Positions 1-44,263 of a stretch of 44,263 nucleotides of DNA are shown one piece after another (within the stretch, counting starts at the first letter, position 1; every line of letters begins with the position of its first letter). The stretch comes from a phage. The DNA is taken from the NCBI GenBank assembly GCA_029038705.1, contig GCA_029038705.1_4346.1; one strand, given 5' to 3'. Position numbers and translations under genes: made by a program. The notes under the pieces were generated by a model, which made no database searches, was not told the DNA's origin, and saw nothing but the letters and a program-made list of their open reading frames with translations.

Positions 1-30
1 AAAAAAAATCCCGGCTGGGTCAGGGCCGGG
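1..30 (-). terminator. Rho-independent terminator at the end of the lysis operon
   Basis: Stem CCCGGC/GCCGGG (about 10-30); on the minus strand it is followed by a run of 8-9 U (plus-strand A8 at 1-8). Confidence 0.6.
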
Positions 31-103
31 ATAAAACTGGAGAGCAGAGGGATGGAACAGGAGGTGATTTAAGTATCGTCTGATTAGTCTTAGGTGTCAA
101 TTG

Positions 104-136
104 GTAAAATAAAACCCGGATTCGCGGTCCGGGTTT
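104..136 (-). terminator. Rho-independent terminator downstream of the endolysin
   Basis: Stem AAACCCGG/CCGGGTTT with a 9 nt loop; on the minus strand it is followed by UUUUAUUUUACC. Confidence 0.6.
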
Positions 137-262
137 CGGGCATAAGCCCCTGAACCCTACGCAGTCTCCACCACCTGGGCTGCTGCTTCAGGTTTACCAG
201 GGCTTAGTATGCAAGCACAAGCAGCGTGATGTAAGTTTACTAAACGCCTTCGTATTCGTCCA

Positions 263-748
263 TCATTTAACAGCCCTCCCGATAGCCTCCGCCTCCTGCC
301 ACTGTTTACCGTCGAACAACGCCAGACGACCCGCAGTACGGCGACGCAGACCAAGTAACGGTTTACCATTCTGGTTGATGAACAGCGCCAGCTTAGCCCG
401 CAGCGTCGTGATATCACCAGAACGCAGCGCCTTACCCGTGCCCGTAGTAGCAGCAATCACGCCAGCGCCCGCGTTATAGACCAGGTCGCAAACAGCATCA
501 AACTGCGCCTGCGTCAGTGAATGGTGCGCTGCTGCGTCAACCGCAGCTACGGCCTTAGCCATATCACGATTCAGTAACAGGAGGCCTTGCCCTGGAGTGA
601 TGGTCCGCCCAGCCTTAACATGAGGGCCATAGCTTCCGTAGCCTATTGTAAGGTACTTCTCATTCGGTGTAGCGCGATACGCAGTTCCGCGGAATCCCTC
701 AAATGCAGCGGTAAAATGCAACCCATTATCTGAAATGTTTCGAGACAC
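263..748 (-). CDS. Endolysin, glycoside hydrolase family 24 (T4/P22-type lysozyme)
   Basis: Translation contains ISDNGLHF...FEGFRGTAYRA...YLTIGYG, the E-x8-D/T-x-TIGxG lysozyme signature. Likely start is GTG at 748, preceded by GGAGGA; the track's ATG at 799 would add an N-terminal extension overlapping the upstream gene. Confidence 0.85.
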   Translation of the reverse strand: MSRNISDNGLHFTAAFEGFRGTAYRATPNEKYLTIGYGSYGPHVKAGRTITPGQGLLLLNRDMAKAVAAVDAAAHHSLTQAQFDAVCDLVYNAGAGVIAATTGTGKALRSGDITTLRAKLALFINQNGKPLLGLRRRTAGRLALFDGKQWQEAEAIGRAVK

Positions 749-998
749 GCTTATGTCCTCCGTATGACAGCCACGCCTGACGAATCTGGCGCAGCGCAAC
801 TAATGTGATTAATGTCCCAGGCAGCGTTGGCGACATGCTGCCCTGTAACAGGTGGATGCATCCGGCAGCGCAAACGATAGCGGTCAGGATGTAGAGCACC
901 CGACCAAATAACCCATCGTCAACACTGGGGTGGTATACATTAAACAGCGATGTGCCACCGATTGCCAGCATACCGCCGAACCAGAATAACTCATTCAT
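726..998 (-). CDS. Small membrane protein, holin or antiholin-like
   Basis: 90 aa with two or three hydrophobic helices (FWFGGMLAIGGTSLF, VLYILTAIVCAAGCIHLL); sits between the holin-like ORF and the endolysin. Confidence 0.5.
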   Translation of the reverse strand: MNELFWFGGMLAIGGTSLFNVYHPSVDDGLFGRVLYILTAIVCAAGCIHLLQGSMSPTLPGTLITLVALRQIRQAWLSYGGHKRVSKHFR

Positions 999-1299
999 CC
1001 GGGTCTCCTCGACGTGCGATGTATTCTCCGGCGACGATACCGGAGAGGCGGGAATAGATAGGCACCCAGAGAATAGCGATAATGAAGCCCAGGCCAGCTA
1101 TCTCGCGTTCGCCGGTAATACCAAACCATTGGGCCGCGAGAGGCGCACCAAATACGGCGCAGGTGAAGCCGGTAGCGATAAAGCAGAAGCCATCAATAGG
1201 GCCAGAAATAACGGACTTATGTTGCCGTAGGCCGATTACCCCTCCGGCTAGTGCGGCAGCGAGAAGCCACCCCGTCACTGTTTCAGTAAATTTATCCAA
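991..1299 (-). CDS. Holin-like membrane protein (TTG start)
   Basis: 102 aa with three predicted TM segments; first gene of the lysis cassette. TTG start with GGAGGA 6 nt upstream, embedded in a hairpin. Confidence 0.55.
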   Translation of the reverse strand: MDKFTETVTGWLLAAALAGGVIGLRQHKSVISGPIDGFCFIATGFTCAVFGAPLAAQWFGITGEREIAGLGFIIAILWVPIYSRLSGIVAGEYIARRGDPDE

Positions 1300-1303
1300 G
1301 ATG

Positions 1304-1340
1304 AATCCTCCAGGTGCATATTAAGTATGCACCTGGAGGA
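1304..1340 (-). promoter_or_regulatory. 15 bp perfect-stem hairpin covering the holin Shine-Dalgarno
   Basis: TCCTCCAGGTGCATA-TTAAG-TATGCACCTGGAGGA. On the minus-strand mRNA the 3' arm contains GGAGGA, 6 nt before the TTG start at 1299. Confidence 0.55.
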
Positions 1341-1371
1341 TACCACGGGTAGGAATTATCCTAATAGCGGT

Positions 1372-1665
1372 TTATTTATGTCTCCAGATGTATTGTCGTC
1401 TCTGTGGTTTCGTCGGGATATCATCGTATCCCAGCGATTTCCAGTAATTAAATAACCGATTAGAGATTGCAGCGCGTTCCTGTGTTTTAAACTCACCGAG
1501 GTTTACGGCCTTCCCGTTCTGGAATCCACAGGCGCGGACAGCTTTACGCCGCTCTTGTATCTCAGGGAACAGTGCGTTACGGCGACGCTTGTGTATACGT
1601 GTCTTCGCTCTCGGTGACAGCGGCGCAAGGCCGCTTCGTTTCAGGATGTCAGTTGCTAACGACAT
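1372..1665 (-). CDS. Hypothetical basic protein
   Basis: Track ORF 1372..1710; likely start is the internal ATG at 1665, which overlaps the upstream stop (TGATG). Arg/Lys-rich. Confidence 0.45.
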   Translation of the reverse strand: MSLATDILKRSGLAPLSPRAKTRIHKRRRNALFPEIQERRKAVRACGFQNGKAVNLGEFKTQERAAISNRLFNYWKSLGYDDIPTKPQRRQYIWRHK

Positions 1666-1934
1666 CACTCCACCCCCTCCACATGTGTAACTGACCCACA
1701 GTTCGCGCACTCGACGTAATCAGGGAACTGGTCTTTGTATTTCTGTAACTCGGCTTCCGCTTTTTCTGCCCACGCTAAAAAGTCGAAAGCGGCATTGAGC
1801 ATCTGCGTACGCCATGTCCTGAGTTCATTGAACTTACGCTCAAGTTCCGCGTAGTCTTCGTAACCAACCCAGTCACCATCGTCGTGCGGCCCTATTAAAC
1901 CGCCTTGTAATAAATATCTCTGTACCATAATCAC
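1665..1934 (-). CDS. Hypothetical protein
   Basis: 89 aa ORF with C-terminal CANCGS motif; start overlaps the upstream stop. Confidence 0.5.
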   Translation of the reverse strand: MIMVQRYLLQGGLIGPHDDGDWVGYEDYAELERKFNELRTWRTQMLNAAFDFLAWAEKAEAELQKYKDQFPDYVECANCGSVTHVEGVE

Positions 1935-2134
1935 TTCTCCTGTTTACCAAGTCGCTTAGGTGAGCAGATAGCGCGTACCTCTGAATCGTTAGGCTTGTCG
2001 CCCTGAAACAAGAAGTGCGCGTTCTCTGCGGCGCGTGCCGCTGACTGGCACGCCTCCATAGAATAAAACGTTTCTGTTGCCGCCAGGTGCATCTGACCCG
2101 CAGATAACACCCAGATAAAGAGGATGCTGGTCAT
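1931..2134 (-). CDS. Hypothetical small protein with N-terminal hydrophobic (signal-like) segment
   Basis: 67 aa; MTSILFIWVLSAGQMHLAA at the N-terminus. Confidence 0.45.
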   Translation of the reverse strand: MTSILFIWVLSAGQMHLAATETFYSMEACQSAARAAENAHFLFQGDKPNDSEVRAICSPKRLGKQEK

Positions 2135-2212
2135 TTGTAGCGAACCTCTGGTTCAGCGTAGCCATTGTCTTTCCGGGCCGGGGTGAACCCAAACCGGCTC
2201 CGGAACCATATT

Positions 2213-2398
2213 TCAAACTGCTGCAAAGTGAGTCTCACTTCCTGGTAACTTGAAGCCGTTGTCGGTCCGCGCCACGTTCCACTCAATCCCACCGTGGTAC
2301 ACAACCATGTCATCTAAATCCAGGTCTATAACGGTTCCTACTTTGAAGATGCCTTTAGTCAGTTCACTGTCTCTTTTTGTAACTTTAACTTCTAACAT
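2213..2398 (-). CDS. Hypothetical protein
   Basis: 61 aa ORF directly downstream of promoter 2431-2459; GAGGAAAACG precedes the ATG. Confidence 0.5.
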   Translation of the reverse strand: MLEVKVTKRDSELTKGIFKVGTVIDLDLDDMVVYHGGIEWNVARTDNGFKLPGSETHFAAV

Positions 2399-2430
2399 TT
2401 CGTTTTCCTCTGTCTCGTCTGTGTAAATGA

Positions 2431-2459
2431 ATAGTAGCCTATTCTATCTTAGTGTGCAA
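2431..2459 (-). promoter_or_regulatory. Sigma70-like promoter (TTGCAC-N17-TACTAT) carrying the AATAG-N4-CTATT element
   Basis: On the minus strand: TTGCAC, 17 nt, TACTAT. Plus strand carries GAATAGTAGCCTATTC. Confidence 0.55.
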
Positions 2460-2466
2460 GTAAATT

Positions 2467-2637
2467 TTATTGGTGTTTTAAAGATAATCGTTCGCCACGA
2501 ATCCAGTAGTACCTCGGGCGTCTGGCCCACTGGCACCAGCGCATAACACGGTACTTGTTGCCGTCTGACGCAACAATAAGCCCGAATCGCTTTTCTCCGT
2601 TTCTACCGGTCCAGGTTACGATGTCATTCAGTTTCAT
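2467..2637 (-). CDS. Hypothetical small protein
   Basis: 56 aa ORF (MKLNDIVTWTGRNGEKRF...), below the 60 aa track cutoff; fills an otherwise empty gap. Confidence 0.3.
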   Translation of the reverse strand: MKLNDIVTWTGRNGEKRFGLIVASDGNKYRVMRWCQWARRPRYYWIRGERLSLKHQ

Positions 2638-2771
2638 TGTTGCGTCTCCTGCAATAGTCGCTTCGATTGTTGCGTTTGGTGAAAGTGTCGCCTTTTGACG
2701 ACACTAAGTTAAAGTTGTACGCTGCTGTGTAGCAGCGTAAGTCACTCAGTAAAATCCCAAACTATTGAACA

Positions 2772-2972
2772 TCACACTTCCGGCGGTTCAGGTAACGGCA
2801 TCCAGTGAGTCACGTACTTATCGTAGTGATTCCAGAAAGGCTTTCTCCCGTCATCAGGAACGATGTAATAATCGTGTTGAACTGCGTTATTTAACGTTTC
2901 ATACACCAGGAATTCTTTATCTGTACTACCGTTGCCCGGCAGCATCTCACTACACTTAATCCACTCACCCAT
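2772..2972 (-). CDS. Hypothetical protein
   Basis: 66 aa ORF in the early minus-strand operon. Confidence 0.5.
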   Translation of the reverse strand: MGEWIKCSEMLPGNGSTDKEFLVYETLNNAVQHDYYIVPDDGRKPFWNHYDKYVTHWMPLPEPPEV

Positions 2973-2975
2973 ATC

Positions 2976-3119
2976 TCACCTCGTATTCATCGCAGTTTGA
3001 ACACCAGCTTTCCACGCCCGCCACGCGAGACGTGTCTTAACGTTCAGGTACTCTTTCTTTGAACCCTTGTTAACCGGCAGACCCTCGACGATGGCCCACC
3101 GTTCGAATGCTTCTCTCAT
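2976..3119 (-). CDS. Hypothetical small protein
   Basis: 47 aa ORF (MREAFERWAIVEGLPVNKG...); its ATG overlaps the upstream stop (ATGA). Confidence 0.3.
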   Translation of the reverse strand: MREAFERWAIVEGLPVNKGSKKEYLNVKTRLAWRAWKAGVQTAMNTR

Positions 3120-3322
3120 AACTCAACCCCGTGGTGCTTAAGAAAACTGTTTAACTTGTACTCACGGTACTGTGCTACCTCCTTAGCATGAGCCAAATGC
3201 CACGACTTCAACGGGGTGTACTTCGCCTTTTCCCAGCATTCAACACCAAACTCGGCGGCGCGCAGACCGCCAATCAGACGGCGTAAGCGGAATTCGTTAT
3301 ACGGACTCATACCAACCTCCAC
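3116..3322 (-). CDS. Hypothetical protein
   Basis: 68 aa ORF. Confidence 0.5.
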   Translation of the reverse strand: MEVGMSPYNEFRLRRLIGGLRAAEFGVECWEKAKYTPLKSWHLAHAKEVAQYREYKLNSFLKHHGVEL

Positions 3323-3364
3323 AACGCGTGCACCACATAAACGGCGCTGATGATTAAAACAAAC

Positions 3365-3586
3365 TTATTCACGGCAACCTCCCTCAGAGTCGTCGGCACG
3401 AGCATCATGATTCGATGCCGGTTCGAGTAAAGTGACCACACCACTTTCCTTCGTCAGAAGGATGTAAACCGTCCGCAAATGTGCGTACTGTTTTAGCCAG
3501 GGACCGATTTCGGATTTACTGTTGAATTCTTTACTGGCTATGGTTTGTTTTGTCTCTTTCGATTTAATCTCTAGCTTAATCATCAC
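3365..3586 (-). CDS. Hypothetical protein
   Basis: 73 aa ORF. Confidence 0.5.
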   Translation of the reverse strand: MMIKLEIKSKETKQTIASKEFNSKSEIGPWLKQYAHLRTVYILLTKESGVVTLLEPASNHDARADDSEGGCRE

Positions 3587-3777
3587 TTCGCCCCTTTGAA
3601 TTTAAAATTGTTGCCGATGAGTGTTAAATTATCTCTGAAAGCGTAACCATGTTTCTTTCGTACAAGACCCCATACGTCTACAGCGGTACTATATTCATCC
3701 TCATTCTGGGTAACTATTACGTACTGTCCGCCGCGTTTTGTTTTAACCAACTGACCCTTCTTAAACATAACCATCAC
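3583..3777 (-). CDS. Hypothetical protein
   Basis: 64 aa ORF; start overlaps the upstream stop. Confidence 0.5.
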   Translation of the reverse strand: MMVMFKKGQLVKTKRGGQYVIVTQNEDEYSTAVDVWGLVRKKHGYAFRDNLTLIGNNFKFKGAK

Positions 3778-3786
3778 TCCTCTGTC

Positions 3787-4005
3787 TTATTTAAAGTAGA
3801 TAGCAAATTTCTTGTAACCCGCTGGCTCGTTACGAAGTCCTTTACCGTTAGCGAAACGTTGTACGTTAACAAAATCATTTTCATCCATTCCGTCGGTGTC
3901 GAACGTAAAGAAGTTGCGCTTGTTCCCGATAATTACGCGCTCTGAGATATCGATGCCGTAAACTTCTTTGATTGCGGAAACTACGCTTGCGGTCGCTTTG
4001 TTCAT
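3787..4005 (-). CDS. Hypothetical protein (first gene of the leftward early operon)
   Basis: 72 aa ORF immediately downstream of promoter 4040-4068. Confidence 0.5.
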   Translation of the reverse strand: MNKATASVVSAIKEVYGIDISERVIIGNKRNFFTFDTDGMDENDFVNVQRFANGKGLRNEPAGYKKFAIYFK

Positions 4006-4039
4006 TTCTAAATTCCTTATGTCTCGTTTCGATAAGTGA

Positions 4040-4068
4040 ATAGTAACCTATTATGTTGGGGTGTGCAA
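4040..4068 (-). promoter_or_regulatory. Sigma70-like promoter (TTGCAC-N17-TACTAT) carrying the AATAG-N4-CTATT element
   Basis: Minus strand: TTGCAC, 17 nt, TACTAT. Plus strand reads GTGAATAGTAACCTATTATG. Confidence 0.55.
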
Positions 4069-4426
4069 GAGAATAGTTACGTTGCCGTTGTGATTCTTCG
4101 GGGAGGGTTGTGCCTTTATTCTTATTACTTGGTAACTAAAGGGCAGGCTTAAGCCTGCCCAATAATCGTTACATTTTTACGGTTGCGAATCTACGGCACA
4201 TTAAGAAACAGTATATATTTCAGCGGGTTACTTCTTTAAATGAGATTTAGATACACTTATCCTTAAACCCCAAGGCAAGCATCTCAGCTGTCTGGGAGGG
4301 GTTGACGAATCCCTCGGGGAGGGTTCGTCAACTCCGTAATATATACAAGTCCCAAAACCATTATACAAACATGTGTCAAGAACTTTCAATAACATTTTTG
4401 TAAAGATTAAATATTACAGAGATTGG

Positions 4427-4455
4427 TTGCTTTTACATTCCCGCTATCCTATACT
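4427..4455 (+). promoter_or_regulatory. Sigma70-like promoter for the rightward operon
   Basis: TTGCTT, 17 nt, TATACT, about 30 nt upstream of the ATG at 4487. Confidence 0.45.
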
Positions 4456-4486
4456 CAGTTTCACCAAACAAACAGGAGATATAAAA

Positions 4487-4669
4487 ATGTCGCATTATAT
4501 GACGCAGAATGAAGTAGCTGAACGTATCGGGGTGACACGTCAGACAATTAATAACTGGTTGCGCAGCGGCAAATTCCCTGACTGCTGTATTAAGGTTATG
4601 GGCCGCCGTTTACCGGGAACATTTGACCGTAATAAAGTCGAAGCATGGATTAAGGAGAACGTGAAATGA
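4487..4669 (+). CDS. Small HTH DNA-binding protein (AlpA/MerR-excisionase-like fold)
   Basis: MSHYMTQNEVAERIGVTRQTINNWLRSGKFP is a helix-turn-helix signature. AGGAGA sits 7 nt upstream; the track's longer ORF from 4373 has no RBS. Confidence 0.6.
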   Translation: MSHYMTQNEVAERIGVTRQTINNWLRSGKFPDCCIKVMGRRLPGTFDRNKVEAWIKENVK

Positions 4670-4956
4670 AAGGCGTAATTTTCCACAATAAAGCAGAAAA
4701 CGAAGTGTATATGGTTCACTCCGTGGCAGGAGAGTTCGCTTTATGCTTCAATATCTCTTGCCATCTTGATACCTACCGGCCTTTCTGCGTAGAAACAGAA
4801 ATGAAGCTAATTAGCTTACGCCAACTAAGCACCATGTCGGCATCGCTTAACGTAAGAGATAATCTCGAGTATATCGACTTCTATTTCGGCGATGATTTGG
4901 TCGAGGAATATTTTGAAGAGTATAAAAATTTGCTGGAAGGGTTGGCTAAACGGTAA
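4666..4956 (+). CDS. Hypothetical protein
   Basis: 96 aa ORF; ATGA overlap with the upstream gene. Confidence 0.5.
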   Translation: MKGVIFHNKAENEVYMVHSVAGEFALCFNISCHLDTYRPFCVETEMKLISLRQLSTMSASLNVRDNLEYIDFYFGDDLVEEYFEEYKNLLEGLAKR

Positions 4957-5025
4957 AAAGAAACCCCAACGCAAGAACGTCGGGGCCAAAGCACAAATCA
5001 TCAAAGTAAGCACAAGGATTATACA

Positions 5026-5154
5026 ATGACGAAGTTAATAGTTCCACAGCTGCGCCGACAGAAACACGGCGCCGATTTCTTCGCGCCGGTAAAGATGAAC
5101 CGCGCAATGCGCCGTATGCAGGAAGCCTTAGAACGTGCGGAGAAAAAGAAATGA
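5026..5154 (+). CDS. Hypothetical small basic protein
   Basis: 42 aa ORF (MTKLIVPQLRRQKHG...), AAGGA upstream; ATGA overlap with the next gene. Confidence 0.35.
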   Translation: MTKLIVPQLRRQKHGADFFAPVKMNRAMRRMQEALERAEKKK

Positions 5155-7373
5155 ATATTGTTTTTGCAACGCTGCGTAACACATTCGATAAAAACCCTGT
5201 AGCGCGTGAAATGCCGCTGGAGCAGTTTGTCGAGTATGTCTGCGATACATCGAAGCGTTTATCCGTGGACCCGTCATGGACTAAGGAAGAGTACGACGCT
5301 GCCAAGATTAAACAGAAAGCTATTGCGCCTGTTGGTGGTCGCCGTAAAAACGCTATCCTGGAAGACAGTGTGGTTAAGTTCGATTTCGACCATCTCAACC
5401 GTACTCAGTACCGCGACCTGACACGCAAATTCAAGAACGCGCCGTTCTTCAATATTCTGCACACAACGGCATCGCATCAGCACGCATGTAAAAACGGAGA
5501 TTACGCTTTCCGCGTTCTGGTTCCAGCTCGCACGCCGTTTAACTCTAACGACGCGTGGATGGTGCAACGTGCTATTTGTGCAGAGTTAGAAATAGACGAA
5601 GCGTTGCGCGACCACTGCACAGAAGACGGCAACCGCCTTATCTACCTGCCGCATAAAGAGTCGAAGATAACGGTTACAGAAGGGCGTGTTATCCGTGCTG
5701 AGCGGTACATCAAGAAAGCCGAAGAGATGGGGTTGCGTAAGCGTGAGGCTAAAACACTTGCCGCTGATGAGCATGGGCTTAACGCGGATATAGCACACTT
5801 CTGCGAAGCCGAGCTTGGCCTTGACGCTTTATCTTCCGGGCGCGGGTACGAAGTGCCATGCCCTAACGAACATCTGCATACAGGCAAGGGCTCCACCAGC
5901 ATAATGCTCGACGGTAAAGAAGTGCGCTTTGTCTGCCAGCATACAAACAACGGCGCTTGCACCGAGCTTAACCGTAGGCAGCATTTGGCCCTGCGTATGT
6001 GTGGCCTACCCGACGAGCTTAACATAGATAAGCAACCTATCAGCATTAACAGCATTCGTGCGGCTCTGCCTGATTTACCGGAAGAAGAGATTGAAGAACT
6101 ACACCGCACAGAGAACGAGGACCCAGTAACTTGCAGCCTCGACGACCTGGAAGACGACGAGGACTCAGAGGAGGACGAGTTACCGGAGCCGGTAAAGGCT
6201 GATTTCGTCGTTGAGGGGTACATGCCGTCGGATTGTATCTGGGATATCGTCGGGGAATCTGGCACGTACAAATCGTTCTATACGCTGGGGATGATGTACC
6301 TCAGCGCCGCCGGGTACAGGTTTGCGGGGGCGGATACCCAGCGTTGCCACCATTTCTATATTGATGGTGAGGGTGGCGCAGCTACACGCACCCGTATTGA
6401 TGCACTAGCGGCTAAATATGGCGGGGAAGGTAAAGATTATGTACACGTCATCGATATGGGCGAAGTCGGCAAACTTAAAAGCCTGATTAAGTTAATGCGC
6501 GAAACTGCTGGCGACGAGCCAATTGGCATGGTTGCGTTCGACACCCTTAACCAGACCCTGGCACTGACGATTGATAAGTTCGACGAGAACAGTTCATCAA
6601 CAGCAATCGGCATGGGTAAAGTTATCGCCATTCTGAAAGAAGTACGCGATGCAACTAAAGCCGCAGTAGGCGTTGTCCACCATACGCCGAAGGGTGGAAA
6701 GAAAGCACGCGGCAGTGGGGCGCTGTATGCGGGTGTTGACGTGGAACTGACAATCGAACGTGCAACCGACCGTCAGATAAACGTATATCACTCGAAATTC
6801 AAGCACGGGCCTCAGCAGAAGACGGTTGGCATGGTGCTGGAGTCGGTACAGTTCCGTGAAGCGCCGCCGCCTAAAGAATACCGAGCGGTTGAGTTCCTGG
6901 GTAGCACAGAGGAATACGGCACAATCGTAAACCTGGACCTGCCTGAACCACACAAGGCGCTTGTGTTGATGCCGTGGGGTTTCGAGCCGTTCAAAACTGA
7001 CGAGGAGAAAGAGCGGGAAGAAGGGTTGACGAAAGAAGGTAAGCAAAAAGTAAAGGAAGAAGTTAAACGCGGCAGGGATGAAGTAAGGAAGGAGTCAATA
7101 CTTTCGGCACTGGAAGACCTGCAACAGTCAGATGACACAGGTCGCGGTTTTACTCAGCAGCAGATAGTGGCTCGTTCCGGTGACTTCTCTGTGACTAACA
7201 CCCATCTTGATAAAATGTTGAAAGATGGAGAACTAATGCTTGGTTGCGATGCTAACGGCGAAGTAGTACCGAGAACATATCGTATACCCGAAAGAATAGG
7301 TGATAGATTAAGGCCGAAGACACTATACGAACCAAATGAGATGCTGGTGGTGACAGAGGAGGATTTGGAATAG
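5151..7373 (+). CDS. Replicative primase-helicase-like protein (N-terminal primase-like region, Cys/His cluster, C-terminal RecA/DnaB-type P-loop ATPase)
   Basis: 740 aa. Walker A-like GESGTYKS, Walker B-like VAFDTL, Cys/His cluster CPNEHLHTG...CQHTNNGAC, and a C-terminal acidic/basic tail. Domain assignment is by eye. Confidence 0.65.
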   Translation: MNIVFATLRNTFDKNPVAREMPLEQFVEYVCDTSKRLSVDPSWTKEEYDAAKIKQKAIAPVGGRRKNAILEDSVVKFDFDHLNRTQYRDLTRKFKNAPFFNILHTTASHQHACKNGDYAFRVLVPARTPFNSNDAWMVQRAICAELEIDEALRDHCTEDGNRLIYLPHKESKITVTEGRVIRAERYIKKAEEMGLRKREAKTLAADEHGLNADIAHFCEAELGLDALSSGRGYEVPCPNEHLHTGKGSTSIMLDGKEVRFVCQHTNNGACTELNRRQHLALRMCGLPDELNIDKQPISINSIRAALPDLPEEEIEELHRTENEDPVTCSLDDLEDDEDSEEDELPEPVKADFVVEGYMPSDCIWDIVGESGTYKSFYTLGMMYLSAAGYRFAGADTQRCHHFYIDGEGGAATRTRIDALAAKYGGEGKDYVHVIDMGEVGKLKSLIKLMRETAGDEPIGMVAFDTLNQTLALTIDKFDENSSSTAIGMGKVIAILKEVRDATKAAVGVVHHTPKGGKKARGSGALYAGVDVELTIERATDRQINVYHSKFKHGPQQKTVGMVLESVQFREAPPPKEYRAVEFLGSTEEYGTIVNLDLPEPHKALVLMPWGFEPFKTDEEKEREEGLTKEGKQKVKEEVKRGRDEVRKESILSALEDLQQSDDTGRGFTQQQIVARSGDFSVTNTHLDKMLKDGELMLGCDANGEVVPRTYRIPERIGDRLRPKTLYEPNEMLVVTEEDLE

Positions 7374-7400
7374 GTAAAAAGAAAGGGGCGTTACGCCCCT
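7373..7400 (-). terminator. Terminator between the converging primase-helicase and XRE genes
   Basis: Hairpin AGGGGCG-TTAC-GCCCCT; minus strand is followed by UUCUUUUUACC. Overlaps the XRE stop codon. Confidence 0.5.
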
Positions 7401-7606
7401 TCACCTAGCGCCAGCCACTTGGCGTCTACTTCCAGCACTTCCGCCAGTTTAAACAGCGTTGCCGGGCGTACGTCCTGAGTTACCCCGAGTGCAAGCTGGT
7501 TAATCGCGCCCTGGGAAACGCCGGCCAGAACAGCCAGACGGCGCTGGGAGATACCGAGTTCTTTACGGCGTTGCTCTACACGGATGCCTAGTTCAGATGG
7601 TTGCAT
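7391..7606 (-). CDS. XRE-family (Cro/CI-type) HTH transcriptional regulator
   Basis: 71 aa; ELGISQRRLAVLAGVSQGAINQLALG is the XRE helix-turn-helix pattern. Divergent from the flanking plus-strand genes. Confidence 0.8.
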   Translation of the reverse strand: MQPSELGIRVEQRRKELGISQRRLAVLAGVSQGAINQLALGVTQDVRPATLFKLAEVLEVDAKWLALGEGA

Positions 7607-7626
7607 GTCAGTTACTCCTTAGTCAG

Positions 7627-7655
7627 TTGATATGTGAATAGTACCATATTAATTA
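7627..7655. promoter_or_regulatory. Operator-like copy 1 (GTGAATAGTACCATATTAAT), probably overlapping the leftward promoter of the XRE gene
   Basis: Degenerate copy of the AATAG-N4-CTATT element (second half ATATT), immediately upstream of the XRE gene start. Confidence 0.45.
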
Positions 7656-7670
7656 TTTTAGAAAAGCCCA

Positions 7671-7699
7671 TTGACATGTGAATAGTTCGCTATTATAGT
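7671..7699 (+). promoter_or_regulatory. Sigma70-like promoter (TTGACA-N17-TATAGT) with embedded AATAG-N4-CTATT palindrome
   Basis: TTGACATGTGAATAGTTCGCTATTATAGT; drives the gene at 7728. Confidence 0.6.
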
Positions 7700-7727
7700 T
7701 AGCCCATACCAAACGAGAGGGGCAGAT

Positions 7728-7955
7728 ATGAACACAATCACTGGGGCCATAGCTAAAGGTTTTCGAGCAATTTTCGGCGCTCCGCAAGAAGTGTGCACAA
7801 AACATAAATTTGTACTTTCTTGCGTAGTAGGGGATGAGTTTGATGGGTTCGATAAACTTGTTGTCTGTGACCATTGCGGGCAAGAAGCTATTCAACACTC
7901 AAACGGTAAATTTGAACTAATAGACGATAGCCTTACTGAAGGCGACGGTGAGTAA
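7728..7955 (+). CDS. Hypothetical protein (possible Cys-containing zinc-binding motif)
   Basis: 75 aa; CTKHK...CDHCG; GAGAGGGG RBS upstream. Confidence 0.5.
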   Translation: MNTITGAIAKGFRAIFGAPQEVCTKHKFVLSCVVGDEFDGFDKLVVCDHCGQEAIQHSNGKFELIDDSLTEGDGE

Positions 7956-7979
7956 CTTACACAAACAGGAGAGAAACAA

Positions 7980-8480
7980 ATGTTAGAGAAATTCTTAGTA
8001 TTGCTGGAACGTTTCGTAGTTGCACATGAACTGATTGCCGCGAACAGTGCGAAACAAGTTGTTCAGGTTGCCACGCCGCTGGAAGTAGAGACGGTATCGT
8101 ACACCAAAGAAGCGGTAGCTGAGTGCGCTGAAGAAGCAACAAAAGAAATCCCGGTTGAAGGTGAAGACGTAGTTGACACTAAACCGGCGGAGGAAGAGAA
8201 GCCAAAACGCAAGCCGCGTAAAGCTAAAGTAGAGGAACCTGCGCCAGAACCGGAAGAAGAGAAAGAAGAAGTCGATTACAAGTCTCTGCGTGACCAGATT
8301 CAGGCCATCGACGATGCAATTAATGAAGGTCCTAGCGATGCCGCGTGCGACGATTCTGATGAACTGCTGGAAGAGTTCACTGGTAAGAAAATGAAGATTG
8401 CAGCGATTAAAGACGAAGACCTGGCTGAATACCTGGAACGCTTGACAGCAATCAAGAACAAGTATTTCGAAGAAGAATAA
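7980..8480 (+). CDS. Hypothetical highly acidic protein with a short Lys/Arg-rich insert
   Basis: 166 aa; long D/E runs (EEEKPKRKPRKAKVEEPAPEPEEEKEE, DDSDELLEEF, KYFEEE). Confidence 0.55.
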   Translation: MLEKFLVLLERFVVAHELIAANSAKQVVQVATPLEVETVSYTKEAVAECAEEATKEIPVEGEDVVDTKPAEEEKPKRKPRKAKVEEPAPEPEEEKEEVDYKSLRDQIQAIDDAINEGPSDAACDDSDELLEEFTGKKMKIAAIKDEDLAEYLERLTAIKNKYFEEE

Positions 8481-8487
8481 TTATCTG

Positions 8488-8510
8488 GCGGCCTTCGGGC
8501 CGCTTTAACT
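8488..8510 (+). terminator. Rho-independent terminator
   Basis: GCGGCC-TTCG-GGCCGC followed by TTTAACT. Confidence 0.5.
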
Positions 8511-8523
8511 GAGGGTCGTAATA

Positions 8524-8739
8524 ATGAGTAACGTATACAAAGTAATAAACGAACAAATAGTTGTAGAAATAAGTGACTCATATGTGGGTTGTCAGCAATT
8601 CTTTGTTTTGAATGGTGCGTGGCGCGGGACTCTTGACTATGCCGCTGGCGAATATTGGGCGGACATGTACCCAACCGATAAAACGGCGGTACATACAATT
8701 CGTCCCGCCGTTAAAGGTGAATTTGCGCCGTACTACTGA
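8524..8739 (+). CDS. Hypothetical protein
   Basis: 71 aa ORF. Confidence 0.5.
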   Translation: MSNVYKVINEQIVVEISDSYVGCQQFFVLNGAWRGTLDYAAGEYWADMYPTDKTAVHTIRPAVKGEFAPYY

Positions 8740-8750
8740 GGGTCGGAATT

Positions 8751-8954
8751 ATGGCTATTTTAGCTAAGAAAAGTGGTCTTATGATTTCTGGCAGCGTTGT
8801 CGCTGAAAATGATTTGGTTTACGTATTTCAGGCGGTAGACAACAAACACCCTACGACGGTCAAGAAGGCCAGCAAAGTTGAGAAGGTTTTCGACGGCGAT
8901 TTTTCTATTGACGATGTTTTCACGTGGATTAATTCTGCGAGGGTAAGGAAATGA
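8751..8954 (+). CDS. Hypothetical protein
   Basis: 67 aa ORF. Confidence 0.5.
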   Translation: MAILAKKSGLMISGSVVAENDLVYVFQAVDNKHPTTVKKASKVEKVFDGDFSIDDVFTWINSARVRK

Positions 8955-9223
8955 TTTACCAACTCTACCGCGCCGTCGACAGGCGGGACAACACAGAGGC
9001 ACTATGGCTGTTGCGTGCGCCGTCCGGAGCGCACCAGATGGAAGAGATGGCTTACTTAGGCAAAGTACCGCGGCCTAAAGATATAGGCCGTCACGTGTCA
9101 CAGATTAAGCGCACGACATTCGCCAAACCAGACTTTTATGTCTTTGAGTCGATGTATGGGTGGGCTATGCACTGCGAACATAAGACGCGACATTTAATCG
9201 ACCAGTGGGAGAGCAGGGTATGA
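8951..9223 (+). CDS. Hypothetical protein
   Basis: 90 aa ORF; ATGA overlap. Confidence 0.5.
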   Translation: MIYQLYRAVDRRDNTEALWLLRAPSGAHQMEEMAYLGKVPRPKDIGRHVSQIKRTTFAKPDFYVFESMYGWAMHCEHKTRHLIDQWESRV

Positions 9224-9369
9224 CAAGGTACGCGATAATTGTAGAAATAGACGGTAAAGACCAGGAACACAGCCGCTACGCACGTTTGGACGAAGCCCAG
9301 TACATCTTCTACACATTCGGCTTCGCACGCAGTTTCACTAATGCGCGTATTGTGGAGATTGCAGAATGA
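9220..9369 (+). CDS. Hypothetical small protein
   Basis: 49 aa ORF, translationally coupled on both sides. Confidence 0.35.
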   Translation: MTRYAIIVEIDGKDQEHSRYARLDEAQYIFYTFGFARSFTNARIVEIAE

Positions 9370-9524
9370 CGAACCGTAAAGCGCGACTTCTCTTTATTAA
9401 ATGTCACCAGCCTTTTCGAGTAAGCAACTCGACTTGGCTGATTATATTCAACCGTAGCGGTGACACGTGCGCCTACAAGCGCAAAACGCGTAAAGTTAAA
9501 TGGGGTGGGAGTTTAAGAGCATGA
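9366..9524 (+). CDS. Hypothetical small protein
   Basis: 52 aa ORF, ATGA-coupled on both sides. Confidence 0.35.
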   Translation: MTNRKARLLFIKCHQPFRVSNSTWLIIFNRSGDTCAYKRKTRKVKWGGSLRA

Positions 9525-10762
9525 AACTAAAAGAACGAGGCGGCAATAATGATGTACACGCCTTACTGTCACCGTCAGGCGCTAAAAAGTGGCTGTCATG
9601 CGCTGCGTCGCTGGCGTGTGAAAAAGATATCCCTAACACGTCGGGTAAAGCCGCTGTATCAGGAACCGCCATGCACACCATAGCTGAGGTCCATCTCAAC
9701 GCCTATATACGCGGCACTGCGTTGCCGTTGGAGCGTGAAGTCGGCGCTTACGTGCTGGACGAGGGTAAAGGCCAGATTAAGGCGCTAATTAGCCAGATGA
9801 AAGGCGCGGTACTGATTACGGCTGACATGATTGAGCAGGTGCGCAAGTACACCGACTACTGCAAAGCGATTATCGACGTAGCGACTTACGCCAAGCTGGA
9901 AATGCGGGTAAATCTTACTGAGGTATTGCATCCGGGTTACGAAGGCGTTGAGACGTTCGGAACCGCTGACCTTGTTGCCGTTCAGGAACTGGCGAACACT
10001 GACGAGCATATGCTCATTATCGGCGACCTGAAAACAGGACGGCATCATGTCGAAGCGAAAGAAAACAAGCAGCTTATGCTCTACGCTCTCGGTGTTTACC
10101 GCCGACTCAAGAGACGTTATAACATATCAGTAGTGCGCCTGGTCATCTTCCAGCCGTACGCCGGGGGCGCGTCGGAGTGGGACATCTCGGTTGAAGGTCT
10201 GGAACTGTTCGCTAAGTTCGCACAGAAACGCGCACTGTTAGCCCTTGATGCGTATTTCCGAGGCAAGAAGAACCTGAAAGCGTCGGACTTTAAGCCGTCT
10301 GTCGACGGTTGTCAGTGGTGTCGGTTCTCTGAACAGTGCGCAGCGCGTACAAAGACGGTTAATTCTGTACTTGCCGAAGAACTGGAGGACGACTTTGCGC
10401 TGGAACTTACGCCGGAGCAACTCGTAGCTGAATATGAGAAGTTGCCGTTGTTGCGCCAGCACATCGATAAGGTCGAAAAAGCTATGGCTGCTGCGTTGCA
10501 TTCCGGTAAGAAAGTGCCAGGGTACAAGCTGGTGGAAGGTCGCCCAGGTAATCGTGCGTGGAAAGACGCAGAGAAAGTAGCAGAACTCTACGGCGACAAG
10601 CTGACTAAAGAAGTGCTCCTGACGCCGACCGAAGCGGTTAAAGTAATACCAGAAGAAGAACTGAAAGACTTCATCACACGTAAGCCGGGGGCGCCATGCG
10701 TCACAACAGCGGACGACAAACGTCCTGAGTGGAATCAGGTTAGTGAAGAAGATTTGGAATAA
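9521..10762 (+). CDS. PD-(D/E)XK exonuclease (RecB/Cas4-like, DUF2800-type) with C-terminal cysteine cluster
   Basis: LLSPSGAKKWLSC N-terminal motif, GTADLV...IIGDLKTG...QLMLYALG nuclease core, C-terminal CQWCRFSEQC. Start is probably the ATG at 9521 (GGGAG upstream) rather than 9500. Confidence 0.7.
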   Translation: MKLKERGGNNDVHALLSPSGAKKWLSCAASLACEKDIPNTSGKAAVSGTAMHTIAEVHLNAYIRGTALPLEREVGAYVLDEGKGQIKALISQMKGAVLITADMIEQVRKYTDYCKAIIDVATYAKLEMRVNLTEVLHPGYEGVETFGTADLVAVQELANTDEHMLIIGDLKTGRHHVEAKENKQLMLYALGVYRRLKRRYNISVVRLVIFQPYAGGASEWDISVEGLELFAKFAQKRALLALDAYFRGKKNLKASDFKPSVDGCQWCRFSEQCAARTKTVNSVLAEELEDDFALELTPEQLVAEYEKLPLLRQHIDKVEKAMAAALHSGKKVPGYKLVEGRPGNRAWKDAEKVAELYGDKLTKEVLLTPTEAVKVIPEEELKDFITRKPGAPCVTTADDKRPEWNQVSEEDLE

Positions 10763-10766
10763 AGTG

Positions 10767-10795
10767 TTGACACCTGAATAGTTAGCTATTATAGT
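10767..10795 (+). promoter_or_regulatory. Sigma70-like promoter (TTGACA-N17-TATAGT) with AATAG-N4-CTATT palindrome
   Basis: TTGACACCTGAATAGTTAGCTATTATAGT; upstream of the SSB-like gene. Confidence 0.6.
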
Positions 10796-10850
10796 TCTAA
10801 TCACTGGCCGGGCAGCTCCCGGAGTAAACTGAAAACTGAGGAATCGAGAA

Positions 10851-11477
10851 ATGGGACTGAAATTAAATCTGCGTAAAGTAAACACTGCTTGGGTTAACGT
10901 ATTCGAACGCGAAAAAGACCGTGAAAATGATGATGGTTCAATCACTAAAGGTCAGTACAGCGCGACTATTATCCTGCCGTCCGACCACGCGCAAATCGAC
11001 GCGCTCTACGACACCGTTTACGCTGTAGTTGAAGAAGCGTTAGGTGCAGCCGCCGCCGAGAAGTGGATGAAGTCCAACTACGGCGAAGGTAAGCACATGG
11101 ATAAATGTGCAATTAAAGACATTGCCGAGCGTGACAATCCGTTTGAAGACTTCCCGGAAGGCTTCTACTTCAAAGCGAAGGCACAGAAGCAGCCGCTGAT
11201 TGTAACCTCTAAAAAAGGTGAGACTCAGGTAGAACAGGACTTCAATGTAGACGGTGAACAGATTGAAGGTGAACAGGTTTACAGCGGATGCTTAGCTAAC
11301 GTAAGCGTTGAAATCTGGTTCAGCCAGAAATACAAAGTCCTCGGCGTTAACCTGCTGGCGATTAAATACGTTGGCGAAGGCAAAGCGTTCGGCGGTTCTA
11401 AAGTCGCTGCGAGCGTCAATGACCTGGAAGACGACGAAGAAGATGAAGCACCGCGCCGCGAACGTCGCCGCCGCTAA
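10851..11477 (+). CDS. Single-strand DNA-binding-like protein (DUF2815-type) with acidic C-terminal tail
   Basis: 208 aa; sits between the DUF2800-type nuclease and the DNA polymerase; C-terminus DLEDDEEDEAPRRERRRR. Confidence 0.55.
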   Translation: MGLKLNLRKVNTAWVNVFEREKDRENDDGSITKGQYSATIILPSDHAQIDALYDTVYAVVEEALGAAAAEKWMKSNYGEGKHMDKCAIKDIAERDNPFEDFPEGFYFKAKAQKQPLIVTSKKGETQVEQDFNVDGEQIEGEQVYSGCLANVSVEIWFSQKYKVLGVNLLAIKYVGEGKAFGGSKVAASVNDLEDDEEDEAPRRERRRR

Positions 11478-11496
11478 TATCTGAATCAATTTAACT

Positions 11497-11522
11497 AAGG
11501 CCCTTCATTGGGCCTTTTTACT
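11497..11522 (+). terminator. Rho-independent terminator
   Basis: AAGGCCC-TTCATT-GGGCCTT followed by TTTACT. Confidence 0.5.
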
Positions 11523-11536
11523 AGGGGTCAAAAATA

Positions 11537-13708
11537 ATGAGTTACCTGTTCTTAGACTTTGAAACATTCTCAGAAGCCGATTTGAAGAAAGTCGGTTCTT
11601 ACGCTTACGCCGAACACCCGTCAACCGAAGTGCTTATCTGTACATATGCTTTTGACGACGAACCTGTGCGGGTATGGGATTGCACCGACGGCAGCGACAT
11701 GCCGGGGGATTTACACCGCGCACTGCGCCGCCTTGTTAAGCCCAACAGCCGCATCAAGATGGTGTGGCACAACGGTGGACTTTTCGATCGCCTAATCATG
11801 AAACACTGCTGGGACTTTGATATTCCGGTAAGTAACACCATTGATACTATGATTTGGGCGTTCCGTCACGCGCTGCCGGGTTCTCTTGATGCGCTGTGCG
11901 AAGTGCTGGGCGTGTCTGCAGACAACGCGAAAGATAAACGCGGCAAGGCTCTGATTAAGCGTTTCTCTAAACCGACGCCGAAGAACTACAAAATCCGCCG
12001 CTACACCGCAGAAACTCACCCTGACGAGTGGGCGATGTTCATCAGGTACGCCGTGAGCGACATCACTGCGATGCGTGAAGTCTTCCATAAGCTGCCGCGT
12101 TGGGGTAACTCCGAGTTCGAAGACCGTGTACTGGAACTTGACCAGTTAATCAACGACCGCGGATTTAAGGTTGACGTCGCACTGGCGGAAGCCGCGATTG
12201 AAGCCGTAGAGAAGCACAAGGCACAGTTACAGGAAGAAGCTCAACGTAAATACGGCGGCTCGCTTACCGGTAAAGACTTCCTTCCGATTCTGCGTGAACT
12301 TGCGCCCGCGCACCGCATACACAATGCACAGAAGTCGACGCTTAACGACCTGTTGGCAGATGATGATTTACCGGACGACGCCCGGATGATTATCGAAATG
12401 CGCCTCGGGGCCGCGTCAACAGCGTCCACGAAATATAACCCGCTGCTGTTAGGCCGCTCGTCGGACGACCGACGCCGCGGTTGTATCCAGTACGGTGGGG
12501 CAAAGCGTACGTTACGGTTCGCGGGTAAAGGCTTCCAGCCACAGAACCTGGCGCGTGGGTACTATCACGATGATGAACTGGATAAAGGCATTTCAGCGTT
12601 ACTTAAGGGCCGGGCGCACCGCCGATTTGACGTAGCCAAGCTGACGGCATCTACCGTTCGTAGCTGCATTATACCGGAAGCTGGACATAAGTTTGTCGTC
12701 GCCGATTACTCTAACGTTGAAGGCCGGGGGCTTGCGTGGCTGGCGGGCGAAGACGATTTAATCGAAGTATTTGTAAACGGGGTTGATGTGTATAAGAAAC
12801 TAGCATCAACGGTGTTTAACGTTGCTTATGAAGCCGTAACAAAGGACCAAAGACAAATAGCCAAAGCAATGGTTCTGGGCCTCGGCTACGCGGGGGGTGT
12901 AGGGGCTTTCGTCACGTTTGCTAAAAACTTAGGTCTTGATTTGAATGACATGACTAACACTTTAGACGGTACATTCCCGGACCATATTTGGGCCGCTACC
13001 GCACGCGGATACGAATGGGCGCGTATTCAGGAAGCCAAGCGACCGCCACGTCCTGGTGAAAAAGATGACCGACCATCGTATATTCTTGATAAAAAAGTGT
13101 GGCGTACCTGTGACGCTTTAAAACGTATGTACCGAGAAGCTAATCCTGCAATAGTCCAATTCTGGCGTGACATTGAAGATGCGGCTATGGCGGCTATCCG
13201 TAATCCCGGTAAAGAGTTCACCGCAGGTCCCCGCGGCGTTAAGTTTTCGCGCAACGTAGAGACAGACAACAACGGCAACAAAGTCGCCGGTTGGTGGTTG
13301 CGCATGACGTTGCCGTCGGGCCGCGTTATGTCTTATCCAGGTGTCGGGTTAAGCGTGTCGAAAGAGACAGACGAAGATGGAAAAGTGTCTACTAACGTGC
13401 GCATCAAGTACCAGGGGGAGAACCAGTTAACCCGTCAGTGGGGCTTCCAGTACACCTACTCTGGTAAACTGGTGGAAAACTGCACTCAGGCGCTGTGCCG
13501 TGATTTGCTGGCTAACGCGCTGCTGAACGTAGAGGCAAACGGCTACCCGATTGTGCTCCATGTTCACGATGAAATTATCTGCGAGACACCGGATTTACCA
13601 GAATACAATGTCGCAGAGCTTGAGCGGTTGATGTGCGAATTACCAGAATGGGCCGAAGGGTTCCCTCTTGTAGCGGAAGGTCAGGAGTTAAAACGTTATG
13701 CTAAGTAA
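11537..13708 (+). CDS. DNA polymerase, family A, with 3'-5' exonuclease domain
   Basis: 723 aa. N-terminal LFLDFETFS (exo I), motif B-like KAMVLGLGYAGG, motif C-like VHDEIICE. Confidence 0.9.
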   Translation: MSYLFLDFETFSEADLKKVGSYAYAEHPSTEVLICTYAFDDEPVRVWDCTDGSDMPGDLHRALRRLVKPNSRIKMVWHNGGLFDRLIMKHCWDFDIPVSNTIDTMIWAFRHALPGSLDALCEVLGVSADNAKDKRGKALIKRFSKPTPKNYKIRRYTAETHPDEWAMFIRYAVSDITAMREVFHKLPRWGNSEFEDRVLELDQLINDRGFKVDVALAEAAIEAVEKHKAQLQEEAQRKYGGSLTGKDFLPILRELAPAHRIHNAQKSTLNDLLADDDLPDDARMIIEMRLGAASTASTKYNPLLLGRSSDDRRRGCIQYGGAKRTLRFAGKGFQPQNLARGYYHDDELDKGISALLKGRAHRRFDVAKLTASTVRSCIIPEAGHKFVVADYSNVEGRGLAWLAGEDDLIEVFVNGVDVYKKLASTVFNVAYEAVTKDQRQIAKAMVLGLGYAGGVGAFVTFAKNLGLDLNDMTNTLDGTFPDHIWAATARGYEWARIQEAKRPPRPGEKDDRPSYILDKKVWRTCDALKRMYREANPAIVQFWRDIEDAAMAAIRNPGKEFTAGPRGVKFSRNVETDNNGNKVAGWWLRMTLPSGRVMSYPGVGLSVSKETDEDGKVSTNVRIKYQGENQLTRQWGFQYTYSGKLVENCTQALCRDLLANALLNVEANGYPIVLHVHDEIICETPDLPEYNVAELERLMCELPEWAEGFPLVAEGQELKRYAK

Positions 13709-13829
13709 ACTGATTATCGCGTTACTGGCGGGATTCGCCGCCGGTGTCTACTGTCACGAGGGCCAATACGGAATGATGGTTGCCATATTGGGAATGTTCA
13801 TCGCAATTTATCTATGGGTGCTGGAATGA
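13698..13829 (+). CDS. Hypothetical small membrane protein
   Basis: 43 aa, almost entirely hydrophobic; overlaps the polymerase stop. Confidence 0.3.
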   Translation: MLSKLIIALLAGFAAGVYCHEGQYGMMVAILGMFIAIYLWVLE

Positions 13830-13915
13830 AAATCTACTGGTTCTATGAAGAAGACTGTCGAATCTGTCCGCGCTGCGGGATTGAGCACACGAAACGTGAG
13901 GGGTGCGTATTATGA
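13826..13915 (+). CDS. Hypothetical tiny Cys-rich protein
   Basis: 29 aa (MKIYWFYEEDCRICPRCGIEHTKREGCVL); ATGA-coupled. Confidence 0.25.
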   Translation: MKIYWFYEEDCRICPRCGIEHTKREGCVL

Positions 13916-14409
13916 AAGCACCAAGTGACGATATAAAAGATTTTCTGTCATACGACCCGGATACCGGGATATTTAAATGGGTCAAGCACAGATGCCAGAC
14001 CGCGAAACCCGGAGATGTTGTTACATACAAGGACCGTAAAGGGTACATATTGTTAGGATGGAGTAGGGTGTATTACCGCGCACACAGGCTGGCGTGGTGG
14101 TGGGTGTACGGAGAGATGCCAACTAAGCAAATAGACCATATTAACGGCATACGGGACGATAACCGGATTTGTAACCTACGGCTTGCGGATGAATTTCAAC
14201 AGAACCATAACCGCAAGACCCCAGTTACGAACACCAGCGGCGTGAAAGGGGTTAACTGGAGTAAGCCTCATAATGCTTGGTGTGCTCGAGTTGCTTTTAA
14301 AGGTACACGCTATCAGATTGGGTATTTCCAGAACCTAAATGAAGCAGAGGAATCCCTGAGAGAATTTAGGGTAAAACTGCACGGAGAGTTTTGCAACCAT
14401 GGCGACTAA
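13912..14409 (+). CDS. HNH homing endonuclease with AP2-like DNA-binding domain
   Basis: HRLAWWWVYGEMP...IDHINGIRDDNRICNLRL...NHN is the HNH motif; SGVKGVNWSKPHNAWCARVAFKGTRYQIGYF is AP2-like. Track start 13903 is GTG; ATG at 13912 has GAGGGG upstream. Confidence 0.8.
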   Translation: MKAPSDDIKDFLSYDPDTGIFKWVKHRCQTAKPGDVVTYKDRKGYILLGWSRVYYRAHRLAWWWVYGEMPTKQIDHINGIRDDNRICNLRLADEFQQNHNRKTPVTNTSGVKGVNWSKPHNAWCARVAFKGTRYQIGYFQNLNEAEESLREFRVKLHGEFCNHGD

Positions 14410-14686
14410 AGAGGGCCGCGTACAGAAATACGCAAAAGAGCAATTCGAGGCCATTGGCGGCCTCGTTCGTAAACTTTCGTACGAGGGGCGCTCCGGCGCC
14501 CCTGACCTGCTGGTAATTCTCCCCGGCGGCATCGTCTGGTTCGTCGAGGTGAAGAAAGACGAAAGCACGAAGCCTGACCCACACCAGTTACGAGAGCATG
14601 AGCGGATGCGTAAACGTGGTGCGAATGTTTTTGTCGTCGGGTCGTTCAAACAGGTTGACGACCTAATAGCGAACTATTATAGTTAG
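14399..14686 (+). CDS. VRR-NUC domain nuclease (PD-(D/E)XK)
   Basis: 95 aa; GAPDLLVILPGGIVWFVEVKKD matches the D-x(n)-E-x-K core. Confidence 0.7.
   Translation: MATKEGRVQKYAKEQFEAIGGLVRKLSYEGRSGAPDLLVILPGGIVWFVEVKKDESTKPDPHQLREHERMRKRGANVFVVGSFKQVDDLIANYYS
14655..14683 (+). promoter_or_regulatory. Sigma70-like promoter (TTGACG-N17-TATAGT) with AATAG-N4-CTATT palindrome, inside the 3' end of the VRR-NUC gene
   Basis: TTGACGACCTAATAGCGAACTATTATAGT. Confidence 0.55.
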
Positions 14687-14716
14687 CCCTACACCAACAA
14701 TATAAGGAATTGATAG

Positions 14717-14908
14717 ATGAAATACGAATATGACCGTAAACCAGCACGTGACATCGTACCTGGCGACATGATTTTCAACGTTAAGACCCGCCAGCCTGTT
14801 GCCGTTGATACGGTGTTCGTCGAGTCAAACGGTAAACTGGTTATCGAAGATGTAACAGGCAATGTTACAGCGTTCGGGCGTAAAGAGTTAGTTCTGGTGG
14901 CAAAATGA
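14717..14908 (+). CDS. Hypothetical protein
   Basis: 63 aa ORF with AAGGAA RBS. Confidence 0.5.
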   Translation: MKYEYDRKPARDIVPGDMIFNVKTRQPVAVDTVFVESNGKLVIEDVTGNVTAFGRKELVLVAK

Positions 14909-16329
14909 GTAAGTTTCAAAGGCGCGAATATCAGAAGCTCATGACTTCGTTCATGCTACAGCATCCGCGCTGTAATATCTGGTGCGGCATGGGAGGGGGC
15001 AAAACCTCCTCAACTATGTGGGTGCTTAATCGCCTGTTTCGCAACGGGCAGCTTACAGAAGATGACCGCGTGTTAATCCTCGCCCCGTTGCGTGTTGCAT
15101 CCGGTACGTGGCCCGCTGAACAAGAGAAATGGAACTTCCCCTGTCTGCGTGTCGTAGATGCTACCGGTTCAGAGAAGCGCCGCATCGCGGCGCTGGAGTC
15201 CGACGCTAACGTGGTGTGCACTAACTACGAAGTTATTGAGTGGCTGATTGACTACTATGGCAAAGATGACTGGCCTTTTACTGTTATCGTTGCCGATGAA
15301 AGCACGAAGCTTAAATCGTTTCGCAGCCGTTCTGGCGGCAGCAAGCGAGCAAAGGCGCTTAGTAAAGTGGCATTTGGCAAAGTTAAGCGTTTCATTAACC
15401 TGACTGGCACGCCGTCACCAAACGGCCTCAAGGACTTGTGGGGGCAGAACTGGTTTATCGACGCTGGCGAGCGACTCGGTTCATCGTACACAGCATTCAC
15501 CGACCGCTGGTTTAACTCGGTACAGAAAGGTAAATCGGCTATGGCGCGTGAATATCATGCGCGACCGGGTGCAGATAATGAGATTCATCAGAAGATGAAA
15601 GACATCAGCCTGACCATAGACCCTGCCGAGTGGTTTGGTTGTGAAGCGCCTGTTATCGTACCGGTGGAAATAGACCTGCCGAAGAAAGCGCGTCAGGCGT
15701 ACATAGATATGGAGGAGAAGTTATTCGCAGAACTGGAGAGCGGGGAAGTTGAAGCGGCTAACGCTGCGGCGAAGACCTCAAAGTGCTTGCAGATTGCATC
15801 TGGTGCTGTATATGTATCCGGGCCAGACGGCGAAGCAACCAAAGAATGGGAGAAAGTGCACGACACGAAACTGGATGCGCTGGCGTCCATTGTCGAGGAG
15901 TTACAGGGTGCGCCGTTACTGGTAGCCTATCAGTTCAAGCACGAACTGGAGCGCGTCCTTAAGCGATTCCCACAAGCACAGGCCTTTGCCAAAGGCGCCA
16001 GGGGTAATAAGCAGATGGAAGCATGGAACCGCGGGGAAATAGAGATTTTGTGCGTCCACCCTGCGTCCGCCGGGCATGGTTTGAATTTACAGGACGGGGG
16101 TCATCATCTGGCGTTCATCTCGCAAGGCTGGAACCTTGAGCACTATTTGCAGGTTGTTGAGCGCATAGGCCCAGTCCGCCAGAAACAGGCGGGTCACGAG
16201 CGCCCGGTGTTCCTTTATCACATCGTTGCTAAAGACACTCTGGACGAGGTTGTCGCCGCGCGTACCGACGAGAAGAAATCGGTACAGGAAGAGTTGCTTA
16301 ATTACATGAAGAGACGAGGTAAGAAATGA
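14905..16329 (+). CDS. SNF2-family DNA helicase/translocase
   Basis: 474 aa; Walker A-like GMGGGKT, DEXH-like VIVADESTKLK, C-terminal helicase domain. Confidence 0.8.
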   Translation: MSKFQRREYQKLMTSFMLQHPRCNIWCGMGGGKTSSTMWVLNRLFRNGQLTEDDRVLILAPLRVASGTWPAEQEKWNFPCLRVVDATGSEKRRIAALESDANVVCTNYEVIEWLIDYYGKDDWPFTVIVADESTKLKSFRSRSGGSKRAKALSKVAFGKVKRFINLTGTPSPNGLKDLWGQNWFIDAGERLGSSYTAFTDRWFNSVQKGKSAMAREYHARPGADNEIHQKMKDISLTIDPAEWFGCEAPVIVPVEIDLPKKARQAYIDMEEKLFAELESGEVEAANAAAKTSKCLQIASGAVYVSGPDGEATKEWEKVHDTKLDALASIVEELQGAPLLVAYQFKHELERVLKRFPQAQAFAKGARGNKQMEAWNRGEIEILCVHPASAGHGLNLQDGGHHLAFISQGWNLEHYLQVVERIGPVRQKQAGHERPVFLYHIVAKDTLDEVVAARTDEKKSVQEELLNYMKRRGKK

Positions 16330-16841
16330 TGGATTTCGAAGAGTTTCTACTTAAAGCTCATCTGCTGGCGCGTGGGTTTGACGCTGACCGTCTCCAGGTA
16401 GTCTTAGCCCCTGGAGTAGCTACGTTTTACCTGTGGGGGTTTGACGGTAGGCTTCGCGGATACCAGCATTACAAACCACATGCCGAAAAGAACTGTAAAA
16501 ACCCTAAAGACGCGCGGTACTTTACCAGAACAACAAGGCCGTGTTTATGGGGGCTTGAGTATTTGCCGGAAAGCGGGGTGGTATTTGTTACCGAAAGCAT
16601 ATTCAAAGCCGTAGCCTTGATGAATTGCGGGTTCAATGCTGTAAGCGCACTGGGGTCAAATATATCAACAGACCTACGGCAGCAAATGTCACTTTTGCCG
16701 TATGACTGGGTGTGCGCTGGCGACAATGATAAAGCTGGATTAAAGTTCAGCAAAACATTCACCAGAGGATTTGTATCTAACGACCTTGATGAACTTTGTG
16801 AAGAAGAAATAACGTATCTTGCGAGGAAATTTACCAGATGA
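16326..16841 (+). CDS. Toprim-domain protein (DnaG-type primase catalytic core-like)
   Basis: 171 aa; VVFVTESIFKAV...VCAGDNDKAG matches the Toprim E...DxD pattern. Confidence 0.6.
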   Translation: MMDFEEFLLKAHLLARGFDADRLQVVLAPGVATFYLWGFDGRLRGYQHYKPHAEKNCKNPKDARYFTRTTRPCLWGLEYLPESGVVFVTESIFKAVALMNCGFNAVSALGSNISTDLRQQMSLLPYDWVCAGDNDKAGLKFSKTFTRGFVSNDLDELCEEEITYLARKFTR

Positions 16842-16975
16842 ACATCATAGCCCCGATTCCAGCATTGCAAAAACGTATCAAGGAACTCGAAGAAGAGGTT
16901 CTACGACTACGGCAACAAAGAGACGCCGCTAATGCGCAACTGGCGTTTGTACTGGAGAAGTTATCAGAAGAGTAG
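16838..16975 (+). CDS. Hypothetical small coiled-coil protein
   Basis: 45 aa; ATGA-coupled to the Toprim gene. Confidence 0.3.
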   Translation: MNIIAPIPALQKRIKELEEEVLRLRQQRDAANAQLAFVLEKLSEE

Positions 16976-17008
16976 AGAAAAGGCCCCGTTTGGGGCCTTA
17001 GTTTTTAG
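16976..17008. terminator. Bidirectional terminator between the replication and tail modules
   Basis: AAGGCCCC-GTTT-GGGGCCTT, flanked by T-rich sequence on both strands. Confidence 0.6.
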
Positions 17009-18957
17009 AGTATGCGTATTTCCCCGCCGTGTATGGCGACAGGAGTAGCCAAATAAGGACTTTTTACCACAACGAAGCCATTTTCGTTGCTCACCACCGG
17101 CGGCTTCGATACATCGGATGTAGAAAGCGCCACCGCGGTCCTACCGGCTACATGCCCGAGCCAAAACCATGTCCCCAAGTTATGGTCTATTTTAAGGGCG
17201 AGGAACAGTAATTGGGTATCTGAGTATTGAATCTGTGTTGTCCATTTTGCTCGGGTGTCTGAGCCAGAAATCTCTGTAGAGACGCTCGCGCCAACTGTGT
17301 ACCCTGCGGAGCTACCATTGCTCATCTTCCCGTTAACAAGCTGCGGGTGGTATTTACTGGTCTGCTTGGCTTTCCCTACAACTGAACTAAGTCCTAAATC
17401 CGGGTGGTAGAAGACTATAGTCTGGTCTACTGTGCTGGCCTCTTTAGCGGATGCAGCGGGTAGTGTTGTACCGCCGGGTTTTATATCTGTTTGCCAGTGA
17501 ATGTCAGAAAGGTTGTACGGCGACCCTTCGTTAAGGTTCCACCAAACGGCCCCTCCCCCAATACGGTTATTAGGAAGAATACGCACGTTAGTATTATCGT
17601 CAAATGCGCCAAACATTTTCATACTACTGCCGTAAATCCAACAGTTATCCATAGTGATATTATTGGCGCTCGTTGCTATGACGCCATATACACCACTTTC
17701 GTCTGACTCTATGTAGCATGAATCAAACTTGATGTTATATGCTCCTGCAATCCAAACGCCATGGGTACGAAAACTTTCAATGCCGCAGTTGAACAGCGTA
17801 AGAGCTTCAACAGCCCCTTCGAACTTAATGCCGACATCACACTTGCCTGTATGAACTGATACTAATGGCTGAATGTTACATTCATCGGTAAAGTGGTAAC
17901 GGTGCAAGCCGTTAGTGTATGTACCGTTACACTGTAGGTTCCTGAACATGGAGTAAAAACAGCGCTGAGTGTAAATCAACTGCTGGACGTTTACACCAAC
18001 AATATCTGTAACTTCGCAGCCAAATACATGGTCCCGCAGACGAAAGCCTTGATAGAAATTAATCAGTGTAGCATTGCGAATTGTTGTCCCTATAGTTAGA
18101 TACTCTTCACCAGATTTTCCAAAAACCGAAGAGATAGTGCCAGTAGAAGTTATATAGCCAGTCTCAATGAACACGTTAGTTGTGTCAGAAGTGTCGTCAC
18201 GCCCTACGATACGAGCGCCCTGAAAATCGATCACTTGCATCCTACGCTTAGGGAAATTAGTTGCTTCAATGCCAGATGGAGATTCTGAAGCCAACACATA
18301 AACTTTACCGGCGATGTAGTAGCTTTTCCACGGAGTAGCAACAACTTTAACACCACCCGCGCGCCACGCGGCGACTATAGCCGCCTGAAACGCCGATGTG
18401 TCGTCATGGCGACTAGGGTTTGGGCTTCCGTTTACCAGGTAGGCGTCACCGTATGCGCCAAAATCATCAACGTTAATCTCCTGTTTGAGTTTATCCATTA
18501 CGGTGAGTGAAACCGAATCGGAATACCCAGAATTGAATCCCACCAAAGATGCGCCGGATAGATCTGCTAGCTCATTGCGCAAATCCGGGTCAGTCTGCGG
18601 CTTCCAGTTAGCGTTACCAACCGGGTTAAACGATGCGGGGACAACAACCGGCAGAGTCCCGGTATACGAGTACCACGTCTTGCTTACAGGGGCATACACC
18701 ACTTTGTCTCGGTCATTAACTGTTAATGTCCCGCCTGTAGAAAAGTCCCACGACACGGGAGAAAATCCCGCGCCACGCAACACGGCGGGTAACGTCTTCT
18801 GTGTCTGTCCGGTAACCTGATTTGTTGCATAATCAATATCAGCACCAGTAGCAACACCGCCGGATTTGCCGGTGATAACCTCGGCTTCAAAAATTTGGTG
18901 TTTCTTGGCGGTCTGTAAATCCACCAGGCTTAAAACGTCACCGCATCCGCTTGACAT
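17005..18957 (-). CDS. Tailspike / tail fibre with right-handed beta-helix (pectate-lyase-like) domain; candidate depolymerase
   Basis: 650 aa, last gene of the tail operon; DDTSAFQAAIVAAW resembles the pectate-lyase-family motif; repetitive Gly/Asn/Thr-rich beta-strand segments. Confidence 0.7.
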   Translation of the reverse strand: MSSGCGDVLSLVDLQTAKKHQIFEAEVITGKSGGVATGADIDYATNQVTGQTQKTLPAVLRGAGFSPVSWDFSTGGTLTVNDRDKVVYAPVSKTWYSYTGTLPVVVPASFNPVGNANWKPQTDPDLRNELADLSGASLVGFNSGYSDSVSLTVMDKLKQEINVDDFGAYGDAYLVNGSPNPSRHDDTSAFQAAIVAAWRAGGVKVVATPWKSYYIAGKVYVLASESPSGIEATNFPKRRMQVIDFQGARIVGRDDTSDTTNVFIETGYITSTGTISSVFGKSGEEYLTIGTTIRNATLINFYQGFRLRDHVFGCEVTDIVGVNVQQLIYTQRCFYSMFRNLQCNGTYTNGLHRYHFTDECNIQPLVSVHTGKCDVGIKFEGAVEALTLFNCGIESFRTHGVWIAGAYNIKFDSCYIESDESGVYGVIATSANNITMDNCWIYGSSMKMFGAFDDNTNVRILPNNRIGGGAVWWNLNEGSPYNLSDIHWQTDIKPGGTTLPAASAKEASTVDQTIVFYHPDLGLSSVVGKAKQTSKYHPQLVNGKMSNGSSAGYTVGASVSTEISGSDTRAKWTTQIQYSDTQLLFLALKIDHNLGTWFWLGHVAGRTAVALSTSDVSKPPVVSNENGFVVVKSPYLATPVAIHGGEIRIL

Positions 18958-18969
18958 ATAGAGTCCTCT

Positions 18970-21525
18970 TTAATTAAAACCATTGCTGAATCCGTCGGAG
19001 AAACCGCTGCCGTATGGCGCGACGCCGTCGTATTTATAGAATCCGTCGTCATAGTTGTAGCCTGTAATCTTGACCGTGCGGTCGTCGCCGGGGTCGATTG
19101 AAGAAACAACTATCTTCTGAGCATTATGCCTTGCTTCGTTGCCGAATGAAAACTCAGTTTTTAGTGCGCTATTCCCCGTGTAGATTGCTTCTTCCGGCGC
19201 GGAGAGCATAATCACTTCGCGGTCGTGGCTTCCTTTGATAACGGAGATACTCTGTACAGAGCCATCGCGCTTCTTGAGGATGATGGAGTGGTCATCACCC
19301 GGAGTAAACGCAACCGGCTGTGACAGTGTCAGCGTAAGCCCATTAACGGCAGCAACATAGCCGTCCTGTGGCGCAATACGCGAGCCTTTAACTACGCTGA
19401 TTACACCGCCTGGGGTAGCGAGCGCACCTTCTTCGGTAGCTTCAAACTCTACGACAACTTTACTTAACGCATTGCGCTGGTAGCGACGCCACGCCAGCCA
19501 GTACGCTTGCTGATAGTTGCGCACGCCCTTCGATTCGTATTCCTCGGTGTTTGCCCCTAGTTCTTCCGGGATATAAATAGTTTCCTGTACGTTCGTATCC
19601 GGGTCGATGTATGAGAACGACAGGCTATCGTAGGTTGTCGAATCGTTGAACGTGCGGGTCCATTTCTCAGTACCGGTAGTTTTGCTGCGGTGGGTGAACA
19701 CCATTTCAGGCCCCGCGACAGGACGGTCGAATCGCAGCATAATATCCGCACCTTTACGGTACGCAGTACAGAAAACGGCTTCCGCTATGGTCTGGACGAT
19801 GTCCTGCATGGTTGTGTCATAGTCGTCGAACGTGTAGCAGAATTGCCCTGCTAATTCACTTCCGAAATAGGACTCAATTTCTTCCTGCACAGCAAGTAAC
19901 TTGTCCATGTTTGCCGTTGTCAGTTCCAGATTGCCTACTGCGGGGTCGCGCGCCAGTCGAATTAGAGATTGTACGGCTTGCGTGTTCGGTGTCATTACTG
20001 TATCGAATACCCCATTGCCGAGGTATTTGTAGCACATCTCGGTCGCAATCATGCGCAGTTCAGGGTTATCGATACTGGCGGCCCGCGGCGTCTGTTTACG
20101 GGCGCAATGTACGGTAGTTCGGTTGCCGTAGTGTGGAGTGGTGTCCAGAGACTGCCCATACAGGTTAATGAATGTTATCTCGTCGCTTACCGTTCCGGCA
20201 TAGTCCTTATCAAAATTCGTTATACGGCGCATACGGGCGCGGAAACGAGACGCGGTCGGCAACTGCCCGTAGATAGACGTACCAACGTAATCCGTGCTAT
20301 TACCAGTAATCGTAGCCTGTACCGTGTAAATATCGCTCAACGGGTTACGCTGAGAGTCAATCATCTGGTACTGGAGTTCCACCGTTACGCTGGTGCGGTT
20401 ATAGCCGCCGTCGTATTTGTAGATGCCGTTCTGCCCGGCAACGTTCGCAAGCACCCGGTCAACTTCTCCGCGCACCATGTAATACCAGTCTGTCAGGGAT
20501 ACGTCATAGGTGTCGCTCGGGCCGATAAACGTATCTGAACGCTCTGTTAGGGCGTACGTCTGCCCGCTGGTCAACGCCGCCCAGTTAGACGCACCGTTTA
20601 CCGCTAATCTTACTTCGAAGTCATCAACGTATAAAACCTCAAACGAGCCGTTCAGGTTAGTGACATCAGCAACGTCAAAGTTGCTCAGCACCGCGACATC
20701 ACCGGCGCTAAGAAACTCAGAAAAAGCAGAGTCGCCCGACGGGTCATAGATGTAGCCGGTGGTCGAAGTACGTTTGGCGGTTCCACCGGAGCTTGGGTTA
20801 GCCCCAATGTCGTTTGGCGCTTTGAGCACAATACCGTCAACGTCGTCATTGGAGTACGTCACATAGAGCTTCTGATCAATGACGTCGCCGATTTGTACCT
20901 GCGGCGATGTGGTGTTGTTCGGTGACGTATACGGCGCGTACACGGCAACAGAGGAACCTGTGATGTCGCTTATCAGGGTGTCGCCTTCCGTGACGCCATC
21001 GGCCTCAATATACAGATGTCCGCGCCCGGCGTCGTAGTACGAATACTCCAGCAAAGCACCAGTGGAGTTGAACGCTTTATACGTCTGCATAAGGTCGTTA
21101 GGGATTGTCTGCACAGTCCCGCAGATGTCATAAGAGCGCTCGTAAGGGCGTGGTTTGTTTGAGCGGTCCGTGAGGCTGTTATTTGGCGATGTTGTCTGGT
21201 TGTTAGTCGCCGTATAGTTGGCGTTTGCGGACATGTTCAGGCCAAACAACTTAGCGATTGGCTTAAGGATAAAACCAAATACCTTACTAACTGCACCAAG
21301 CGCCCCGCTACCCGCACCCTCAATAATATGGTACACGGCGTCTTCGTCTTTAAGCGCTTCGAAGTCGTCTGTAACATCAGTATCATCGCCAATCTCGCCG
21401 AGGTAGACGCGCACAGGCACACCGTCCGGAATACGGCTAACAACAAACTCCATCGGCATCCCGACGTGTTTTGTACGGTCGAAAGCGCCATCAGCGTTTC
21501 GCGAGTAGTGCAGGATTATCGCCAA
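18970..21525 (-). CDS. Tail tip / central tail fibre protein (host-specificity J-like)
   Basis: 851 aa; position distal to tape measure and minor tail genes. Function assigned by size and position. Confidence 0.6.
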   Translation of the reverse strand: MAIILHYSRNADGAFDRTKHVGMPMEFVVSRIPDGVPVRVYLGEIGDDTDVTDDFEALKDEDAVYHIIEGAGSGALGAVSKVFGFILKPIAKLFGLNMSANANYTATNNQTTSPNNSLTDRSNKPRPYERSYDICGTVQTIPNDLMQTYKAFNSTGALLEYSYYDAGRGHLYIEADGVTEGDTLISDITGSSVAVYAPYTSPNNTTSPQVQIGDVIDQKLYVTYSNDDVDGIVLKAPNDIGANPSSGGTAKRTSTTGYIYDPSGDSAFSEFLSAGDVAVLSNFDVADVTNLNGSFEVLYVDDFEVRLAVNGASNWAALTSGQTYALTERSDTFIGPSDTYDVSLTDWYYMVRGEVDRVLANVAGQNGIYKYDGGYNRTSVTVELQYQMIDSQRNPLSDIYTVQATITGNSTDYVGTSIYGQLPTASRFRARMRRITNFDKDYAGTVSDEITFINLYGQSLDTTPHYGNRTTVHCARKQTPRAASIDNPELRMIATEMCYKYLGNGVFDTVMTPNTQAVQSLIRLARDPAVGNLELTTANMDKLLAVQEEIESYFGSELAGQFCYTFDDYDTTMQDIVQTIAEAVFCTAYRKGADIMLRFDRPVAGPEMVFTHRSKTTGTEKWTRTFNDSTTYDSLSFSYIDPDTNVQETIYIPEELGANTEEYESKGVRNYQQAYWLAWRRYQRNALSKVVVEFEATEEGALATPGGVISVVKGSRIAPQDGYVAAVNGLTLTLSQPVAFTPGDDHSIILKKRDGSVQSISVIKGSHDREVIMLSAPEEAIYTGNSALKTEFSFGNEARHNAQKIVVSSIDPGDDRTVKITGYNYDDGFYKYDGVAPYGSGFSDGFSNGFN

Positions 21526-21881
21526 AATTCAATCTCCGTGTACGTGTCTCTGAGGTCCGCCAGCCTGTCAAGCCGTACCTGGCGGGATGCAAGCTCGCAA
21601 TGACTCACCATCCCGTCGAAGTAAACTCCCGCATGCCACACGATACGACCCCCGCGGCGATAACCCATAAGCACCGCGCAGAAGTTTTCAGGCTTATCAA
21701 TTTTTGTAAGCCCCTTCGTGTCACGGCGGCCTTCGTCAAACGCTTCGTTAATTGCCGTTGGGCTTGTAACGTCGAACGCAGGGGTTTCTAACCCGGCATC
21801 CGCGCGGACAATGCGCACGTGATGCCAGCAATTGCGTTTGCGAAAGTCGTAAGGTATGCCCGTGTAGTCGTTAATATTCAT
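21516..21881 (-). CDS. Tail assembly protein, possible NlpC/P60-type (gpK-like)
   Basis: 121 aa with candidate Cys/His residues (NCWHHV, WHAGVY); positioned as lambda K. Confidence 0.4.
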   Translation of the reverse strand: MNINDYTGIPYDFRKRNCWHHVRIVRADAGLETPAFDVTSPTAINEAFDEGRRDTKGLTKIDKPENFCAVLMGYRRGGRIVWHAGVYFDGMVSHCELASRQVRLDRLADLRDTYTEIEFWR

Positions 21882-22393
21882 GTGGTCAACAGGCCGCGTA
21901 ATAACGGTATCTCTTTAGGTGTCATCAGTATACCAGTGCTTCGTTGGTTCAGCATAGGTGTACCGACATCTGCGGAAAACTCGCCTTTCTCCTGATTGAT
22001 GGCCTGTAACTCGTACATGACAGGGCCGTCCGCAGGATAAGACAGGTCGGTGCCGACGTAACGGCGGAATACAAACTTCGGCAACTCGGTGTTACTCATC
22101 GGGATTTTATCCATCTCATCATCAAGTTGATTGAGAATATCCGGTAGTGTAAACGTCGTCGTCTGGTCCATATCGCTGTTGTTAGCGGCCCCGGACGCCT
22201 CCATCGGGGTGGGTTCGAATGTGATAGTTTCGCCGGTTTCCAGTGTCGCCGTAAGTTCCTGTAGCCCACGAACAAGATAGTACGTCTTTGACAACAACGG
22301 GTGGCTGATTTGCAACGTGATGTAGTCTATCTCGCCGTCGGGATTTGATGCCAACTTACGGCGATAGGCAGCTTCTACTGATTCCTGACTCAT
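21878..22393 (-). CDS. Minor tail protein
   Basis: 171 aa; between the distal tail protein and K-like gene. Confidence 0.45.
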   Translation of the reverse strand: MSQESVEAAYRRKLASNPDGEIDYITLQISHPLLSKTYYLVRGLQELTATLETGETITFEPTPMEASGAANNSDMDQTTTFTLPDILNQLDDEMDKIPMSNTELPKFVFRRYVGTDLSYPADGPVMYELQAINQEKGEFSADVGTPMLNQRSTGILMTPKEIPLLRGLLTT

Positions 22394-22396
22394 AAG

Positions 22397-23797
22397 TTAG
22401 CCGTCCACATTAAAATCAATACGAGTGATATATTTACTACCCCACGCAGAATCGGCCTGAGGGATAGTCGCGTAATCATCTACAGCCTGAACGTTTATCA
22501 CGGAGCCGTCGGAATAGGTGATGTCGATACTTGTCGCGCCGTTCATTACTACTTTTGCCGATGGCGCTGGGCGTGTTACAGGAGACGCCGACGTAATTAT
22601 TGGTGATGTTGTATTTTGGTTTACCTCTACAGTAGCCGCGGATAATTTAATCCCTGAAACGCCATCCCCCGTAAAGGCTCCGGTAACTCCGTCTGAATAT
22701 ATCCATGCGTCCATCCGTATGCTCATTGTTTTATCTTCTGTCGCGGTGATCGTCTCCGATATTCGGAACCACCCTCCGCCTACGTCGGTTACATCTGTAC
22801 CGCCTGGGCCGGAATAAATGCTACCATCCCGCAAATCAACAACTGCCGAGCCTAATACTGTAGGAAGTTCTCGCACGTACATCCGTATGAAATTGTATCC
22901 GTTTGCTTTTGCGAAGAAACTAAAAGTAACCATGTCGCCAACACCAACGCTAACATCTACAGTCTGGTTTATTAGGTGGTTACCGCTTGCGGCGGTAGCA
23001 GTTACGTCGTACGTGCCAGCGGCTGTTAAAACACCTGTTTCAGATACTGATACACTCACCAAACCTTTGTTCCAGTTTGACGAAGAGAAATTGCTTGAAT
23101 ATAGGAATCTGTTAGTTACTGATACCTCTGGTGGCACGCGCCCGGCGGCAACCCCGTCAATAAACGTAAGAGGCCATTCATTGGCGGCGGACTGTACAAG
23201 ATTACCATTGCGGTTGATGTAATAAACCTGTGGCCCCTCATACACAATGCGGCTATCAAGAGTCGACGCCAGAAGGTTAATCGGCGGATACCCGGCGGGG
23301 CCTTCATTGCTCCAGATGCGAGGGAACGTCGTCTCATAGTTCGCGTATATTTTCAGGAAACTACCCAGACAATCCCCGTAACAGCCGTACAAATCCGGAA
23401 GATTGTTAATCAGGCACTGGTTCTCAAGGTCCTGGAACGGCGATTTCTCGGCGGTTGCTGTGAAGGTAATTGTCCAGTTAATCCCGTCTTCGGTGGACTC
23501 GGCGATAGTGGACGTAATGGTTACCTGATAATCTTCGATGCCCATGCCGAAGTCGTGCGCCATCCAGAAACTTGACGCACCGCCGTCTACTTTTTCGAGG
23601 AACGACAGAAACGCCTGTCGCCCCATTGCGGATGTAATCAGGGTTACGCTCACCGGGAACACGTCGTAATACGTGTCGCGCCCCTGACGTACACCGCCAC
23701 CAGCTAAATCAACGCTCCAGACGTTGTTACGTCTGGTCATCGAGTAGCCTTTCGATACAATTGGCTTAAGGCTACGTGGGAAATATAAGTCGCTCAT
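22397..23797 (-). CDS. Minor/distal tail protein with C-terminal extension
   Basis: 466 aa immediately downstream of the tape measure protein. Confidence 0.5.
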   Translation of the reverse strand: MSDLYFPRSLKPIVSKGYSMTRRNNVWSVDLAGGGVRQGRDTYYDVFPVSVTLITSAMGRQAFLSFLEKVDGGASSFWMAHDFGMGIEDYQVTITSTIAESTEDGINWTITFTATAEKSPFQDLENQCLINNLPDLYGCYGDCLGSFLKIYANYETTFPRIWSNEGPAGYPPINLLASTLDSRIVYEGPQVYYINRNGNLVQSAANEWPLTFIDGVAAGRVPPEVSVTNRFLYSSNFSSSNWNKGLVSVSVSETGVLTAAGTYDVTATAASGNHLINQTVDVSVGVGDMVTFSFFAKANGYNFIRMYVRELPTVLGSAVVDLRDGSIYSGPGGTDVTDVGGGWFRISETITATEDKTMSIRMDAWIYSDGVTGAFTGDGVSGIKLSAATVEVNQNTTSPIITSASPVTRPAPSAKVVMNGATSIDITYSDGSVINVQAVDDYATIPQADSAWGSKYITRIDFNVDG

Positions 23798-25815
23798 TAT
23801 TTGAACCCCGGCGCGTTTCTTGTGGCCTTGCGAGCCTTGCTAATCTTACTGTTGCTGTTCTGCAAAGACGCGGCAACCTGTTCTTCAATGATGATACGCA
23901 AACGGCCCTCATCATCTTGCTCAGTGGATACGTTGCCGATTTGAGAACTCGTGTTGTTTACGATAGTAACATTAGATGGGCCACTATTTCCGCTATTATT
24001 ACCGTTTAACTGCTGCCGTGTTTGACTTGCATTGGTCGCCCTGCCAGAACCCGCCATCTTGATAATCTCAGGGCCGCGTTCACCAACCAGGTAACTACCG
24101 CCAGCGTTCATTTGCCCGCCTTGCTCACGCGCGCCGCTAATCTTGGCGATGTTCGCCACCCCCGCCGCGACAGCCAGACCCGCGGCAACCGGAGCGAGTG
24201 CCGGGCCGACAATTGGAATAGCAGCAGTTGATTTATAGGCTTCGATAGCAGCCGTGTAAGTGGCAATAGTCGCTTGCGTTATGGCGAACGCTTTGTACGC
24301 AGCGGACGTCTCCCCCAGTGCGGATTTAGCATCCGCTGCCATGCTGCCGAATGCGTCGGCGGTGGCGTTGGCTTGTGCAATATTGCTCTGTTCGTTCAGG
24401 TTACGCACTGCATTAGCGTATTCTTCTTCGCTGATTAGTTTCTGTTTAAGGAAATCGTCCAGTTGCTTAAGTTTGGCGTCATTCTGCCGTTGGATTTCCT
24501 CGAACTCTGTGCCACCAAGCGCCTGTAGTTTCTCCAGATATGCATCAGCATTGTTATACAGCGCATCTCGTTGTGCCTGAAACTCCGCCATGATGTCACT
24601 TTTCGACTTCTCGTAGTCAGCGTCGCTTACGAGTTGCTTGTCGTGGAACTCCTGCAATTTAGCCAGTTTCTGTTTCTCTTTGGCGTCTATCCGTTCTAAC
24701 TCTGTTCCGGTGTTTGTGTCTATTTGAGCTATAAACTGGTCTGCGGCTTTCTGTGCGCTTTCCTGCGCGCGAGCGTCGGCGCGGGCTTGAGCATCTGCTC
24801 GTTTCTTAGCTGCGGCAGCGATACGATTCTGCCTGTCTATTTCCTTCTGTGCCCTGTCCGCCTTATCCTTTTCATACGTCTTCTCAGATTGCTCTACCCC
24901 TTTTCGCTCGGCTGCGCGGGTCTTTTCCTCCACACCAAGGTAGTTAAGTTCATTTCGCAGTTTATTTATTTCCATCTGCGCTTCTGGCGTTTTGGCGTTT
25001 ATGCCGTCCAGGTAGGCGACCAGCCCTTCTCGAGCTCCAGGAACCCCAGCTGCGATTGCTTTCTGAGCAACTTCAATACTGCGTAACTCTTTGGCGGTCA
25101 ACCCCGCCGCTTCCGCAGCGGATTCGTACTGGAAAGCCACGGCCCCGGCAGCGTCCCCGCCTTGGGCTATCTGTGATGCGGCAAGGTTGGTGGTCAACTT
25201 CTGAAACAGAGATTGGGCTTTTGTTACCTTATCAATAGCTTCAACAATCTTATCTGCGGTGGAGTTAGCCTGTATGGCGGTTGCCTCTAGTGCCTTATTA
25301 AGAAATGCCATCTTCTCCGCTGTTGTTGCCCCGACAGCGTCCAGTTTTTCCAGTGCGTCATTCATGTCATACACACCGGGTGTGGCCTCATTAAGAGCGT
25401 CATCAAGGAACTTAGTAGCTTCCTCCAGTTGTTTAGCGGTATCCGTTGAGTTACTCAAAGACGCGTACAGCGCGCCGCCGATTACGGTGGCGATAGTCAA
25501 TACCGTGCCCGCAATTGGATTGAATGCGGACACTAACTGACTACCTTGTTGCGTGAAAGCCGTGAGGGCGGACTGCCCCCCTTGGATTTGTACGATAAAG
25601 TCCTGTACCTGATACCCAGCATTACCTATTGACGCCCGCATCGCGTTCATCTTCGGGGTTGCCGCGGAGGTGGTGTCCGTTAGTTTCTTTGTGCTGGAAT
25701 CCGCTTTCCCAGCGGAACTACTAAGGTTATCTAACTGCTTTGCTGCTTGCTCCGCTCCAGTTGCCTGGACTCGCACCATTAAACTCGCGGTATCAGCCAT
25801 TATAATCGTCCTCAT
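23797..25815 (-). CDS. Tail tape measure protein
   Basis: 672 aa; long Ala/Gln/Lys/Glu-rich coiled-coil core, C-terminal hydrophobic/Gly-rich segment (IVGPALAPVAAGLAVAAG...GERGPE). Confidence 0.8.
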   Translation of the reverse strand: MRTIIMADTASLMVRVQATGAEQAAKQLDNLSSSAGKADSSTKKLTDTTSAATPKMNAMRASIGNAGYQVQDFIVQIQGGQSALTAFTQQGSQLVSAFNPIAGTVLTIATVIGGALYASLSNSTDTAKQLEEATKFLDDALNEATPGVYDMNDALEKLDAVGATTAEKMAFLNKALEATAIQANSTADKIVEAIDKVTKAQSLFQKLTTNLAASQIAQGGDAAGAVAFQYESAAEAAGLTAKELRSIEVAQKAIAAGVPGAREGLVAYLDGINAKTPEAQMEINKLRNELNYLGVEEKTRAAERKGVEQSEKTYEKDKADRAQKEIDRQNRIAAAAKKRADAQARADARAQESAQKAADQFIAQIDTNTGTELERIDAKEKQKLAKLQEFHDKQLVSDADYEKSKSDIMAEFQAQRDALYNNADAYLEKLQALGGTEFEEIQRQNDAKLKQLDDFLKQKLISEEEYANAVRNLNEQSNIAQANATADAFGSMAADAKSALGETSAAYKAFAITQATIATYTAAIEAYKSTAAIPIVGPALAPVAAGLAVAAGVANIAKISGAREQGGQMNAGGSYLVGERGPEIIKMAGSGRATNASQTRQQLNGNNSGNSGPSNVTIVNNTSSQIGNVSTEQDDEGRLRIIIEEQVAASLQNSNSKISKARKATRNAPGFK

Positions 25816-26062
25816 TACGGCCTTCGAACAGTGCGTCTAGGCCCATTATTAAGTCTACCTCAAGCAACGAGAACGGCTGTTTATGCAACTCTGCGTACGC
25901 TGTAAGGTGGTGATATTGGAGCATTTCCCTTGGTATTAGCACATTATTGCGGCTTACAAACTTCAATGCGTAGTATTTATCCATTATTTTCATCATATCG
26001 CTCGGGCATTCCGGCGGGGTTTCCTCAGGCTCCTTCGGTACAGGTAACCCCATAGCCGCCAT
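25793..26062 (-). CDS. Tail assembly chaperone, T-like downstream ORF
   Basis: 89 aa between the G-like chaperone and the tape measure. Its frame is open about 39 codons upstream of the ATG and is -1 relative to the preceding ORF. Confidence 0.4.
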   Translation of the reverse strand: MAAMGLPVPKEPEETPPECPSDMMKIMDKYYALKFVSRNNVLIPREMLQYHHLTAYAELHKQPFSLLEVDLIMGLDALFEGRNEDDYNG

Positions 26063-26151
26063 AGCGGCCTTGTGCCCGTCGGCGATGGAGTCGAACTCAC
26101 GTCTCCTTTGCCGTATAACCCAGCGATACCTCGCATATTCGTAAAGCGCTT

Positions 26152-26568
26152 CTACTTTACAGATAAAGCTTTGCGGCTCTCAGCATGGTGTTGAGCGACA
26201 GCCCCTCCCAACCCTTTATACTCCTTCAACAGCTTGACCAACGCTTTCTTAGTGAACTTCTCCTCGAAGGACCACCCTACAACAACAACGGCAGCAAGTG
26301 CATCGTTAAGTTTAGCCAATTCACTGTTTAATTCCGTGTTATAGCGCGCCCAGTCCCCTTTCTCGCGGCACTCCGCGTCGAGCGGTTTCAGGCGGTCAAG
26401 GATGTCGCGGTAAGCGGAGATAAAATCCTTAGCTGCGGCGATTGAGTCGTCGCAGTCAGGCCCCATCACCTGCAACCACTCCCCTGAGTCACTGCCGTCC
26501 GGTAGCAGGATAGGCATCTTAGTTCCCGCAGCGTGGCGGGACGCGAAATAAAAATCAGAAAGTTTCAT
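26152..26568 (-). CDS. Tail assembly chaperone (gpG-like)
   Basis: 138 aa, acidic; canonical position between the major tail and tape measure genes. Confidence 0.5.
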   Translation of the reverse strand: MKLSDFYFASRHAAGTKMPILLPDGSDSGEWLQVMGPDCDDSIAAAKDFISAYRDILDRLKPLDAECREKGDWARYNTELNSELAKLNDALAAVVVVGWSFEEKFTKKALVKLLKEYKGLGGAVAQHHAESRKALSVK

Positions 26569-26677
26569 TCTTTAATCCTTTGGTTAAGAGGTTGTTGGTT
26601 AAAGAGAAATGCACCAGGCGGTAACCAACCGCTTTTCGTGCGCGACACTAGGTGCAAAATTATTCTAACACACTACT

Positions 26678-26706
26678 TGCACACCCCAATATAATAGGGT
26701 ACTATT
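26678..26706 (+). promoter_or_regulatory. Sigma70-like promoter (TTGCAC-N17-TACTAT) with AATAG-N4-CTATT element, driving the plus-strand cassette
   Basis: TTGCACACCCCAATATAATAGGGTACTAT; same architecture as the minus-strand early promoters at 2431 and 4040. Confidence 0.55.
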
Positions 26707-26745
26707 CACTTACACCAACGTTATTAACTTAAATAAGGAATTAAA

Positions 26746-27072
26746 ATGCGTAAATTAATCATAGCCATGGGTCTTATTTCTTTTTGCGCGGTAGGGTCCC
26801 AGTGTGAGCAAGTATATAGTGAAACCCCTTTAGTAACTTCCGGGGTGCTTGATTCAGCCCCTCCGTCTGCCGTTAGTGCGTTTAAAACCGCTGCTATTCG
26901 CGAATGTAATGCTGCCGTGCGCGCTGGCGGGTCTGGCCTTGGTCTTGAATTGATGACATCCCTTGTTGTTGAGTCTGTAGATGTTAACAGCCCCACTTTC
27001 AGCAGCCTACTGTTAGCCACTCGTTTGCAAATGGTTACAACCGGATGGTCAATAGGCGCAGAAAGTAAATAG
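26746..27072 (+). CDS. Hypothetical small secreted protein (N-terminal signal peptide)
   Basis: 108 aa; MRKLIIAMGLISFCAVGSQC signal-like start (no canonical lipobox); AAGGAA RBS. The antisense ORF 26724..27020 is judged spurious. Confidence 0.45.
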   Translation: MRKLIIAMGLISFCAVGSQCEQVYSETPLVTSGVLDSAPPSAVSAFKTAAIRECNAAVRAGGSGLGLELMTSLVVESVDVNSPTFSSLLLATRLQMVTTGWSIGAESK

Positions 27073-27137
27073 TTGCCTTTATTTAAAGGAATGCACTGTG
27101 GTTAAATAGGACAAATCCTAAACACGAGGAAATAGGC

Positions 27138-28292
27138 ATGGCCCAGAAGAAAATAACCGACGAACAGTTACAGGAAGAATTGAACGCTGGGATGAAGAAT
27201 ATCGACATTGCTCGTAAATACGGCATCTCAGACCGCGTTATTCGTATCCGTAAAGCGAAACTAGCGAAGAAAGGCGTAGGCCACGGGCGTGACGTTAGCC
27301 ACCTTGTGCCGGACGGCTACAAGATTAAGGGTACATCGTCTCTGGTTGATGAGTTAGGCAACACTAAACTGCAATGGGTTAAGACCGACACCGATGCGGA
27401 ACGTCAGGTCGAGTTAATGAAAGCCGTTGTGGACGAGATGAAAAAAGATTTACCCAAGTATAAGCCAGTCACTTTGGCCAAAAATGGGACAGATGACGAC
27501 TTATTAAATCTTTACACAATAACAGACCATCACATAGGGATGTTGGCGTGTCAAGAAGAAGGCGGGGATGATTACGACACCACAATCGCGGAATCTCTCG
27601 CGGTTGACTGGTTCAACAGTGCGGTTTGTATGAGTCCACAGAGTGGTGAATGTATCATTAACTTCTTAGGGGACCAAATGCACTACGACGGCATGAAGGC
27701 AATGACCCCTATGAGCGGTCATATTCTTTCAGCGGATAGTCGCCTGTTTAAAATGATACGCACGGCCATTAAGGTTATCAAGCTGGCTGTCTCACTGTGC
27801 TTGCGAAAACACAAGAAGGTTAAACTTCTTATCTGTGAAGGTAACCACGACCTTAGTTCTTCTCTGTGGCTCCGGGAGATGTTCTACGAGGTATACACAA
27901 ATGAGCCTCGCGTCGAGGTTAACCGGGAGGTGTCACCGTATTATGCGTACAAGTTCGGGGATTGTATGATTTCAGCACATCACGGGCATTGTTCTAACTT
28001 TGCTAAGGTAGAGCAGGCTATAATCGGTAAGTACCGGGAGATGTACGGGCGGTGTAAGTTCACATATGTCCATACGGGGCACCTCCATCACAGGGCGGTT
28101 AAAGAGACTAATCTGCTAATTGTTGAGCAACACCAGACATTAGCGGCTAAAGATGAGTATTCTAGTAAGGGCGGCTATTATTCAGGTAGAAGCGCAAATG
28201 TGATTACATACCACAAACGTTACGGGGAGGTGTCCCGCATAAGTATACCTGTCGAAATGCTGCGAGACATAAACCCAAAATCGACATACTAA
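27138..28292 (+). CDS. HTH domain fused to a calcineurin-like metallophosphoesterase
   Basis: 384 aa. N-terminal NIDIARKYGISDRVIRIRKAKL (HTH-like). Phosphoesterase motifs in canonical order: TDHHIG, GDQMHYDG, EGNHD, HHGH, HTGHLHH. Confidence 0.65.
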   Translation: MAQKKITDEQLQEELNAGMKNIDIARKYGISDRVIRIRKAKLAKKGVGHGRDVSHLVPDGYKIKGTSSLVDELGNTKLQWVKTDTDAERQVELMKAVVDEMKKDLPKYKPVTLAKNGTDDDLLNLYTITDHHIGMLACQEEGGDDYDTTIAESLAVDWFNSAVCMSPQSGECIINFLGDQMHYDGMKAMTPMSGHILSADSRLFKMIRTAIKVIKLAVSLCLRKHKKVKLLICEGNHDLSSSLWLREMFYEVYTNEPRVEVNREVSPYYAYKFGDCMISAHHGHCSNFAKVEQAIIGKYREMYGRCKFTYVHTGHLHHRAVKETNLLIVEQHQTLAAKDEYSSKGGYYSGRSANVITYHKRYGEVSRISIPVEMLRDINPKSTY

Positions 28293-28307
28293 AATATAGG
28301 TGAAAGT

Positions 28308-28808
28308 ATGGATTGGAGTGAGGTTTTTAGCTACAAAAATGGCGTCCTATACTGGAAAGTCAAATCATGTCGCCGTAACGATGTGAATATAGGTGATGTG
28401 GCCGGGAGTTTGTGTAAAAACGGCTATTGGTATGTCATGTTTGGTAACCGTAAGTTTAAAAGGTCGAGGGTGGTGTATGAGATGTTCTCAGGTAAGATTC
28501 CAAAAGGATTTGTCATAGACCATACTAACCATGATACCTGTGACGACAGAATTGAAAACCTGTCATGCAAATCTAGAAGGGACAACATGGTTAACGTGAA
28601 AAGGCGCAAAGATAATACCTCTGGAGTTACGGGTGTGGCGCGGAAAGGAAAAACTAAGTGGAGAGCTTATGCCGTTGTCAACGGTAAGCAGATTAGTAAA
28701 ACATTTGACAGAATAGAGGACGCTTTCGCTGAAAGAATTTACATGTCTGTGGCTAATAGGTTTCACATAAATCATGGACTGACAACATTCAACAACGGTT
28801 ATAAATAG
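28308..28808 (+). CDS. HNH homing endonuclease with AP2-like domain (paralogue of 13912..14409)
   Basis: GFVIDHTNHDTCDDRIENL...(HNH) and SGVTGVARKGKTKWRAYAVVNGKQISKTF (AP2-like). Confidence 0.8.
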   Translation: MDWSEVFSYKNGVLYWKVKSCRRNDVNIGDVAGSLCKNGYWYVMFGNRKFKRSRVVYEMFSGKIPKGFVIDHTNHDTCDDRIENLSCKSRRDNMVNVKRRKDNTSGVTGVARKGKTKWRAYAVVNGKQISKTFDRIEDAFAERIYMSVANRFHINHGLTTFNNGYK

Positions 28809-28817
28809 GGTGTAGAG

Positions 28818-29111
28818 ATGACTTCAAAATACAACCGCACAATGACAAACACTCACGGCAGCACCATGACAGTAGACGTTTATGATGTGCTCCGTGCTTT
28901 CGATATCCGTGACCCGGCGCTACAGCATGCGTTAAAGAAGTTATTGTGCATGGGCTTGCGCGGACACAAGGACACCGGAACCGACTTAGCAGAAGCAATT
29001 GAAAGTCTGGAGAAGTTACGGGAATACCGAAGCAATATTGATGAGTTAAAATATTATGAAAACAATATATGTAATCCGAGTATACGACGAAGAATGGGAC
29101 GAGTGGGTTGA
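28818..29111 (+). CDS. Hypothetical protein
   Basis: 97 aa ORF. An overlapping alternative 53 aa ORF (29056..29217) exists; the true 3' end is uncertain. Confidence 0.4.
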   Translation: MTSKYNRTMTNTHGSTMTVDVYDVLRAFDIRDPALQHALKKLLCMGLRGHKDTGTDLAEAIESLEKLREYRSNIDELKYYENNICNPSIRRRMGRVG

Positions 29112-29213
29112 TATTTATGCCGTTAGTAGTAAGGAAGAGGCCTCTAAAGAAATGACAGAACGAAGGGACCGAGGCCAGTTAACTAACTTCTACGAAATGC
29201 CGTTCAAAAGTGA

Positions 29214-29248
29214 GTAAGAAAAGGCCCCTTTCGGGGCCTTAGTTTTAT
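29214..29248. terminator. Bidirectional terminator between the plus-strand cassette and the major tail gene
   Basis: AAGGCCCC-TTTC-GGGGCCTT with T-rich flanks on both strands. Confidence 0.6.
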
Positions 29249-30417
29249 GCGTAACTAATACGTTGAATTACGATAGACGACTGATACTGGTTGCCTGTGG
29301 ACTGCCCTTCTATACTTTGGGTAATTGACTCAGGCCCGCCAATCTCAGGTGTAACCGCCGTGAGTTCTGCGCGTTTCAAACTAAAAGACATAGCCCCGTT
29401 TACCCCCGCCAGAATAGAGTTAATCTCCACCTGCTGTTCGTTGATAAACTTCTGAATCATAGCCATGTCGTACAGCTTGCCGGAGATGGAGAAGGTGTTA
29501 GCCGCGCGGCTACGTTCCACAAACGCTACGTTAGTGTTGCCGAGTTCGAACTGCGCCGACGCGCTGTTGTCGTTGGTGATGGTCAGGCTGTCGCAACGCA
29601 ACGGCGTAGAACCGTCGAACACAGAAACATCGACCGAGGAGAATGGCTCGGCACCAAACGTAACAGAGGAGAAATCAGAACCAGACGGCTGCGTGGTGAG
29701 AATCTCCTGACTGCGACCGATGAACGGGAAGCTGCCAGTTACCATCGCGTTAACAGCCTGTTCGATGGTAAAACCAGAAACTTCCACGCCTTTGGTTAAC
29801 GTGTACGCGTCAGTACCGCCGCACTGGCCTTTGTACCAGGTAAGGATAGAGAACGTCTTACACGCGTTACCGGTTTCCAACGTGTCGCCAGTTTTAGCCT
29901 TACTAGTTTTTGTCTCGGTGGTCAGGGTGTGTTGGATGCCCGCACCAGTAACAACCGTAGCCTTTACTGCAGTAACAATAAATGGTTTTGCGTTATCGCC
30001 TGTTAAATCGGTAAACGCAATCAGGTCGCCTACCCCAACTCCGTCAGTGATAAAACTGCCGGTAGCGCGTGTGAACGTCTTGCCCGCGGGTGCGACGGTA
30101 ATCGATAGTCCTGACAGGGAAACGCCGGATTGCCACGTAGAGCCTAAAGCCCCGGCTAACCAGTCGTCCTGACTTTTAGAGCTAAGCTCAATAGCGTATT
30201 CTCCGCTAACCTGCTTGTTACCGGTGCGGATGGATGTGGTTTCTCGGCTGCCGTCAAGTTCGTTGGAGGTCAGCGTGTCGCGGGTAATGGCAGGAACGCC
30301 GCCCGTGTTGCGCAACGGCGACCATACCGGGTTAGCCGGTGTTACGCCCGGGGTAGTTTCTGCCACATAGAATTGCGCAGTATTCGCGCCCTTAAAAGGA
30401 GTTGTAGCCATATTCAC
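29245..30417 (-). CDS. Major tail (tube) protein
   Basis: 390 aa, Thr/Ser/Gly-rich; positioned between connector genes and chaperones. Confidence 0.6.
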   Translation of the reverse strand: MNMATTPFKGANTAQFYVAETTPGVTPANPVWSPLRNTGGVPAITRDTLTSNELDGSRETTSIRTGNKQVSGEYAIELSSKSQDDWLAGALGSTWQSGVSLSGLSITVAPAGKTFTRATGSFITDGVGVGDLIAFTDLTGDNAKPFIVTAVKATVVTGAGIQHTLTTETKTSKAKTGDTLETGNACKTFSILTWYKGQCGGTDAYTLTKGVEVSGFTIEQAVNAMVTGSFPFIGRSQEILTTQPSGSDFSSVTFGAEPFSSVDVSVFDGSTPLRCDSLTITNDNSASAQFELGNTNVAFVERSRAANTFSISGKLYDMAMIQKFINEQQVEINSILAGVNGAMSFSLKRAELTAVTPEIGGPESITQSIEGQSTGNQYQSSIVIQRISYA

Positions 30418-30830
30418 AGCCTCTTGGTGAATGCAATAAAGTTAATTGACAATGGCCGTTTGGCCCATCCGTTTTCTACAATCAGCGGCCCCAGGCTTAC
30501 CGATTGAACCTCGGCGCAGATGTCGTTACGCGAAAATGACTTACCTGCTTTAAACACCGTGTTAAGTAAGTCTGCCATTTTATTGATTGGCGCGCTACCT
30601 TTCACCGATGCGTAGTTAATGTCTACCTGATAAATACCAGAGCGTTGTTCCGTGAAGAACAAATCCGCCTGCTCGGTATCCGCAAGTAACATGTAGCTCG
30701 CCAGATACGGCGTATCGGTTGACGTCGGCGCGTCGATGTTTTCAAGCGCAACCTTGATGCCGTTGGCGGTTCCGAAGGCTACCAGCGGCGCATCAAACGC
30801 TTTTGTTAAGTCCTCAAAGTAGCCCATCAT
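30414..30830 (-). CDS. Tail completion / tail terminator-like protein
   Basis: 138 aa; position immediately upstream of the major tail gene. Confidence 0.4.
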   Translation of the reverse strand: MMGYFEDLTKAFDAPLVAFGTANGIKVALENIDAPTSTDTPYLASYMLLADTEQADLFFTEQRSGIYQVDINYASVKGSAPINKMADLLNTVFKAGKSFSRNDICAEVQSVSLGPLIVENGWAKRPLSINFIAFTKRL

Positions 30831-31222
30831 TTCACCTTGTTGGCTTCTTCGTTAATGAGTTGCTGGAAGCGGGACACATTAGCCCTGACAACCCCGGCAG
30901 GGGCCTGTTGCGACCAGCCATACTCCAGCCGTTGTGCATACGGCAGATTATTTGTCAGCGTGAACTCGCGCCAGTCGGCGGCTTTCAGTACGAAACTCGT
31001 GGCGTTTCCGGTTGCCGTGTTTCCTGATTTATCCCTAGCGTCCGTAATCCCGGAAGCAGGTGTACCCCCAGACGCCATCCAGTTCATACGGAATCGGCCT
31101 GTATCTACCGGACTCGCCTTTATGATAGCGGAAAACAGCTTGATAGACACCTGACGCATCACCTTCTCAGGGTTCTTCTTCGCCTTTTCCACGAACTTAG
31201 ATACATCAAGCGTGAAACTCAT
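30827..31222 (-). CDS. Head-tail connector protein (HK97 gp10-like)
   Basis: 131 aa; PVDTGRFRMNW resembles the DTGxLRxS motif of the gp10 family. Confidence 0.5.
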   Translation of the reverse strand: MSFTLDVSKFVEKAKKNPEKVMRQVSIKLFSAIIKASPVDTGRFRMNWMASGGTPASGITDARDKSGNTATGNATSFVLKAADWREFTLTNNLPYAQRLEYGWSQQAPAGVVRANVSRFQQLINEEANKVK

Positions 31223-31632
31223 TTTCTCACCTGGATAAAGTAGGCCACGACATCATCATTAACCATCTTCTTTTCAATGGCTACGACAGACCATTGCTCA
31301 CCGCTGAATTGTACCTTGTCTGCCATCTTAGGAACGACGCTGTAATCGGCTTTGACAATCATGTCACCGGCCCGAATAGTCGTACCGTTAACCAGCCCCG
31401 CGTTTACCGGAACCGGAACCGCTTTCAACGGCAACACTTCATCCGCAGACCAGACGTACTCACCGAGAACTTCATCCCACACTTTCGAGCCAGCGCGAAT
31501 CAGAGATACCGTGCTACCGAATTTGGTTAGAAGGCGTGTACCAACGCCTTGCATACGTTTACTGAAAGCGGTGCTCATTACGCTGCCTCCAGTCTCGAGA
31601 TAACCAGTAATGCGGATGGTGCTGTACCCCAT
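31219..31632 (-). CDS. Head-tail joining / head closure protein (probable)
   Basis: 137 aa; gene order. Confidence 0.4.
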   Translation of the reverse strand: MGYSTIRITGYLETGGSVMSTAFSKRMQGVGTRLLTKFGSTVSLIRAGSKVWDEVLGEYVWSADEVLPLKAVPVPVNAGLVNGTTIRAGDMIVKADYSVVPKMADKVQFSGEQWSVVAIEKKMVNDDVVAYFIQVRK

Positions 31633-32192
31633 GCGGTTACAGTAGCCTGTTGCGGGTATACGCCACCGTAGTTGCTCCCGGCGCTATCTCGCATAATCTG
31701 AACAGCAAACGTCTGGCCTGCGGCGGGGTTAATAACGACGCGAGATTCAATCGGGATTGTGGTGTCTGCGCTTACCAGTTTCGTGGCGGCGGGCGAGCCG
31801 TACTGAGCGCCGTTTACTAAAATACGTGATAGAAGGATGGATGTCCCACTAGCGCCAGTACGCCCCGCCTGTAACTTGATGCGAACGGCGTAGTTACCCG
31901 CGGTGTTGAATGTAACAAGCCCCGCGGCATTAATCATTACCGGGTTAGACGCGCTTCCCTGGGCAGCACCGAAAGTTATTTGCAATGCTGTACCCACTGC
32001 GGATGGTGCTCGTGCTACTGTCGACGCGGCACGGAGAACTTCAACCTCTTTAACCCCCGGAGTGGCATAGATAGGCGAGTCGGCCATCTGTGTCATTACC
32101 TCGCGCAACGCTGCGGGGGTAATAAGCCCAGTGGTATTATCGGGGAGATTTGCGCCGATAAGAGTAAACATCTCTGATTTAGTCTTAGCCAT
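31578..32192 (-). CDS. Hypothetical structural protein
   Basis: 204 aa; overlaps the downstream gene by about 55 nt. Confidence 0.45.
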   Translation of the reverse strand: MAKTKSEMFTLIGANLPDNTTGLITPAALREVMTQMADSPIYATPGVKEVEVLRAASTVARAPSAVGTALQITFGAAQGSASNPVMINAAGLVTFNTAGNYAVRIKLQAGRTGASGTSILLSRILVNGAQYGSPAATKLVSADTTIPIESRVVINPAAGQTFAVQIMRDSAGSNYGGVYPQQATVTAWGTAPSALLVISRLEAA

Positions 32193-32194
32193 TT

Positions 32195-32707
32195 TTAACC
32201 CCGGTACACATTAAATGAGAAGCCGTTGTTAAGACCGCCGCACAGTAACGGACGTAGGGCGTCGTCCGCAGCTGTTATCGCGGTTGTAGCGCCACTGCTG
32301 CCGTTGTTGAAGTAGGTCACTGTCACCGCGCCCTCGACACGCTCTGTCTGCACGGAGCGACCATCTGAGTTAGCCCGCACTTCCGTACCTGCGCCATATG
32401 TAACCGCAGCGATTACCTGCGCAAGAATCACCTGTTTTGGGATGGCATTGTTCGATACAGGGAACCCGTTCAATGTTACGCCGGTGCGTGGGTACGCAAG
32501 AGACTGTTCAGCGGATACGCGACGACCGCACATCTGCGGTTCTGCAAGCCCGACATAAGTAACACCATTACGCAAGGCCACCTCGGCGGCAGTATCATCC
32601 GCGGGCAACTCCAGACCATAATTAGCTGCTAACGCGCGGGCGTCAGCCAGACTAATGTAACTGTCGGCATTCTGGACTATTGCCCCCGTTTCCACGATTA
32701 GCGGCAT
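32195..32707 (-). CDS. Hypothetical structural protein
   Basis: 170 aa ORF. Confidence 0.45.
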   Translation of the reverse strand: MPLIVETGAIVQNADSYISLADARALAANYGLELPADDTAAEVALRNGVTYVGLAEPQMCGRRVSAEQSLAYPRTGVTLNGFPVSNNAIPKQVILAQVIAAVTYGAGTEVRANSDGRSVQTERVEGAVTVTYFNNGSSGATTAITAADDALRPLLCGGLNNGFSFNVYRG

Positions 32708-32710
32708 AAA

Positions 32711-32890
32711 TTATTCCTCTGACTTACGGCGACGGCGCTTAGCACCACCGCCGTTGTTGTGCGCTTCTTCGTTGTCTGGTTGAGTCGCAACCAGTTCATC
32801 CGCGTCTACAACACCGCGAACAGGCATCACCTGACCATCAACAACATCAACGTGAGTGTACTTTTCACGGATTACATAATTATCTGCCAT
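32711..32890 (-). CDS. Hypothetical small protein with basic C-terminus
   Basis: 59 aa (MADNYVIREKYTHVD...KRRRRKSEE). Confidence 0.3.
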   Translation of the reverse strand: MADNYVIREKYTHVDVVDGQVMPVRGVVDADELVATQPDNEEAHNNGGGAKRRRRKSEE

Positions 32891-32926
32891 GACCTTTCCT
32901 TATTATGGCCCCGAAGGGCCGTTGTA

Positions 32927-33271
32927 TTAAGACACAGTTGCTACAGTGCTGCTGGAGATAATATTACCATACGCATCGTGAACAACCACTTTATACGTGC
33001 CGGAGTCGGTAGTAGCGACAGTAGTGGACTTGGTGTACGTAGCTGCGGTAGCGCCGGCGATGGCGTTGTTATTCTTATACCACTGGTAAGAATATGGCTC
33101 CAGACCGCCAGTTACCGCAACGGCGAGAGTCAATGCGGCGGGTGCGGTAACCTCGGTAGTAGCGTTAAGTGGGGTAGAAAAAGACGCAGGAGAAATAGTC
33201 TCCATGTCAATCTTAGCGCCCGGGGCGTCAGCGGAGACGCCGGTGATGCGTCGTTTCAATACGTCTGCCAT
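32927..33271 (-). CDS. Ig-like domain protein (candidate capsid decoration)
   Basis: 114 aa; YSYQWYKNN...SGTYKVVVHDAYGN is the bacterial Ig-like pattern; directly downstream of the major capsid gene. Confidence 0.5.
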   Translation of the reverse strand: MADVLKRRITGVSADAPGAKIDMETISPASFSTPLNATTEVTAPAALTLAVAVTGGLEPYSYQWYKNNNAIAGATAATYTKSTTVATTDSGTYKVVVHDAYGNIISSSTVATVS

Positions 33272-33332
33272 TGAGGGATCCTCTTAGTAAATGAAAAGAG
33301 GGACCGAAGTCCCTCTCGATTATAGCTTAACC

Positions 33333-34382
33333 TTAAGCACCTACACCAGTTACCAGGAAGGCAATAGGCACATGCTTACGTTCAACCACACGGTTCCAGT
33401 TGGAGGCGTTCGCCAGGTCCTGCCAGGAAGCGGAGCGCGGGGTAGTCTCGGTGCCGTTGCCAGTGATTACTGCGCTGGTGAAGCTGTAGCCCAGTGGGTG
33501 CAGTAACCAGGTCTTACGGGTCCACAAGGTTTCGACACCGCCACCATTGCCGCGGGACTCTTCGCGCTCATATGCCAGCGGATTTTTCGGGTTACCTTCG
33601 CCGTAACCGATAGCGCCGTTGCCGAAGATGATGGAGATAAACTTACGGCTCGGGCCTGTACCAACTACCGTCATGCTGTCATCAACAATCACGCGGTAGC
33701 CCTGGTAGGTGGCGAACAGGGTATCGTTGTCAGCGTTTTTGATGAAGTCAATAAGCTGCTGCTTACGGGCCTGCGCATAAACGAAGCTGTGCATCGCGAT
33801 AGCGCCCAGCACTTCACCGCCGTTGCCCATCAGCGCATCACCCATAGTCTGGGTAGCGTCGATGAACGCGCCCGCGTCGAAGCCTTTAGTAGCGGACACG
33901 TCGATCACCATGTCGTTCTGCTCGTGGTATGCGTCGGTAGCGGCCACGTTGTCATTGTACAGACCGAGCGCGGTGGCAATCAGACGGCGTTGTGCCTGGC
34001 GCTGCCAGAAGTTATCCAGGCGAGAAGCTACTGATTGCAGCGGGTTCTGGCTGGTCAGTTCGACAGTCAGGTCCGCCTGGCCGAAACCTTCGTTCAGGTA
34101 TGCAACGCGCGCCATCATCTCACCGGTCCGCACGTTACGCGGGGTAGCGATATCCTGGTATACGTCGTTCGAGTAGTTTGGCTCGATAGAGGTATCAATC
34201 GCTTTCCAGAAAGGAATATTAGCGATGTTGGACGGGCCGCGGGCAATCTCGGCAGCGTATGGGGTCGGGGTCAGAATACCAGACTGGAAGAACGCGGTTT
34301 TTTCTACCGGGTCCTCGGTCATATAAGACGCCAGGACCGGGATGTTGCCAGTTACGATATCGCCGATAGTAGTAATTGCCAT
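33333..34382 (-). CDS. Major capsid protein
   Basis: 349 aa; position after the scaffold gene; strong RBS. Fold not verified. Confidence 0.7.
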   Translation of the reverse strand: MAITTIGDIVTGNIPVLASYMTEDPVEKTAFFQSGILTPTPYAAEIARGPSNIANIPFWKAIDTSIEPNYSNDVYQDIATPRNVRTGEMMARVAYLNEGFGQADLTVELTSQNPLQSVASRLDNFWQRQAQRRLIATALGLYNDNVAATDAYHEQNDMVIDVSATKGFDAGAFIDATQTMGDALMGNGGEVLGAIAMHSFVYAQARKQQLIDFIKNADNDTLFATYQGYRVIVDDSMTVVGTGPSRKFISIIFGNGAIGYGEGNPKNPLAYEREESRGNGGGVETLWTRKTWLLHPLGYSFTSAVITGNGTETTPRSASWQDLANASNWNRVVERKHVPIAFLVTGVGA

Positions 34383-34384
34383 TA

Positions 34385-35140
34385 TTATTTCCTCAGGGCT
34401 TTAAGTTGCCGTTCAAATTCGGCAGGGTTCGATTTATACAGGGCTAAACGCTCTGCTTCACTCATGTCTTTAAACGCTGGTGCGGCCCCGCCGCCTTTGC
34501 CACCGGAAGCCCCGCCGCCGGAAGCTGCATTTGCTTTAATCAAATGCGAAAACGCTTTGTGTTCACGCAAATATTTACGGAACTGTTCCGGGTCAGTTGT
34601 GATTACATTGCCATCTGCGCCGACAAACTTAGTAACCACATCATCGCCTTCGAACTCAGTCTTAACGAACGGTGCAAGAATGTCTACTGCTTCAGGGGTG
34701 ATAAAGTCGCCCGCGAAAGAGCCTAACACCGCTTTACGTTCGCTGCCGAGGATGCGCTCTGCCATTTTGGAGATGCGACCATCTTTCTCAGCTAACACCG
34801 GGTCATACTGGCTACGAATCGTCTTTTCGAACTCGTCCATCTTACCAGCGGCTTTTAACGCCTCCTGGTGGGCACGCTGCCGTTCTTCTTCGGCCTCTTT
34901 TGCTTTACGAGCGGCTTCTTTCTTCTCCGCCAGCAACGCTTCCTGATTGGCCTTAAGCCCGGCTACTTCTTTCTCAATCAGCGCCTGAACTTCTTCAGCG
35001 GTGAACATTTTTGGCGCGTCACCGCCACCAGCTTTATCTTCTGCCCCAGCTTCTTCCTGGAACGGATAACGTAAAAAACGATTCATAGTCAGTATGTCCC
35101 CTGGACGTTGGAACCCGGGCCACCCGGATTTACATGTCAA
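34385..35140 (-). CDS. Scaffolding protein
   Basis: Coiled-coil, Ala/Glu/Lys-rich (EALLAEKKEAARKAKEAEEERQRAHQEALKAAGK). Real start may be the ATG at about 35086, which has GGGGA upstream. Confidence 0.55.
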   Translation of the reverse strand: MTCKSGWPGFQRPGDILTMNRFLRYPFQEEAGAEDKAGGGDAPKMFTAEEVQALIEKEVAGLKANQEALLAEKKEAARKAKEAEEERQRAHQEALKAAGKMDEFEKTIRSQYDPVLAEKDGRISKMAERILGSERKAVLGSFAGDFITPEAVDILAPFVKTEFEGDDVVTKFVGADGNVITTDPEQFRKYLREHKAFSHLIKANAASGGGASGGKGGGAAPAFKDMSEAERLALYKSNPAEFERQLKALRK

Positions 35141-35168
35141 GAATAAATTATTCCAACATGCAAGGCAA

Positions 35169-35432
35169 CTATTCCAGAATATTCCTCACGTAGTCCTGCA
35201 ACATGAACACTTTCAGCCTCAGTTGCCGTACGCATTCGGCGTTCTGAACGTCGATAGCCAAATCCTCGTCAGCGTCGTTACTTGGCGGAGCCAGTTTGCA
35301 CGGCGGCTGCATCATTGTCGTATCCGGGGATGGAATTAGCGTTTGCGACGGCGCTGGACTTGAGCAGGACGCGAGCATCGTCGAAAGTGCACACGCTGCG
35401 ACCAGGCGTTTTAATGTACTTAACGACTTCAC
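35169..35432 (-). CDS. Outer-membrane spanin (Rz1-like lipoprotein)
   Basis: 87 aa; signal peptide with lipobox LASC (MKSLSTLKRLVAACALSTMLASC), Pro-rich mature part; starts inside the i-spanin gene in another frame and extends past its stop. Confidence 0.7.
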   Translation of the reverse strand: MKSLSTLKRLVAACALSTMLASCSSPAPSQTLIPSPDTTMMQPPCKLAPPSNDADEDLAIDVQNAECVRQLRLKVFMLQDYVRNILE

Positions 35433-35664
35433 GGGTAATTACCTCTGATTTCGTCTTGCCTTCGTTGTCAGCGGCTGCGGCCTTTGATTCGTCCTGCTGC
35501 TGCCGTTGTGTTTTCTTCGCCAACTCAGCCTGTGCTTTCTGCTGTTGCTGAGAAACGAGATTCGCCCGGCCTTCGTTCCAGCCGCTGCGGTACTGGTAGA
35601 TGCCGTGTGCGTAAGCCAGGATGACGAAACATGCTCCTGCTACGACAGTTGCTTTAAGATTCAT
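35278..35664 (-). CDS. Inner-membrane spanin (Rz-like)
   Basis: 128 aa; N-terminal TM helix (ATVVAGACFVILAYA) then Gln/Ala/Lys-rich coiled coil; GGAGA RBS. Confidence 0.7.
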   Translation of the reverse strand: MNLKATVVAGACFVILAYAHGIYQYRSGWNEGRANLVSQQQQKAQAELAKKTQRQQQDESKAAAADNEGKTKSEVITREVVKYIKTPGRSVCTFDDARVLLKSSAVANANSIPGYDNDAAAVQTGSAK

Positions 35665-35915
35665 GTTTCTCCTTTCTCGATAAGTAAAGCCCCGCTTTAA
35701 GGCGGGGCGCTAGTCCTTATCATTTAAACATAGAAACGGCGTAATCTCAGTAAACCCGTTACTTTTTACACGAGCAATAGAGTATGGCCCTTCCGAACGC
35801 GTCAGCGTAACTACACTCATGACTTACGTCCCGCTCCGTTACCTGCCCGCGCCGCGGTCGCTTGTTCATACTTCACAAGCTCAGGTGGAGCTTAGCACAT
35901 TTTTAGTGAAAAGTC

Positions 35916-35931
35916 AACTATTCGAATAGTT
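35916..35931. repeat. Perfect 16 bp palindrome AACTATTCGAATAGTT
   Basis: Read directly. Shares the GAATAGTT half-site with the promoter element; GGAATAA is repeated twice just downstream (about 35954-35969). Confidence 0.6.
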
Positions 35932-35978
35932 TATTCCTACATTTACAATTTGGTGGAATAACTGGAATAATCACAGGC

Positions 35979-36003
35979 ATTAAAAAGCCCCTTTCGGGGC
36001 CTA
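35979..36003 (-). terminator. Rho-independent terminator
   Basis: Hairpin GCCCC-TTTC-GGGGC; minus strand is followed by UUUUUAA. Confidence 0.5.
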
Positions 36004-36006
36004 AGT

Positions 36007-36468
36007 TTATTCTGGCTTAGTGACCTTCGCCGCTTTGCTGACAGCCTCTACACCATCGGCATCAGTAACTTTAACGAAGTATTCCCCAACAGAATTAACC
36101 GTCAGATACAAAGCCTCTTCCGGGGCGTTAACCACTTCCTTCCCGTCTTTGTACCAGGTCAGCGCATATGGTGCTTTGCCCGCCTTAACTTCGACAGCGA
36201 TATTTGCGCTGCCGTCTGCCAGTTCAGCGTCCTGCGGTTGTACGGAGAAATACACATCACCAGCATCCGCCAGGTACTGAATCTCATAAAGCATGCCCGC
36301 CGCCGGTAGCGCAATACCGGTTTTATCTGCAAACGGCATATCGTCTACGGGCGCACCCAGTACACTTTCATCTTCAATAAATACCACGTTCTCGCCGGAG
36401 CCAGGCACACGGGCGTACTGGACTACGCGACGCGACGGTACATCAGTTACTTTGAAAAAGCCCATCAT
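36007..36468 (-). CDS. Ig-like domain protein
   Basis: 153 aa; ALTWYKDGKEV...VGEYFVKVTDADG is an Ig-like pattern. Confidence 0.5.
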   Translation of the reverse strand: MMGFFKVTDVPSRRVVQYARVPGSGENVVFIEDESVLGAPVDDMPFADKTGIALPAAGMLYEIQYLADAGDVYFSVQPQDAELADGSANIAVEVKAGKAPYALTWYKDGKEVVNAPEEALYLTVNSVGEYFVKVTDADGVEAVSKAAKVTKPE

Positions 36469-37544
36469 TATTCCCCTTTCAGATAATCAGCAACACGTTT
36501 ATCGAGTTCCGCCATCTGCTTAAGCGTGAGCGGATTCCCGAAACCATCTACAGATATTACGCGAAACTCTTCCGGCGATATACCGCTGTTACGGAAAATC
36601 TTACCCCGCACCGGGCCTAGAGCCTGGTCCTGAAACCATGCCGGTTGTTGTTTCAGGAACTCGTAGTAAGTGGTGTCTGCGCTTACCTGAGTACCTCCGT
36701 CCGCACCCTTAGCCGCGCGTTTTGCGCCTTTATCCAGGAAGTCGAACTCCGAACTGATTACCGGAGCCGTGCACGACCGGCAGTTCGGATGGGCGGGGGG
36801 CATCGGCCCTTTACCGATTTCCCACGTCATCCCATCTCTGGCCTTGCAAACGGCTGAGGTCCTAGAATCAAGAGTAGACACCCACTCATATTTCTCGATA
36901 ATGTCGTCGTTCTGGCGGTACGTCTCATTACGGGCTTCGTTGGACACGTGGGACAGCGCGGTGCGGATTACTGTAGCAGCGTGTTTCTCTGATACGTCAG
37001 CCAGGCCGCCTTTACCAACTACTTCTTTAACAATCTGCCGTGTGGTTTGGCCTTGCACAAAGCCCATCTTAACGCCAGTTACAAGGCGCGCGACCTCCGC
37101 TTCACCCCAGCCTGACATCAGCTTGGTGAAGTCAACGGGCTTGTCACTTAGCGACAGAGGTTGAAACTCGGCAGCGGCCCACACCTGCTCGGCGGTAGGT
37201 GTAACAAATTCCGCGTTAACGTTGGTGGTAAGTGTCTTTACGTTCCACTCAGCCTCATATGCCGCCAGTTCCTTAAGGTCTTCTGTCAGCTTTGTTTGCC
37301 AGTCAACTGTAAGTCCAGCCAGTGCTTCTTCAAGGTCGCGTAACAGTTTATTCAGCCGGGCGGTGCTGCGGCCATCATCGCCGAATAACAGCACCTGCCG
37401 TTTGATTTCGTCCCGCATCTCCTGAATGAACGGTGCTAGGTCTTTCACCTCACCGGATGCAGTACGTTGCAGCCATATCTGGTGGCTAATTAGAGATGTA
37501 AGTAAGCTCATAAGCCCTCCTGTAGTATCGACAGTGTAACGCAT
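36468..37544 (-). CDS. Head morphogenesis protein (Mu F / SPP1 gp7-like)
   Basis: 358 aa; VSTLDSRTSAVCKARDGMTW...PPAHPNCRSCTAPV matches the MuF-family Cys/His motif; position after portal. Confidence 0.7.
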   Translation of the reverse strand: MRYTVDTTGGLMSLLTSLISHQIWLQRTASGEVKDLAPFIQEMRDEIKRQVLLFGDDGRSTARLNKLLRDLEEALAGLTVDWQTKLTEDLKELAAYEAEWNVKTLTTNVNAEFVTPTAEQVWAAAEFQPLSLSDKPVDFTKLMSGWGEAEVARLVTGVKMGFVQGQTTRQIVKEVVGKGGLADVSEKHAATVIRTALSHVSNEARNETYRQNDDIIEKYEWVSTLDSRTSAVCKARDGMTWEIGKGPMPPAHPNCRSCTAPVISSEFDFLDKGAKRAAKGADGGTQVSADTTYYEFLKQQPAWFQDQALGPVRGKIFRNSGISPEEFRVISVDGFGNPLTLKQMAELDKRVADYLKGE

Positions 37545-37647
37545 AAAAATAATATCTCAGGGAATTTTTTCTTATTGCGGTGCGATGTCTTGCTGTGGTA
37601 CATGTATATACACAATCTTTATACTAGAAGAAGCGGAGGGTATTTTA

Positions 37648-38997
37648 ATGGGGTCCAGACGTTTAACTGAAGAAGATGTAAACCTGAGACTGGCGTCACG
37701 GGGTATAGTAGTAATTGAGTATGCAGGCCACTCTAAACTTAAGTCTAAATTCCGCTGCCGTAGTGGCCATGTGTGGGAGACAAAGGCCAATACCGTCCTA
37801 AACGGTCATGGTTGCCCCCAATGCTACGCTGCGGAAAAACGGGCGAAAGTAACAGAGTGGCCTAATGGGGTTGAATGCCTTAATTACGCAGGTGCTGTAA
37901 GTGGGAAATCAACGTTCAGATGTAAATGCGGGTTCGTCTGGTCCGCTACCGGCAGCGACATTTTAAGGGGTAAAAGTCATTGCCCGAATTGCAGCACTAA
38001 CAGAAAAAGGCTCGAGATCGGAGAAATAGAGGAAAGGTTACGCGGCACTGGTTTTGAACTGGTGTCTTATTCAGGGGATATCTGCCGTGCGCCATCGACA
38101 CTGAGGTGTCAAAAAGGCCATGAATGGGCCTCTACGCTTGGTAACATTTTTCAGGGTAGAGGGTGCCCGCGGTGCGCGTCGTTCGGGCGTAGTAAAGTGG
38201 AGGATGAAGTCTGTGAATTTCTCGATAGCATGGGGGTGGAATATCATCGGAATGATAGAAGTCTTATCCACCCAAGAGAGATAGATATTTTAATACCGCA
38301 ACATAATCTGGCGATAGAAATAAACGGCCTGTACTGGCACAGTGAAGCTGCCGGGAAGGGGAGAAAGTATCACATGGAGAAAAGAGTCGCCGTTGAGGAA
38401 AGAGGGTTCAGGCTCCTGTCAATAAGGGATGAGCTATGGCTGCATAAAAAAGAAATAATAAAGAAAATAATCGGCCATTCCGTCGGCGTCTCTTCTTTGC
38501 GAGTTTTCGCCCGCAAATGCCATGTAAAAGAGATTAACAAAATATGTGCAGAGCGTTTCCTGGAGGAGAACCACATTCAAGGATTCCGTAACTCGACGAG
38601 GTATATCAGCCTCGTTTATGAAGAAAAGATTGTTGCGGTAATGACGCTGACGTGTAGAAAAGGTGAATGGGAGCTTGTGCGGTACGCTACGTCGTGTTCG
38701 GTGGTAGGCGGGCTGTCGAAGCTATGGGCCTATGCCGTGCGCCGTTATAGCATCACCGACGGTTTTACCTACACTGACCGGGATTTATTTACCGGAGAAT
38801 CATACCTATCAGCGGGGTTTAAAAAGGCTTCTGTGAGATGTGGATTCCGCATCGTCGTAAACAATGCGACTAAAACAGAATCACGGCAAAAATGGAACAA
38901 AGCGCCAGAGGGGCTTACACAGTCGGAATGGTACGCTGCGGAAGGTGTATCCCGCATATGGGATAGCGGACAAGAGAAATTGGTATGGAATAAGTGA
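37648..38997 (+). CDS. Stand-alone nuclease with repeated zinc-ribbon modules and a PD-(D/E)XK-like core (homing-endonuclease-like)
   Basis: Three repeats of a C-x-x-G/C-H...CPxC module (CRSGHVWET..CPQC; CKCGFVWSA..CPNC; CQKGHEWAS..CPRC), then REIDILIP...AIEINGLYWHS. Start is probably the ATG at 37648 (GGAGGG RBS), not 37585. Confidence 0.55.
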   Translation: MGSRRLTEEDVNLRLASRGIVVIEYAGHSKLKSKFRCRSGHVWETKANTVLNGHGCPQCYAAEKRAKVTEWPNGVECLNYAGAVSGKSTFRCKCGFVWSATGSDILRGKSHCPNCSTNRKRLEIGEIEERLRGTGFELVSYSGDICRAPSTLRCQKGHEWASTLGNIFQGRGCPRCASFGRSKVEDEVCEFLDSMGVEYHRNDRSLIHPREIDILIPQHNLAIEINGLYWHSEAAGKGRKYHMEKRVAVEERGFRLLSIRDELWLHKKEIIKKIIGHSVGVSSLRVFARKCHVKEINKICAERFLEENHIQGFRNSTRYISLVYEEKIVAVMTLTCRKGEWELVRYATSCSVVGGLSKLWAYAVRRYSITDGFTYTDRDLFTGESYLSAGFKKASVRCGFRIVVNNATKTESRQKWNKAPEGLTQSEWYAAEGVSRIWDSGQEKLVWNK

Positions 38998-38998
38998 G

Positions 38999-39026
38999 AT
39001 TAAGGCCCCAATAGGGGCCTTAATAT
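38999..39026. terminator. Hairpin terminator between converging genes
   Basis: TAAGGCCCC-AATA-GGGGCCTTA. Confidence 0.5.
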
Positions 39027-40502
39027 TTACTCCTGCTGTTGCTGCTGCGCCGACTGCGGAATCTCCCCCGTCACCTGAGTAACGGCCCCCAACGGCAATG
39101 GTGCATCCTCGATAGCGTTCTGAATGTCTTCATCCTTCCAGTCAGTTACACCCGCCTTGCGCAACGCAGCATAGTAAGCGGTGGCGGGCAGCAAGCCAGC
39201 GTTAATGTCCGCCATCCACTGGGCGCGGTCCTGAGCTGTCATCGGTTGTAGGAAGAACTCCATGTTCAGCTTGAATTCAATCTCTGTGTCTTCGCGCAAC
39301 CCTAGCATCGCCGCTACCCAGCGCAATGCATCGGTATACGCCATGCTTACGTTACGCGCGATTGTTGCCATGACTGACGTATCGGCGCCGCGTTGCAGGC
39401 GGGCGGATTCGGCGGTGATTTGCTGCGTCGGGGTGATAAGCTGCGCGCCAATCTGAATGGCCTGATTCTCTTTATCCAGCATATTCTGTTTGGCGAGGTT
39501 GTTCTCTCCTGCCTGAACAAGAAATGCATTGCCGCCGTAGCCGATGTTATGGCCTGAACGTGACCCCATGCGCACGCCGTGAGGGTTAGCTTCTTTCCAC
39601 TGTTCCATGCTCATGTTCTCACCGGGGGCGATGAACAGAGTTGGCTGGCCTACAACGAAGCTGGATTCCTCATTGTCTGCGCTGTTACGGAAATGTCCGA
39701 TATTAAGCTCAGCCAACGGCAGCAAAGGCGCATCGTCGATAGTAGCGTCGTTGTTGCTTGCACCAATGAACGTGAACGGGATTTTGCCACGTAACTGTTC
39801 GCCGAGTTCCGGGAAGATTTCGATTACTTCACCCTGTGCGCCACCTTCTGCGTCAAAGCGGTAAATGCGCTGACGGTAGCGACCGTCAATCAAATCGAGA
39901 ACGCGGTATTGCTCACCGAACTTTGTTTCGAACTCTGCGCCCGGTTCTGAGTATTCCCATACCTCACGCAATACAACCATCGTCACGCGGTTAACTGAAC
40001 CGACGCGAGTCAGTCGCCAGTTGATGATGTTCTCTGCGGTATAGAAAGCGATGACCGGGTTTAATAACCCCGCGTTCTGCTCTGCCGCCGTTGCCGCGGC
40101 GGTCTCCGGGGCGTCAACCAGCAACCCACCACGGCCCACCGAGTCAATCTCCATCAGCGTGTCCTGCGCGTGCTGCCACAGACCAACACCGGAGCCGTCG
40201 ACATTACGTAACAGGTACTCCAGTTCAGGCGGGATAATCTGCTCGGGGTCTTTGCGCATCACGGACCCAACCATCCCCGCCAGGGTACGTTTAGTAAAGT
40301 TGTAGCAGATAGCGCCGTTCTCGTATTCTTCCTGACGCTGTGCCGCGTAGGTCGGGTCTGGTTCGTTCTTCCCGACGTTGCGCAGGTAACGGATAAGGTC
40401 GCCTTCCAGCGCGTGGCGTACCTTCTGCCATTTATTGAAGTGATGCAGCCATTCCCGGTGTTTAGTCTTAACACCCTGATTCTGACCGTTCATAGTTAAC
40501 AT
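39027..40502 (-). CDS. Portal protein
   Basis: 491 aa, immediately downstream of TerL; acidic Gln-rich C-terminus. Assigned by size and synteny. Confidence 0.65.
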   Translation of the reverse strand: MLTMNGQNQGVKTKHREWLHHFNKWQKVRHALEGDLIRYLRNVGKNEPDPTYAAQRQEEYENGAICYNFTKRTLAGMVGSVMRKDPEQIIPPELEYLLRNVDGSGVGLWQHAQDTLMEIDSVGRGGLLVDAPETAAATAAEQNAGLLNPVIAFYTAENIINWRLTRVGSVNRVTMVVLREVWEYSEPGAEFETKFGEQYRVLDLIDGRYRQRIYRFDAEGGAQGEVIEIFPELGEQLRGKIPFTFIGASNNDATIDDAPLLPLAELNIGHFRNSADNEESSFVVGQPTLFIAPGENMSMEQWKEANPHGVRMGSRSGHNIGYGGNAFLVQAGENNLAKQNMLDKENQAIQIGAQLITPTQQITAESARLQRGADTSVMATIARNVSMAYTDALRWVAAMLGLREDTEIEFKLNMEFFLQPMTAQDRAQWMADINAGLLPATAYYAALRKAGVTDWKDEDIQNAIEDAPLPLGAVTQVTGEIPQSAQQQQQE

Positions 40503-40514
40503 TGAATAATCCTC

Positions 40515-41786
40515 TTAAAGTGCGAAAGTCACCGGGACGTTAATAACTGGTTTGCGAATCGGCATTTCATACGCGATAGGGTATGTGGTTCCATCATTCT
40601 GGTGGTCCACACCACCTGATTTATCCGGTTCGCCGTTCTTGTCGTAGGCTTGCTGCTCCAGGCATCGAGCAGTAACCGGGCAAGCCTGTTCGTTAATCAT
40701 GACCATACCAGATTCAAGCGCCTTATTCATCGCAGATACGCGGTCTTTAACCGGTGGGTTTGTCGATTTAGCGCGTACTTCGAAACCGGCCTGCTGTAGC
40801 TGGACGATGTCGGAGGTGCTGGCGTTGTTGCTTTTACGGTTCTTGCCGCTGGCGTCCGGGTACATAACGATATAATGGCCCTTACTTTTCCAGCGCTCCG
40901 TTATGGCTCGCACTACATCCGGCGTATCGAACATATCAACCAACTCGGCGACAGCGTGCCACACCTTTCCGCGTTGCACGTAGACTGTGCTCGCCATATG
41001 GCCTACGTTAAAATCCTGCCCAATATACAGAGTCTCACCAGGCTTGATTGTTTCGCGACTGCTGTTTTTCCTGCGGTCGTAAGCGTAGTAGACCGTCCCA
41101 GCCGTGAGGTTTACGAACTCGCCGTTGATGTAGGCATCAATCAACTGCCCGGGGTAGGTATCTCGTAAGGACTGCACATAATCTTCTGGCAGGAACGGGT
41201 TAGACAGGGTGGACGCCTGAATCATCTCGTAACCAGGATTCTTTTTAACAACCCAGCGGTCATGCACGAAACGGAATCCTTCCGGCGTAGTGAACACGGA
41301 AACGGTATTAGCAGGTTTTGGCGTAATAGGTTTATACGTCCTCGGCAACTGACGGTTACGGGCGATGACTTTGTTCCATGCGTGCTCCGCGTGTTCCATG
41401 TTCAGGGTATCCAACTCGTCGATTTTTGCACGAAATGACTCGTAACCAACGATTCGTGCTGGATTATCTAATGTACGCAGGACAAAATCCCCAAATTGAC
41501 CGGATGACGTATAGATTATGTTGTCGGACTTATTGTATTTGTACCGGATACCCCAGTCCGTCAGCTTCTCTTCCATACGGGGCGCAAGGATAAGGCGTAC
41601 CAGGTCATAAGTAGGCTCATACATGGCGATGATAGAATCGCTGCCACCCTCCATGCTGTCCAGTAGCGCGGAGTTACACATAACCTCTGATTTCCCGGTG
41701 CCGAAGCCAGCCACGAACGCAGGGAACTTGCAATGCATCCCAAGAAATGCGCCTTGAGGTTCCGTTGCCGTGATATTAACGTTCAC
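40515..41786 (-). CDS. terL: Terminase large subunit
   Basis: 423 aa; Walker A-like FVAGFGTGKS near the N-terminus; C-terminal nuclease-type region; upstream of portal. Confidence 0.85.
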   Translation of the reverse strand: MNVNITATEPQGAFLGMHCKFPAFVAGFGTGKSEVMCNSALLDSMEGGSDSIIAMYEPTYDLVRLILAPRMEEKLTDWGIRYKYNKSDNIIYTSSGQFGDFVLRTLDNPARIVGYESFRAKIDELDTLNMEHAEHAWNKVIARNRQLPRTYKPITPKPANTVSVFTTPEGFRFVHDRWVVKKNPGYEMIQASTLSNPFLPEDYVQSLRDTYPGQLIDAYINGEFVNLTAGTVYYAYDRRKNSSRETIKPGETLYIGQDFNVGHMASTVYVQRGKVWHAVAELVDMFDTPDVVRAITERWKSKGHYIVMYPDASGKNRKSNNASTSDIVQLQQAGFEVRAKSTNPPVKDRVSAMNKALESGMVMINEQACPVTARCLEQQAYDKNGEPDKSGGVDHQNDGTTYPIAYEMPIRKPVINVPVTFAL

Positions 41787-42288
41787 CGGACACCACCTTA
41801 ATTGTTACTTCACTGATTGGCTCGTCGCGTACTTCTTCGGCGACAACTGTTTTATTCAGCCCCAGCTTAGCGGCGGCGAACGTAGCAGAGATACCGGCGG
41901 CCCCATTCTCAGTGAAATACGCCTCTTCCAGCGCCTGTGCCGTTTCATAGGCTTCTGCAAATGAGGGAATCTCGCGCAGCCACAGCTTAATAATCGGGAT
42001 AGTGACACCGATGTGTAAGGCGAAGCGAGCCAGTGATGGCGGTTTATCCGCAATGACTGCTTTGTAGTCTCCGTGCGCACCGGTCGGCATAGCCTCCCAC
42101 GACGTGCGGTCGAAGAAACGAATCAATTCGTCACAATAGTCCGGGTCCCACAACGCGGCGGAATTACGGGATGATTGATAAAGGCTCTGTTTACCGCGCG
42201 GTCGTTTACGGCGACGGTTTGCGCTAACAGCTTCTTCATGTGCAGCTTGCACCACCTCTGGTGATGGCTGCTTGAGTTTCAGCTTCAT
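41776..42288 (-). CDS. Terminase small subunit (probable)
   Basis: Position upstream of and overlapping TerL. Start is probably the ATG at 42288 (AAGGGGA RBS) rather than the track's 42327. Confidence 0.5.
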   Translation of the reverse strand: MKLKLKQPSPEVVQAAHEEAVSANRRRKRPRGKQSLYQSSRNSAALWDPDYCDELIRFFDRTSWEAMPTGAHGDYKAVIADKPPSLARFALHIGVTIPIIKLWLREIPSFAEAYETAQALEEAYFTENGAAGISATFAAAKLGLNKTVVAEEVRDEPISEVTIKVVSGER

Positions 42289-42380
42289 AGAATCCCCTTG
42301 CATATGCGTCTGACCATCAGAGCGCACCAGACGCGCCCTACGCGTCTAAATGGATTATATAAGGGGATTGGGCGGGATGT

Positions 42381-42406
42381 ACAGAAAAGCCCTCGGTAGA
42401 GGGCTT
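42381..42406 (-). terminator. Rho-independent terminator upstream of the packaging genes
   Basis: AGCCCTC-GGTAG-GAGGGCT; minus strand is followed by UUUUCUGU. Confidence 0.5.
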
Positions 42407-42507
42407 GTATCAGTTGTATAGGCCGTGGCGTGGTGCTCTTTTACCGTCGCCGCCGTAATGGTCGTTAGCTACGGGAATGGCCCGGGCGTTAGGGATGATT
42501 AGTAGTC

Positions 42508-42768
42508 TCATTCCCCGCTCTCCTCTCGTGCGATACGTTGCTCAGTTTTAGTGATACCCCGGCGCGTGAATAACACCGGGCTTGTTTTAACGTGCGTCAT
42601 CAGACGGTTGTTATAAATTACGTGGCGCTCGCAGTCCACGTCTTTGCTGTACTTCGCAATCGTCATTTCGTTGATGCCGGTTTGTCGGCACGTCTCGGCC
42701 ATCGTGCCAAATTCTTTAATCAGGTTAGGAATGCTGGTAATCATCCTAAGAAATTCCTCGTTGTCCAC
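42508..42768 (-). CDS. Small HTH-containing protein (candidate regulator or DNA-binding packaging accessory)
   Basis: 86 aa; ETCRQTGINEMTIAKYSK is HTH-like. Confidence 0.4.
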   Translation of the reverse strand: MDNEEFLRMITSIPNLIKEFGTMAETCRQTGINEMTIAKYSKDVDCERHVIYNNRLMTHVKTSPVLFTRRGITKTEQRIAREESGE

Positions 42769-42909
42769 ATCGCATTCGGATATTTGTTATCGCGGTCCTG
42801 CACTACAGCAATCATGTTTCCACGTTGCACCAGGCAGAAGTGCCGTTGTTGCTCGCCGTTGTAGCGACGCCAGATTGCCTCTTCGATTGCTGCGTTGATG
42901 TCACTGAAC
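42741..42909 (-). CDS. Hypothetical small protein
   Basis: 56 aa ORF (MFSDINAAIEEAIWRRYNGEQQ...) below the track cutoff; overlaps the downstream gene start by about 28 nt. Confidence 0.25.
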
Positions 42910-42913
42910 ATAT

Positions 42914-43105
42914 CTACCCCACTATTTCATCACCGAGCCACGCCGTCTCTCGTATATCATCGACCACACACGCGGCGTGCTCACGGCTAATTGCAAAAAT
43001 GTAGAAGCTAAACTTCTTCCCGTCGGCGTCGATATGGTTAACAGAGTATGGTTTCCACAGGACGCCATCAATCACTACCGGTTCAGGCGCTTTCATGCCC
43101 ATCAC
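42914..43105 (-). CDS. Hypothetical protein
   Basis: 63 aa ORF. Confidence 0.45.
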   Translation of the reverse strand: MMGMKAPEPVVIDGVLWKPYSVNHIDADGKKFSFYIFAISREHAACVVDDIRETAWLGDEIVG

Positions 43106-43280
43106 CGGATGCTTTGTTCAGGTTGAAGCGGTTAATCAGTTCACGACGTGTCTCGTAAAGTGACTCAACCATTTGCTCGGCTACAGCGATTTTAGTATTC
43201 AGGACGTGCATCACGTGACTGATGTCTACGCCGCCGTTAACAGCCTCCACCATCATCTTTTCATATTCACGGTCAGTCAT
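43083..43280 (-). CDS. Hypothetical protein
   Basis: 65 aa ORF. Confidence 0.45.
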   Translation of the reverse strand: MTDREYEKMMVEAVNGGVDISHVMHVLNTKIAVAEQMVESLYETRRELINRFNLNKASGDGHESA

Positions 43281-43435
43281 TCTTTACGCTCTCCCCACAT
43301 GCGATTTAGATACTTGTTCTTGTCCGGCCCCGGGAAACTGTTACGTTTCATAAGCTCCTCTCGTGTCGGGAACGAGGTGTGACTGACTTTACGGCCTACT
43401 CGTAATGGTTGGCTTACTTGACCTTGTTCGCTCAT
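43277..43435 (-). CDS. Hypothetical small protein
   Basis: 52 aa ORF; ATGA-coupled on both sides. Confidence 0.3.
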   Translation of the reverse strand: MSEQGQVSQPLRVGRKVSHTSFPTREELMKRNSFPGPDKNKYLNRMWGERKE

Positions 43436-43629
43436 TCTACAATCTCCCATTTAACGCCGTGGAAGCCATCACCTTCATCGTTACCAAAGTCTATGAAAAT
43501 ATAGCAGTCGTCGTCGGAGTCTATATAACCGAAACCAGTAGCTGTCGGGTTGTACACATCGTACACTTTACCCTCTGTCACATAGTCAAGGGCGGCTAAC
43601 CAGAGAATTTTAGCGGCTTTAACTTTCAT
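43432..43629 (-). CDS. Hypothetical protein
   Basis: 65 aa ORF. Confidence 0.45.
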   Translation of the reverse strand: MKVKAAKILWLAALDYVTEGKVYDVYNPTATGFGYIDSDDDCYIFIDFGNDEGDGFHGVKWEIVE

Positions 43630-43835
43630 TTCTTCTCTCCTGCAAACTTAAATTTAGCCTCGAACTCCTTTCTACCAACACAATATTCTGAATAGGATTC
43701 ATTGAATTTCATCAATGGGTAGTCGGCGATAAGTACGTGGTCCAACCCAACCGCAGTTACAATGAAACTAACTTCACCTACATCACCCCACGAGTAATTA
43801 CTCTTATAGATGCCACCAACGATAACGTCGATCAT
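43626..43835 (-). CDS. Hypothetical protein
   Basis: 69 aa ORF. Confidence 0.45.
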   Translation of the reverse strand: MIDVIVGGIYKSNYSWGDVGEVSFIVTAVGLDHVLIADYPLMKFNESYSEYCVGRKEFEAKFKFAGEKK

Positions 43836-43981
43836 TTCTTCTCTCCTGCATAAGCTGCTTTCAGTGTCTGCATCGCGGCGAACCAGAATGCAGCCGCTGG
43901 GATGCTGTTGCTCAGGTTGCTAACGGCGATGCGTGCCATCAGTTGTGCGTCTTTGAATGCTTCGATATCTGTAATTTTCAT
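43832..43981 (-). CDS. Hypothetical small protein
   Basis: 49 aa ORF (MKITDIEAFKDAQLMARIAVSNL...); coupled on both sides. Confidence 0.3.
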   Translation of the reverse strand: MKITDIEAFKDAQLMARIAVSNLSNSIPAAAFWFAAMQTLKAAYAGEKK

Positions 43982-44178
43982 TAGTTATTCTCCAGTATTT
44001 CTAACGCTTTCACGAGGTAACGTTTACGTAAAACATCAGTCTGCGCGCTATTAGCCCTGCGTATGTAGCCCGCAGCAGCCCTCATCTGTAGTTTTTCCAC
44101 CGAACCATTCCCTATAACTGATGCGATACATTTAACTTCGAGTTCTTCGGTTATTTCTATCGTCGATACGTTGCCCAT
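43981..44178 (-). CDS. Hypothetical protein (first gene of the leftward small-gene operon)
   Basis: 65 aa ORF with GGAG RBS, downstream of promoter 44213-44241. Confidence 0.45.
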   Translation of the reverse strand: MGNVSTIEITEELEVKCIASVIGNGSVEKLQMRAAAGYIRRANSAQTDVLRKRYLVKALEILENN

Positions 44179-44212
44179 TTCTCTCTACTCCGTTCTCGTT
44201 GTCGATGAAGTA

Positions 44213-44241
44213 AATATAATAGGGTCGAGGATAATAGTCAA
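44213..44241 (-). promoter_or_regulatory. Sigma70-like promoter (TTGACT-N17-TATATT) with two CTATTAT elements
   Basis: Minus strand: TTGACTATTATCCTCGACCCTATTATATT. Confidence 0.5.
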
Positions 44242-44263
44242 CTAGTCATTACAGAAAACAGAT

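Follow-up and report, generated by a model that had tools for sequence, protein, structure and literature searches.

A siphophage genome that encodes two small proteins with Ig-like domains, one beside the major capsid gene and one beside a MuF-like gene, raises the question of whether both are parts of the virion and, if so, to which component each is attached. We addressed this question in a 44,263-nt phage sequence (the window). The genome is that of a Kagunavirus-type (Guernseyvirinae) siphophage of E. coli, with ~97% identity to Escherichia phage BUCT825 over the region of the two genes, here termed Ig1 and Ig2. The explanation that we favour, with some reservation, is that both are small non-enzymatic virion accessory proteins, Ig1 being a capsid decoration and Ig2 residing on a component that is independent of the capsid type.

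Gene arrangement and expression signals

Both genes are on the minus strand, as are the other features described in this section. The Ig1 gene (32927..33271; 114 aa) is located 61 nt downstream of the major capsid protein gene (33333..34382; 349 aa), the position of a decoration protein, as an earlier note on this sequence had described. A strong Shine-Dalgarno (SD) sequence, AAGAGG, lies 8 nt upstream of its ATG. The capsid protein, the presumed partner of Ig1, is homologous to SPP1 gp13, and in both phages a small auxiliary head gene lies beside the capsid gene. The SPP1 auxiliary protein, gp12, is a collagen-like trimer at the hexamer centres and is encoded upstream of gp13, whereas Ig1 is Ig-like, is encoded downstream of the capsid gene, and has no sequence relationship to gp12. 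A terminator-like hairpin with a T-run (33296..33317; 9 pairs in the scan) lies between the capsid gene and Ig1. It is a probable attenuator, and phage Sciku has an annotated 'terminator' at the corresponding site.

The Ig2 gene (36007..36468; 153 aa) lies between the spanins and the MuF-like head morphogenesis gene (36468..37544; PF04233, E 8e-13; phrog_241, E 5e-152), again as described. The MuF stop codon and the Ig2 start codon overlap by one base (TAATG), and Ig2 has a GGGGA SD sequence, an arrangement that points to translational coupling with the MuF-like gene; a second ATG, at 36465, is a possible true start. Six nt past the Ig2 stop codon is an intrinsic-terminator-like hairpin (35982..36001; GGCCCC-GAAA-GGGGCT followed by TTTTT). 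This hairpin, read directly from the sequence and not listed by the consensus terminator scan, is conserved in relatives and probably ends the portal-MuF-Ig2 unit. The two genes had been said to flank the capsid gene block, which is a fair description of gene order; however, they belong to different transcription units, with terminators between them.

Two further candidates at this locus were rejected. The phrog_241 profile has 679 positions, and Ig2 might have been the detached C-terminus of a longer MuF protein, but the extra length corresponds to inteins; intein-containing MuF genes of relatives are described in an abstract on Snoke and in the annotation of fEg-Eco06. The 343-nt spacer after Ig2 gave no Rfam match and a fold z-score of -0.87, arguing against a structured RNA, and the ATG of its 36-codon ORF is lost in BUCT825 and K1H.

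Ig-like domains and N-terminal segments

Ig1 and Ig2 each consist of an N-terminal segment and one Ig-like domain. The domain of Ig1 (residues 36-114; 32930..33166, minus strand) is an Ig-like beta-sandwich with WYK ... DSGTYKV, and that of Ig2 (residues 73-153; 36010..36252, minus strand) is of I-set type with WYKDG ... GEYFV. Specifically, the core motifs, QWYK ... DSGTYKV in Ig1 and TWYK ... SVGEYFV in Ig2, contain the strand C Trp and the strand F tyrosine corner, and their W, G and Y are invariant in the family alignments. The W-Y-K-x-G...Y-x-V pattern attributed to both proteins is exact in Ig2 (W-Y-K-D-G ... G-E-Y-F-V), but Ig1 has W-Y-K-N-N ... G-T-Y-K-V; Cornellvirus orthologues of Ig1 have W-F-K-N-G at the first of these positions. 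Among 267 six-frame stop-to-stop segments of at least 60 aa, a loose form of the motif occurs in Ig1 and Ig2 alone. The two family profiles match each other reciprocally (E 1e-7 and 2e-5), and BLASTP aligns the two proteins over the Ig region with 31% identity (E 8e-6). No further match to the Ig profiles was found among the other ORFs of the window at E < 0.05, and the tail tube protein gene (29245-30417) is a separate gene without a match to them.

The proposed Ig-like domains are borne out by PDB-sequence matches, predicted beta-sandwiches and Foldseek matches. Among solved structures, Ig1 matches the Ig repeats of 9ncf_S (E 3e-26) and of Shigella phage Sf14 gp20 (9c2d_S; E 6e-25) as well as T5 pb10 (8zvi/5lxk; E 1e-13), while Ig2 matches titin I-set domains (E 2e-9) and, weakly, T5 pb10 (E 0.02-0.05). 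Pfam scores fall below the curated cut-offs, with 26.9 bits for Ig_2 (cut-off 27.0) and 23.7 for Ig_3 (cut-off 30) in Ig1, and 23.2 for BiPBP_C (cut-off 26.8) and 15.9 for Ig_3 (cut-off 30) in Ig2; close Ig1 orthologues have precomputed matches to PF13895, PF13927 and PF07679. AlphaFold models place a C-terminal beta-sandwich in both proteins, the Ig1 model with low confidence (mean pLDDT only 62.1; residues 1-18 below 50). The Ig2 model has a mean pLDDT of 72.6, with 76-92 per 10-residue block from residue ~81 and 49-69 in the N-terminal part. Foldseek searches of PDB and BFVD returned Ig-domain matches alone, among them, for Ig2, the Moo19 and N4 capsid decoration proteins, and no informative match for the N-terminal parts. 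The Ig domains of Ig1 and Ig2 also match the major-tail-protein families phrog_158, 853 and 3995 and the Sf11 tail tube protein gp24 (9OCC; E 2e-5 for Ig1, 5.5e-3 for Ig2). Because the same domain type occurs on tail tube proteins, the Ig domain alone is uninformative on head versus tail.

The N-terminal segments are lineage-specific. Ig1 residues 1-35 (33167..33271, minus strand) form a basic (KRR) segment with predicted disorder, presumably an attachment peptide; many of its positions are invariant across Kagunavirus, Jerseyvirus and Cornellvirus, and it matches phrog_4069 only. Ig2 residues 1-72 (36253..36468, minus strand) form a beta-rich domain, hereafter the anchor, which is the most conserved portion of its family. 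A paralogue in phiEap-2 has the same anchor with a different C-terminal domain. An exhaustive phmmer search of 1.84 billion representative proteins with the anchor gave 12 matches, nine from the same phage lineage and three weak and partial (two with other architectures and one an apparently cut phage ORF), and a Pfam search gave none. Among PHROG families, the anchor likewise matches its own alone. No similarity was detectable between the N-terminal parts of Ig1 and Ig2 and the capsid-binding domains of pb10, gp20 and Hoc; all alignments to pb10 and gp20 are confined to the Ig part.

The overall architecture is nevertheless that of known decorations. The domain lengths of Ig2, 72 + 81 residues, are nearly those of pb10 (about 76 + 88 residues). 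Like Ig1 and Ig2, T5 pb10 (PDB 5LXK, 8ZVI) is a small monomer that attaches through its N-terminal part and ends in one Ig-like domain. Unlike pb10, Ig1 has an N-terminal part of only ~35 residues that is predicted to be disordered, and the capsid protein here is SPP1 gp13-like rather than pb8-like as in T5. Sf14 gp20 and T4 Hoc share the Ig-like domain type of Ig1, and all of these proteins are presumed to be dispensable and displayed on the surface. However, Hoc-like proteins have three Ig domains, compared with one in Ig1 and Ig2, and an unrelated capsid-binding domain; T4 Hoc binds through its C-terminus, whereas attachment of Ig1 and Ig2 is presumed to be N-terminal; and the Hoc-like proteins decorate myovirus heads of T=9 or T=13.

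Both proteins belong to established families. Ig1 residues 1-114 align to positions 1-116 of the 116-position phrog_4069 profile (E 1e-49) and Ig2 residues 2-153 to positions 1-152 of the 152-position phrog_3945 profile (E 2.5e-83). Genes of the two families occur in 458 and 489 GenBank phage records, respectively, and PHROG assigns both to 'head and packaging'. Record names vary among Hoc-like head decoration, decoration, tail, fibritin and neck-whisker protein, and 'decoration protein; BLASTp similarity to phage T5 decoration protein' is the wording in the curated Sciku annotation. The names given to Ig2 (Hoc-like, tail, fibritin, neck whiskers) contradict one another, and apparently no cited experiment lies behind them.

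Replacement of the capsid protein in relatives

The capsid protein of the window matches phrog_247 (E 1e-119) and the SPP1 coat protein (PDB 4an5/6r3a; E 6e-42). K1H, phiEap-2 and Henuyfy11N have an alternative, 322-aa-type capsid protein, which is 27% identical to that of the window over partial length, as measured on phiEap-2. These relatives are without Ig1, but Ig2 is kept at 71-91% identity in phages of this kind. Ig1, the 349-aa capsid protein and the 59-aa downstream ORF all lack a match in the whole K1H genome, while portal, MuF, Ig2, adaptor, neck and tail tube proteins are 83-97% identical to those of the window. K1H Ig2 is 91% identical overall and 93% identical in the anchor (5 differences in 72 residues). 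The phiEap-2 genome shows the same pattern within the ~12.4-kb locus compared.

The organism counts of database records agree with this pattern in the main groups. The SPP1-type capsid protein and Ig1 have identical counts (Escherichia 87, Kagunavirus 8 and Raoultella 2 for each), whereas Ig2 has 102 Escherichia records, the sum of these 87 and the 15 in which the capsid protein is of the alternative type. Kagunavirus-named records are not additive, with Ig2 in 9 rather than the expected 8 + 3. Co-inheritance with the capsid gene therefore holds for Ig1 and not for Ig2. The loss of Ig1 upon capsid-protein replacement supports its assignment as a decoration specific to this capsid lattice, although the co-inheritance could reflect mere physical linkage of genes 61 nt apart. 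Retention of Ig2 suggests that the partner of its anchor is not the capsid-protein surface but something else, perhaps portal, neck or tail, and the near-identity of the anchor in K1H argues against a lattice-specific binding site.

Ig1 also contains a divergent island in the region of its Ig-like domain. Positions 33000-33199 have 73-76% nucleotide identity to BUCT825, while the flanking DNA has 94-100%. Omega is 0.11-0.29 for Ig1, compared with 0.03-0.07 for neighbouring genes, so Ig1 is under relaxed but purifying selection. Positive selection was rejected as the cause of the island, in which a dS of 0.70 and an omega of 0.25 indicate imported allelic sequence under purifying selection. Such relaxation, together with an imported island, is as expected for an exposed, dispensable surface domain.

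Proposed location of Ig1 and Ig2 on the virion

The observations above concern gene structure, domains, families, co-inheritance and transcription signals; that the two proteins are in the virion, where they attach, in how many copies, and whether they bind a ligand such as a glycan are matters that we infer. Each protein would attach by a lineage-specific element at its N-terminus and turn a single Ig-like domain outward. For Ig1, the most likely role is capsid decoration of the T5 pb10 or Hoc-like kind, as the homology of its Ig domain to the proven decorations Sf14 gp20 and T5 pb10 and its inheritance with the capsid cassette suggest. Expressed from the late capsid operon, downstream of the attenuating terminator, it would probably bind the SPP1-type capsid lattice, with hexamer centres the most plausible site, through its N-terminal ~35 residues, which are conserved and basic, and display the Ig domain on the head surface. 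Ig2, whose gene closes the terminase-portal-MuF unit, would be co-translated with the low-copy MuF protein and be held by its ~70-residue beta-rich anchor to a virion component independent of the capsid-protein type, which may be the portal vertex, the neck, the tail or a generic capsid feature. A narrower version for Ig2 is tentative and the odds are somewhat against it, namely a low-copy display module that does not decorate the lattice and is seated on the tail, the neck or the portal vertex, or bound to MuF or portal during assembly. It is suggested by the tolerance of the anchor for replacement of the whole capsid protein and by its pairing with a different C-terminal domain in the phiEap-2 paralogue.

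It is a little less probable that both proteins decorate the capsid lattice at two sites of a T=7 shell, e.g. hexamer centres and another quasi-equivalent position. Most database annotations say so, both genes are inside the head morphogenesis cluster, and the PHROG category and the Moo19 and N4 matches of Ig2 point the same way; however, PHROG labels are homology-propagated, Ig2 is elsewhere named tail, fibritin or neck whiskers, its translational coupling is with a low-copy protein and not with the capsid gene, and the protein, anchor included, is almost unchanged in K1H. Attachment of one or both proteins to the tail or neck, supplied in trans as separate small proteins, is unlikely. The Ig/FN3 domains of tail tubes, as in lambda gpV, T5 pb6, SPP1 gp17.1* and Sf11 gp24, are the model for it, but those of the lambda gpV C-terminus and Sf11 gp24 (PDB 9OCC) are covalently part of the tube protein, whereas Ig1 and Ig2 are separate genes. 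Matches to tail-tube families, the many records named 'tail protein' or 'neck whiskers', and the independence of Ig2 from capsid type, with neck and tail proteins conserved alongside, favour this location. Against it, the tail and whisker labels are apparently propagated, with no cited experiment in the records and papers examined, and Ig1 strictly co-occurs with the capsid cassette while tail genes remain 97% identical. We also know of no well-characterised free-standing single-Ig protein that decorates a siphophage tail tube.

We consider it improbable that Ig2 acts outside the mature virion, as an assembly-time factor or an internal ejected protein working with MuF and portal. The tight coupling to MuF and the confinement of the anchor to this phage lineage are consistent with such a role, and no virion evidence for Ig2 was found in the searchable literature. 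Characterised phage Ig-like domains, however, are reportedly on the particle exterior, a finding attributed to Fraser et al. in 2006, and a fixed anchor with an exchangeable C-terminal domain is the pattern of a display module rather than a chaperone. The Sf14 study likewise places characterised phage Ig-like domains outside particles, with gp20 at hexamer centres (PDB 9C2D), and shows that one capsid can carry two different decoration proteins, a precedent for two lattice decorations; in gp20, as in pb10, the capsid-binding domain is N-terminal (PMC11821841).

Returning to the proposal that Ig1 and Ig2 are accessory proteins on different virion components, the searchable literature on Jersey and Kaguna phages held no usable virion proteomics or cryo-EM on either. 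The JSSK01 study identified a capsid band; the only MS study of a relative that we found, on T102, reports 26 proteins, including endolysin. The PDB copy searched contains no solved Guernseyvirinae capsid, and the subfamily is described as structurally uncharacterised (PMC13243795). The suggested weak glycan adherence may apply, by analogy with T4 Hoc and the 'bacteriophage adherence to mucus' model from which the idea is borrowed; the literature found gives precedent only for other phages (PMC12309589 citing Barr 2013; PMC13435897).

Ig-like Hoc-like or decoration families are already annotated in hundreds of related phages, and the finding is real but ordinary; its practical value is modest, and existing concepts are unchallenged. 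Phages of the Guernseyvirinae, both Jersey-like and K1-specific, are in wide use as candidates for biocontrol and therapy, and their particles are structurally unsolved. Knowledge of which small Ig proteins are on the head and which are in other places bears on phage display, immunogenicity and possible mucus adherence. New here is the natural cassette-swap comparison, which yields a cheap testable prediction, namely that Ig1 is capsid-type dependent and Ig2 independent. If the connector location of Ig2 is true, Ig2 would decorate siphophage connectors in trans, as a 'plug-in' of a new kind.

Gene layout and the Ig-like domains

The genome in the window is that of a siphophage of Kagunavirus type (Guernseyvirinae). 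Over 32700-37600 it shares 96.9% identity with Escherichia phage BUCT825, and 487 phage records match this region, the majority from Salmonella Jerseyvirus and E. coli Kagunavirus. On the minus strand, which holds the structural genes, portal (39027-40502) and a MuF-like head morphogenesis protein (36468-37544) are followed by Ig2 (153 aa, 36007-36468), a 343-nt non-coding spacer (35665-36006), i-spanin (35278-35664), o-spanin (35169-35432), scaffold (34385-35140), major capsid protein (349 aa, 33333-34382), Ig1 (114 aa, 32927-33271), a 59-aa ORF and the head-tail adaptor (32195-32707), with neck and tail genes beyond. The sole match of the capsid protein in the PDB is SPP1 gp13 (E 6e-42).

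A 1.5-kb insertion (37513-39038) between the portal and MuF genes carries, on the opposite (+) strand, a 470-aa HNH/homing-endonuclease-like ORF (37585-38997; phrog_559, E 5e-98) with treble-clef zinc fingers and a Vsr/REase-like domain; the junction measures merely ~70-90 nt in the closest relatives BUCT825 and VIPECOTH07. The spanin pair (35169-35664) is embedded within the head morphogenesis cluster, with MuF and Ig2 on one side and scaffold on the other. The holin and endolysin genes of phage K1H are ~33 kb from its spanins, and this separated layout is kept throughout the phage group. Between the adaptor and the neck genes, 31578-32192 (-) encodes a 204-aa phrog_3614 protein, a candidate neck or collar fibre, with weak BclA_C/fibre-like Pfam matches (E about 0.01); its K1H version is cut to the first ~66-75 residues and its phiEap-2 version is full length. 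The overlapping neck/tail-completion ORFs 31219-31632 and 30827-31222 (30827-31632, -) correspond to genes whose K1H and K1ind2 annotation joins two pieces into one product, implying a putative programmed frameshift fusion.

The earlier note assigned the bacterial Ig-like pattern W-Y-K-x-G...Y-x-V to Ig1 and Ig2. Both ORFs exist and each has an Ig-like domain, as indicated by motif, profiles, solved-structure matches and models. The pattern is exact in Ig2 (WYKDG ... GEYFV), but its 'x-G' is not literal in Ig1 (WYKNN ... GTYKV). In a loose form it occurs in two of the 267 six-frame segments of the window, namely Ig1 and Ig2. The Ig1 and Ig2 family profiles detect each other's protein (E 1e-7 and 2e-5) and no further protein in the window; given this reciprocity and the rarity of the motif, the Ig signal is not due to chance. 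BLASTP aligns the two at 31% identity (E 8e-6), and Pfam Ig models score slightly under their curated cut-offs. Ig1 matches the solved Ig-containing chain 9ncf_S (E 3e-26), Sf14 gp20 (9c2d_S, E 6e-25) and T5 pb10 (8zvi, 5lxk; E 1e-13), and Ig2 matches titin I-set domains (E 2e-9). Structure prediction, proposed earlier as a check, agrees: AlphaFold places a C-terminal beta-sandwich in both proteins. Mean pLDDT is 72.6 for Ig2 (from residue ~81 on, blocks of 10 residues score 76-92) and merely 62.1 for Ig1 (residues 1-18 below 50). Foldseek matches are Ig domains, among them the Moo19 and N4 phage capsid decoration proteins.

Ig1 and Ig2 represent two gene families that are widespread and already annotated; tblastn detects them in 458 and 489 phage records, respectively. 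Over its full length Ig1 falls into phrog_4069 (E 1e-49), and Ig2 likewise into phrog_3945 (E 2.5e-83); both families are labelled 'Hoc-like head decoration'. Record names vary among Hoc-like head decoration, (capsid) decoration protein, tail protein, fibritin, neck whiskers and hypothetical. Phage Sciku (2019) has a curated annotation that reads 'decoration protein; BLASTp similarity to phage T5 decoration protein' and also places a terminator after the capsid gene. In view of these labels and the Sciku annotation, the idea of surface-exposed virion proteins is the standard annotation. Experimental localisation of Ig1 or Ig2 was not found in the literature. A 2026 paper terms Guernseyvirinae 'structurally uncharacterized' (PMC13243795); an MS study of JSSK01 identified the capsid band alone, and one of T102 reports 26 proteins.

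Ig1 and the capsid cassette

The main new evidence of this analysis is a natural swap of the capsid cassette. Some members of the phage group (K1H, P/L/G AB-2017, HSE2, Henuyfy11N, phiEap-2, and Serratia, Klebsiella and Hafnia relatives) instead have a 322-aa capsid protein of another kind, which aligns with that of the window along a portion of its length, at only 27% identity (E 1e-4). A tblastn search of the whole K1H genome gave no match for Ig1, the 349-aa capsid protein or the 59-aa ORF. The genes around them are retained, with identities to the window of 83% for portal, 92% for MuF, 91% for Ig2, 94% for i-spanin, 61% for scaffold, 90% for adaptor, 90-97% for neck, and 97% for both tail terminator and tail tube. 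PhiEap-2 and Henuyfy11N have a K1H-like gene order without Ig1.

Co-inheritance was assessed from organism-name-level record counts and three inspected genomes, and by these counts the SPP1-type capsid protein and Ig1 agree for the main groups. Escherichia records number 87 for the capsid protein, 87 for Ig1 and 102 for Ig2, the last comprising the 87 and 15 with the alternative capsid protein. The corresponding counts are 8, 8 and 9 for Kagunavirus-named records, where 8 + 3 with Ig2 would be expected, and 2, 2 and 2 for Raoultella. Serratia has 0 records with Ig1 and 7 with Ig2, and the 3 counted as matching the SPP1-type capsid protein have no Ig1 match. Enterobacter, not listed for this capsid protein, has 0 and 2. 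We read this distribution as placing Ig1 in the capsid cassette, as would be predicted for a lattice-specific decoration, and Ig2 as apparently indifferent to capsid protein type.

Ig1 consists of ~35 conserved N-terminal residues, basic (M-x-D-V-x-K-R-R) and predicted to be disordered, and a single Ig domain. A strong Shine-Dalgarno sequence of its own (AAGAGG, 8 nt upstream) and the location of the gene downstream of a terminator-like hairpin after the capsid gene (33296-33317) would give expression sub-stoichiometric to the capsid protein. Many relatives, including VIPECOTH07 (L001 3085-3384), K1ind2, SETP7 and PhiSTP1, have an extra gene for a ~85-100-aa 'head fiber protein' (phrog_4366, coiled-coil C-terminus) between capsid gene and Ig1, which is missing from the window (33272-33332), BUCT825 and Sciku; thus, the accessory head protein set of the cassette varies.

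The most divergent 200 nt of 30.2-37.5 kb relative to BUCT825 is a sharply bounded island in the middle of the Ig1 gene (33000-33199), with 73-76% nucleotide identity versus 94-100% in adjoining DNA (94-97% in the remaining Ig1 gene, as much as 100% in the capsid gene next to it). Island dS is 0.70 (0-0.12 on either side) and omega 0.25, which shows imported allelic sequence under purifying, not positive, selection. The pattern indicates that alleles were exchanged by recombination inside the Ig domain. Whole-gene omega is higher for Ig1 (0.11-0.29) than for capsid protein, MuF and adaptor (0.03-0.07), in keeping with an exposed accessory domain.

Ig2 and its anchor

Ig2 consists of a ~72-residue beta-rich N-terminal domain, the anchor, followed by a single Ig domain. 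Its ATG and the MuF stop codon share one base, the last of the stop (TAATG), and the Shine-Dalgarno sequence is GGGGA. A GC hairpin with a T-run (35982-36001) lies 6 nt past the Ig2 stop, so Ig2 closes the terminase-portal-MuF unit. From this position, Ig2 is probably made at low, MuF-like levels.

Within the family, conservation is highest in the anchor: 5 of 72 residues differ between the window and K1H, and G3, F4, V7, R14, V15, R20 and V21 are invariant even among distant members. The anchor is restricted to the lineage, with 12 representatives among 1.84 billion proteins, and matched no Pfam family. In phiEap-2, a second gene (L007 6453-7022) directly follows the Ig2 orthologue and has only the ~70-residue anchor in common with it (31% identity, E 8e-11), its C-terminal domain being unrelated (phrog_18016). 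This paralogue is evidence for the anchor as a putative modular attachment element.

The spacer downstream (35665-36006), which is conserved, contains, in order on the minus strand, the Ig2 terminator, repeats with TATTCC (TATTCCAGTTATTCCAC ... GGAATAA), a promoter-like extended -10 site (TTGACT-17-TAAGCT, 35917-35889), and, after ~190 nt, another terminator (35689-35708). Its repeats and promoter-like site are kept as far as Jerseyvirus and phiEap-2. The spacer matched no Rfam family, its RNA fold z-score is -0.87, and its 36-codon ORF has lost the ATG in BUCT825 and K1H. It may serve as a regulated late promoter or give a short transcript.

Proposed roles

Ig1 would be a pb10/Hoc-like capsid decoration, anchored via its N-terminal peptide on the SPP1-type lattice. 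Hexamer centres are the most plausible site, and SPP1 gp12 is one precedent for such decoration. Others are pb10, Hoc and Sf14 gp20 (PMC11821841). Ig2 would be a display module whose conserved anchor binds a component independent of capsid type; candidate sites are the portal vertex, neck, tail or a generic shell feature. The proposal that both are surface-exposed virion proteins finds partial support: it is well backed for Ig1, and Ig2 is a candidate. The accompanying suggestion of weak glycan adherence, like any binding of mucus or host surface by the Ig domains, is drawn purely by analogy with T4 Hoc. Ig2 may be a connector- or tail-proximal plug-in decoration instead of a head-lattice protein, and this placement away from the head lattice is the sole mildly novel reading of the analysis.

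Follow-up and report, generated by a model that had tools for sequence, protein, structure and literature searches.

Where a phage carries its spanin genes among those for the head, remote from holin and endolysin, two questions arise, namely whether the two reading frames are indeed spanins and from which transcript they would be made. Both are raised by a locus at positions 35169–35664 of a stretch of phage DNA of 44,263 nucleotides (the window, meaning the whole stretch that was analysed). An initial annotation placed there an Rz-like inner-membrane protein and an overlapping, Pro-rich Rz1-like lipoprotein with the lipobox LASC, and both ORFs are found at these coordinates on the minus strand. 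As it also held, they lie between the gene for an Ig-like (Hoc-like) protein (36007–36468) and the scaffold gene (34385–35140), beyond which the major capsid gene follows (33333–34382). The best explanation of the locus as a whole, to which we assign a probability of roughly 85%, is that these are Jersey-type spanins at a fixed position and, most likely, produced late in infection from the transcript of the capsid gene.

The window is a complete genome of a Kagunavirus (Guernseyvirinae), and its closest relatives infect E. coli and Salmonella, in agreement with the Gram-negative host that had been deduced from the spanins. The lysis cassette lies at 263–1299 on the same (minus) strand as the spanin pair, with ORFs and profile matches in accord: two holin genes (991–1299 and 726–998), identified by matches to PHROG 2359 and 2508, and an endolysin gene at 263–748, or 263–799 when read from the first possible start, the product of which matches PF00959 (E 1.7e-25) and PHROG 33703. 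Since the ends of the window are contiguous in a relative, where 1200 nt taken across the junction align with 99.1% identity, the distance between pair and cassette can be taken on the circle, where it amounts to 8,862 nt (33,870 nt on the linear window); the earlier claim that a large distance persists under circular permutation therefore stands, but the figure of more than 9 kb given with it does not. By either count, the pair lacks the adjacency to the endolysin that characterizes a canonical, contiguous holin-endolysin-spanin cassette. The proposal of a separate operon for holins and endolysin is plausible: the stretch 3' of the endolysin gene (1–140, minus strand), which is kept in 445 phage records, holds one terminator-like hairpin at about 137–106, a promoter-like site at 100–72 and a second terminator-like hairpin at about 35–1 that crosses the window junction and continues to about 44256. 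In all, two strong terminator-like hairpins and two promoter-like sites were recorded after the endolysin gene on this strand. A simple terminator scan missed the hairpins after the endolysin and the Hoc-like genes, both of which come from sequence reading and local folding.

The i-spanin (Rz-like) gene (35278–35664, minus strand) starts with an ATG placed 6 nt after the Shine-Dalgarno (SD) sequence AAGGAG, and encodes 128 residues, with a transmembrane helix predicted at the N terminus and a helical domain predicted in the periplasm. Residues 3–19, with Lys4 on their N-terminal side, are hydrophobic (mean Kyte-Doolittle value 1.92) and there is no second hydrophobic segment; in ten diverse homologues, the position of this helix is kept and Cys92 is invariant. 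A single-sequence AF2 model draws a helix over residues 3–84, from the transmembrane segment into the periplasmic domain, with pLDDT values of 72–86 up to about residue 60, a mean of only 60.8 and low confidence beyond about residue 65, the C-terminal 45 residues included. The o-spanin (Rz1-like) gene (35169–35432, minus strand) lies in the +1 frame and codes for 87 residues from a GTG start, a position occupied by GTG or ATG in relatives. Inside the Rz gene, 9 nt 5' of this start, the sequence reads GAGG (35442–35445, minus strand), a candidate SD. The signal MKSLSTLKRLVAACALSTMLAS is followed by the lipobox Cys23, with Ser at +2. This cysteine is invariant, +2 being S, Q, A, N or G in homologues and never D, and some Jersey-type lipoboxes read L-N-G-C, atypical at position -2. 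Mature Rz1 has 65 residues, all eight of its prolines fall within the first 30 of these, and Cys45 and Cys67 are invariant in ten diverse homologues.

The two genes overlap by 155 nt, and Rz1 runs on for 109 nt after the Rz stop, making the pair overlapped and not embedded, as had been proposed. This geometry is identical in 42 loci, and the +1 ORF with its lipoprotein signal is uninterrupted not only in the window but also in each of the 50 related loci scanned, whose Rz proteins share about 30–96% identity with that of the window. The C-terminal segment of Rz1 encoded past the Rz stop is conserved, and when Kaguna- and Jersey-type sequences are compared, the periodicity of substitutions moves from the Rz to the Rz1 frame exactly at this stop, after which the first, second and third codon positions of Rz1 differ at 0.19, 0.07 and 0.37, respectively. 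These patterns indicate that the dual coding is genuine, beyond chance. Some GenBank records shorten the o-spanin to a product of 48 residues without the signal peptide, a point of relevance for annotation.

Judged by sequence, the features that define a two-component spanin are present in the pair, which is of the overlapped architecture. Rz matches PHROG 2536, "Rz-like spanin" (E 5e-55), and Rz1 matches PHROG 1267 (E 2e-18) and PHROG 5672 (E 1e-29). None of the Pfam spanin families (Phage_lysis/Rz, Rz1, LysC and O_Spanin_T7) is matched by the proteins of the window at E ≤ 0.01, nor does any spanin family rise above threshold for ten diverse homologues searched against Pfam at E ≤ 1, the only matches of which are single and sub-threshold (LysC 0.065, O_Spanin_T7 0.072, DUF2514 0.008). 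Because no Pfam spanin family matches, the assignment rests on the features described above and on the PHROG and Kongari families, and from features and family membership together we infer a spanin function. The latter family is the "Jersey" family of overlapped i-/o-spanins with a 155-bp overlap, defined by Kongari et al. 2018 (BMC Bioinformatics 19:326; PMC6139136), with Jersey, SETP3, K1G, K1H, K1ind1-3, HK578, EP23 and JL1 among its members. With homologous proteins, the same overlapped +1 architecture and 155-nt overlap, and the same position between Hoc-like and scaffold genes, the present pair shows no substantive difference from this family and is one more member of it. By tblastn, the spanin is 62.5% identical to that of Jersey (E 2e-34), 61% to that of SETP3 and 89.8% to that of K1G, and the pair in general is about 90–96% identical to Kagunavirus members and 60–65% to Jersey and SETP3. 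A literature search found no complementation, lipidation or lysis-phenotype test for the Jersey-type spanin family.

Three ORFs with a lipoprotein signal emerged from a six-frame scan of the circularised genome, and only Rz1 is both conserved and overlapping with a membrane-protein gene; the other two, at 21605–21739 (minus strand) and 24724–25086 (plus strand), lie in alternative or antisense frames of tail genes and were judged to be due to chance. A better candidate near the endolysin was sought among the nine small minus-strand ORFs between endolysin and terS, none of which has a lipoprotein signal or a hydrophobic segment at holin or i-spanin level. Rz and Rz1 are the only plausible spanin candidate in the genome. 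Elsewhere, homologues of the pair are found within canonical cassettes: in Klebsiella phage Kp4882-1, the order is holin, SAR-type lysozyme, Rz, Rz1, and in Yersinia phage P400 the spanin homologue is located one gene 3' of the endolysin.

The order portal, MuF, Hoc-like, Rz/Rz1, scaffold, capsid is found in all IMG/VR loci with flanks long enough; the same split layout is seen in the distant, Dhillonvirus-like phage Haito_Bas83. Although real, the location of the spanin pair among head genes, remote from the other lysis genes, is no new finding: these spanins have been annotated in GenBank in K1-specific phages since 2010, an Rz homologue is contained in 545 phage records, and the separation of the spanins from the other lysis genes is explicitly stated in the paper on fBC-Eco01 (PMC9825357).

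Several well-studied phages share parts of this arrangement. T7, too, has the genes for its two-component spanin (gp18.5/gp18.7) in the midst of late genes for virion and packaging proteins, with the small terminase gene on one side and the large terminase gene on the other. Its lysozyme gene 3.5 is located far from these, in the class II region, and the T7 spanin is therefore made with the morphogenesis proteins. T7 differs in that its pair is embedded instead of overlapped, in being transcribed by its own RNA polymerase, in having its holin gene 17.5 one gene from the spanins, compared with 8.9 kb here, and in showing no detectable sequence similarity, the T7 o-spanin family of Pfam giving one sub-threshold match (E 0.07). 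The T4 spanin genes PseT.3/PseT.2 are likewise unlinked from holin (t) and endolysin (e), but they have a separated architecture, reside in a non-structural region and belong to another sequence family; the T4 o-spanin, larger than lambda Rz1 and with a predicted C-terminal helix, can be likened to that of the pair described here (PMC6139136). In P2, the LysB/LysC pair is overlapped as here, the o-spanin frame continuing after the stop of the i-spanin gene (PMC6139136), although that pair is part of a contiguous lysis cassette and LysC of Pfam is matched, below threshold, in one homologue only (E 0.065). Lambda Rz/Rz1 share with the present pair the combination of inner-membrane subunit and outer-membrane lipoprotein, the periplasmic cysteines and the Pro-rich o-spanin, from which the mechanism outlined below is predicted; however, lambda Rz1 is fully embedded, its mature form measures only 40 residues, holin and endolysin are encoded in the same cassette, and there is no similarity at the Pfam level.

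The new part of this analysis is a conserved unit of about 310 nt directly 5' of Rz, kept in 47 of the 47 related loci that include the upstream flank, and composed of an operator-like repeat, a predicted extended -10 promoter, a structured non-coding leader of about 215 nt and a hairpin. Before it, directly after the stop codon of the Hoc-like gene, an intrinsic-terminator-like hairpin is read from the sequence (GGCCCC-GAAA-GGGGC followed by TTTTT; 35982–36001, minus strand), which is conserved in Jersey-type loci with a different stem. Insertions of up to 800 nt always fall 5' of the unit, between this terminator and the operator/promoter block. The operator-like block (35919–35971, minus strand) consists of ATTATTCCAGTTATTCC, with two direct copies of TTATTCC, an inverted GGAATAA and the palindrome TATTCGAATA, a cluster that is unique within the window. 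Of the 47 loci, 40 keep the 17-mer ATTATTCCAGTTATTCC within two substitutions; across these, which comprise Kaguna-, Jersey- and Cornell-like loci, it is invariant and its flanks diverge. An exact search for it in IMG/VR returned 84 stretches, mostly unrelated coding sequence, and upstream of an Rz homologue it occurred in Guernseyvirinae-type loci only.

The predicted σ70 extended -10 promoter (35889–35917, minus strand) comprises TTGACT, a 17-nt spacer ending in TGc, and TAAGCT. Jersey-type (TAGACT...TGtTACGCT) and Cornell-like (TGGACT...TGaTAACCT) loci retain the hexamers, the TGn and the spacing of 17 nt but diverge in spacer sequence, and the annotation of fBC-Eco01 has a predicted host promoter at the corresponding site. 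It is a sequence prediction without an entry in a simple promoter scan, the promoter-like counts of which sit at chance level. After the major capsid gene, a terminator-like hairpin (33286–33317, minus strand), annotated as a terminator at the equivalent site of fBC-Eco01, marks the predicted end of the Rz-Rz1-scaffold-capsid unit. A literature search found no transcriptome or promoter mapping for Guernseyvirinae.

The leader (35665–35882, minus strand) covers the distance between the predicted transcription start and the start codon of Rz, is present in a single copy in the window, and folds with a minimum free energy of -73.7 kcal/mol (z -2.76). Across the alignment, 98.2% of cells pair, compared with at most 49% in slid controls, and seven pairs are changed on both sides, compared with 0–3 in these controls; this comparison covers three leader types, with covariation mainly from two or three clades, and it is biased in favour of the structure, because the structure was predicted from the same alignment. 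Since local hairpins compete with a long-range 5'-3' pairing drawn by RNAalifold (alignment columns 31–45 with 232–246), the structure that was tested did not include this pairing. Among the hairpins retained are GNRA-capped ones with compensatory changes (GGAC/GUCC to GUGC/GCAC, and GGGCGU/ACGCCC to GGGCGC/GCGCCC), and a single-stranded core, GGAAGGGCC (35794–35786), is conserved and unpaired in all three leader types. No Rfam family matched, either over the whole window at gathering thresholds or over 35600–36050 at E ≤ 10. Two ORFs of 36 residues within the leader were rejected as genes: the ATG of that at 35710–35820 is CTG in most relatives, the start region of that at 35759–35869 is deleted in Jersey-type phages, and one-nucleotide indels occur in three loci (L018, L025 and L026).

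Immediately 5' of the Rz SD lies a hairpin (35679–35720, minus strand) with the core GCCCCGC/GCGGGGC at 35708–35689, the outer stem GATAAG/CTTATC and the tail TTTACTTATC. In this phage, its 7-bp, all-GC stem followed by UUUACUUAUC is terminator-like, and compensatory changes occur in two loci (L029 and L049) and in Jersey-type loci. Jersey-type leaders have a poor U-tract and Cornell-like leaders have none, although the latter keep a hairpin, and termination is therefore unlikely to be its conserved role. As an aside, an efficient terminator at this point would lower, and not support, spanin expression.

Read in order, the proposed unit would comprise terminator, promoter, structured leader, Rz and Rz1 as first cistrons, scaffold, capsid and a final terminator. 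Given the conserved 310-nt unit upstream, it appears that the spanin, scaffold and capsid genes form one transcription unit, with Rz and Rz1 as its genes nearest to the promoter; and given their fixed place behind terminator, promoter and leader and ahead of scaffold and capsid, the spanins are most likely made with the virion proteins, from the capsid-gene transcript and late in infection. Both promoter activity and the extent of the transcript we infer from the signals just described.

The alternative that survives best, although it is an unlikely one, is that the spanins have no promoter of their own and are expressed by read-through from a terminase-portal-head operon, the hairpins and leader being RNA processing or stability elements (RNase III sites, for instance, or a hairpin protecting the 5' end) by which the ratio of upstream to downstream message is set. 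All genes from terS to capsid are encoded on one strand, and in Haito_Bas83 Rz and MuF genes overlap directly, with neither promoter nor leader, so a private promoter is not a general requirement. The hairpin before the SD, which Cornell-like phages keep without a U-tract, can be extended to a stem of about 17 bp with a covarying outer part (GATAAG/CTTATC vs. TATACG/CGTATA), as in a processing site, and T7 has an RNase III site just 5' of its spanin gene 18.5. Against read-through stand the canonical and conserved T5-run terminator after the Hoc-like gene, the preservation of -35, TGn and -10 at exactly 17-nt spacing in three diverged leader types around a diverging spacer, which is typical of a working promoter, and the fact that gene insertions are found between that terminator and the operator/promoter block and never between the block and Rz.

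Less probable again is that promoter, leader and hairpin form a regulated switch, be it antitermination of the lambda pR'/6S-tR' type, a put-like cis RNA or an attenuator, with late expression gated at the hairpin. A promoter, some 200 nt, a GC-rich hairpin with a U-rich tail and finally genes for lysis and morphogenesis follow one another as in the lambda late operon (pR'-6S RNA-tR'), in which spanins also lie near the start of a late unit leading into morphogenesis genes, a likeness that is one of layout only; in addition, the leader structure is conserved with compensatory changes, the GGAAGGGCC core is unpaired in all three leader types, and the upstream TTATTCC repeats suggest a bound regulator. 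However, no Rfam family was matched, the U-tract is weak or absent outside the type found here, in Jersey-type and Cornell-like leaders respectively, and the covariation comes mainly from two or three clades for a structure predicted from the same alignment. In a broader form, somewhat more probable though still unlikely, the 310-nt unit may be an undescribed cis-regulatory module of the Guernseyvirinae, with a leader RNA that would act as a gate, by antitermination or attenuation, on read-through into the spanin-scaffold-capsid message or on its processing or translation; were this true, the spanins would head a late operon, as in lambda. That the ORFs are not spanins at all, the Rz-like protein being a membrane protein for superinfection exclusion or assembly and the Rz1 frame an unexpressed chance ORF, is very improbable, since the lack of Pfam matches and of experiments in the literature and the location outside the lysis cassette are set against a +1 ORF whose lipobox cysteine and two further cysteines are invariant down to about 25% Rz identity, a codon periodicity of the Rz1 frame that persists past the Rz stop, homologues that fill the spanin slot of canonical cassettes, and a genome otherwise devoid of any spanin.

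The function of the pair can be envisaged by analogy with lambda Rz/Rz1. The N-terminal helix would hold the i-spanin in the inner membrane, and the o-spanin would receive its lipid at Cys23 and, because its +2 residue is Ser and not Asp, would be directed to the outer membrane. The two would bind through their periplasmic C-terminal parts, stabilised by disulfides between the conserved cysteines, in a complex that spans the periplasm. An intact peptidoglycan would keep this complex inactive, until removal of the wall by holin and endolysin allows it to disrupt or fuse the outer membrane. Because it would have to wait for wall removal, the holin and not spanin synthesis would set the timing of lysis, and spanin genes would therefore need no co-regulation with the rest of the cassette.

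The value of these findings is mainly one of annotation, as the phage has a complete lysis set of holins, endolysin and two-component spanin despite the split of the genes. The locus adds a further, well-documented example of spanin genes that can do without linkage to those for holin and endolysin, and unlinked spanins fit the view that lysis timing is set by the holin alone. The conserved promoter, leader and hairpin before Rz are the only part able to add new knowledge; if this upstream unit is functional, it would offer a handle on late-gene control in the Guernseyvirinae, a large and therapeutically used subfamily of phages.

The window carries, on its minus strand, an i-spanin gene, Rz (35278-35664), encoding 128 residues whose N-terminus (MNLKATVVAGACFVILAYA...) is the sole hydrophobic segment, and an o-spanin gene, Rz1 (35169-35432), which lies in the +1 frame, starts at a GTG codon with GAGG 9 nt upstream and encodes 87 residues beginning MKSLSTLKRLVAACALSTMLAS-C. 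The Rz1 lipobox reads L-A-S-C, with Ser at +2, and all eight prolines fall within the first 30 mature residues. The two genes overlap by 155 nt, and Rz1 continues for 109 nt beyond the Rz stop. Upstream of the pair are the genes for a Hoc-like Ig-type head decoration protein and a Mu-F-type head morphogenesis protein, and downstream are the scaffold and major capsid genes. The initial annotation, which had described an overlapped pair with a Pro-rich LASC lipoprotein between an Ig-like gene and the scaffold gene, is borne out in both its reading frames and its neighbours. Considering these features together with conservation and context, we assign a probability of about 0.9 to the pair being a functional two-component spanin. 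A profile search of the window proteins and their homologues against the Pfam spanin families returned no membership for Rz or Rz1. In several GenBank records the o-spanin is entered as a 48-aa product from an internal Met (related loci L002, 39039-39185, and L141, 6760-6906), devoid of signal peptide and lipobox, and PHROG 5672 (47 positions) models only the C-terminal piece of the o-spanin. The conserved form is the full 87-aa ORF with its GTG start.

The reality of the second frame was assessed on 47 IMG/VR loci and several GenBank loci, with Rz identities to the window of about 30-96%. The window and 50/50 related loci scanned all have an open +1 frame that starts with a lipoprotein signal. 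Between Kaguna-type and Jersey-type sequences, substitutions in the Rz-only part are maximal at Rz codon position 3, and the 109 nt past the Rz stop follow the pattern of the Rz1 frame (0.19/0.07/0.37 at positions 1/2/3). Between the same two types, the last 36 residues of the o-spanin, which are encoded outside Rz, form its most conserved portion (83% identity), against 22-35% for the signal peptide. When ten diverse homologues are aligned, the Rz1 lipobox Cys, C45, C67 and the acidic D-x-D-E-D-L motif are invariant or nearly so, and C92 of Rz is invariant.

A 2.3-kb stretch around the pair matches 484 phage records in a nucleotide similarity search, the closest being Escherichia phages BUCT825 (97.4%), JSSK01 and vB_VIPECOTH07, followed by the K1-specific phages K1G and K1ind1-3; the best-matching phages all belong to Kagunavirus, subfamily Guernseyvirinae. 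Since a 1200-nt query made by joining the last 600 and first 600 bases of the window aligns to vB_VIPECOTH07 as a single block (99.1% identity), the window is a complete, circularly permuted genome without terminal redundancy. The lysis cassette, comprising two holins and a PF00959 lysozyme (263-1299, minus), shares its strand with the packaging and head genes and is positioned upstream of them. It lies 33,870 nt from the spanin pair on the linear sequence and 8,862 nt on the circle; the separation of about 34 kb proposed earlier thus stands, and the circular distance of "over 9 kb" is the one numerical slip in an observation and interpretation that are otherwise correct.

The first signal after the endolysin stop is a strong terminator-like hairpin (about 137-106, minus; AAACCCGGA...TCCGGGTTT plus TTTTATTTT), followed by a promoter-like site (100-72, minus; TTGACA-17-GATACT), a second strong terminator-like hairpin crossing the window junction (minus) and a further promoter-like site (44241-44213, minus). 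A total of 445 phage records conserve this stretch, among them Salmonella Jerseyviruses with 75-82% identity. Judging from these predicted signals and their conservation, it is reasonable to place the holins and endolysin in an operon separate from the spanins, as the initial annotation did. The region itself (1-140 and 44213-44263, minus) resembles a small, self-contained transcription unit; between promoter-like site 100-72 and the junction-crossing terminator lie about 65 nt rich in C and U (CACCTCCTGTTCCATCCCTCTGCTCTCC...), and the product may be a small RNA that carries anti-SD-like CCUCC motifs.

No better spanin candidate close to the endolysin emerged from lipoprotein and hydropathy scans. 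When the circularised genome was scanned in six frames, three ORFs with a lipoprotein signal were returned, namely Rz1 and two that run within tail genes in an alternative frame or antisense to them. One of these two, a 44-aa ORF with a lipobox-like VVSC (21605-21739, minus) in an alternative frame within a minor tail protein gene, is probably due to chance. Of the nine small ORFs encoded on the minus strand from the endolysin to terS, none has a lipoprotein signal (0/9) or a hydrophobic segment at holin/i-spanin level (0/9).

The placement of the spanins among the head genes, apart from the holin and endolysin, recurs in relatives. The order portal, Mu-F, Hoc-like, Rz/Rz1, scaffold, capsid is found in all IMG/VR loci with sufficiently long flanks, and the portal-to-capsid order with Rz/Rz1 likewise in Klebsiella phage VLCpiS11a and Cornellvirus VSiP. 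Haito_Bas83, a distant Dhillonvirus-like phage (portal 29%, Mu-F 24% identical), is also split: the holin-holin-endolysin genes lie some 2 kb upstream of terS, Rz/Rz1 directly follow Mu-F, and, since Rz overlaps the Mu-F gene, a leader is absent there. Linked arrangements occur as well. Klebsiella phage Kp4882-1 (locus L055, 2251-3460) carries a contiguous holin, SAR-type lysozyme, Rz and overlapped Rz1, its spanins being homologous to those of the window (Rz 36% identical, o-spanin motif D-E-D-L...C-x-R-Q-L-R-L in common), so that one spanin module serves in both arrangements. In Yersinia phage P400 the spanin is one gene downstream of the endolysin, and the whole cassette lies between head-assembly and protease genes. 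The spanin family, with homologues in both split and ordinary cassettes, is therefore a mobile module, and lysis genes and other inserts turn up repeatedly in the slot that follows Mu-F. A 470-aa homing-endonuclease-like gene (37585-38997, plus; PHROG 559/3339 match, DUF4379 zinc-finger and Vsr/REase-like domains) sits on the opposite strand, flanked by the portal and Mu-F genes; it does not occur at the equivalent K1ind1 site.

Ordered elements, all on the minus strand, occupy the 342 nt that separate the Hoc-like gene from Rz (35665-36006, minus). Directly after the Hoc-like stop comes a canonical terminator (36001-35982, GGCCCC-GAAA-GGGGC plus T5), then an invariant operator-like 17-mer, ATTATTCCAGTTATTCC (35971-35955), an inverted GGAATAA and the palindrome TATTCGAATA, then a predicted extended -10 promoter (TTGACT 35917-35912, TAAGCT 35894-35889, 17-nt spacer ending TGc). 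Next come a GC-rich, non-coding, structured leader of about 215 nt (core GGAAGGGCC) and a hairpin (35708-35689, tail TTTACTTATC), and finally an AAGGAG SD and the Rz ATG. Comparison with relatives and the folding of the leader speak for a function of these elements. The promoter has equivalents in Jersey-type loci (TAGACT-17-TGtTACGCT) and Cornell-like contigs (TGGACT-17-TGaTAACCT), with hexamers, TGn and spacing retained and the spacer sequence diverged. Across 47 loci with upstream flank the gap is between 317 and 1117 nt long, and the extra DNA is always upstream of the 17-mer, which defines a unit of about 310 nt at constant distance from Rz. Insertions have a hot spot in the segment bounded by the Hoc-like terminator and the operator block (35972-36006; equivalent in related loci L007-L053), which in some relatives is occupied by reverse-strand small genes or HNH genes.

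The leader, single-copy within the window, folds more stably than its shuffles (-73.7 kcal/mol, z -2.76). An alignment of 25 sequences has pairing in 98.2% of the cells of four helices, versus at most 49% with slid partners, and seven pairs are changed on both sides, versus 0-3 in controls; independent compensatory events are seen in related loci L031 (GGAC/GUCC to GUGC/GCAC) and L029 (GCCCCGC/GCGGGGC to GCCCTGC/GCAGGGC). Small ORFs within the leader are not conserved among relatives and were rejected as genes. The unit has no Rfam match. It appears unlikely that the leader is a regulatory RNA with switch-like function. The hairpin before Rz is terminator-like in this phage; its U-tract is absent in Cornell-like phages, so that what is conserved may be a part in processing, stability or translational control and not in termination. 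The fBC-Eco01 GenBank record already contains an in-silico host promoter and terminator at equivalent positions and calls a hypothetical CDS in the leader. On our reading Rz/Rz1 would be the first cistrons of a spanin-scaffold-capsid unit, a terminator-like hairpin following the capsid gene (33317-33296, minus), and expression of the pair with the scaffold and capsid genes from promoter 35917-35889 is slightly more likely than not.

The 20-mer imperfect palindrome TGAATAGTANCCTATTATNT has six copies in the window (2428, 4037, 7635, 7679 and 10775, plus; 26689, minus) versus 0.05 expected by chance, and its half-sites AATAG/CTATT recur, everted, in the palindrome adjoining the Rz promoter. The same consensus was reported in fBC-Eco01 as a PHIRE 'phage promoter' (PMC9825357); despite that label, the phage lacks its own RNA polymerase, and the 20-mer probably serves a phage regulator as operator. 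The repeat seen upstream of Rz, TTATTCC-AG-TTATTCC followed by inverted GGAATA(A/G) copies, is also present in unrelated viral contigs of 49-136 kb (L099 4980-5050; L101 8010-8086, minus; L085 4324-4360), in L101 directly upstream of a consensus TTGACA-17-TATAAT promoter, which suggests a binding site that is not confined to Guernseyvirinae.

Spanin genes apart from the other lysis genes are a classical finding: T7 carries 18.5 and 18.7 between its two terminase genes, and the T4 spanins pseT.3/pseT.2 are likewise not near holin gene t or endolysin gene e (PMC6139136). Kongari et al. (2018) assigned Jersey, SETP3, K1G, K1H, K1ind1-3, HK578, EP23 and others to a single i-spanin and a single o-spanin family, both in the overlapped class, with a 155-bp overlap in Jersey (PMC6139136). 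Both genes were annotated as putative spanins in the 2010 K1ind1 record, Center for Phage Technology records name them i-spanin and o-spanin, and spanin ORF numbers are far from those of the holins and endolysin in VB_EcoS-Golestan (PMC7203180), JSSK01 (PMC11641727) and SeF1 (PMC9409062). The separation is described explicitly in the fBC-Eco01 paper (PMC9825357). The pair and its split position are thus previously annotated, curated and published, and it is the regulatory unit upstream of Rz that may be the only new part.

Follow-up and report, generated by a model that had tools for sequence, protein, structure and literature searches.

The window, a stretch of 44,263 nucleotides, is the genome of a phage of the genus Kagunavirus (Guernseyvirinae). 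The 2 kb around the palindrome studied here are 98% identical to Escherichia phage vB_VIPECOTH07 and match 234 phage records, and the records retrieved among these matches all belong to Kagunavirus or to sister genera of Guernseyvirinae. GenBank phage records include about 100 relatives with Escherichia as host and about 360 with Salmonella. The palindrome lies in a gap of 342 nt (35665-36006) between the gene for a Hoc-like head-decoration protein (36007-36468, minus strand), so annotated in close relatives, and the minus-strand spanin genes: an Rz-like i-spanin (35278-35664), identified by its open reading frame and by annotation in close relatives, and the o-spanin Rz1 (35169-35432), which is embedded in or overlaps the Rz gene. 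Next in gene order after Rz/Rz1 come scaffold (34385-35089) and major capsid (33333-34382); holin and endolysin are encoded elsewhere in the genome, away from Rz/Rz1. An intrinsic terminator (GGCCCCGAAAGGGGC followed by TTTTT; 35981-36002, minus strand, -12.7 kcal/mol) is found 3' of the Hoc-like gene, and the terminator scan placed another one 3' of the capsid gene (33296-33317). Judged from its sequence, Rz-Rz1-scaffold-capsid looks like a transcription unit bounded by terminators, and because terminators lie directly 5' of it and after the capsid gene, the unit would need a promoter of its own.

The gap contains one of the four 80-nt stretches with the highest AT content in the genome; promoter regions account for the remaining three. 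On the minus strand, the gap comprises the stop codon of the Hoc-like gene, the terminator, TATTCCAGTTATTCC, a variable linker, TGTAAAT, a second variable linker and a promoter block that reads GGAATAAAC-TATTC/GAATAG-TTGACT-(17 nt)-TAAGCT, with the slash between the arms of the palindrome. The last two hexamers of the block make up a predicted sigma-70-type promoter, P_B- (35889-35917, minus strand; -35 box TTGACT at 35917-35912, 17-nt spacer, -10 box TAAGCT at 35894-35889), 3' of the terminator and 5' of Rz. Its predicted start, at about 35882/35881, follows from the position of the -10 box only. P_B- ranks seventh among all positions of the window with a rough sigma-70 matrix. Its hexamers have the spacing of a sigma-70 promoter (TTGACT-17-TAAGCT, for 17 ± 1 nt) and are kept while the spacer drifts; a stricter consensus scan misses the promoter, the -10 box matching 3 of 6 positions. 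P_B- is already known, in that the promoter HP1 (TTGACTTTTCACCAAAAATGTGCTAAGCT), predicted by PhagePromoter in the Kagunavirus phage fBC-Eco01, is the same promoter (PMC9825357, Table S2). Operator-like repeats at phage promoters are known as well. The palindrome, the N3 inverted repeat and the second late promoter P_A described below are not mentioned in the passages of PMC9825357 that were consulted. The published accounts of gene regulation in Kagunavirus and Jerseyvirus that we found are software predictions only, and RNA-seq of a relative, phage K1B4, gives expression gene by gene, without start-site information (PMC12645636).

From P_B- to the Rz start codon extends a leader of about 200 nt (35665-35885, minus strand) with conserved hairpins. 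Between Kagunavirus and Jerseyvirus, 8 of the 30 consensus pairs in these hairpins have changed on both sides with pairing kept, a pattern consistent with transcription of the minus strand. A terminator-like hairpin followed by TTTACTTATC (35689-35708, minus strand, -16.1 kcal/mol, z = -3.5) ranks first in the terminator scan; its T-rich tail lies just 5' of the Rz ribosome-binding site, and the T tract is poor and absent in Jerseyvirus. Two leader reading frames (one of 36 aa at 35759-35869 and one from a window-specific ATG at 35821) were rejected, since their starts are not conserved. Their frames do not stay open in relatives (L005, Jerseyvirus), and indel lengths are not divisible by three, so we read the leader as non-coding. 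A search of Rfam with 35000-36100 and three related loci gave no credible match.

The preliminary description of this DNA had placed a perfect 16-bp palindrome, AACTATTCGAATAGTT, at 35916-35931, and this is exactly where it is found. It has no strand, spans about -49 to -34 of predicted P_B- and is unique in the window, even with three mismatches allowed. It reaches into the -35 box of P_B- with its left arm, and its centre, at 35923.5, would be at -41.5 if transcription starts at the predicted 35882. The same description had noted two copies of GGAATAA just downstream and two more palindromes near the scaffold start; all of these are there, GGAATAA at 35955-35961 and 35964-35970, one base further to the right than implied, and the palindromes GAATAAATTATTC and GAATATTC at 35141-35153 and 35177-35184.

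By itself, the palindrome is not significant, because about half of simulated sequences hold one: at least one perfect 16-bp palindrome occurred in 49% of them, and the window contains two, compared to 0.68 (iid) or 0.61 (Markov) expected. The second of the two, at 4143, forms a hairpin of the terminator type.

The composition and placement of the palindrome region, on the other hand, are non-random. The 8-mer GAATAGTT, which forms one arm, occurs six times in the window versus 1.37 expected, a count that was reached by 1 of 100 shuffles. The preliminary description had asked whether half-sites exceed random expectation, and the genome-wide scan with spacing classes bears this out: 12 copies of GAATAG are intergenic where 2.1 were expected, that is, intergenic DNA, 8.5% of the window, holds half of all copies. 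Only two 60-bp segments, starting at 35141 and 35919, have five GAATA/TATTC pentamers, a density reached in 0 of 300 simulations, and all six intergenic GGAATA hexamers are found in these two regions.

The early promoters of the phage carry a related element, AATAG-N4-CTATT, with six exact sites in the window (2430, 4039, 7681, 10777, 14665 and 26693) versus 0.02 expected, and 12 matches versus 1.09 expected when up to one mismatch is allowed. There are two designs: in TTGACA-N3-GAATAGTTnGCTATTATAGT the repeat is inside the promoter spacer, and in TTGCAC-17-TACTAT it lies over the -10 box. This element is the PHIRE motif tgAATAGTa-ccTATTat-T of Kagunavirus fBC-Eco01, which PMC9825357 ascribes to a 'phage RNA polymerase'. 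In a close relative no RNA polymerase gene is annotated, and a gene for an XRE-type protein adjoins two such sites, which makes the operator the more natural reading. Apparently, then, early operators are mislabelled as phage RNA polymerase promoters in one published annotation.

The palindrome is of a different kind. Its arms, CTATTC/GAATAG, are everted without any gap, whereas early operators have inverted, head-to-head AATAG half-sites with a 4-bp gap. It overlaps only a one-mismatch copy of the early operator, AAAAGTCAACTATT (35909-35922), which covers the -35 box of P_B- and whose right arm is the left arm of the palindrome. Nor is the palindrome conserved wherever early operators are kept: Jerseyvirus f18SE does not have it. 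A second class of sites, apart from the early promoter element, had been suspected in the preliminary description and does exist, with N3 instead of N4. GAATA-N3-TATTC occurs twice, versus 0.04 expected, at 35141 and 35924 only. This late class comprises GAATA-N3-TATTC(C) and GGAATA hexamers and is restricted to the two intergenic regions that flank the spanin genes. The copy at the palindrome, GAATA-GTT-TATTCC (35924-35937, no strand), is the stretch of the site kept from genus to genus, and its centre (35930) is about 48 bp from both predicted divergent start sites. Jerseyvirus f18SE is divided in the same way, with five sites of the N4 type at early promoters and two of the N3 type at the counterparts of the late positions. 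As a general late promoter motif, GGAATA/GGAATAA was rejected, for elsewhere these hexamers are in coding DNA or ribosome-binding sites. The suggestion that the palindrome is a site for a late-gene factor stays a live reading because a separate late site class exists; the class was found, and the binding is the putative part.

Conservation was measured as the fraction differing from the window among 37 unique Kagunavirus sequences. It is lowest in the -10 box (0.000) and the -35 box (0.005) of P_B-, in TTTACA (0.009), the palindrome (0.010) and the N3 inverted repeat (0.012), compared to 0.084 in the spacer of P_B-, 0.24 in the linker 35937-35941 and 0.28 in the linker 35948-35953, from which it follows that the promoter block is under constraint. 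Nearly all Kagunavirus relatives have the palindrome, almost unchanged, in this place. Its variants were surveyed in about 70 Kagunavirus sequences: all seven change one arm, and compensatory arm changes are absent from this set. In one lineage (L028/L082), two left-arm changes are tolerated, as is an inverted repeat with N4 spacing. Decay of the palindrome's left arm (CTATTC to CTTTTT) is seen in Jerseyvirus, where the -35 box is also weaker, giving a poor counterpart of P_B- (TAGATT-17-TACGCT, rank 236). The GAATA and TATTCC arms are kept there around a wholly changed spacer (GTT versus AAG), so that the late repeat reads GAATAAAGTATTCC, without AATAG; inverted-repeat arms kept and a spacer free between genera is what we see at both late loci. 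ATTTACA and GGAATAACTGGAATAAT are also kept between the two genera. In Cornellvirus-type lineages, a different, extended -10 promoter, analogous to P_B-, is found at this place, and lineages of about 60% identity likewise have a different promoter there. The 16-bp palindrome is thus not the conserved unit, since Jerseyvirus loses its left arm and keeps the arms of GAATA-N3-TATTCC. From these alignments we conclude that the conserved unit is the N3 inverted repeat and that the 16-bp palindrome is a Kagunavirus-specific composite, made of a late-type inverted repeat and a GAATAG that flanks the -35 box and is common to P_A.

P_A, the second late promoter region (35140-35186, minus strand), is predicted before the scaffold gene and consists of GGAATAG, TTGCCT (35168-35163), 17 nt and TATTCT (35145-35140). 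The core GAATAG-TTGCCT-17-TATTCT (35174-35140) ranks 30th in the window with the rough sigma-70 matrix, and its start would fall near 35133-35135. GAATAAATTATTC, which has the GAATA-N3-TATTC form, overlaps its -10 box, and GAATATTC lies nearby. The pattern T[TA]G[AC]CT-N16-18-TANNCT has two sites in the window, P_B- and P_A, each on the minus strand, with GAATAG ahead of it and late genes 3' of it. P_A is identical in Kagunavirus, Jerseyvirus and Cornellvirus-type genomes, and its motif, with 27 specified bases, is found exactly in 56 IMG/VR contigs. Because Cornellvirus-type genomes have a gene on the opposite strand ahead of the scaffold gene, P_A is likely to be the scaffold promoter there, and its GGAATAG is kept though it no longer overlaps the stop codon of Rz1. 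A near-operator of the early type is absent from P_A.

On the plus strand, the gap contains another predicted promoter, P_B+ (35942-35971; TTTACA, 18 nt, (TG)G-AATAAT), which faces the terminator and whose start would be near 35977-35979. It has 10 of 12 consensus positions plus the TG of an extended -10 promoter, includes the direct repeat GGAATAA-CT-GGAATAA (35955-35970) and ranks 17th in the window and 13th in Jerseyvirus with the rough matrix. About 70% of Kagunavirus relatives have a longer gap, of 500-1100 nt, and the extra DNA always begins directly after CTGGAATA. The gap beside the palindrome is thereby a hot spot of accessory genes that differ among relatives; the cassette genes are on the plus strand and code for a methyltransferase, an HNH-like protein, a protein of 173 aa annotated as clamp-like and small membrane proteins. 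An early-type promoter comes with the cassettes, whose insertion destroys the -10 box of P_B+ (AATACG, AATAGG and similar). TTTACA and GGAATAACTGGAATA are still conserved in cassette-bearing relatives, and since they are kept despite the loss of the -10 box, they are presumably binding sites or upstream elements of P_B- rather than the core of P_B+.

Pfam and PHROG scans of the 41 proteins of the window gave three DNA-binding candidates: the XRE-type helix-turn-helix protein (7391-7606) whose gene adjoins two early operators, an HTH_17 excisionase-like protein of 60 aa (4487-4669) and a weak NinH-like protein (42508-42768). A Q-like protein had no Pfam match among the 41. The XRE protein might touch P_B-, because the one-mismatch operator AAAAGTCAACTATT covers the -35 box; this near-operator is absent in Jerseyvirus. 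Sites of host regulators were also considered. The RcsB box, a 14-bp pseudo-palindrome (PMC7913699), TN(G/A)GAN4TC(T/C)NA, has no match with up to one mismatch in 35100-36000, where only the core AGAATATTCC at 35176-35185 resembles it, and its matches are not enriched genome-wide (28 versus 42 expected). By eye, there is no convincing fit to sites of IHF, Fis, ArgR, Lrp or CRP, nor to sigma-54, sigma-E, OmpR, CpxR, a DnaA box or an UP element.

What, then, is the function of the palindrome? It is a putative ordinary phage regulatory site. We consider it most likely, with about even confidence, to be a regulator site at around -41.5 of the predicted late promoter for the spanin, scaffold and capsid genes. 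The sequences, their conservation, the promoter-like quality, the terminators and the gene order are observed; the start, protein binding and the direction of regulation are our inference. The palindrome would be the core of a conserved, AT-rich regulatory block between the Hoc-like terminator and the spanin genes, one arm (GAATAGTT) running into the -35 box of P_B- and the other forming, with GGAATA, the repeat GAATA-N3-TATTCC. P_B- would restart transcription past the terminator, giving a structured leader of about 200 nt and then Rz/Rz1, and, helped by P_A, would drive the scaffold and major capsid genes up to the post-capsid terminator. A dimeric regulator could contact RNA polymerase from about -41.5, in class-II geometry, and so tune the late promoter, and control of the back-to-back plus-strand promoter may depend on this block as well.

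The main alternative, on balance doubtful, is that the promoter is functional but the symmetry of the palindrome incidental, a chance abutment of the -35-flanking GAATAG and the inverted repeat, in which case conservation would reflect the needs of upstream promoter sequence and a young genus instead of a dimer site. Chance alone would give about every second such genome a palindrome of this length, its arms show no compensatory changes, Jerseyvirus has lost the left arm and has an A-tract in its place, and the L028 lineage tolerates two changes in that arm. In addition, P_B- ranks seventh without help, and regulation may be unneeded because it scores so well without an activator. However, invariance extends over positions -36 to -55 to the same degree as over the hexamers, next to linkers that vary by 24-28%, the fit to an UP element is poor (hand comparison with the consensus of Estrem et al. 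1998), and the same pentamers cluster non-randomly at two late promoters. The block could, alternatively, serve the plus strand as upstream operator and core of P_B+, for an accessory slot that is empty here and filled in relatives. This seems improbable: there is nothing to transcribe between P_B+ and the terminator here or in Jerseyvirus, the terminator begins about 10 nt past the predicted start of P_B+, and the centre of the palindrome would be at about -54.5 of this promoter. Its good score (10 of 12 positions plus TG, and the high ranks in both genera), its hexamers, kept across genera while the spacer varies, and the plus-strand genes that adjoin it on the right in some 70% of the Kagunavirus relatives speak for such a role; the cassettes that destroy its -10 box and carry their own promoter, and the persistence of TTTACA and GGAATAACTGGAATA despite that loss, speak against it.

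Quite improbable, in our view, is that the regulator of the early operators, probably the XRE protein (7391-7606), also binds here and holds the late promoter down early in infection, either by binding the everted palindrome in a different way or through the one-mismatch AAAAGTCAACTATT over the -35 box. The early half-site GAATAGT is copied exactly in both arms, and the XRE gene is beside two early operators. The core at 35909-35922 is one base off AATAG-N4-CTATT and, by hand comparison, the 18-mer TGAAAAGTCAACTATTCG agrees with the early consensus (TGAATAGTnnCCTATTAT) at 12 of its 16 specified positions, flanking TG included. Yet gapless everted half-sites would not suit a small helix-turn-helix dimer that reads a repeat with a 4-bp gap, Jerseyvirus keeps its N4 operators and has neither GAATAG nor a near-operator in this region, and P_A is devoid of a near-operator, too. 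The proposal of the preliminary description that the palindrome is a distinct binding mode of the same regulator is therefore unlikely, on account of this presumed misfit, of a Jerseyvirus repeat without AATAG and of palindrome variants that, seven out of seven, alter one arm with no compensation. A structural role of the palindrome in DNA or RNA (terminator, cruciform or RNA hairpin), or one as replication origin or packaging site, is very improbable. The perfect symmetry, the AT-rich surroundings and the iteron-like GGAATA repeats close by invite the thought, but as a hairpin or terminator the palindrome was rejected, with -3.2 and -4.4 kcal/mol, z of about -0.9 and no U tract; real terminators are present on the flanks, the terminase and replication modules are far away, and the palindrome overlaps a promoter-like -35 box.

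A wider reading goes beyond the regulator site at P_B-, and it is tempting to speculate, with rather little confidence, on a late-transcription switch of Guernseyvirinae, in which a protein on arrays of GAATA-N3-TATTCC/GGAATA, placed between back-to-back promoters, would activate Rz-scaffold-capsid in the manner of phi29 p4 and the leader would act in cis. Candidates for the protein are the NinH-like protein, the small one of the HTH_17 excisionase type and a factor from the host, and by analogy the leader of about 200 nt may act on the transcribing polymerase as the lambda 6S leader or put RNA does. Should a dedicated late factor bind, it would be a new regulator for the subfamily. Phages of Kagunavirus and Jerseyvirus are widely isolated as candidates for therapy and biocontrol. 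Two motif classes are now separated, early AATAG-N4-CTATT and late GAATA-N3-TATTCC/GGAATA, two predicted late promoters are placed around the spanin genes, and the coordinates can be used for 5'-end mapping, reporter assays and the safe insertion of payload genes.

How does the locus compare to known systems? In class-II activation, CRP and FNR bind at -41.5, and lambda cI at OR2 activates PRM. The palindrome would be similar in that a dyad of about 16 bp lies on or next to the -35 box, with its centre at about -41.5 of a sigma-70 promoter (for the predicted start), and its 5-6-5 layout, AACTA-N6-TAGTT, has the geometry of the CRP core. Its sequence, however, is unrelated to CRP, FNR or cI sites, and the core promoter is not obviously defective. 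With Cro/cI-type (XRE) operators it shares the half-site GAATAGT and the overlap with the core promoter, and an XRE-type gene is beside the early operators; the difference is in the arms, which are everted without a gap instead of inverted with a 4-bp gap, and in Jerseyvirus, where the left arm is lost and the early operators are kept. In phi29, the p4 switch region is located between the divergent early (A2b/A2c) and late (A3) promoters. The likeness, to be taken as a lead only, is in the back-to-back promoters with symmetric sites between their -35 boxes, one promoter directed toward late structural and lysis genes and the other in the early direction. There is no p4 homologue or sequence similarity here, and the divergent promoter has nothing to transcribe. 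The lambda late leader PR'-6S RNA-tR', under Q antitermination, may offer a further parallel: promoter, leader (about 196 nt), GC-rich hairpin with a T-rich tail, then Rz/Rz1 and head genes follow in the same order, but the 41 proteins scanned included no Q-like protein, the T tract is poor and, in this phage, holin and endolysin are encoded elsewhere.

Positions 35969-35985 of the window mark an accessory-gene hot spot (relatives L003-L039 and L056-L088), in which about 70% of Kagunavirus relatives carry inserts of 250-780 nt with differing plus-strand genes. These encode a methyltransferase, an HNH-like protein, a 173-aa protein with a sliding-clamp annotation and small membrane proteins, and every insert has the same promoter of the early type on one side and a terminator on the other. 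On the other side of the palindrome, the spanin gene Rz is preceded on the minus strand by a leader of roughly 200 nt (35665-35885) that is conserved and seems not to code for protein. It ends in a terminator-like hairpin (35689-35708). Its hairpins have undergone compensatory changes between genera, and the leader matches nothing in Rfam. It may function in cis, as an RNA element of the late transcript. In lineages of the Cornellvirus type, an extended -10 promoter (TTGACAcgtttttgTATAAT) stands in place of the palindrome region, the leader 5' of the spanin gene is another one, about 290 nt long, and 19-mers (CATTAGAATAnCTTATAnT) are repeated upstream. The replacement region lies at 570-1075 in locus L052, at 670-1175 in L053 and downstream of the Hoc-like gene in L090-L095.

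A promoter-like block, GGAATAG-TTGCCT-N8-GGAATAATT-TATTCT (35140-35186), is located 5' of the scaffold gene and has exact matches in 56 IMG/VR contigs from three genera. In the window its GGAATAG encloses the stop codon of Rz1, and the motif is kept also in relatives in which Rz1 is not its neighbour. Between the head-morphogenesis and portal genes, an opposite-strand ORF of 470 aa (37585-38997, plus strand) combines treble-clef zinc fingers (DUF4379) with a Vsr/REase-like nuclease domain. It is probably an insertion of the homing-endonuclease type, since the closest genome lacks it at the corresponding position.

A strong promoter-like site on the minus strand, TAGTTGACT-17-TATATT (44213-44241), has the same sequence around its -35 box, TAGTTGACT, as the promoter at the palindrome, and is overlapped by an early-type operator with one mismatch (AATAGTCAACTAGT, 44233-44246). 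In the window, the RcsB-box pattern is matched exactly only by two perfect, intergenic palindromes of the form TAGGA-N4-TCCTA, TAGGAATTATCCTA (1350-1363) and TAGGACAAATCCTA (27107-27120). A 61-aa protein (2213-2398, minus strand) has a Pfam hit with an E-value of 5e-26 to Gp54, 'phage antiviral trigger protein'.

The exact 14-bp repeat AATAG-N4-CTATT occurs six times in the window (2430, 4039, 7681, 10777, 14665 and 26693) versus 0.02 expected, and is contained in two promoter designs. The set looks like operators of the adjoining XRE/Cro-like repressor (XRE gene at 7391-7606, minus strand). In the published account of the related Kagunavirus phage fBC-Eco01, the same motif is labelled 'phage RNA polymerase promoter' (PMC9825357), although the annotation of the close relative lists no polymerase gene.

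Follow-up and report, generated by a model that had tools for sequence, protein, structure and literature searches.

A + strand gene at positions 37648..38997 of the window (the whole stretch of DNA analyzed here, 44,263 nucleotides in length) was identified as probably encoding a Hef-family homing endonuclease; it is free-standing and intact and occupies a variable slot of a Kagunavirus genome, flanked by the portal and head-morphogenesis genes. A probability of roughly 0.75 was assigned to this reading. The window itself is the genome of a Kagunavirus (Guernseyvirinae), an E. coli phage. The predicted Hef-type gene (449 aa plus stop) was assigned from PHROG matches, homology, a structural model and dN/dS, and by analogy with Hef and I-Bth0305I its product would be expected to cleave DNA at a target site and to support active homing.

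The + strand reading frame in the ORF list spans 37585..38997, and its first ATG is without a ribosome-binding site. The likely start was placed at ATG 37648, because the ribosome-binding site GGAGGG (37635..37640, + strand; read from the sequence) stands 7 nt before it and because 449 aa is the length returned by the gene caller on all related contigs. Both neighbors are on the - strand. To the left, the ORF list gives the head-morphogenesis gene (36468..37511; Mu F / SPP1 gp7-like minor capsid), whose orthologue in related contigs is matched by Pfam Phage_Mu_F; to the right, the ORF list and homology give the portal gene (39027..40502; DUF4055). The plus-strand gene with its own ribosome-binding site between two minus-strand genes, as described in the initial annotation, was thus recovered with defined limits. 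A second copy of the endonuclease gene was sought within the window and none was found.

The gene lies in a segment of ~1.53 kb (37513..39038) that is wholly absent from the closest deposited relatives, JSSK01 and XY1, which are ~96% identical to the window over the matched parts. By megablast and blastn, homology to JSSK01 ends at 37512, with the head-morphogenesis start codon at the left edge, and restarts at 39039; the final 4 portal codons fall within the segment that is replaced relative to JSSK01. G+C content is 47.2% in the insert versus 51.6-54.4% in the flanks, and the insert was covered by 0 of 365 related phage records. In its place, 7 related genomes (including JSSK01, XY1, VIPECOTH07, Bas76, EM1 and fEg-Eco06) carry a nearly identical 69-nt spacer with a small hairpin of its own, which defines the empty site. 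The proposal that the gene is an insert was therefore upheld by relatives that are without it; universal conservation at this position, named at the outset as the observation that would speak against an insert, is not the case.

The initial annotation had also assigned a downstream hairpin to the gene. A hairpin is present between the convergent stops of the endonuclease and portal genes (38993..39031; core 39000-39009 / 39014-39023). It is G+C-rich, has a 10-bp core stem, occupies the 29-nt gap between the two stop codons, and folded with a dG of -23.7 kcal/mol (z = -4.6; 0 of 200 shuffles were as stable). It lacks a T-run, and the scan did not call it an intrinsic terminator. Because analogous G+C-rich hairpins were found at the portal 3' end in empty alleles and in alleles with other cargos, the hairpin was taken as a feature of the slot and not of the insert; the structure that had been reported is real, but its kind also occurs where the gene is missing.

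The 449-aa protein was submitted to profile searches and structure prediction (AlphaFold, mean pLDDT 91.9), the checks suggested when the gene was first noted, and all three parts of the protein were assigned. As judged from profiles and model, it is composed of DUF4379 zinc modules, a Vsr-like nuclease domain and a C-terminal Mom-like GNAT domain. The zinc region (37687..38193, + strand) contains three tandem treble-clef modules (aa 14-66, 69-121 and 130-182). Pfam DUF4379 (PF14311, 'probable treble clef zinc finger') matched it in 3 stretches at E 6.9e-13 (49 bits; cut-off 24.5), the modules align in register as repeats, and in the AlphaFold model the region forms three beta-beta-beta-alpha units. 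The ligands, read from the sequence, follow the pattern C-x3-H...C-x2-C in the two outer modules and C-x-C...C-x2-C in the middle one. Of the three tandem Cys4 modules first proposed, the number and arrangement were retained, but the Cys4 description holds for the middle module only. The three modules are presumed to bind DNA. Across 92 relatives, the region N-terminal of the nuclease domain carries 2 to 8 CxxC knuckles; on these alignments, the family consists of a constant nuclease and Mom-like core joined to a variable N-terminal DNA-binding array.

The nuclease domain (aa 183-278; 38194..38481, + strand) has a Vsr-like fold of the EDxHD type, with conserved residues E185, E211, D213, E224, N226, G227, H231, H242 and K245. 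The EINGLYWHS motif, which had been read as a PD-(D/E)XK-like core, corresponds to aa 224-232 within this domain; the superfamily assignment holds, but the domain belongs to the Vsr-like/EDxHD branch and is not a classical (D/E)XK enzyme. Pfam Vsr and MTES_1575 matched the nuclease region below threshold, and a weak Vsr match was the only result of the NCBIfam scan. With a profile of the family, the I-Bth0305I catalytic domain (sequence of PDB 3R3P) was matched at E 4.4e-7, and E185, D213, N226 and H231 of the window protein correspond to I-Bth0305I E170, D196, N208 and H213. Among the 92 relatives, there is no variation at E185, E211, D213, E224, G227, H231 and K245, and almost none at N226 and H242. 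Two details count against the homing-endonuclease reading. The fifth EDxHD position is H242 rather than Asp (His in 90 of 92 relatives; the position was taken from one profile-to-sequence match), and the D261-E262 pair of the window copy is E-D in 89 of 92 relatives. An HNH endonuclease, as PHROG 559 is labeled, was considered and rejected: the Pfam scan returned no HNH family at E <= 1, no motif was present, and the fold is Vsr-like. The label is a misnomer for a Hef-like family. The protein is also unrelated to both HNH_3 ORFs of the window, in agreement with the original statement that it differs from the two HNH genes.

The protein matched PHROG 3339 ('homing endonuclease') at E 1.4e-75 across the nuclease and GNAT core, and PHROG 559 at E 4.7e-98 across almost its entire length. 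Membership in PHROG 3339, together with the nuclease match to I-Bth0305I, supports the likeness to free-standing homing endonucleases that had been suggested. Among 50,697 deposited phage genomes, the closest proteins are only 44% identical and belong to Salmonella phage Jersey (Jersey_03, 'putative Hef-like homing endonuclease') and E. coli phage VIPECOMC04 (VIPECOMC04_00075); both genes are flanked by the portal and large terminase genes. At 46-47% identity, further relatives were found at other sites: L024 has one between portal and TerL, and in L023 one adjoins the major capsid gene. The nuclease and GNAT core occurs at 1,016 places in 418 deposited phage records, with as many as 12 copies in a single Campylobacter phage genome and 5 per genome in PA5oct-like Pseudomonas phages, and is labeled 'homing endonuclease EDxHD', 'putative nuclease/acetyltransferase protein', 'HNH endonuclease' or 'hypothetical'. 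A 530-aa Hef-like gene between nrdA and nrdB of the T-even phage N2 encodes a protein that is 33% identical over aa 204-442 (E 5e-27), with an N-terminus of ~250 aa unrelated to the window protein. In T4 the gene between nrdA and nrdB is mobE, and we take the N2 locus to be equivalent to the hef locus of phage U5, where mobE is reportedly replaced by hef. Hef is said to cut close to its own locus and, in vitro, to have cut gene-bearing and gene-less DNA alike.

The C-terminal domain (aa 285-449; 38500..38994, + strand) was initially described as a further domain of unknown type. The extra domain exists, but its type could be identified: a GNAT fold was found for aa ~285-449, and Foldseek ranked phage Mu Mom first among PDB structures (8BV8, E 2.5e-6), ahead of generic GNAT acetyltransferases. 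The relationship was recovered between family profiles. Alignment of the domain profile with the Mom family alignment by hhalign gave a probability of 77% (E 2e-5, 127 columns); against the single Mu Mom sequence the match was weak (probability 2%), so the Mom family profile was needed. The window C-terminal domain did not match the Pfam Mom model (PF25680) even at E <= 10, nor was it matched in the NCBIfam scan, and plain HMM searches between the window family and the Mom family gave 7-20 bits only. Two full-length relatives exceeded the PF25680 cut-off of 27.1 bits (P0042, 33% identical, 32.7 bits; P0120, 29.2 bits).

In the hhalign alignment, Mom H58, R111, S124, D149, R151 and Y159 are placed opposite H309, R345, S357, D377, R378 and Y386 of the window protein. 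In Mom, R111, S124, D149 and R151, and also H58 and Y159, are essential or important for the reaction of a Gly-tRNA-dependent adenine N6 modifier of dsDNA, which glycylates adenine via charged tRNA (PMC13219725). All 92 relatives have H309, R345 and Y386, and 90 have D377; at position 357, 79 carry S or T, and R378 is shared by only 39. An HTH-like insertion (Mom residues ~175-209) is required for Mom activity; in the AlphaFold model, helices 413-416 and 425-432 lie between the last strands, and the hhalign alignment ends before them. Because residues aligned to the essential ones of Mom are conserved, the Mom-like GNAT domain is, on alignment evidence, most likely functional. Flipping and recognition of an adenine, or its modification, is tentatively favored as the role at DNA; the domain may serve in self-protection through modification of target adenines, as a base-flipping recognition module, or in something else.

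The conservation of these residues, and the present knowledge of Mom as an adenine modifier, also speak for a reading in which the gene serves as a weapon, encoding a modification-restriction or counter-defence protein in a single chain: the Mom-like domain would modify adenines of the phage's own DNA, and the nuclease would attack host or competitor DNA that is unmodified. Such a role was proposed by Iyer et al. 2021 for Mom-REase fusions of jumbo phages (PMC7824862). We consider it unlikely for the window gene. The gene is missing from phages that are 96% identical, and the 12 paralogues reached in Campylobacter phages or 5 in PA5oct-like phages exceed what protection needs, since a single modifier would be enough. 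Each paralogue moreover has its own variable zinc-finger array, and the genes occupy intergenic slots beside conserved genes, in the style of homing endonucleases. Hef of phage U5 is stated in a review (PMC2988022) to cleave nrdB, which also argues against this reading.

A combination of the two activities within a homing endonuclease is conceivable but doubtful. Hef-family homing endonucleases could be bifunctional, with active tRNA-dependent adenine modification marking their own target or carrier genome and so conferring immunity to the fused nuclease. If this were true, each such gene would be a mobile single-chain selfish element resembling a restriction-modification system, with an aminoacyl DNA mark in place of methylation. 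Because Mom glycylates DNA adenine via charged tRNA, whether Mom chemistry is active in homing endonucleases is a concrete question that could be tested cheaply.

The site of the gene is used by other cargos. At the same intergenic position, phiWAO78-1, 22664BS2 and Jersey carry unrelated genes, and all cargo genes at the slot in relatives are likewise on the + strand. When the window, L004, phiWAO78-1 and 22664BS2 were aligned with empty sites, a left boundary segment of ~55 nt (37512..37566) was delimited that is common to the occupied E. coli-phage alleles, whatever the cargo. On its minus strand the segment contains the head-morphogenesis Shine-Dalgarno sequence (37515-37521), and on its plus strand a promoter-like TCGACA-N16-TAATAT (37528-37555) faces the cargo. 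A scan for promoters and terminators returned no more matches than in shuffled sequence, so the promoter-like element is argued for solely by its conservation across differing cargos. Because the other cargos are on the + strand and the left segment is common to the alleles, the antisense orientation of the endonuclease gene was attributed to the slot and not to the gene. The cargos of phiWAO78-1, 22664BS2 and Jersey_05 were searched by tblastn for degraded copies of the endonuclease, and nothing better than E 1.5 was obtained.

The identical 449-aa protein was found on 14 metagenomic or SRA-assembled contigs, and in all 8 of those examined the gene was at the same site. These 8 contigs represent genomes of ~44 kb that differ elsewhere (large terminase of 416 or 423 aa, portal of 489 or 491 aa). 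The tract around the gene that is 100% identical to the window ends on the left at 36783, 36834, 36433 or 36107 and on the right at 39456 or 40785. Rightward of ~40400, JSSK01 is 100% identical to the window, but identity drops to 87-95% in the portal gene next to the insert. Such a mosaic of identical flanks fits what homing with co-conversion would leave, and ordinary recombination between conserved flanks could produce it as well, given the general mosaicism of phage genomes. Alleles with and without the gene were compared for fixed differences that might confer target-site immunity; 8 scattered positions within ~400 bp were found, with no clear difference of this kind. In comparison with the variant L004 (same site, 96% identical; dS 0.31), dN/dS was 0.068, and the gene is therefore maintained by selection rather than decaying.

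These observations bear on a second alternative, in which the gene is passive cargo (a moron) of a recombination hot spot and moves by homologous recombination between the flanks with no involvement of the nuclease. Because unrelated cargos use the slot and share the left segment, cassette exchange of this kind could explain the presence of the gene, and mosaicism runs throughout these genomes. The alternative was nevertheless judged quite improbable. The nuclease family to which the intact protein belongs has a DNA-cleaving prototype, purifying selection is strong with all invariant nuclease residues kept, and paralogues are found at several sites that always adjoin conserved genes. A decaying or domesticated nuclease with a non-mobile role, for example in aiding DNA packaging in the manner of some HNH proteins of cos phages, is scarcely credible: the gene is located in the packaging and head module, and terminase-adjacent HNH proteins are known to aid cos cleavage (PMC3592412), but the gene is dispensable, being absent from the closest relatives, the protein is not HNH, and homologues occur in many other genomic contexts.

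If the gene acts as a Hef-family homing endonuclease, the following course would be expected upon co-infection. The three zinc modules would bind the DNA of a phage without the gene, and the Vsr-like domain would cut near the portal/head-morphogenesis junction, where the conserved 69-nt spacer with its palindromic hairpin is a candidate target. Recombination with the gene-bearing genome would then repair the break, and the gene would be copied together with flanking DNA of variable length. For the phage, the gene would be one more selfish element within the structural-gene module and would mark a boundary of genetic exchange among Kagunaviruses. JSSK01 and XY1 are natural gene-less partners for a homing cross. 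Deposited phage genomes contain ~1,000 copies of the core, and the conserved Mom-like domain is seldom noted.

Among known systems, the window protein is most readily compared with Hef-like enzymes such as Jersey_03 and the N2 protein, which have a homologous nuclease and GNAT core (44% identity over the full length for Jersey_03). Hef-like genes, as the window gene, are free-standing, intergenic beside conserved genes, and patchy among close relatives; the annotated set also includes F-LimIII/VII/VIII/X of Dickeya phage LIMEstone1 and VIPECOMC04_00075. The portal/head-morphogenesis site of the window differs from the portal/TerL or nrdA/nrdB sites of these genes, and the DNA-binding N-terminus is made of three DUF4379 modules rather than the unrelated ~250 aa of the T-even protein. 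The likeness to U5 Hef was drawn through the phage N2 gene at the equivalent position and not from the U5 Hef sequence. Taylor et al. 2011 (PMC3239194) assign Hef-type enzymes to the Vsr-like EDxHD family. I-Bth0305I (PDB 3R3P), a homing endonuclease of the EDxHD family, has the nuclease domain that the window protein matched; in contrast, it is intron-encoded, has N-terminal NUMOD/HTH modules, is without a GNAT domain, and has D222 opposite H242 of the window protein.

Phage Mu Mom (PF25680; PDB 8BV8) has the GNAT fold and the six aligned residues in common with the C-terminal domain, whereas the window protein joins this domain to a nuclease and zinc fingers; the counterpart of Mom R151 is kept in a minority of relatives (39 of 92), and the essential HTH-like insertion of Mom falls outside the alignment. 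The jumbo-phage Mom-REase fusions read by Iyer et al. 2021 as modification plus restriction show the same combination of a REase-superfamily nuclease with a Mom-family GNAT domain. PA5oct-type Pseudomonas phages carry 5 homologues of the window protein, whereas the window copy sits in a 44-kb siphovirus. Earlier descriptions exist for the family, for its type of nuclease fold and for the fusion of a nuclease with Mom in itself; the allele and its portal/head-morphogenesis site are new to deposited phage genomes.

The gap between the portal and head-morphogenesis genes is a cargo hot spot. Unrelated plus-strand ORFs fill it in phiWAO78-1, 22664BS2 and Jersey; the stretches with other cargos are at 2425-3319 in L013, 2378-2830 in L014 and 687-1340 in L002. 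At the left boundary, the E. coli-phage alleles of the gap have in common a segment of some 55 nt (window 37512-37566) with a promoter-like element in it. In Escherichia phage fEg-Eco06 (L017), the minor head (head-morphogenesis) gene at 1333-3270 is annotated as containing an intein, so that a second kind of selfish element occurs next to the endonuclease slot.

The flanks of the slot were compared between the gene-bearing lineage and phage XY1, which is without the endonuclease gene. The 3' end of the portal gene (window 39049-39518) was almost identical, position 39210 being the sole XY1 difference, whereas on the left side XY1 and the gene-bearing lineage were not near-identical. The XY1 allele may be of the recipient type, or the endonuclease gene may have been lost from this phage.

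At residues 261-262 (window 38428-38433), Asp-Glu was found in the window protein and Glu-Asp in 89 of its 92 relatives, a swap at an acidic position that is almost invariant and lies where the nuclease domain ends; the window protein and its diverged copy in L004 did not differ at these two residues. Labels for the family were inconsistent across PHROG 559 and deposited records and comprised 'HNH endonuclease' (PHROG 559), 'homing endonuclease', 'Hef-like', 'homing endonuclease EDxHD', 'nuclease/acetyltransferase' and 'hypothetical'; of these, the first was rejected because the fold does not support an HNH assignment.

Two plus-strand ORFs with Pfam HNH_3 matches (window 13903-14409, E 2.5e-12; 28308-28808, E 6.1e-16) both lie within window segments unmatched in the 96%-identical phage JSSK01 and are likely further free-standing nuclease genes that are polymorphic for presence or absence. 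The minus-strand tail-spike ORF (window 17005-18957; Beta_helix and Tail_spike_N domains) likewise lies in a segment without a match in JSSK01, where a K1 endosialidase is found instead, so the receptor or the host range is probably not the same for the window phage and JSSK01.

Follow-up and report, generated by a model that had tools for sequence, protein, structure and literature searches.

The nin (ninR) region of lambdoid phages, comprising ninB-ninI in lambda and ninA-ninZ in P22, is a series of small same-strand genes, most of which are non-essential. Stop and start codons of neighbouring genes frequently overlap in the ATGA manner (at 5 of 8 junctions in lambda and at 7 of 11 in P22), and the gene content is mosaic between relatives. 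The region has the replication genes on one side and Q on the other, is reached by N-antiterminated transcription from PR, and is dispensable for plaque formation, as in the nin5 deletion. Comparable collections are found outside the lambdoid group, such as the class I genes of T7, the early small-ORF clusters of T4 and T5 and anti-defence islands, which consist of dense, coupled and fast-evolving genes behind a host-type promoter. In such accessory small-gene clusters of virulent phages, the content differs between close relatives, as it does in the array described here. Among the nin products, NinH of lambda is a Fis-like DNA-binding and DNA-bending protein, and its overexpression is toxic (PMC7166090).

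The window analysed here (44,263 nt) contains the entire genome of a Kagunavirus (Guernseyvirinae) in circularly permuted form. Its array region is 99.7% identical to that of Escherichia phage vB_EcoS_XY1, and comparison with XY1 showed that the window ends join seamlessly across the circular junction. The array consists of ten small, coupled minus-strand genes (O1 to O10) within 1769 nt (44178-42410), and its closest known analogue is the lambdoid nin region, with which it shares small same-strand genes, overlapping junctions (7/9, including one TAATG), mosaicism between relatives, the NinH-like (O9) and NinZ-like (O6) families, and a DUF2737 protein (O5) with homologues in lambdoid phages. 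Unlike the nin region, the array follows the endolysin gene and precedes the gene of the terminase small subunit, with late functions (lysis and packaging) on both sides, has a promoter of its own with terminators on both sides, is not followed by a Q gene (none is annotated in the relatives either), lacks homologues of NinB/Orf, NinG/Rap and NinI in PHROG and Pfam searches, and belongs to a virulent phage. It differs from the T7, T4 and T5 accessory clusters in adjoining late genes and in keeping a core of four or five genes across two genera. We consider it likely that the region is a self-contained Kagunavirus accessory-gene operon whose function corresponds to that of the lambdoid nin region. 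As such it is an ordinary feature, since mosaic small-gene architecture has long been known from lambdoid phages.

Table 1. Features of the array and its surroundings, in the direction of transcription (window coordinates).
Feature	Coordinates	Strand	Description	Family match or sequence
t2	1..32	-	intrinsic terminator immediately 5′ of P_B, on the other side of the circular junction	8-bp stem + U8
P_B	44213..44241	-	promoter-like site, proposed array promoter	TTGACT-17-TATATT
5′ untranslated region	44179..44212	-	conserved, includes the Shine-Dalgarno motif of O1	…CATCGACAACGAGAACGGAGTAGAGAGAA
O1	43981..44178	-	65 aa, variable cassette, ORF with its own GGAG motif	
O2	43832..43981	-	49 aa, part of the subfamily core	phrog_2180, E 2e-25
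O3	43626..43835	-	69 aa, variable cassette between direct repeats	phrog_20019, E 5e-37
O4	43432..43629	-	65 aa, acidic (net -8), predicted small beta-barrel, variable cassette	
O5	43277..43435	-	52 aa (57 from upstream ATG), basic DUF2737 protein	Pfam PF10930, phrog_4684
O6	43083..43280	-	65 aa, NinZ-like helical protein	phrog_1402
O7	42914..43096	-	60 aa (63 from GTG), acidic (net -4) alpha/beta protein, lineage-restricted	
O8	42741..42911	-	56 aa, lineage-restricted orphan	phrog_5407
O9	42508..42744	-	78 aa, NinH-like helix-turn-helix protein, outside the coordinates of the first-pass annotation	phrog_268, E 5e-30
O10	42410..42511	-	conserved 33-aa peptide, last gene of the chain	ATGA overlap with O9
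t3	42380..42406	-	intrinsic terminator at the array end	GCCCTC-TACC-GAGGGC, then TTTTCTGT
P_C	42354..42383	-	promoter-like site before the terminase small subunit gene	TGTACA-18-nt spacer-TATAAT
Terminase small subunit gene	42288-41776	-	3′ of the array	
Terminase large subunit gene	41786-40515	-	3′ of the array	

A first-pass annotation of this DNA had described eight minus-strand ORFs of 49-69 aa at 42741-44178, and all eight are present, although the chain does not stop at 42741, as O9 and O10 follow by further ATGA overlaps (O8/O9 and O9/O10). Its statement that the eight are chained by ATGA or TAATG holds for five of the seven internal junctions, with TAATG at O1/O2 and ATGA at O2/O3, O3/O4, O4/O5 and O5/O6, but not for O6/O7, which is a 14-nt overlap, or for O7/O8, where a 2-nt spacer is present (TAGatATG); the number of ORFs below 60 aa in the ORF list was given as four and is three (49, 57 and 56 aa). 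A Shine-Dalgarno motif of the GGAG/GAGG/GGGG type is located 5-14 nt upstream of every start codon. Six -4 or -1 overlaps between ORFs of ≥45 aa were counted in the 1769-nt stretch, compared with a mean of 0.03 and a maximum of 2 in 1000 dinucleotide-preserving shuffles of the same stretch, and the overlap density was 3.4 per kb in the array versus 0.25-0.41 per kb in the whole genome. Similar junctions were seen in 26 related arrays, where 127/276 were of the -4 type and 76% fell between -14 and +2. Ribosomes would be expected to move from gene to gene along the array, since most stop and start codons overlap and the Shine-Dalgarno motifs lie inside the end of the preceding gene.

Five of the ten genes (O2, O5, O6, O9 and O10) constitute a conserved core. 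The first four of these were found in all 16 fetched Kagunavirus and Jerseyvirus relatives, and in the 26 related arrays O5, O6 and O9 were always present and O2 was detected in 23, while O10 was recovered by tblastn in 14/16 relatives, with its C-terminal part NDHYGGDGKRAPRHGLYN preserved through synonymous changes. The O2 protein has 199 homologues, which among the matches listed are mostly on contigs of about 40-45 kb. The O5 protein matched PF10930 with 35.7 bits, above the gathering cut-off of 25, and tblastn detected homologues in HK97 (gp38), HK022, HK633 and Stx phages; our literature search on DUF2737 gave nothing of use. The O6 protein shares 46% identity over 26 aa with P22 NinZ (BLASTP), and both contain the C-terminal motif ExRRELxNRxxLNKxxG, while a PDB sequence search with O6 gave no match.

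The O9 protein resembles NinH of lambda and P22 as well as Fis, and is a putative DNA-binding protein. It shares 33% identity with lambda NinH over 51 aa that include the helix-turn-helix region (BLASTP), is 10 residues longer at the C-terminus, and matched the Pfam Phage_NinH family (PF06322) with an E-value of 5.4e-5, at 23.5 bits, which is under the gathering cut-off of 29.8. A five-sequence alignment showed 14 invariant residues (I5, P6, L8, G13, R20, T28, Y32, D35, H41, I43, N45, L48, M49 and H51). The lambda NinH sequence SRGTVRKY corresponds to NEMTIAKY in O9, with two arginines of the recognition helix (residue roles from PMC7166090) replaced by E and A, and with T28 and the K/Y pair retained. 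A PDB sequence match of O9 to release factor 1 was attributed to chance (E 0.16).

The other five genes (O1, O3, O4, O7 and O8) are each missing from some natural relatives, with O1 for example detected by tblastn in 9/16 fetched genomes. Together the 26 related arrays contain 46 gene families, of which 19 are singletons, and 83/108 ends of homology blocks were located within 15 nt of a gene boundary, whereas 19.8 ± 4.1 were expected. A perfect 19-nt direct repeat (43626-43644 and 43832-43850) lies on either side of O3, and the homology blocks break exactly at this repeat. All fetched genomes with two full copies of this repeat carry O3, and O3-less genomes holding the repeat always have one copy; two O3-bearing genomes have only one full copy. 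The GC content of O1 (0.44), O3 (0.40) and O4 is lower than that of the genome (0.50). The positions of the block ends at gene boundaries, the O3 repeat, the family counts and the low GC content of O1, O3 and O4 together suggest that these five genes are cassettes, which are probably gained, lost and swapped by recombination at conserved gene junctions. Lineage-restricted among them are O7, whose family was found in close relatives only, on contigs of about 44 kb, and O8, for which only 6 genuine clusters emerged when 1.84 billion representatives were searched exhaustively with HMMER. The HMMER matches of O8 to P0198 and P0203 were discarded, as these long repeat proteins are translated tandem repeats.

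The promoter proposed in the first-pass annotation at 44213-44241 is indeed present (P_B), and matches the σ70-type consensus at 10/12 positions, about equal to the promoters of the replication module. Both hexamers are invariant in 17 aligned genomes with a variable spacer, and the GenBank record of phage Jersey has a promoter annotated at the equivalent place. The 5′ untranslated region downstream of P_B is nearly invariant in the 17 genomes, Jerseyvirus among them, and its 21-nt core was found in 38 IMG/VR stretches, all except one on contigs of 34-45 kb. Upstream of P_B, the terminator t2 is conserved, with a compensatory C-G to T-A change in Jerseyvirus, and the record of phage Schulenburg has an annotated terminator in the corresponding position; t2 is predicted to insulate the array from the lysis genes. 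The terminator t3 at the other end has a fold energy of -13.4 to -14.3 kcal/mol (z -4.5), was also recovered by a separate terminator scan, and shows compensatory stem changes in L010 and L015. The P_C site that follows has a non-canonical -35 hexamer and is the sole site of its type genome-wide; its hexamers are kept, with a variable spacer, in the relatives covering this stretch. An Rfam scan of the whole window did not detect any family at gathering score.

As the conserved terminator t3 ends the array and the terminase genes have their own P_C, the array appears to be a separate transcription unit and not the leader of the terminase operon. The terminase genes do follow the array, as had been described, but the array probably does not run straight into them. 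We propose that host RNA polymerase would initiate at P_B, just downstream of the point where t2 ends lysis-gene transcription, that a single transcript would span O1 to O10 and stop at t3, and that the terminase and morphogenesis genes would start separately from P_C with its weaker -35 element. Transcription of the operon would probably be early or constitutive and need no phage factor. A promoter-leader-terminator unit upstream of the array, at window positions 100-1, is reminiscent of the late promoter and tR′ of P22, and transcription reading through from this unit might put the array on a late transcript as well. The idea that this unit encodes a small RNA was rejected, as the phage genome has 11 non-self 9-mer complements compared with 10.5 expected from shuffled seeds.

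It is unlikely, although conceivable, that the array is instead part of the late packaging and morphogenesis programme, co-transcribed with the terminase genes by read-through of both t2 and t3, with the core assisting packaging. The NinH-like protein could for example bend DNA at the packaging start site; host IHF bends DNA at lambda cos. Such a role would suit the location of the array, which in all relatives examined immediately precedes the terminase small subunit gene in the same orientation, as well as the conservation of O2, O5, O6 and O9 across the subfamily and the P22-like layout of the unit at 100-1, yet the conserved t3 and the separate P_C lie between the array and that gene, and one fully annotated relative has no annotated Q-type antiterminator. 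The only published time course of a relative, phage K1B4, grouped the NinH-like gene with the structural genes as 'middle', but its sampling was coarse and unsynchronised and it used only 57 gene models (PMC12645636), and the lambda NinH gene is located in an early, non-essential region. Our literature search found no usable Jerseyvirus transcriptome. Half of the array genes are absent from close relatives and hence dispensable in nature, which also argues against an integral part in packaging.

The genes O1 to O8 are real coding genes, translationally coupled well beyond chance. The coding status is based on the third-position bias in six ORFs, the confident AlphaFold2 model of O4 and the PHROG family matches (7 of the 9 ORFs scanned, O1 to O9). 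The third codon position took most of the cross-genome substitutions in O2 (24/31/141 at the first, second and third position), O5 (41/17/134), O6 (7/5/51), O7 (10/6/136), O8 (6/3/80) and O9 (61/36/259), with 39/24/71 in O10. The opposite reading, in which most of the ORFs are untranslated and chance has left several frames open in a non-coding leader or regulatory spacer, is very improbable and appears already to be contradicted by the comparative data. It draws on the very short length of the ORFs, on the four without any match in the Pfam scan, on the weak bias in O1 (7/8/15) and O3 (11/23/39), and on the omission of O8 from the XY1 record; O1 has neither a PHROG nor a Pfam match, and the NCBIfam scan gave nothing meaningful. 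In contrast, reading frames and ORF lengths are maintained across the 26 arrays, the third-position bias is strong in six ORFs, each start has a Shine-Dalgarno motif, the shuffled stretches never reached the observed coupling, and O7 as well as O4 has a confident AlphaFold2 model. Least probable of all is a superinfection-exclusion or lysis-timing module of small membrane proteins extending the lysis cassette. The array does directly follow the holin and endolysin genes and small hydrophobic proteins (families b, f, h, k and o) are encoded in the arrays of relatives, but 0/10 array proteins have a membrane-spanning hydrophobic stretch (GRAVY -1.38 to 0.19) and one relative has its spanin genes at another location.

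Within an accessory operon of the nin type, the array products may be small proteins that bind and modulate DNA, in the case of O9, or host proteins, in the case of the acidic O4 and O7, and some may act in host takeover or counter-defence. The first-pass annotation had described such arrays as typical of host-takeover or anti-defence gene sets and often lineage-specific. A takeover or anti-defence role is plausible, but none of the ORFs matched a defence-related model (nine small ORFs were compared with the PADLOC models), and the hints toward inhibitors are limited to the two acidic, inhibitor-like folds of O7 and O4. Kagunavirus isolates of the BASEL collection are reported to be highly sensitive to restriction-modification systems (PMC11990801), and a strong anti-restriction function is therefore unlikely. 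Lineage specificity applies to the restricted O7 and O8, and in part to O1, O3 and O4, but not to the four genes present in all 16 relatives, nor to the three ORFs with relatives in lambdoid phages (NinH, NinZ and the DUF2737 protein HK97 gp38). We suggest only tentatively that the variable slots form an exchangeable island for counter-defence or host takeover, in which O7 and O4 would represent previously unrecognised families that act as small inhibitors or trigger immunity, and where each phage would carry a different set, matched to the defences of its hosts.

Phages of the genera Kagunavirus and Jerseyvirus are isolated widely for use in therapy and biocontrol, and serve as engineering chassis. 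The array is an apparently insulated operon of 1.8 kb with naturally exchangeable cassettes, and is therefore likely to be a safe site for deletions or payload insertion; for CM001, a Kagunavirus used as chassis, our literature search found no data on essentiality. The core is now set apart from the dispensable cassettes, and two annotations in public records are unsupported, as this analysis gave no evidence for the 'head protein' label of the O2 family, and the 'RNA polymerase inhibitor' label given to the O7 family in phage fEg-Eco06 appears to reflect a weak fold match alone.

The cassettes are the first candidates for screens for inhibitors of host functions or triggers of bacterial immunity. 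The O4 and O7 proteins share a length of 55-65 aa, an acidic character, a single compact domain and a location in accessory regions with T7 Gp2, T4 Dmd, anti-CRISPRs, phi29 p56 and Bas11 Gp54, but have no sequence similarity to these small inhibitor proteins. The predicted structure of O7 is weakly Gp2-, Dmd- and Acr-like, whereas homology to T7 Gp2 was ruled out at the sequence level, as hhalign of the O7 family against Gp2 gave a probability of 1.4% (with an approximate Gp2 query sequence), and a PDB sequence search with O7 gave no Gp2 match; its PDB matches to polycystin were chance hits (E 0.28 or worse). For O4, the closest fold neighbour of the high-confidence model appears to be the six-stranded beta-barrel of Bas11 Gp54 (9AXB), with 7% identity, and a profile search with O4 did not match Gp54. 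Bas11 Gp54 is a small, non-essential protein suspected by its authors to inhibit another defence system (PMC11578894). With regard to a possible cold-shock domain, a Pfam scan of the strongly acidic O4 gave no match and Csp proteins appeared in the PDB profile search with E-values of 0.8-2.4, while direct comparison of O4 with B. subtilis CspB gave an hhalign probability of 60% (E 8.8e-5), with 39% identity over 46 columns.

The eight small ORFs that the first-pass annotation had placed at 42741-44178 on the minus strand were all found (65, 49, 69, 65, 52, 65, 60 and 56 aa; here O1 to O8). Their chaining by ATGA or TAATG stop-start overlaps holds for O1/O2 (TAATG) and for O2/3, O3/4, O4/5 and O5/6 (ATGA) but not for O6/O7, which overlap by 14 nt, or O7/O8, which are separated by a 2 nt gap, and the chain extends past O8 via ATGA overlaps at O8/O9 and O9/O10, adding genes of 78 and 33 aa. 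There is a Shine-Dalgarno-like motif upstream of each start. Within the 1769 nt stretch, ORFs of ≥45 aa overlap by -4 or -1 at six junctions, versus a mean of 0.03 and a maximum of 2 in 1000 dinucleotide-preserving shuffles, and the density of such overlaps is ~10 times the genome average. The other concentration of coupled junctions on the minus strand is at ~1300-4720, upstream of the holin genes, where small ORFs again follow one another with partial overlap.

Megablast with the array region matched 380 phage records, the top match being Escherichia phage vB_EcoS_XY1 (Kagunavirus, Guernseyvirinae; 99.7% identity, entire query). The original observation was correct, and the feature is an ordinary one, sequenced before and partly annotated, to which our analysis adds operon boundaries, a division into core genes and cassettes, a link to the nin region (the small-gene run of lambdoid phages) and two weak structural leads. 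Since the window ends join seamlessly on comparison with XY1, the window represents a complete genome, circularly permuted and opened within the intergenic region that separates the endolysin gene from the array. On the array strand, XY1 and 15 other relatives carry, in this order, small ORFs, two holins, endolysin, array, TerS, TerL and portal. On the opposite (plus) strand, a 470 aa ORF at 37585-38997, between the portal and head-morphogenesis genes, has DUF4379 treble-clef zinc finger and Vsr/restriction-endonuclease-like domains and a PADLOC match to 'homing endonuclease'; as the gap at this place in XY1 is only ~70 bp, it looks like a mobile homing-endonuclease insertion.

Substitutions between the window and 16 relatives were tallied by codon position (Table). 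O2, O5, O6, O7, O8 and O9 show a pattern which points to protein-coding genes under purifying selection, and the coding signal is weaker for O1, O3, O4 and O10. Despite this weaker signal, the AlphaFold2 model of O4 was very confident (mean pLDDT 94.9), and the C-terminal half of O10, NDHYGGDGKRAPRHGLYN, is shared by Kagunavirus, Jerseyvirus and a Proteus phage, its codons having changed synonymously. O10 is left unannotated in some records.

Table. Features of the array and its surroundings; substitution counts (codon positions 1/2/3, window versus 16 relatives) are phylogenetically non-independent
Feature	Position	Strand	Description	Substitutions
Endolysin gene	~750-263	minus		
Terminator t1	135-105	minus	some genomes only	
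Promoter-like P_A	100-72	minus	TTGACA, 17-nt spacer, GATACT (alignment of 17 genomes)	
Leader	between P_A and t2	minus	CU-rich, ~38 nt, unstructured	
Terminator t2	32-1	minus	8-bp stem plus U8; in Jerseyvirus T-A replaces C-G at one stem pair	
Promoter-like P_B	44241-44213	minus	TTGACT, 17-nt spacer, TATATT	
5' untranslated region	3' of P_B	minus	nearly invariant (17 genomes)	
O1				7/8/15
O2				24/31/141
O3				11/23/39
O4				20/11/36
O5				41/17/134
O6				7/5/51
O7				10/6/136
O8				6/3/80
O9	42508-42744	minus	78 aa; phrog_268 match	61/36/259
O10	42410-42511	minus	33-aa peptide	39/24/71
Terminator t3	42406-42380	minus	GCCCTC-TACC-GAGGGC then TTTTCTGT; -13.4 kcal/mol, z -4.5	
Promoter-like P_C	42383-42354	minus	TGTACA, 18-nt spacer, TATAAT; directly after t3	
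TerS start	42288	minus	after P_C	
Discordant annotation, XY1 (L001)	5353-5523			
Discordant annotation, relative L002	4485-4670			
Discordant annotation, relative L003	3785-3934, 4487-4669			

The intergenic region was aligned across 17 genomes and its elements read 5' to 3' on the minus strand. The hexamers of both P_A and P_B are conserved while their spacers vary, as expected of real promoters, in support of the promoter proposed earlier at 44213-44241 (P_B); other annotators have marked a promoter at the equivalent place in phage Jersey, and a terminator at the place equivalent to t2 in phage Schulenburg. The t3 hairpin sits downstream of O10, with compensatory changes in two relatives. 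As t3 and then P_C precede TerS, the array is a discrete unit from P_B to t3, and does not serve as the leader of a terminase operon; the main rival reading, in which the array serves the packaging programme via read-through transcription, agrees with the gene order, has t3 and P_C against it, and appears improbable. The closeness of P_B to consensus equals that of the replication-module promoters, whereas the -35 element of P_C is poor and no other such site occurs in the genome; from these we infer that the discrete unit may be transcribed by unmodified host polymerase, i.e. early or constitutively, and that the morphogenesis genes would need something more. The only published time course, of the relative K1B4, classed the NinH-like gene as 'middle', using unsynchronised cultures sampled at 5-120 min and only 57 gene models (PMC12645636). 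The stretch from the array to TerS (42288-42410, minus strand), which holds t3, the unusual P_C and then a 5' untranslated region with two conserved hairpins, AGACGCGTAGGGCGCGTCT and GCGC..CAGAC..GCGC, is a candidate control point of late or packaging gene expression.

P_A, the leader and t2 form a unit at 1-100 on the minus strand, continuing from 44263 over the circular junction, and this unit is conserved in all 17 genomes, where one stem change is compensatory. The leader sequence AUCACCUCCU exactly matches the 3' end of 16S rRNA (anti-Shine-Dalgarno), and among the 17 aligned genomes the exact decamer is kept only in most of those of Kagunavirus. Rfam gave no match for the unit, and complementary sites were not in excess over chance in the phage genome. 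The layout is compatible with a stand-alone small RNA (~65 nt) or with a late-promoter/terminator unit such as P-late and tR' of P22.

The array is mosaic, with ≥80% of the region covered in just 10 of the 380 records matched by megablast, and 83/108 homology-block ends in the fetched relatives located ≤15 nt from a gene boundary (19.8 ± 4.1 expected at random). A perfect 19 nt direct repeat (43626-43644 and 43832-43850), including the Shine-Dalgarno motif and ATGA junction, brackets O3; genomes with the repeat that lack O3 always have one copy, and homology blocks break exactly there. Extra genomes were obtained from IMG/VR with the conserved 5' untranslated region as anchor, and the resulting 26 distinct arrays have 8-15 genes (median 10) from 46 protein families (19 singletons), with -4 overlaps at 127/276 junctions. 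O5, O6 and O9 were present in 26/26 arrays and O2 in 23/26; these and O10 are termed core genes, and O1, O3, O4, O7 and O8 cassettes. The GC content of O1, O3 and O4 is 0.40-0.44, versus 0.50 for the genome. In 13/17 genomes (window counted), a further family ('a', 79-96 aa, starting MPKITIASLERRIL) separates the NinZ-like gene from O7; comparison of 43280-43083 in the window with L002 4205-4492 and the equivalent loci shows that the window and XY1 lack it, and some database proteins are fused across this point (e.g. P0014 and P0026).

O9 matched Pfam Phage_NinH below the curated cut-off and is 33% identical to lambda NinH over 51 aligned aa. Lambda NinH, a Fis-like dimer, has DNA-binding and DNA-bending activity, and its overexpression is toxic (PMC7166090). 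O6 is similar to P22 NinZ, with a C-terminal motif common to both. O5 scored above the Pfam cut-off for DUF2737, and its homologues occur in HK97 (gp38), HK022, HK633 and Stx phages. Pfam and NCBIfam gave nothing above threshold for O1, O2, O3, O4, O7, O8 and O10. Homologues of O2 are highly conserved and, among the matches listed, mostly on Guernseyvirinae-sized contigs; the O7 family is confined to close relatives, and for O8 a search of 1.84 billion representatives gave six genuine clusters. A tentative fold neighbour of O4 is Bas11 Gp54 (66 aa, non-essential), which activates the CapRel SJ46 defence and is suspected by its authors to inhibit another defence system (PMC11578894). The O4 profile also aligned to a cold-shock domain with a probability of 60%, and numerous phage proteins of 60-68 aa, themselves uncharacterised, have the O4 fold. 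The fEg-Eco06 homologue of O7 (95% identical) is labelled 'RNA polymerase inhibitor, similar to 2LMC_A', a label based on a generic fold and not supported by the sequence profile; the structural resemblances of O7 and O4 are leads, not assignments. Public annotations disagree: O8 is absent from the XY1 record, members of the O7 family are named 'RNA polymerase inhibitor' (fEg-Eco06) or 'host nuclease inhibitor' (EC3-1), and EC3-1, SZH-1 and phiSD1 label the O2 family 'head protein'; our results support none of these names.

The earlier suggestion of host takeover or anti-defence is possible for the variable cassettes; it has no direct support, and defence-related models (PADLOC) gave no match for O1-O9. 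The BASEL Kagunavirus isolates are reportedly highly sensitive to restriction-modification systems (PMC11990801). Retention of the core across arrays argues for a phage-intrinsic function of these genes, which may be DNA organisation or regulation.

The closest known analogue of the array is the nin region, which likewise has -4 junctions (5/8 in lambda, 7/11 in P22), mosaic behaviour and the NinH and NinZ families. The array differs in genome position, in having its own promoter and terminators, in lacking homologues of NinB, NinG and NinI, and in not being followed by a Q gene, and is thus described as resembling a nin region in the way it works but not as a true one.
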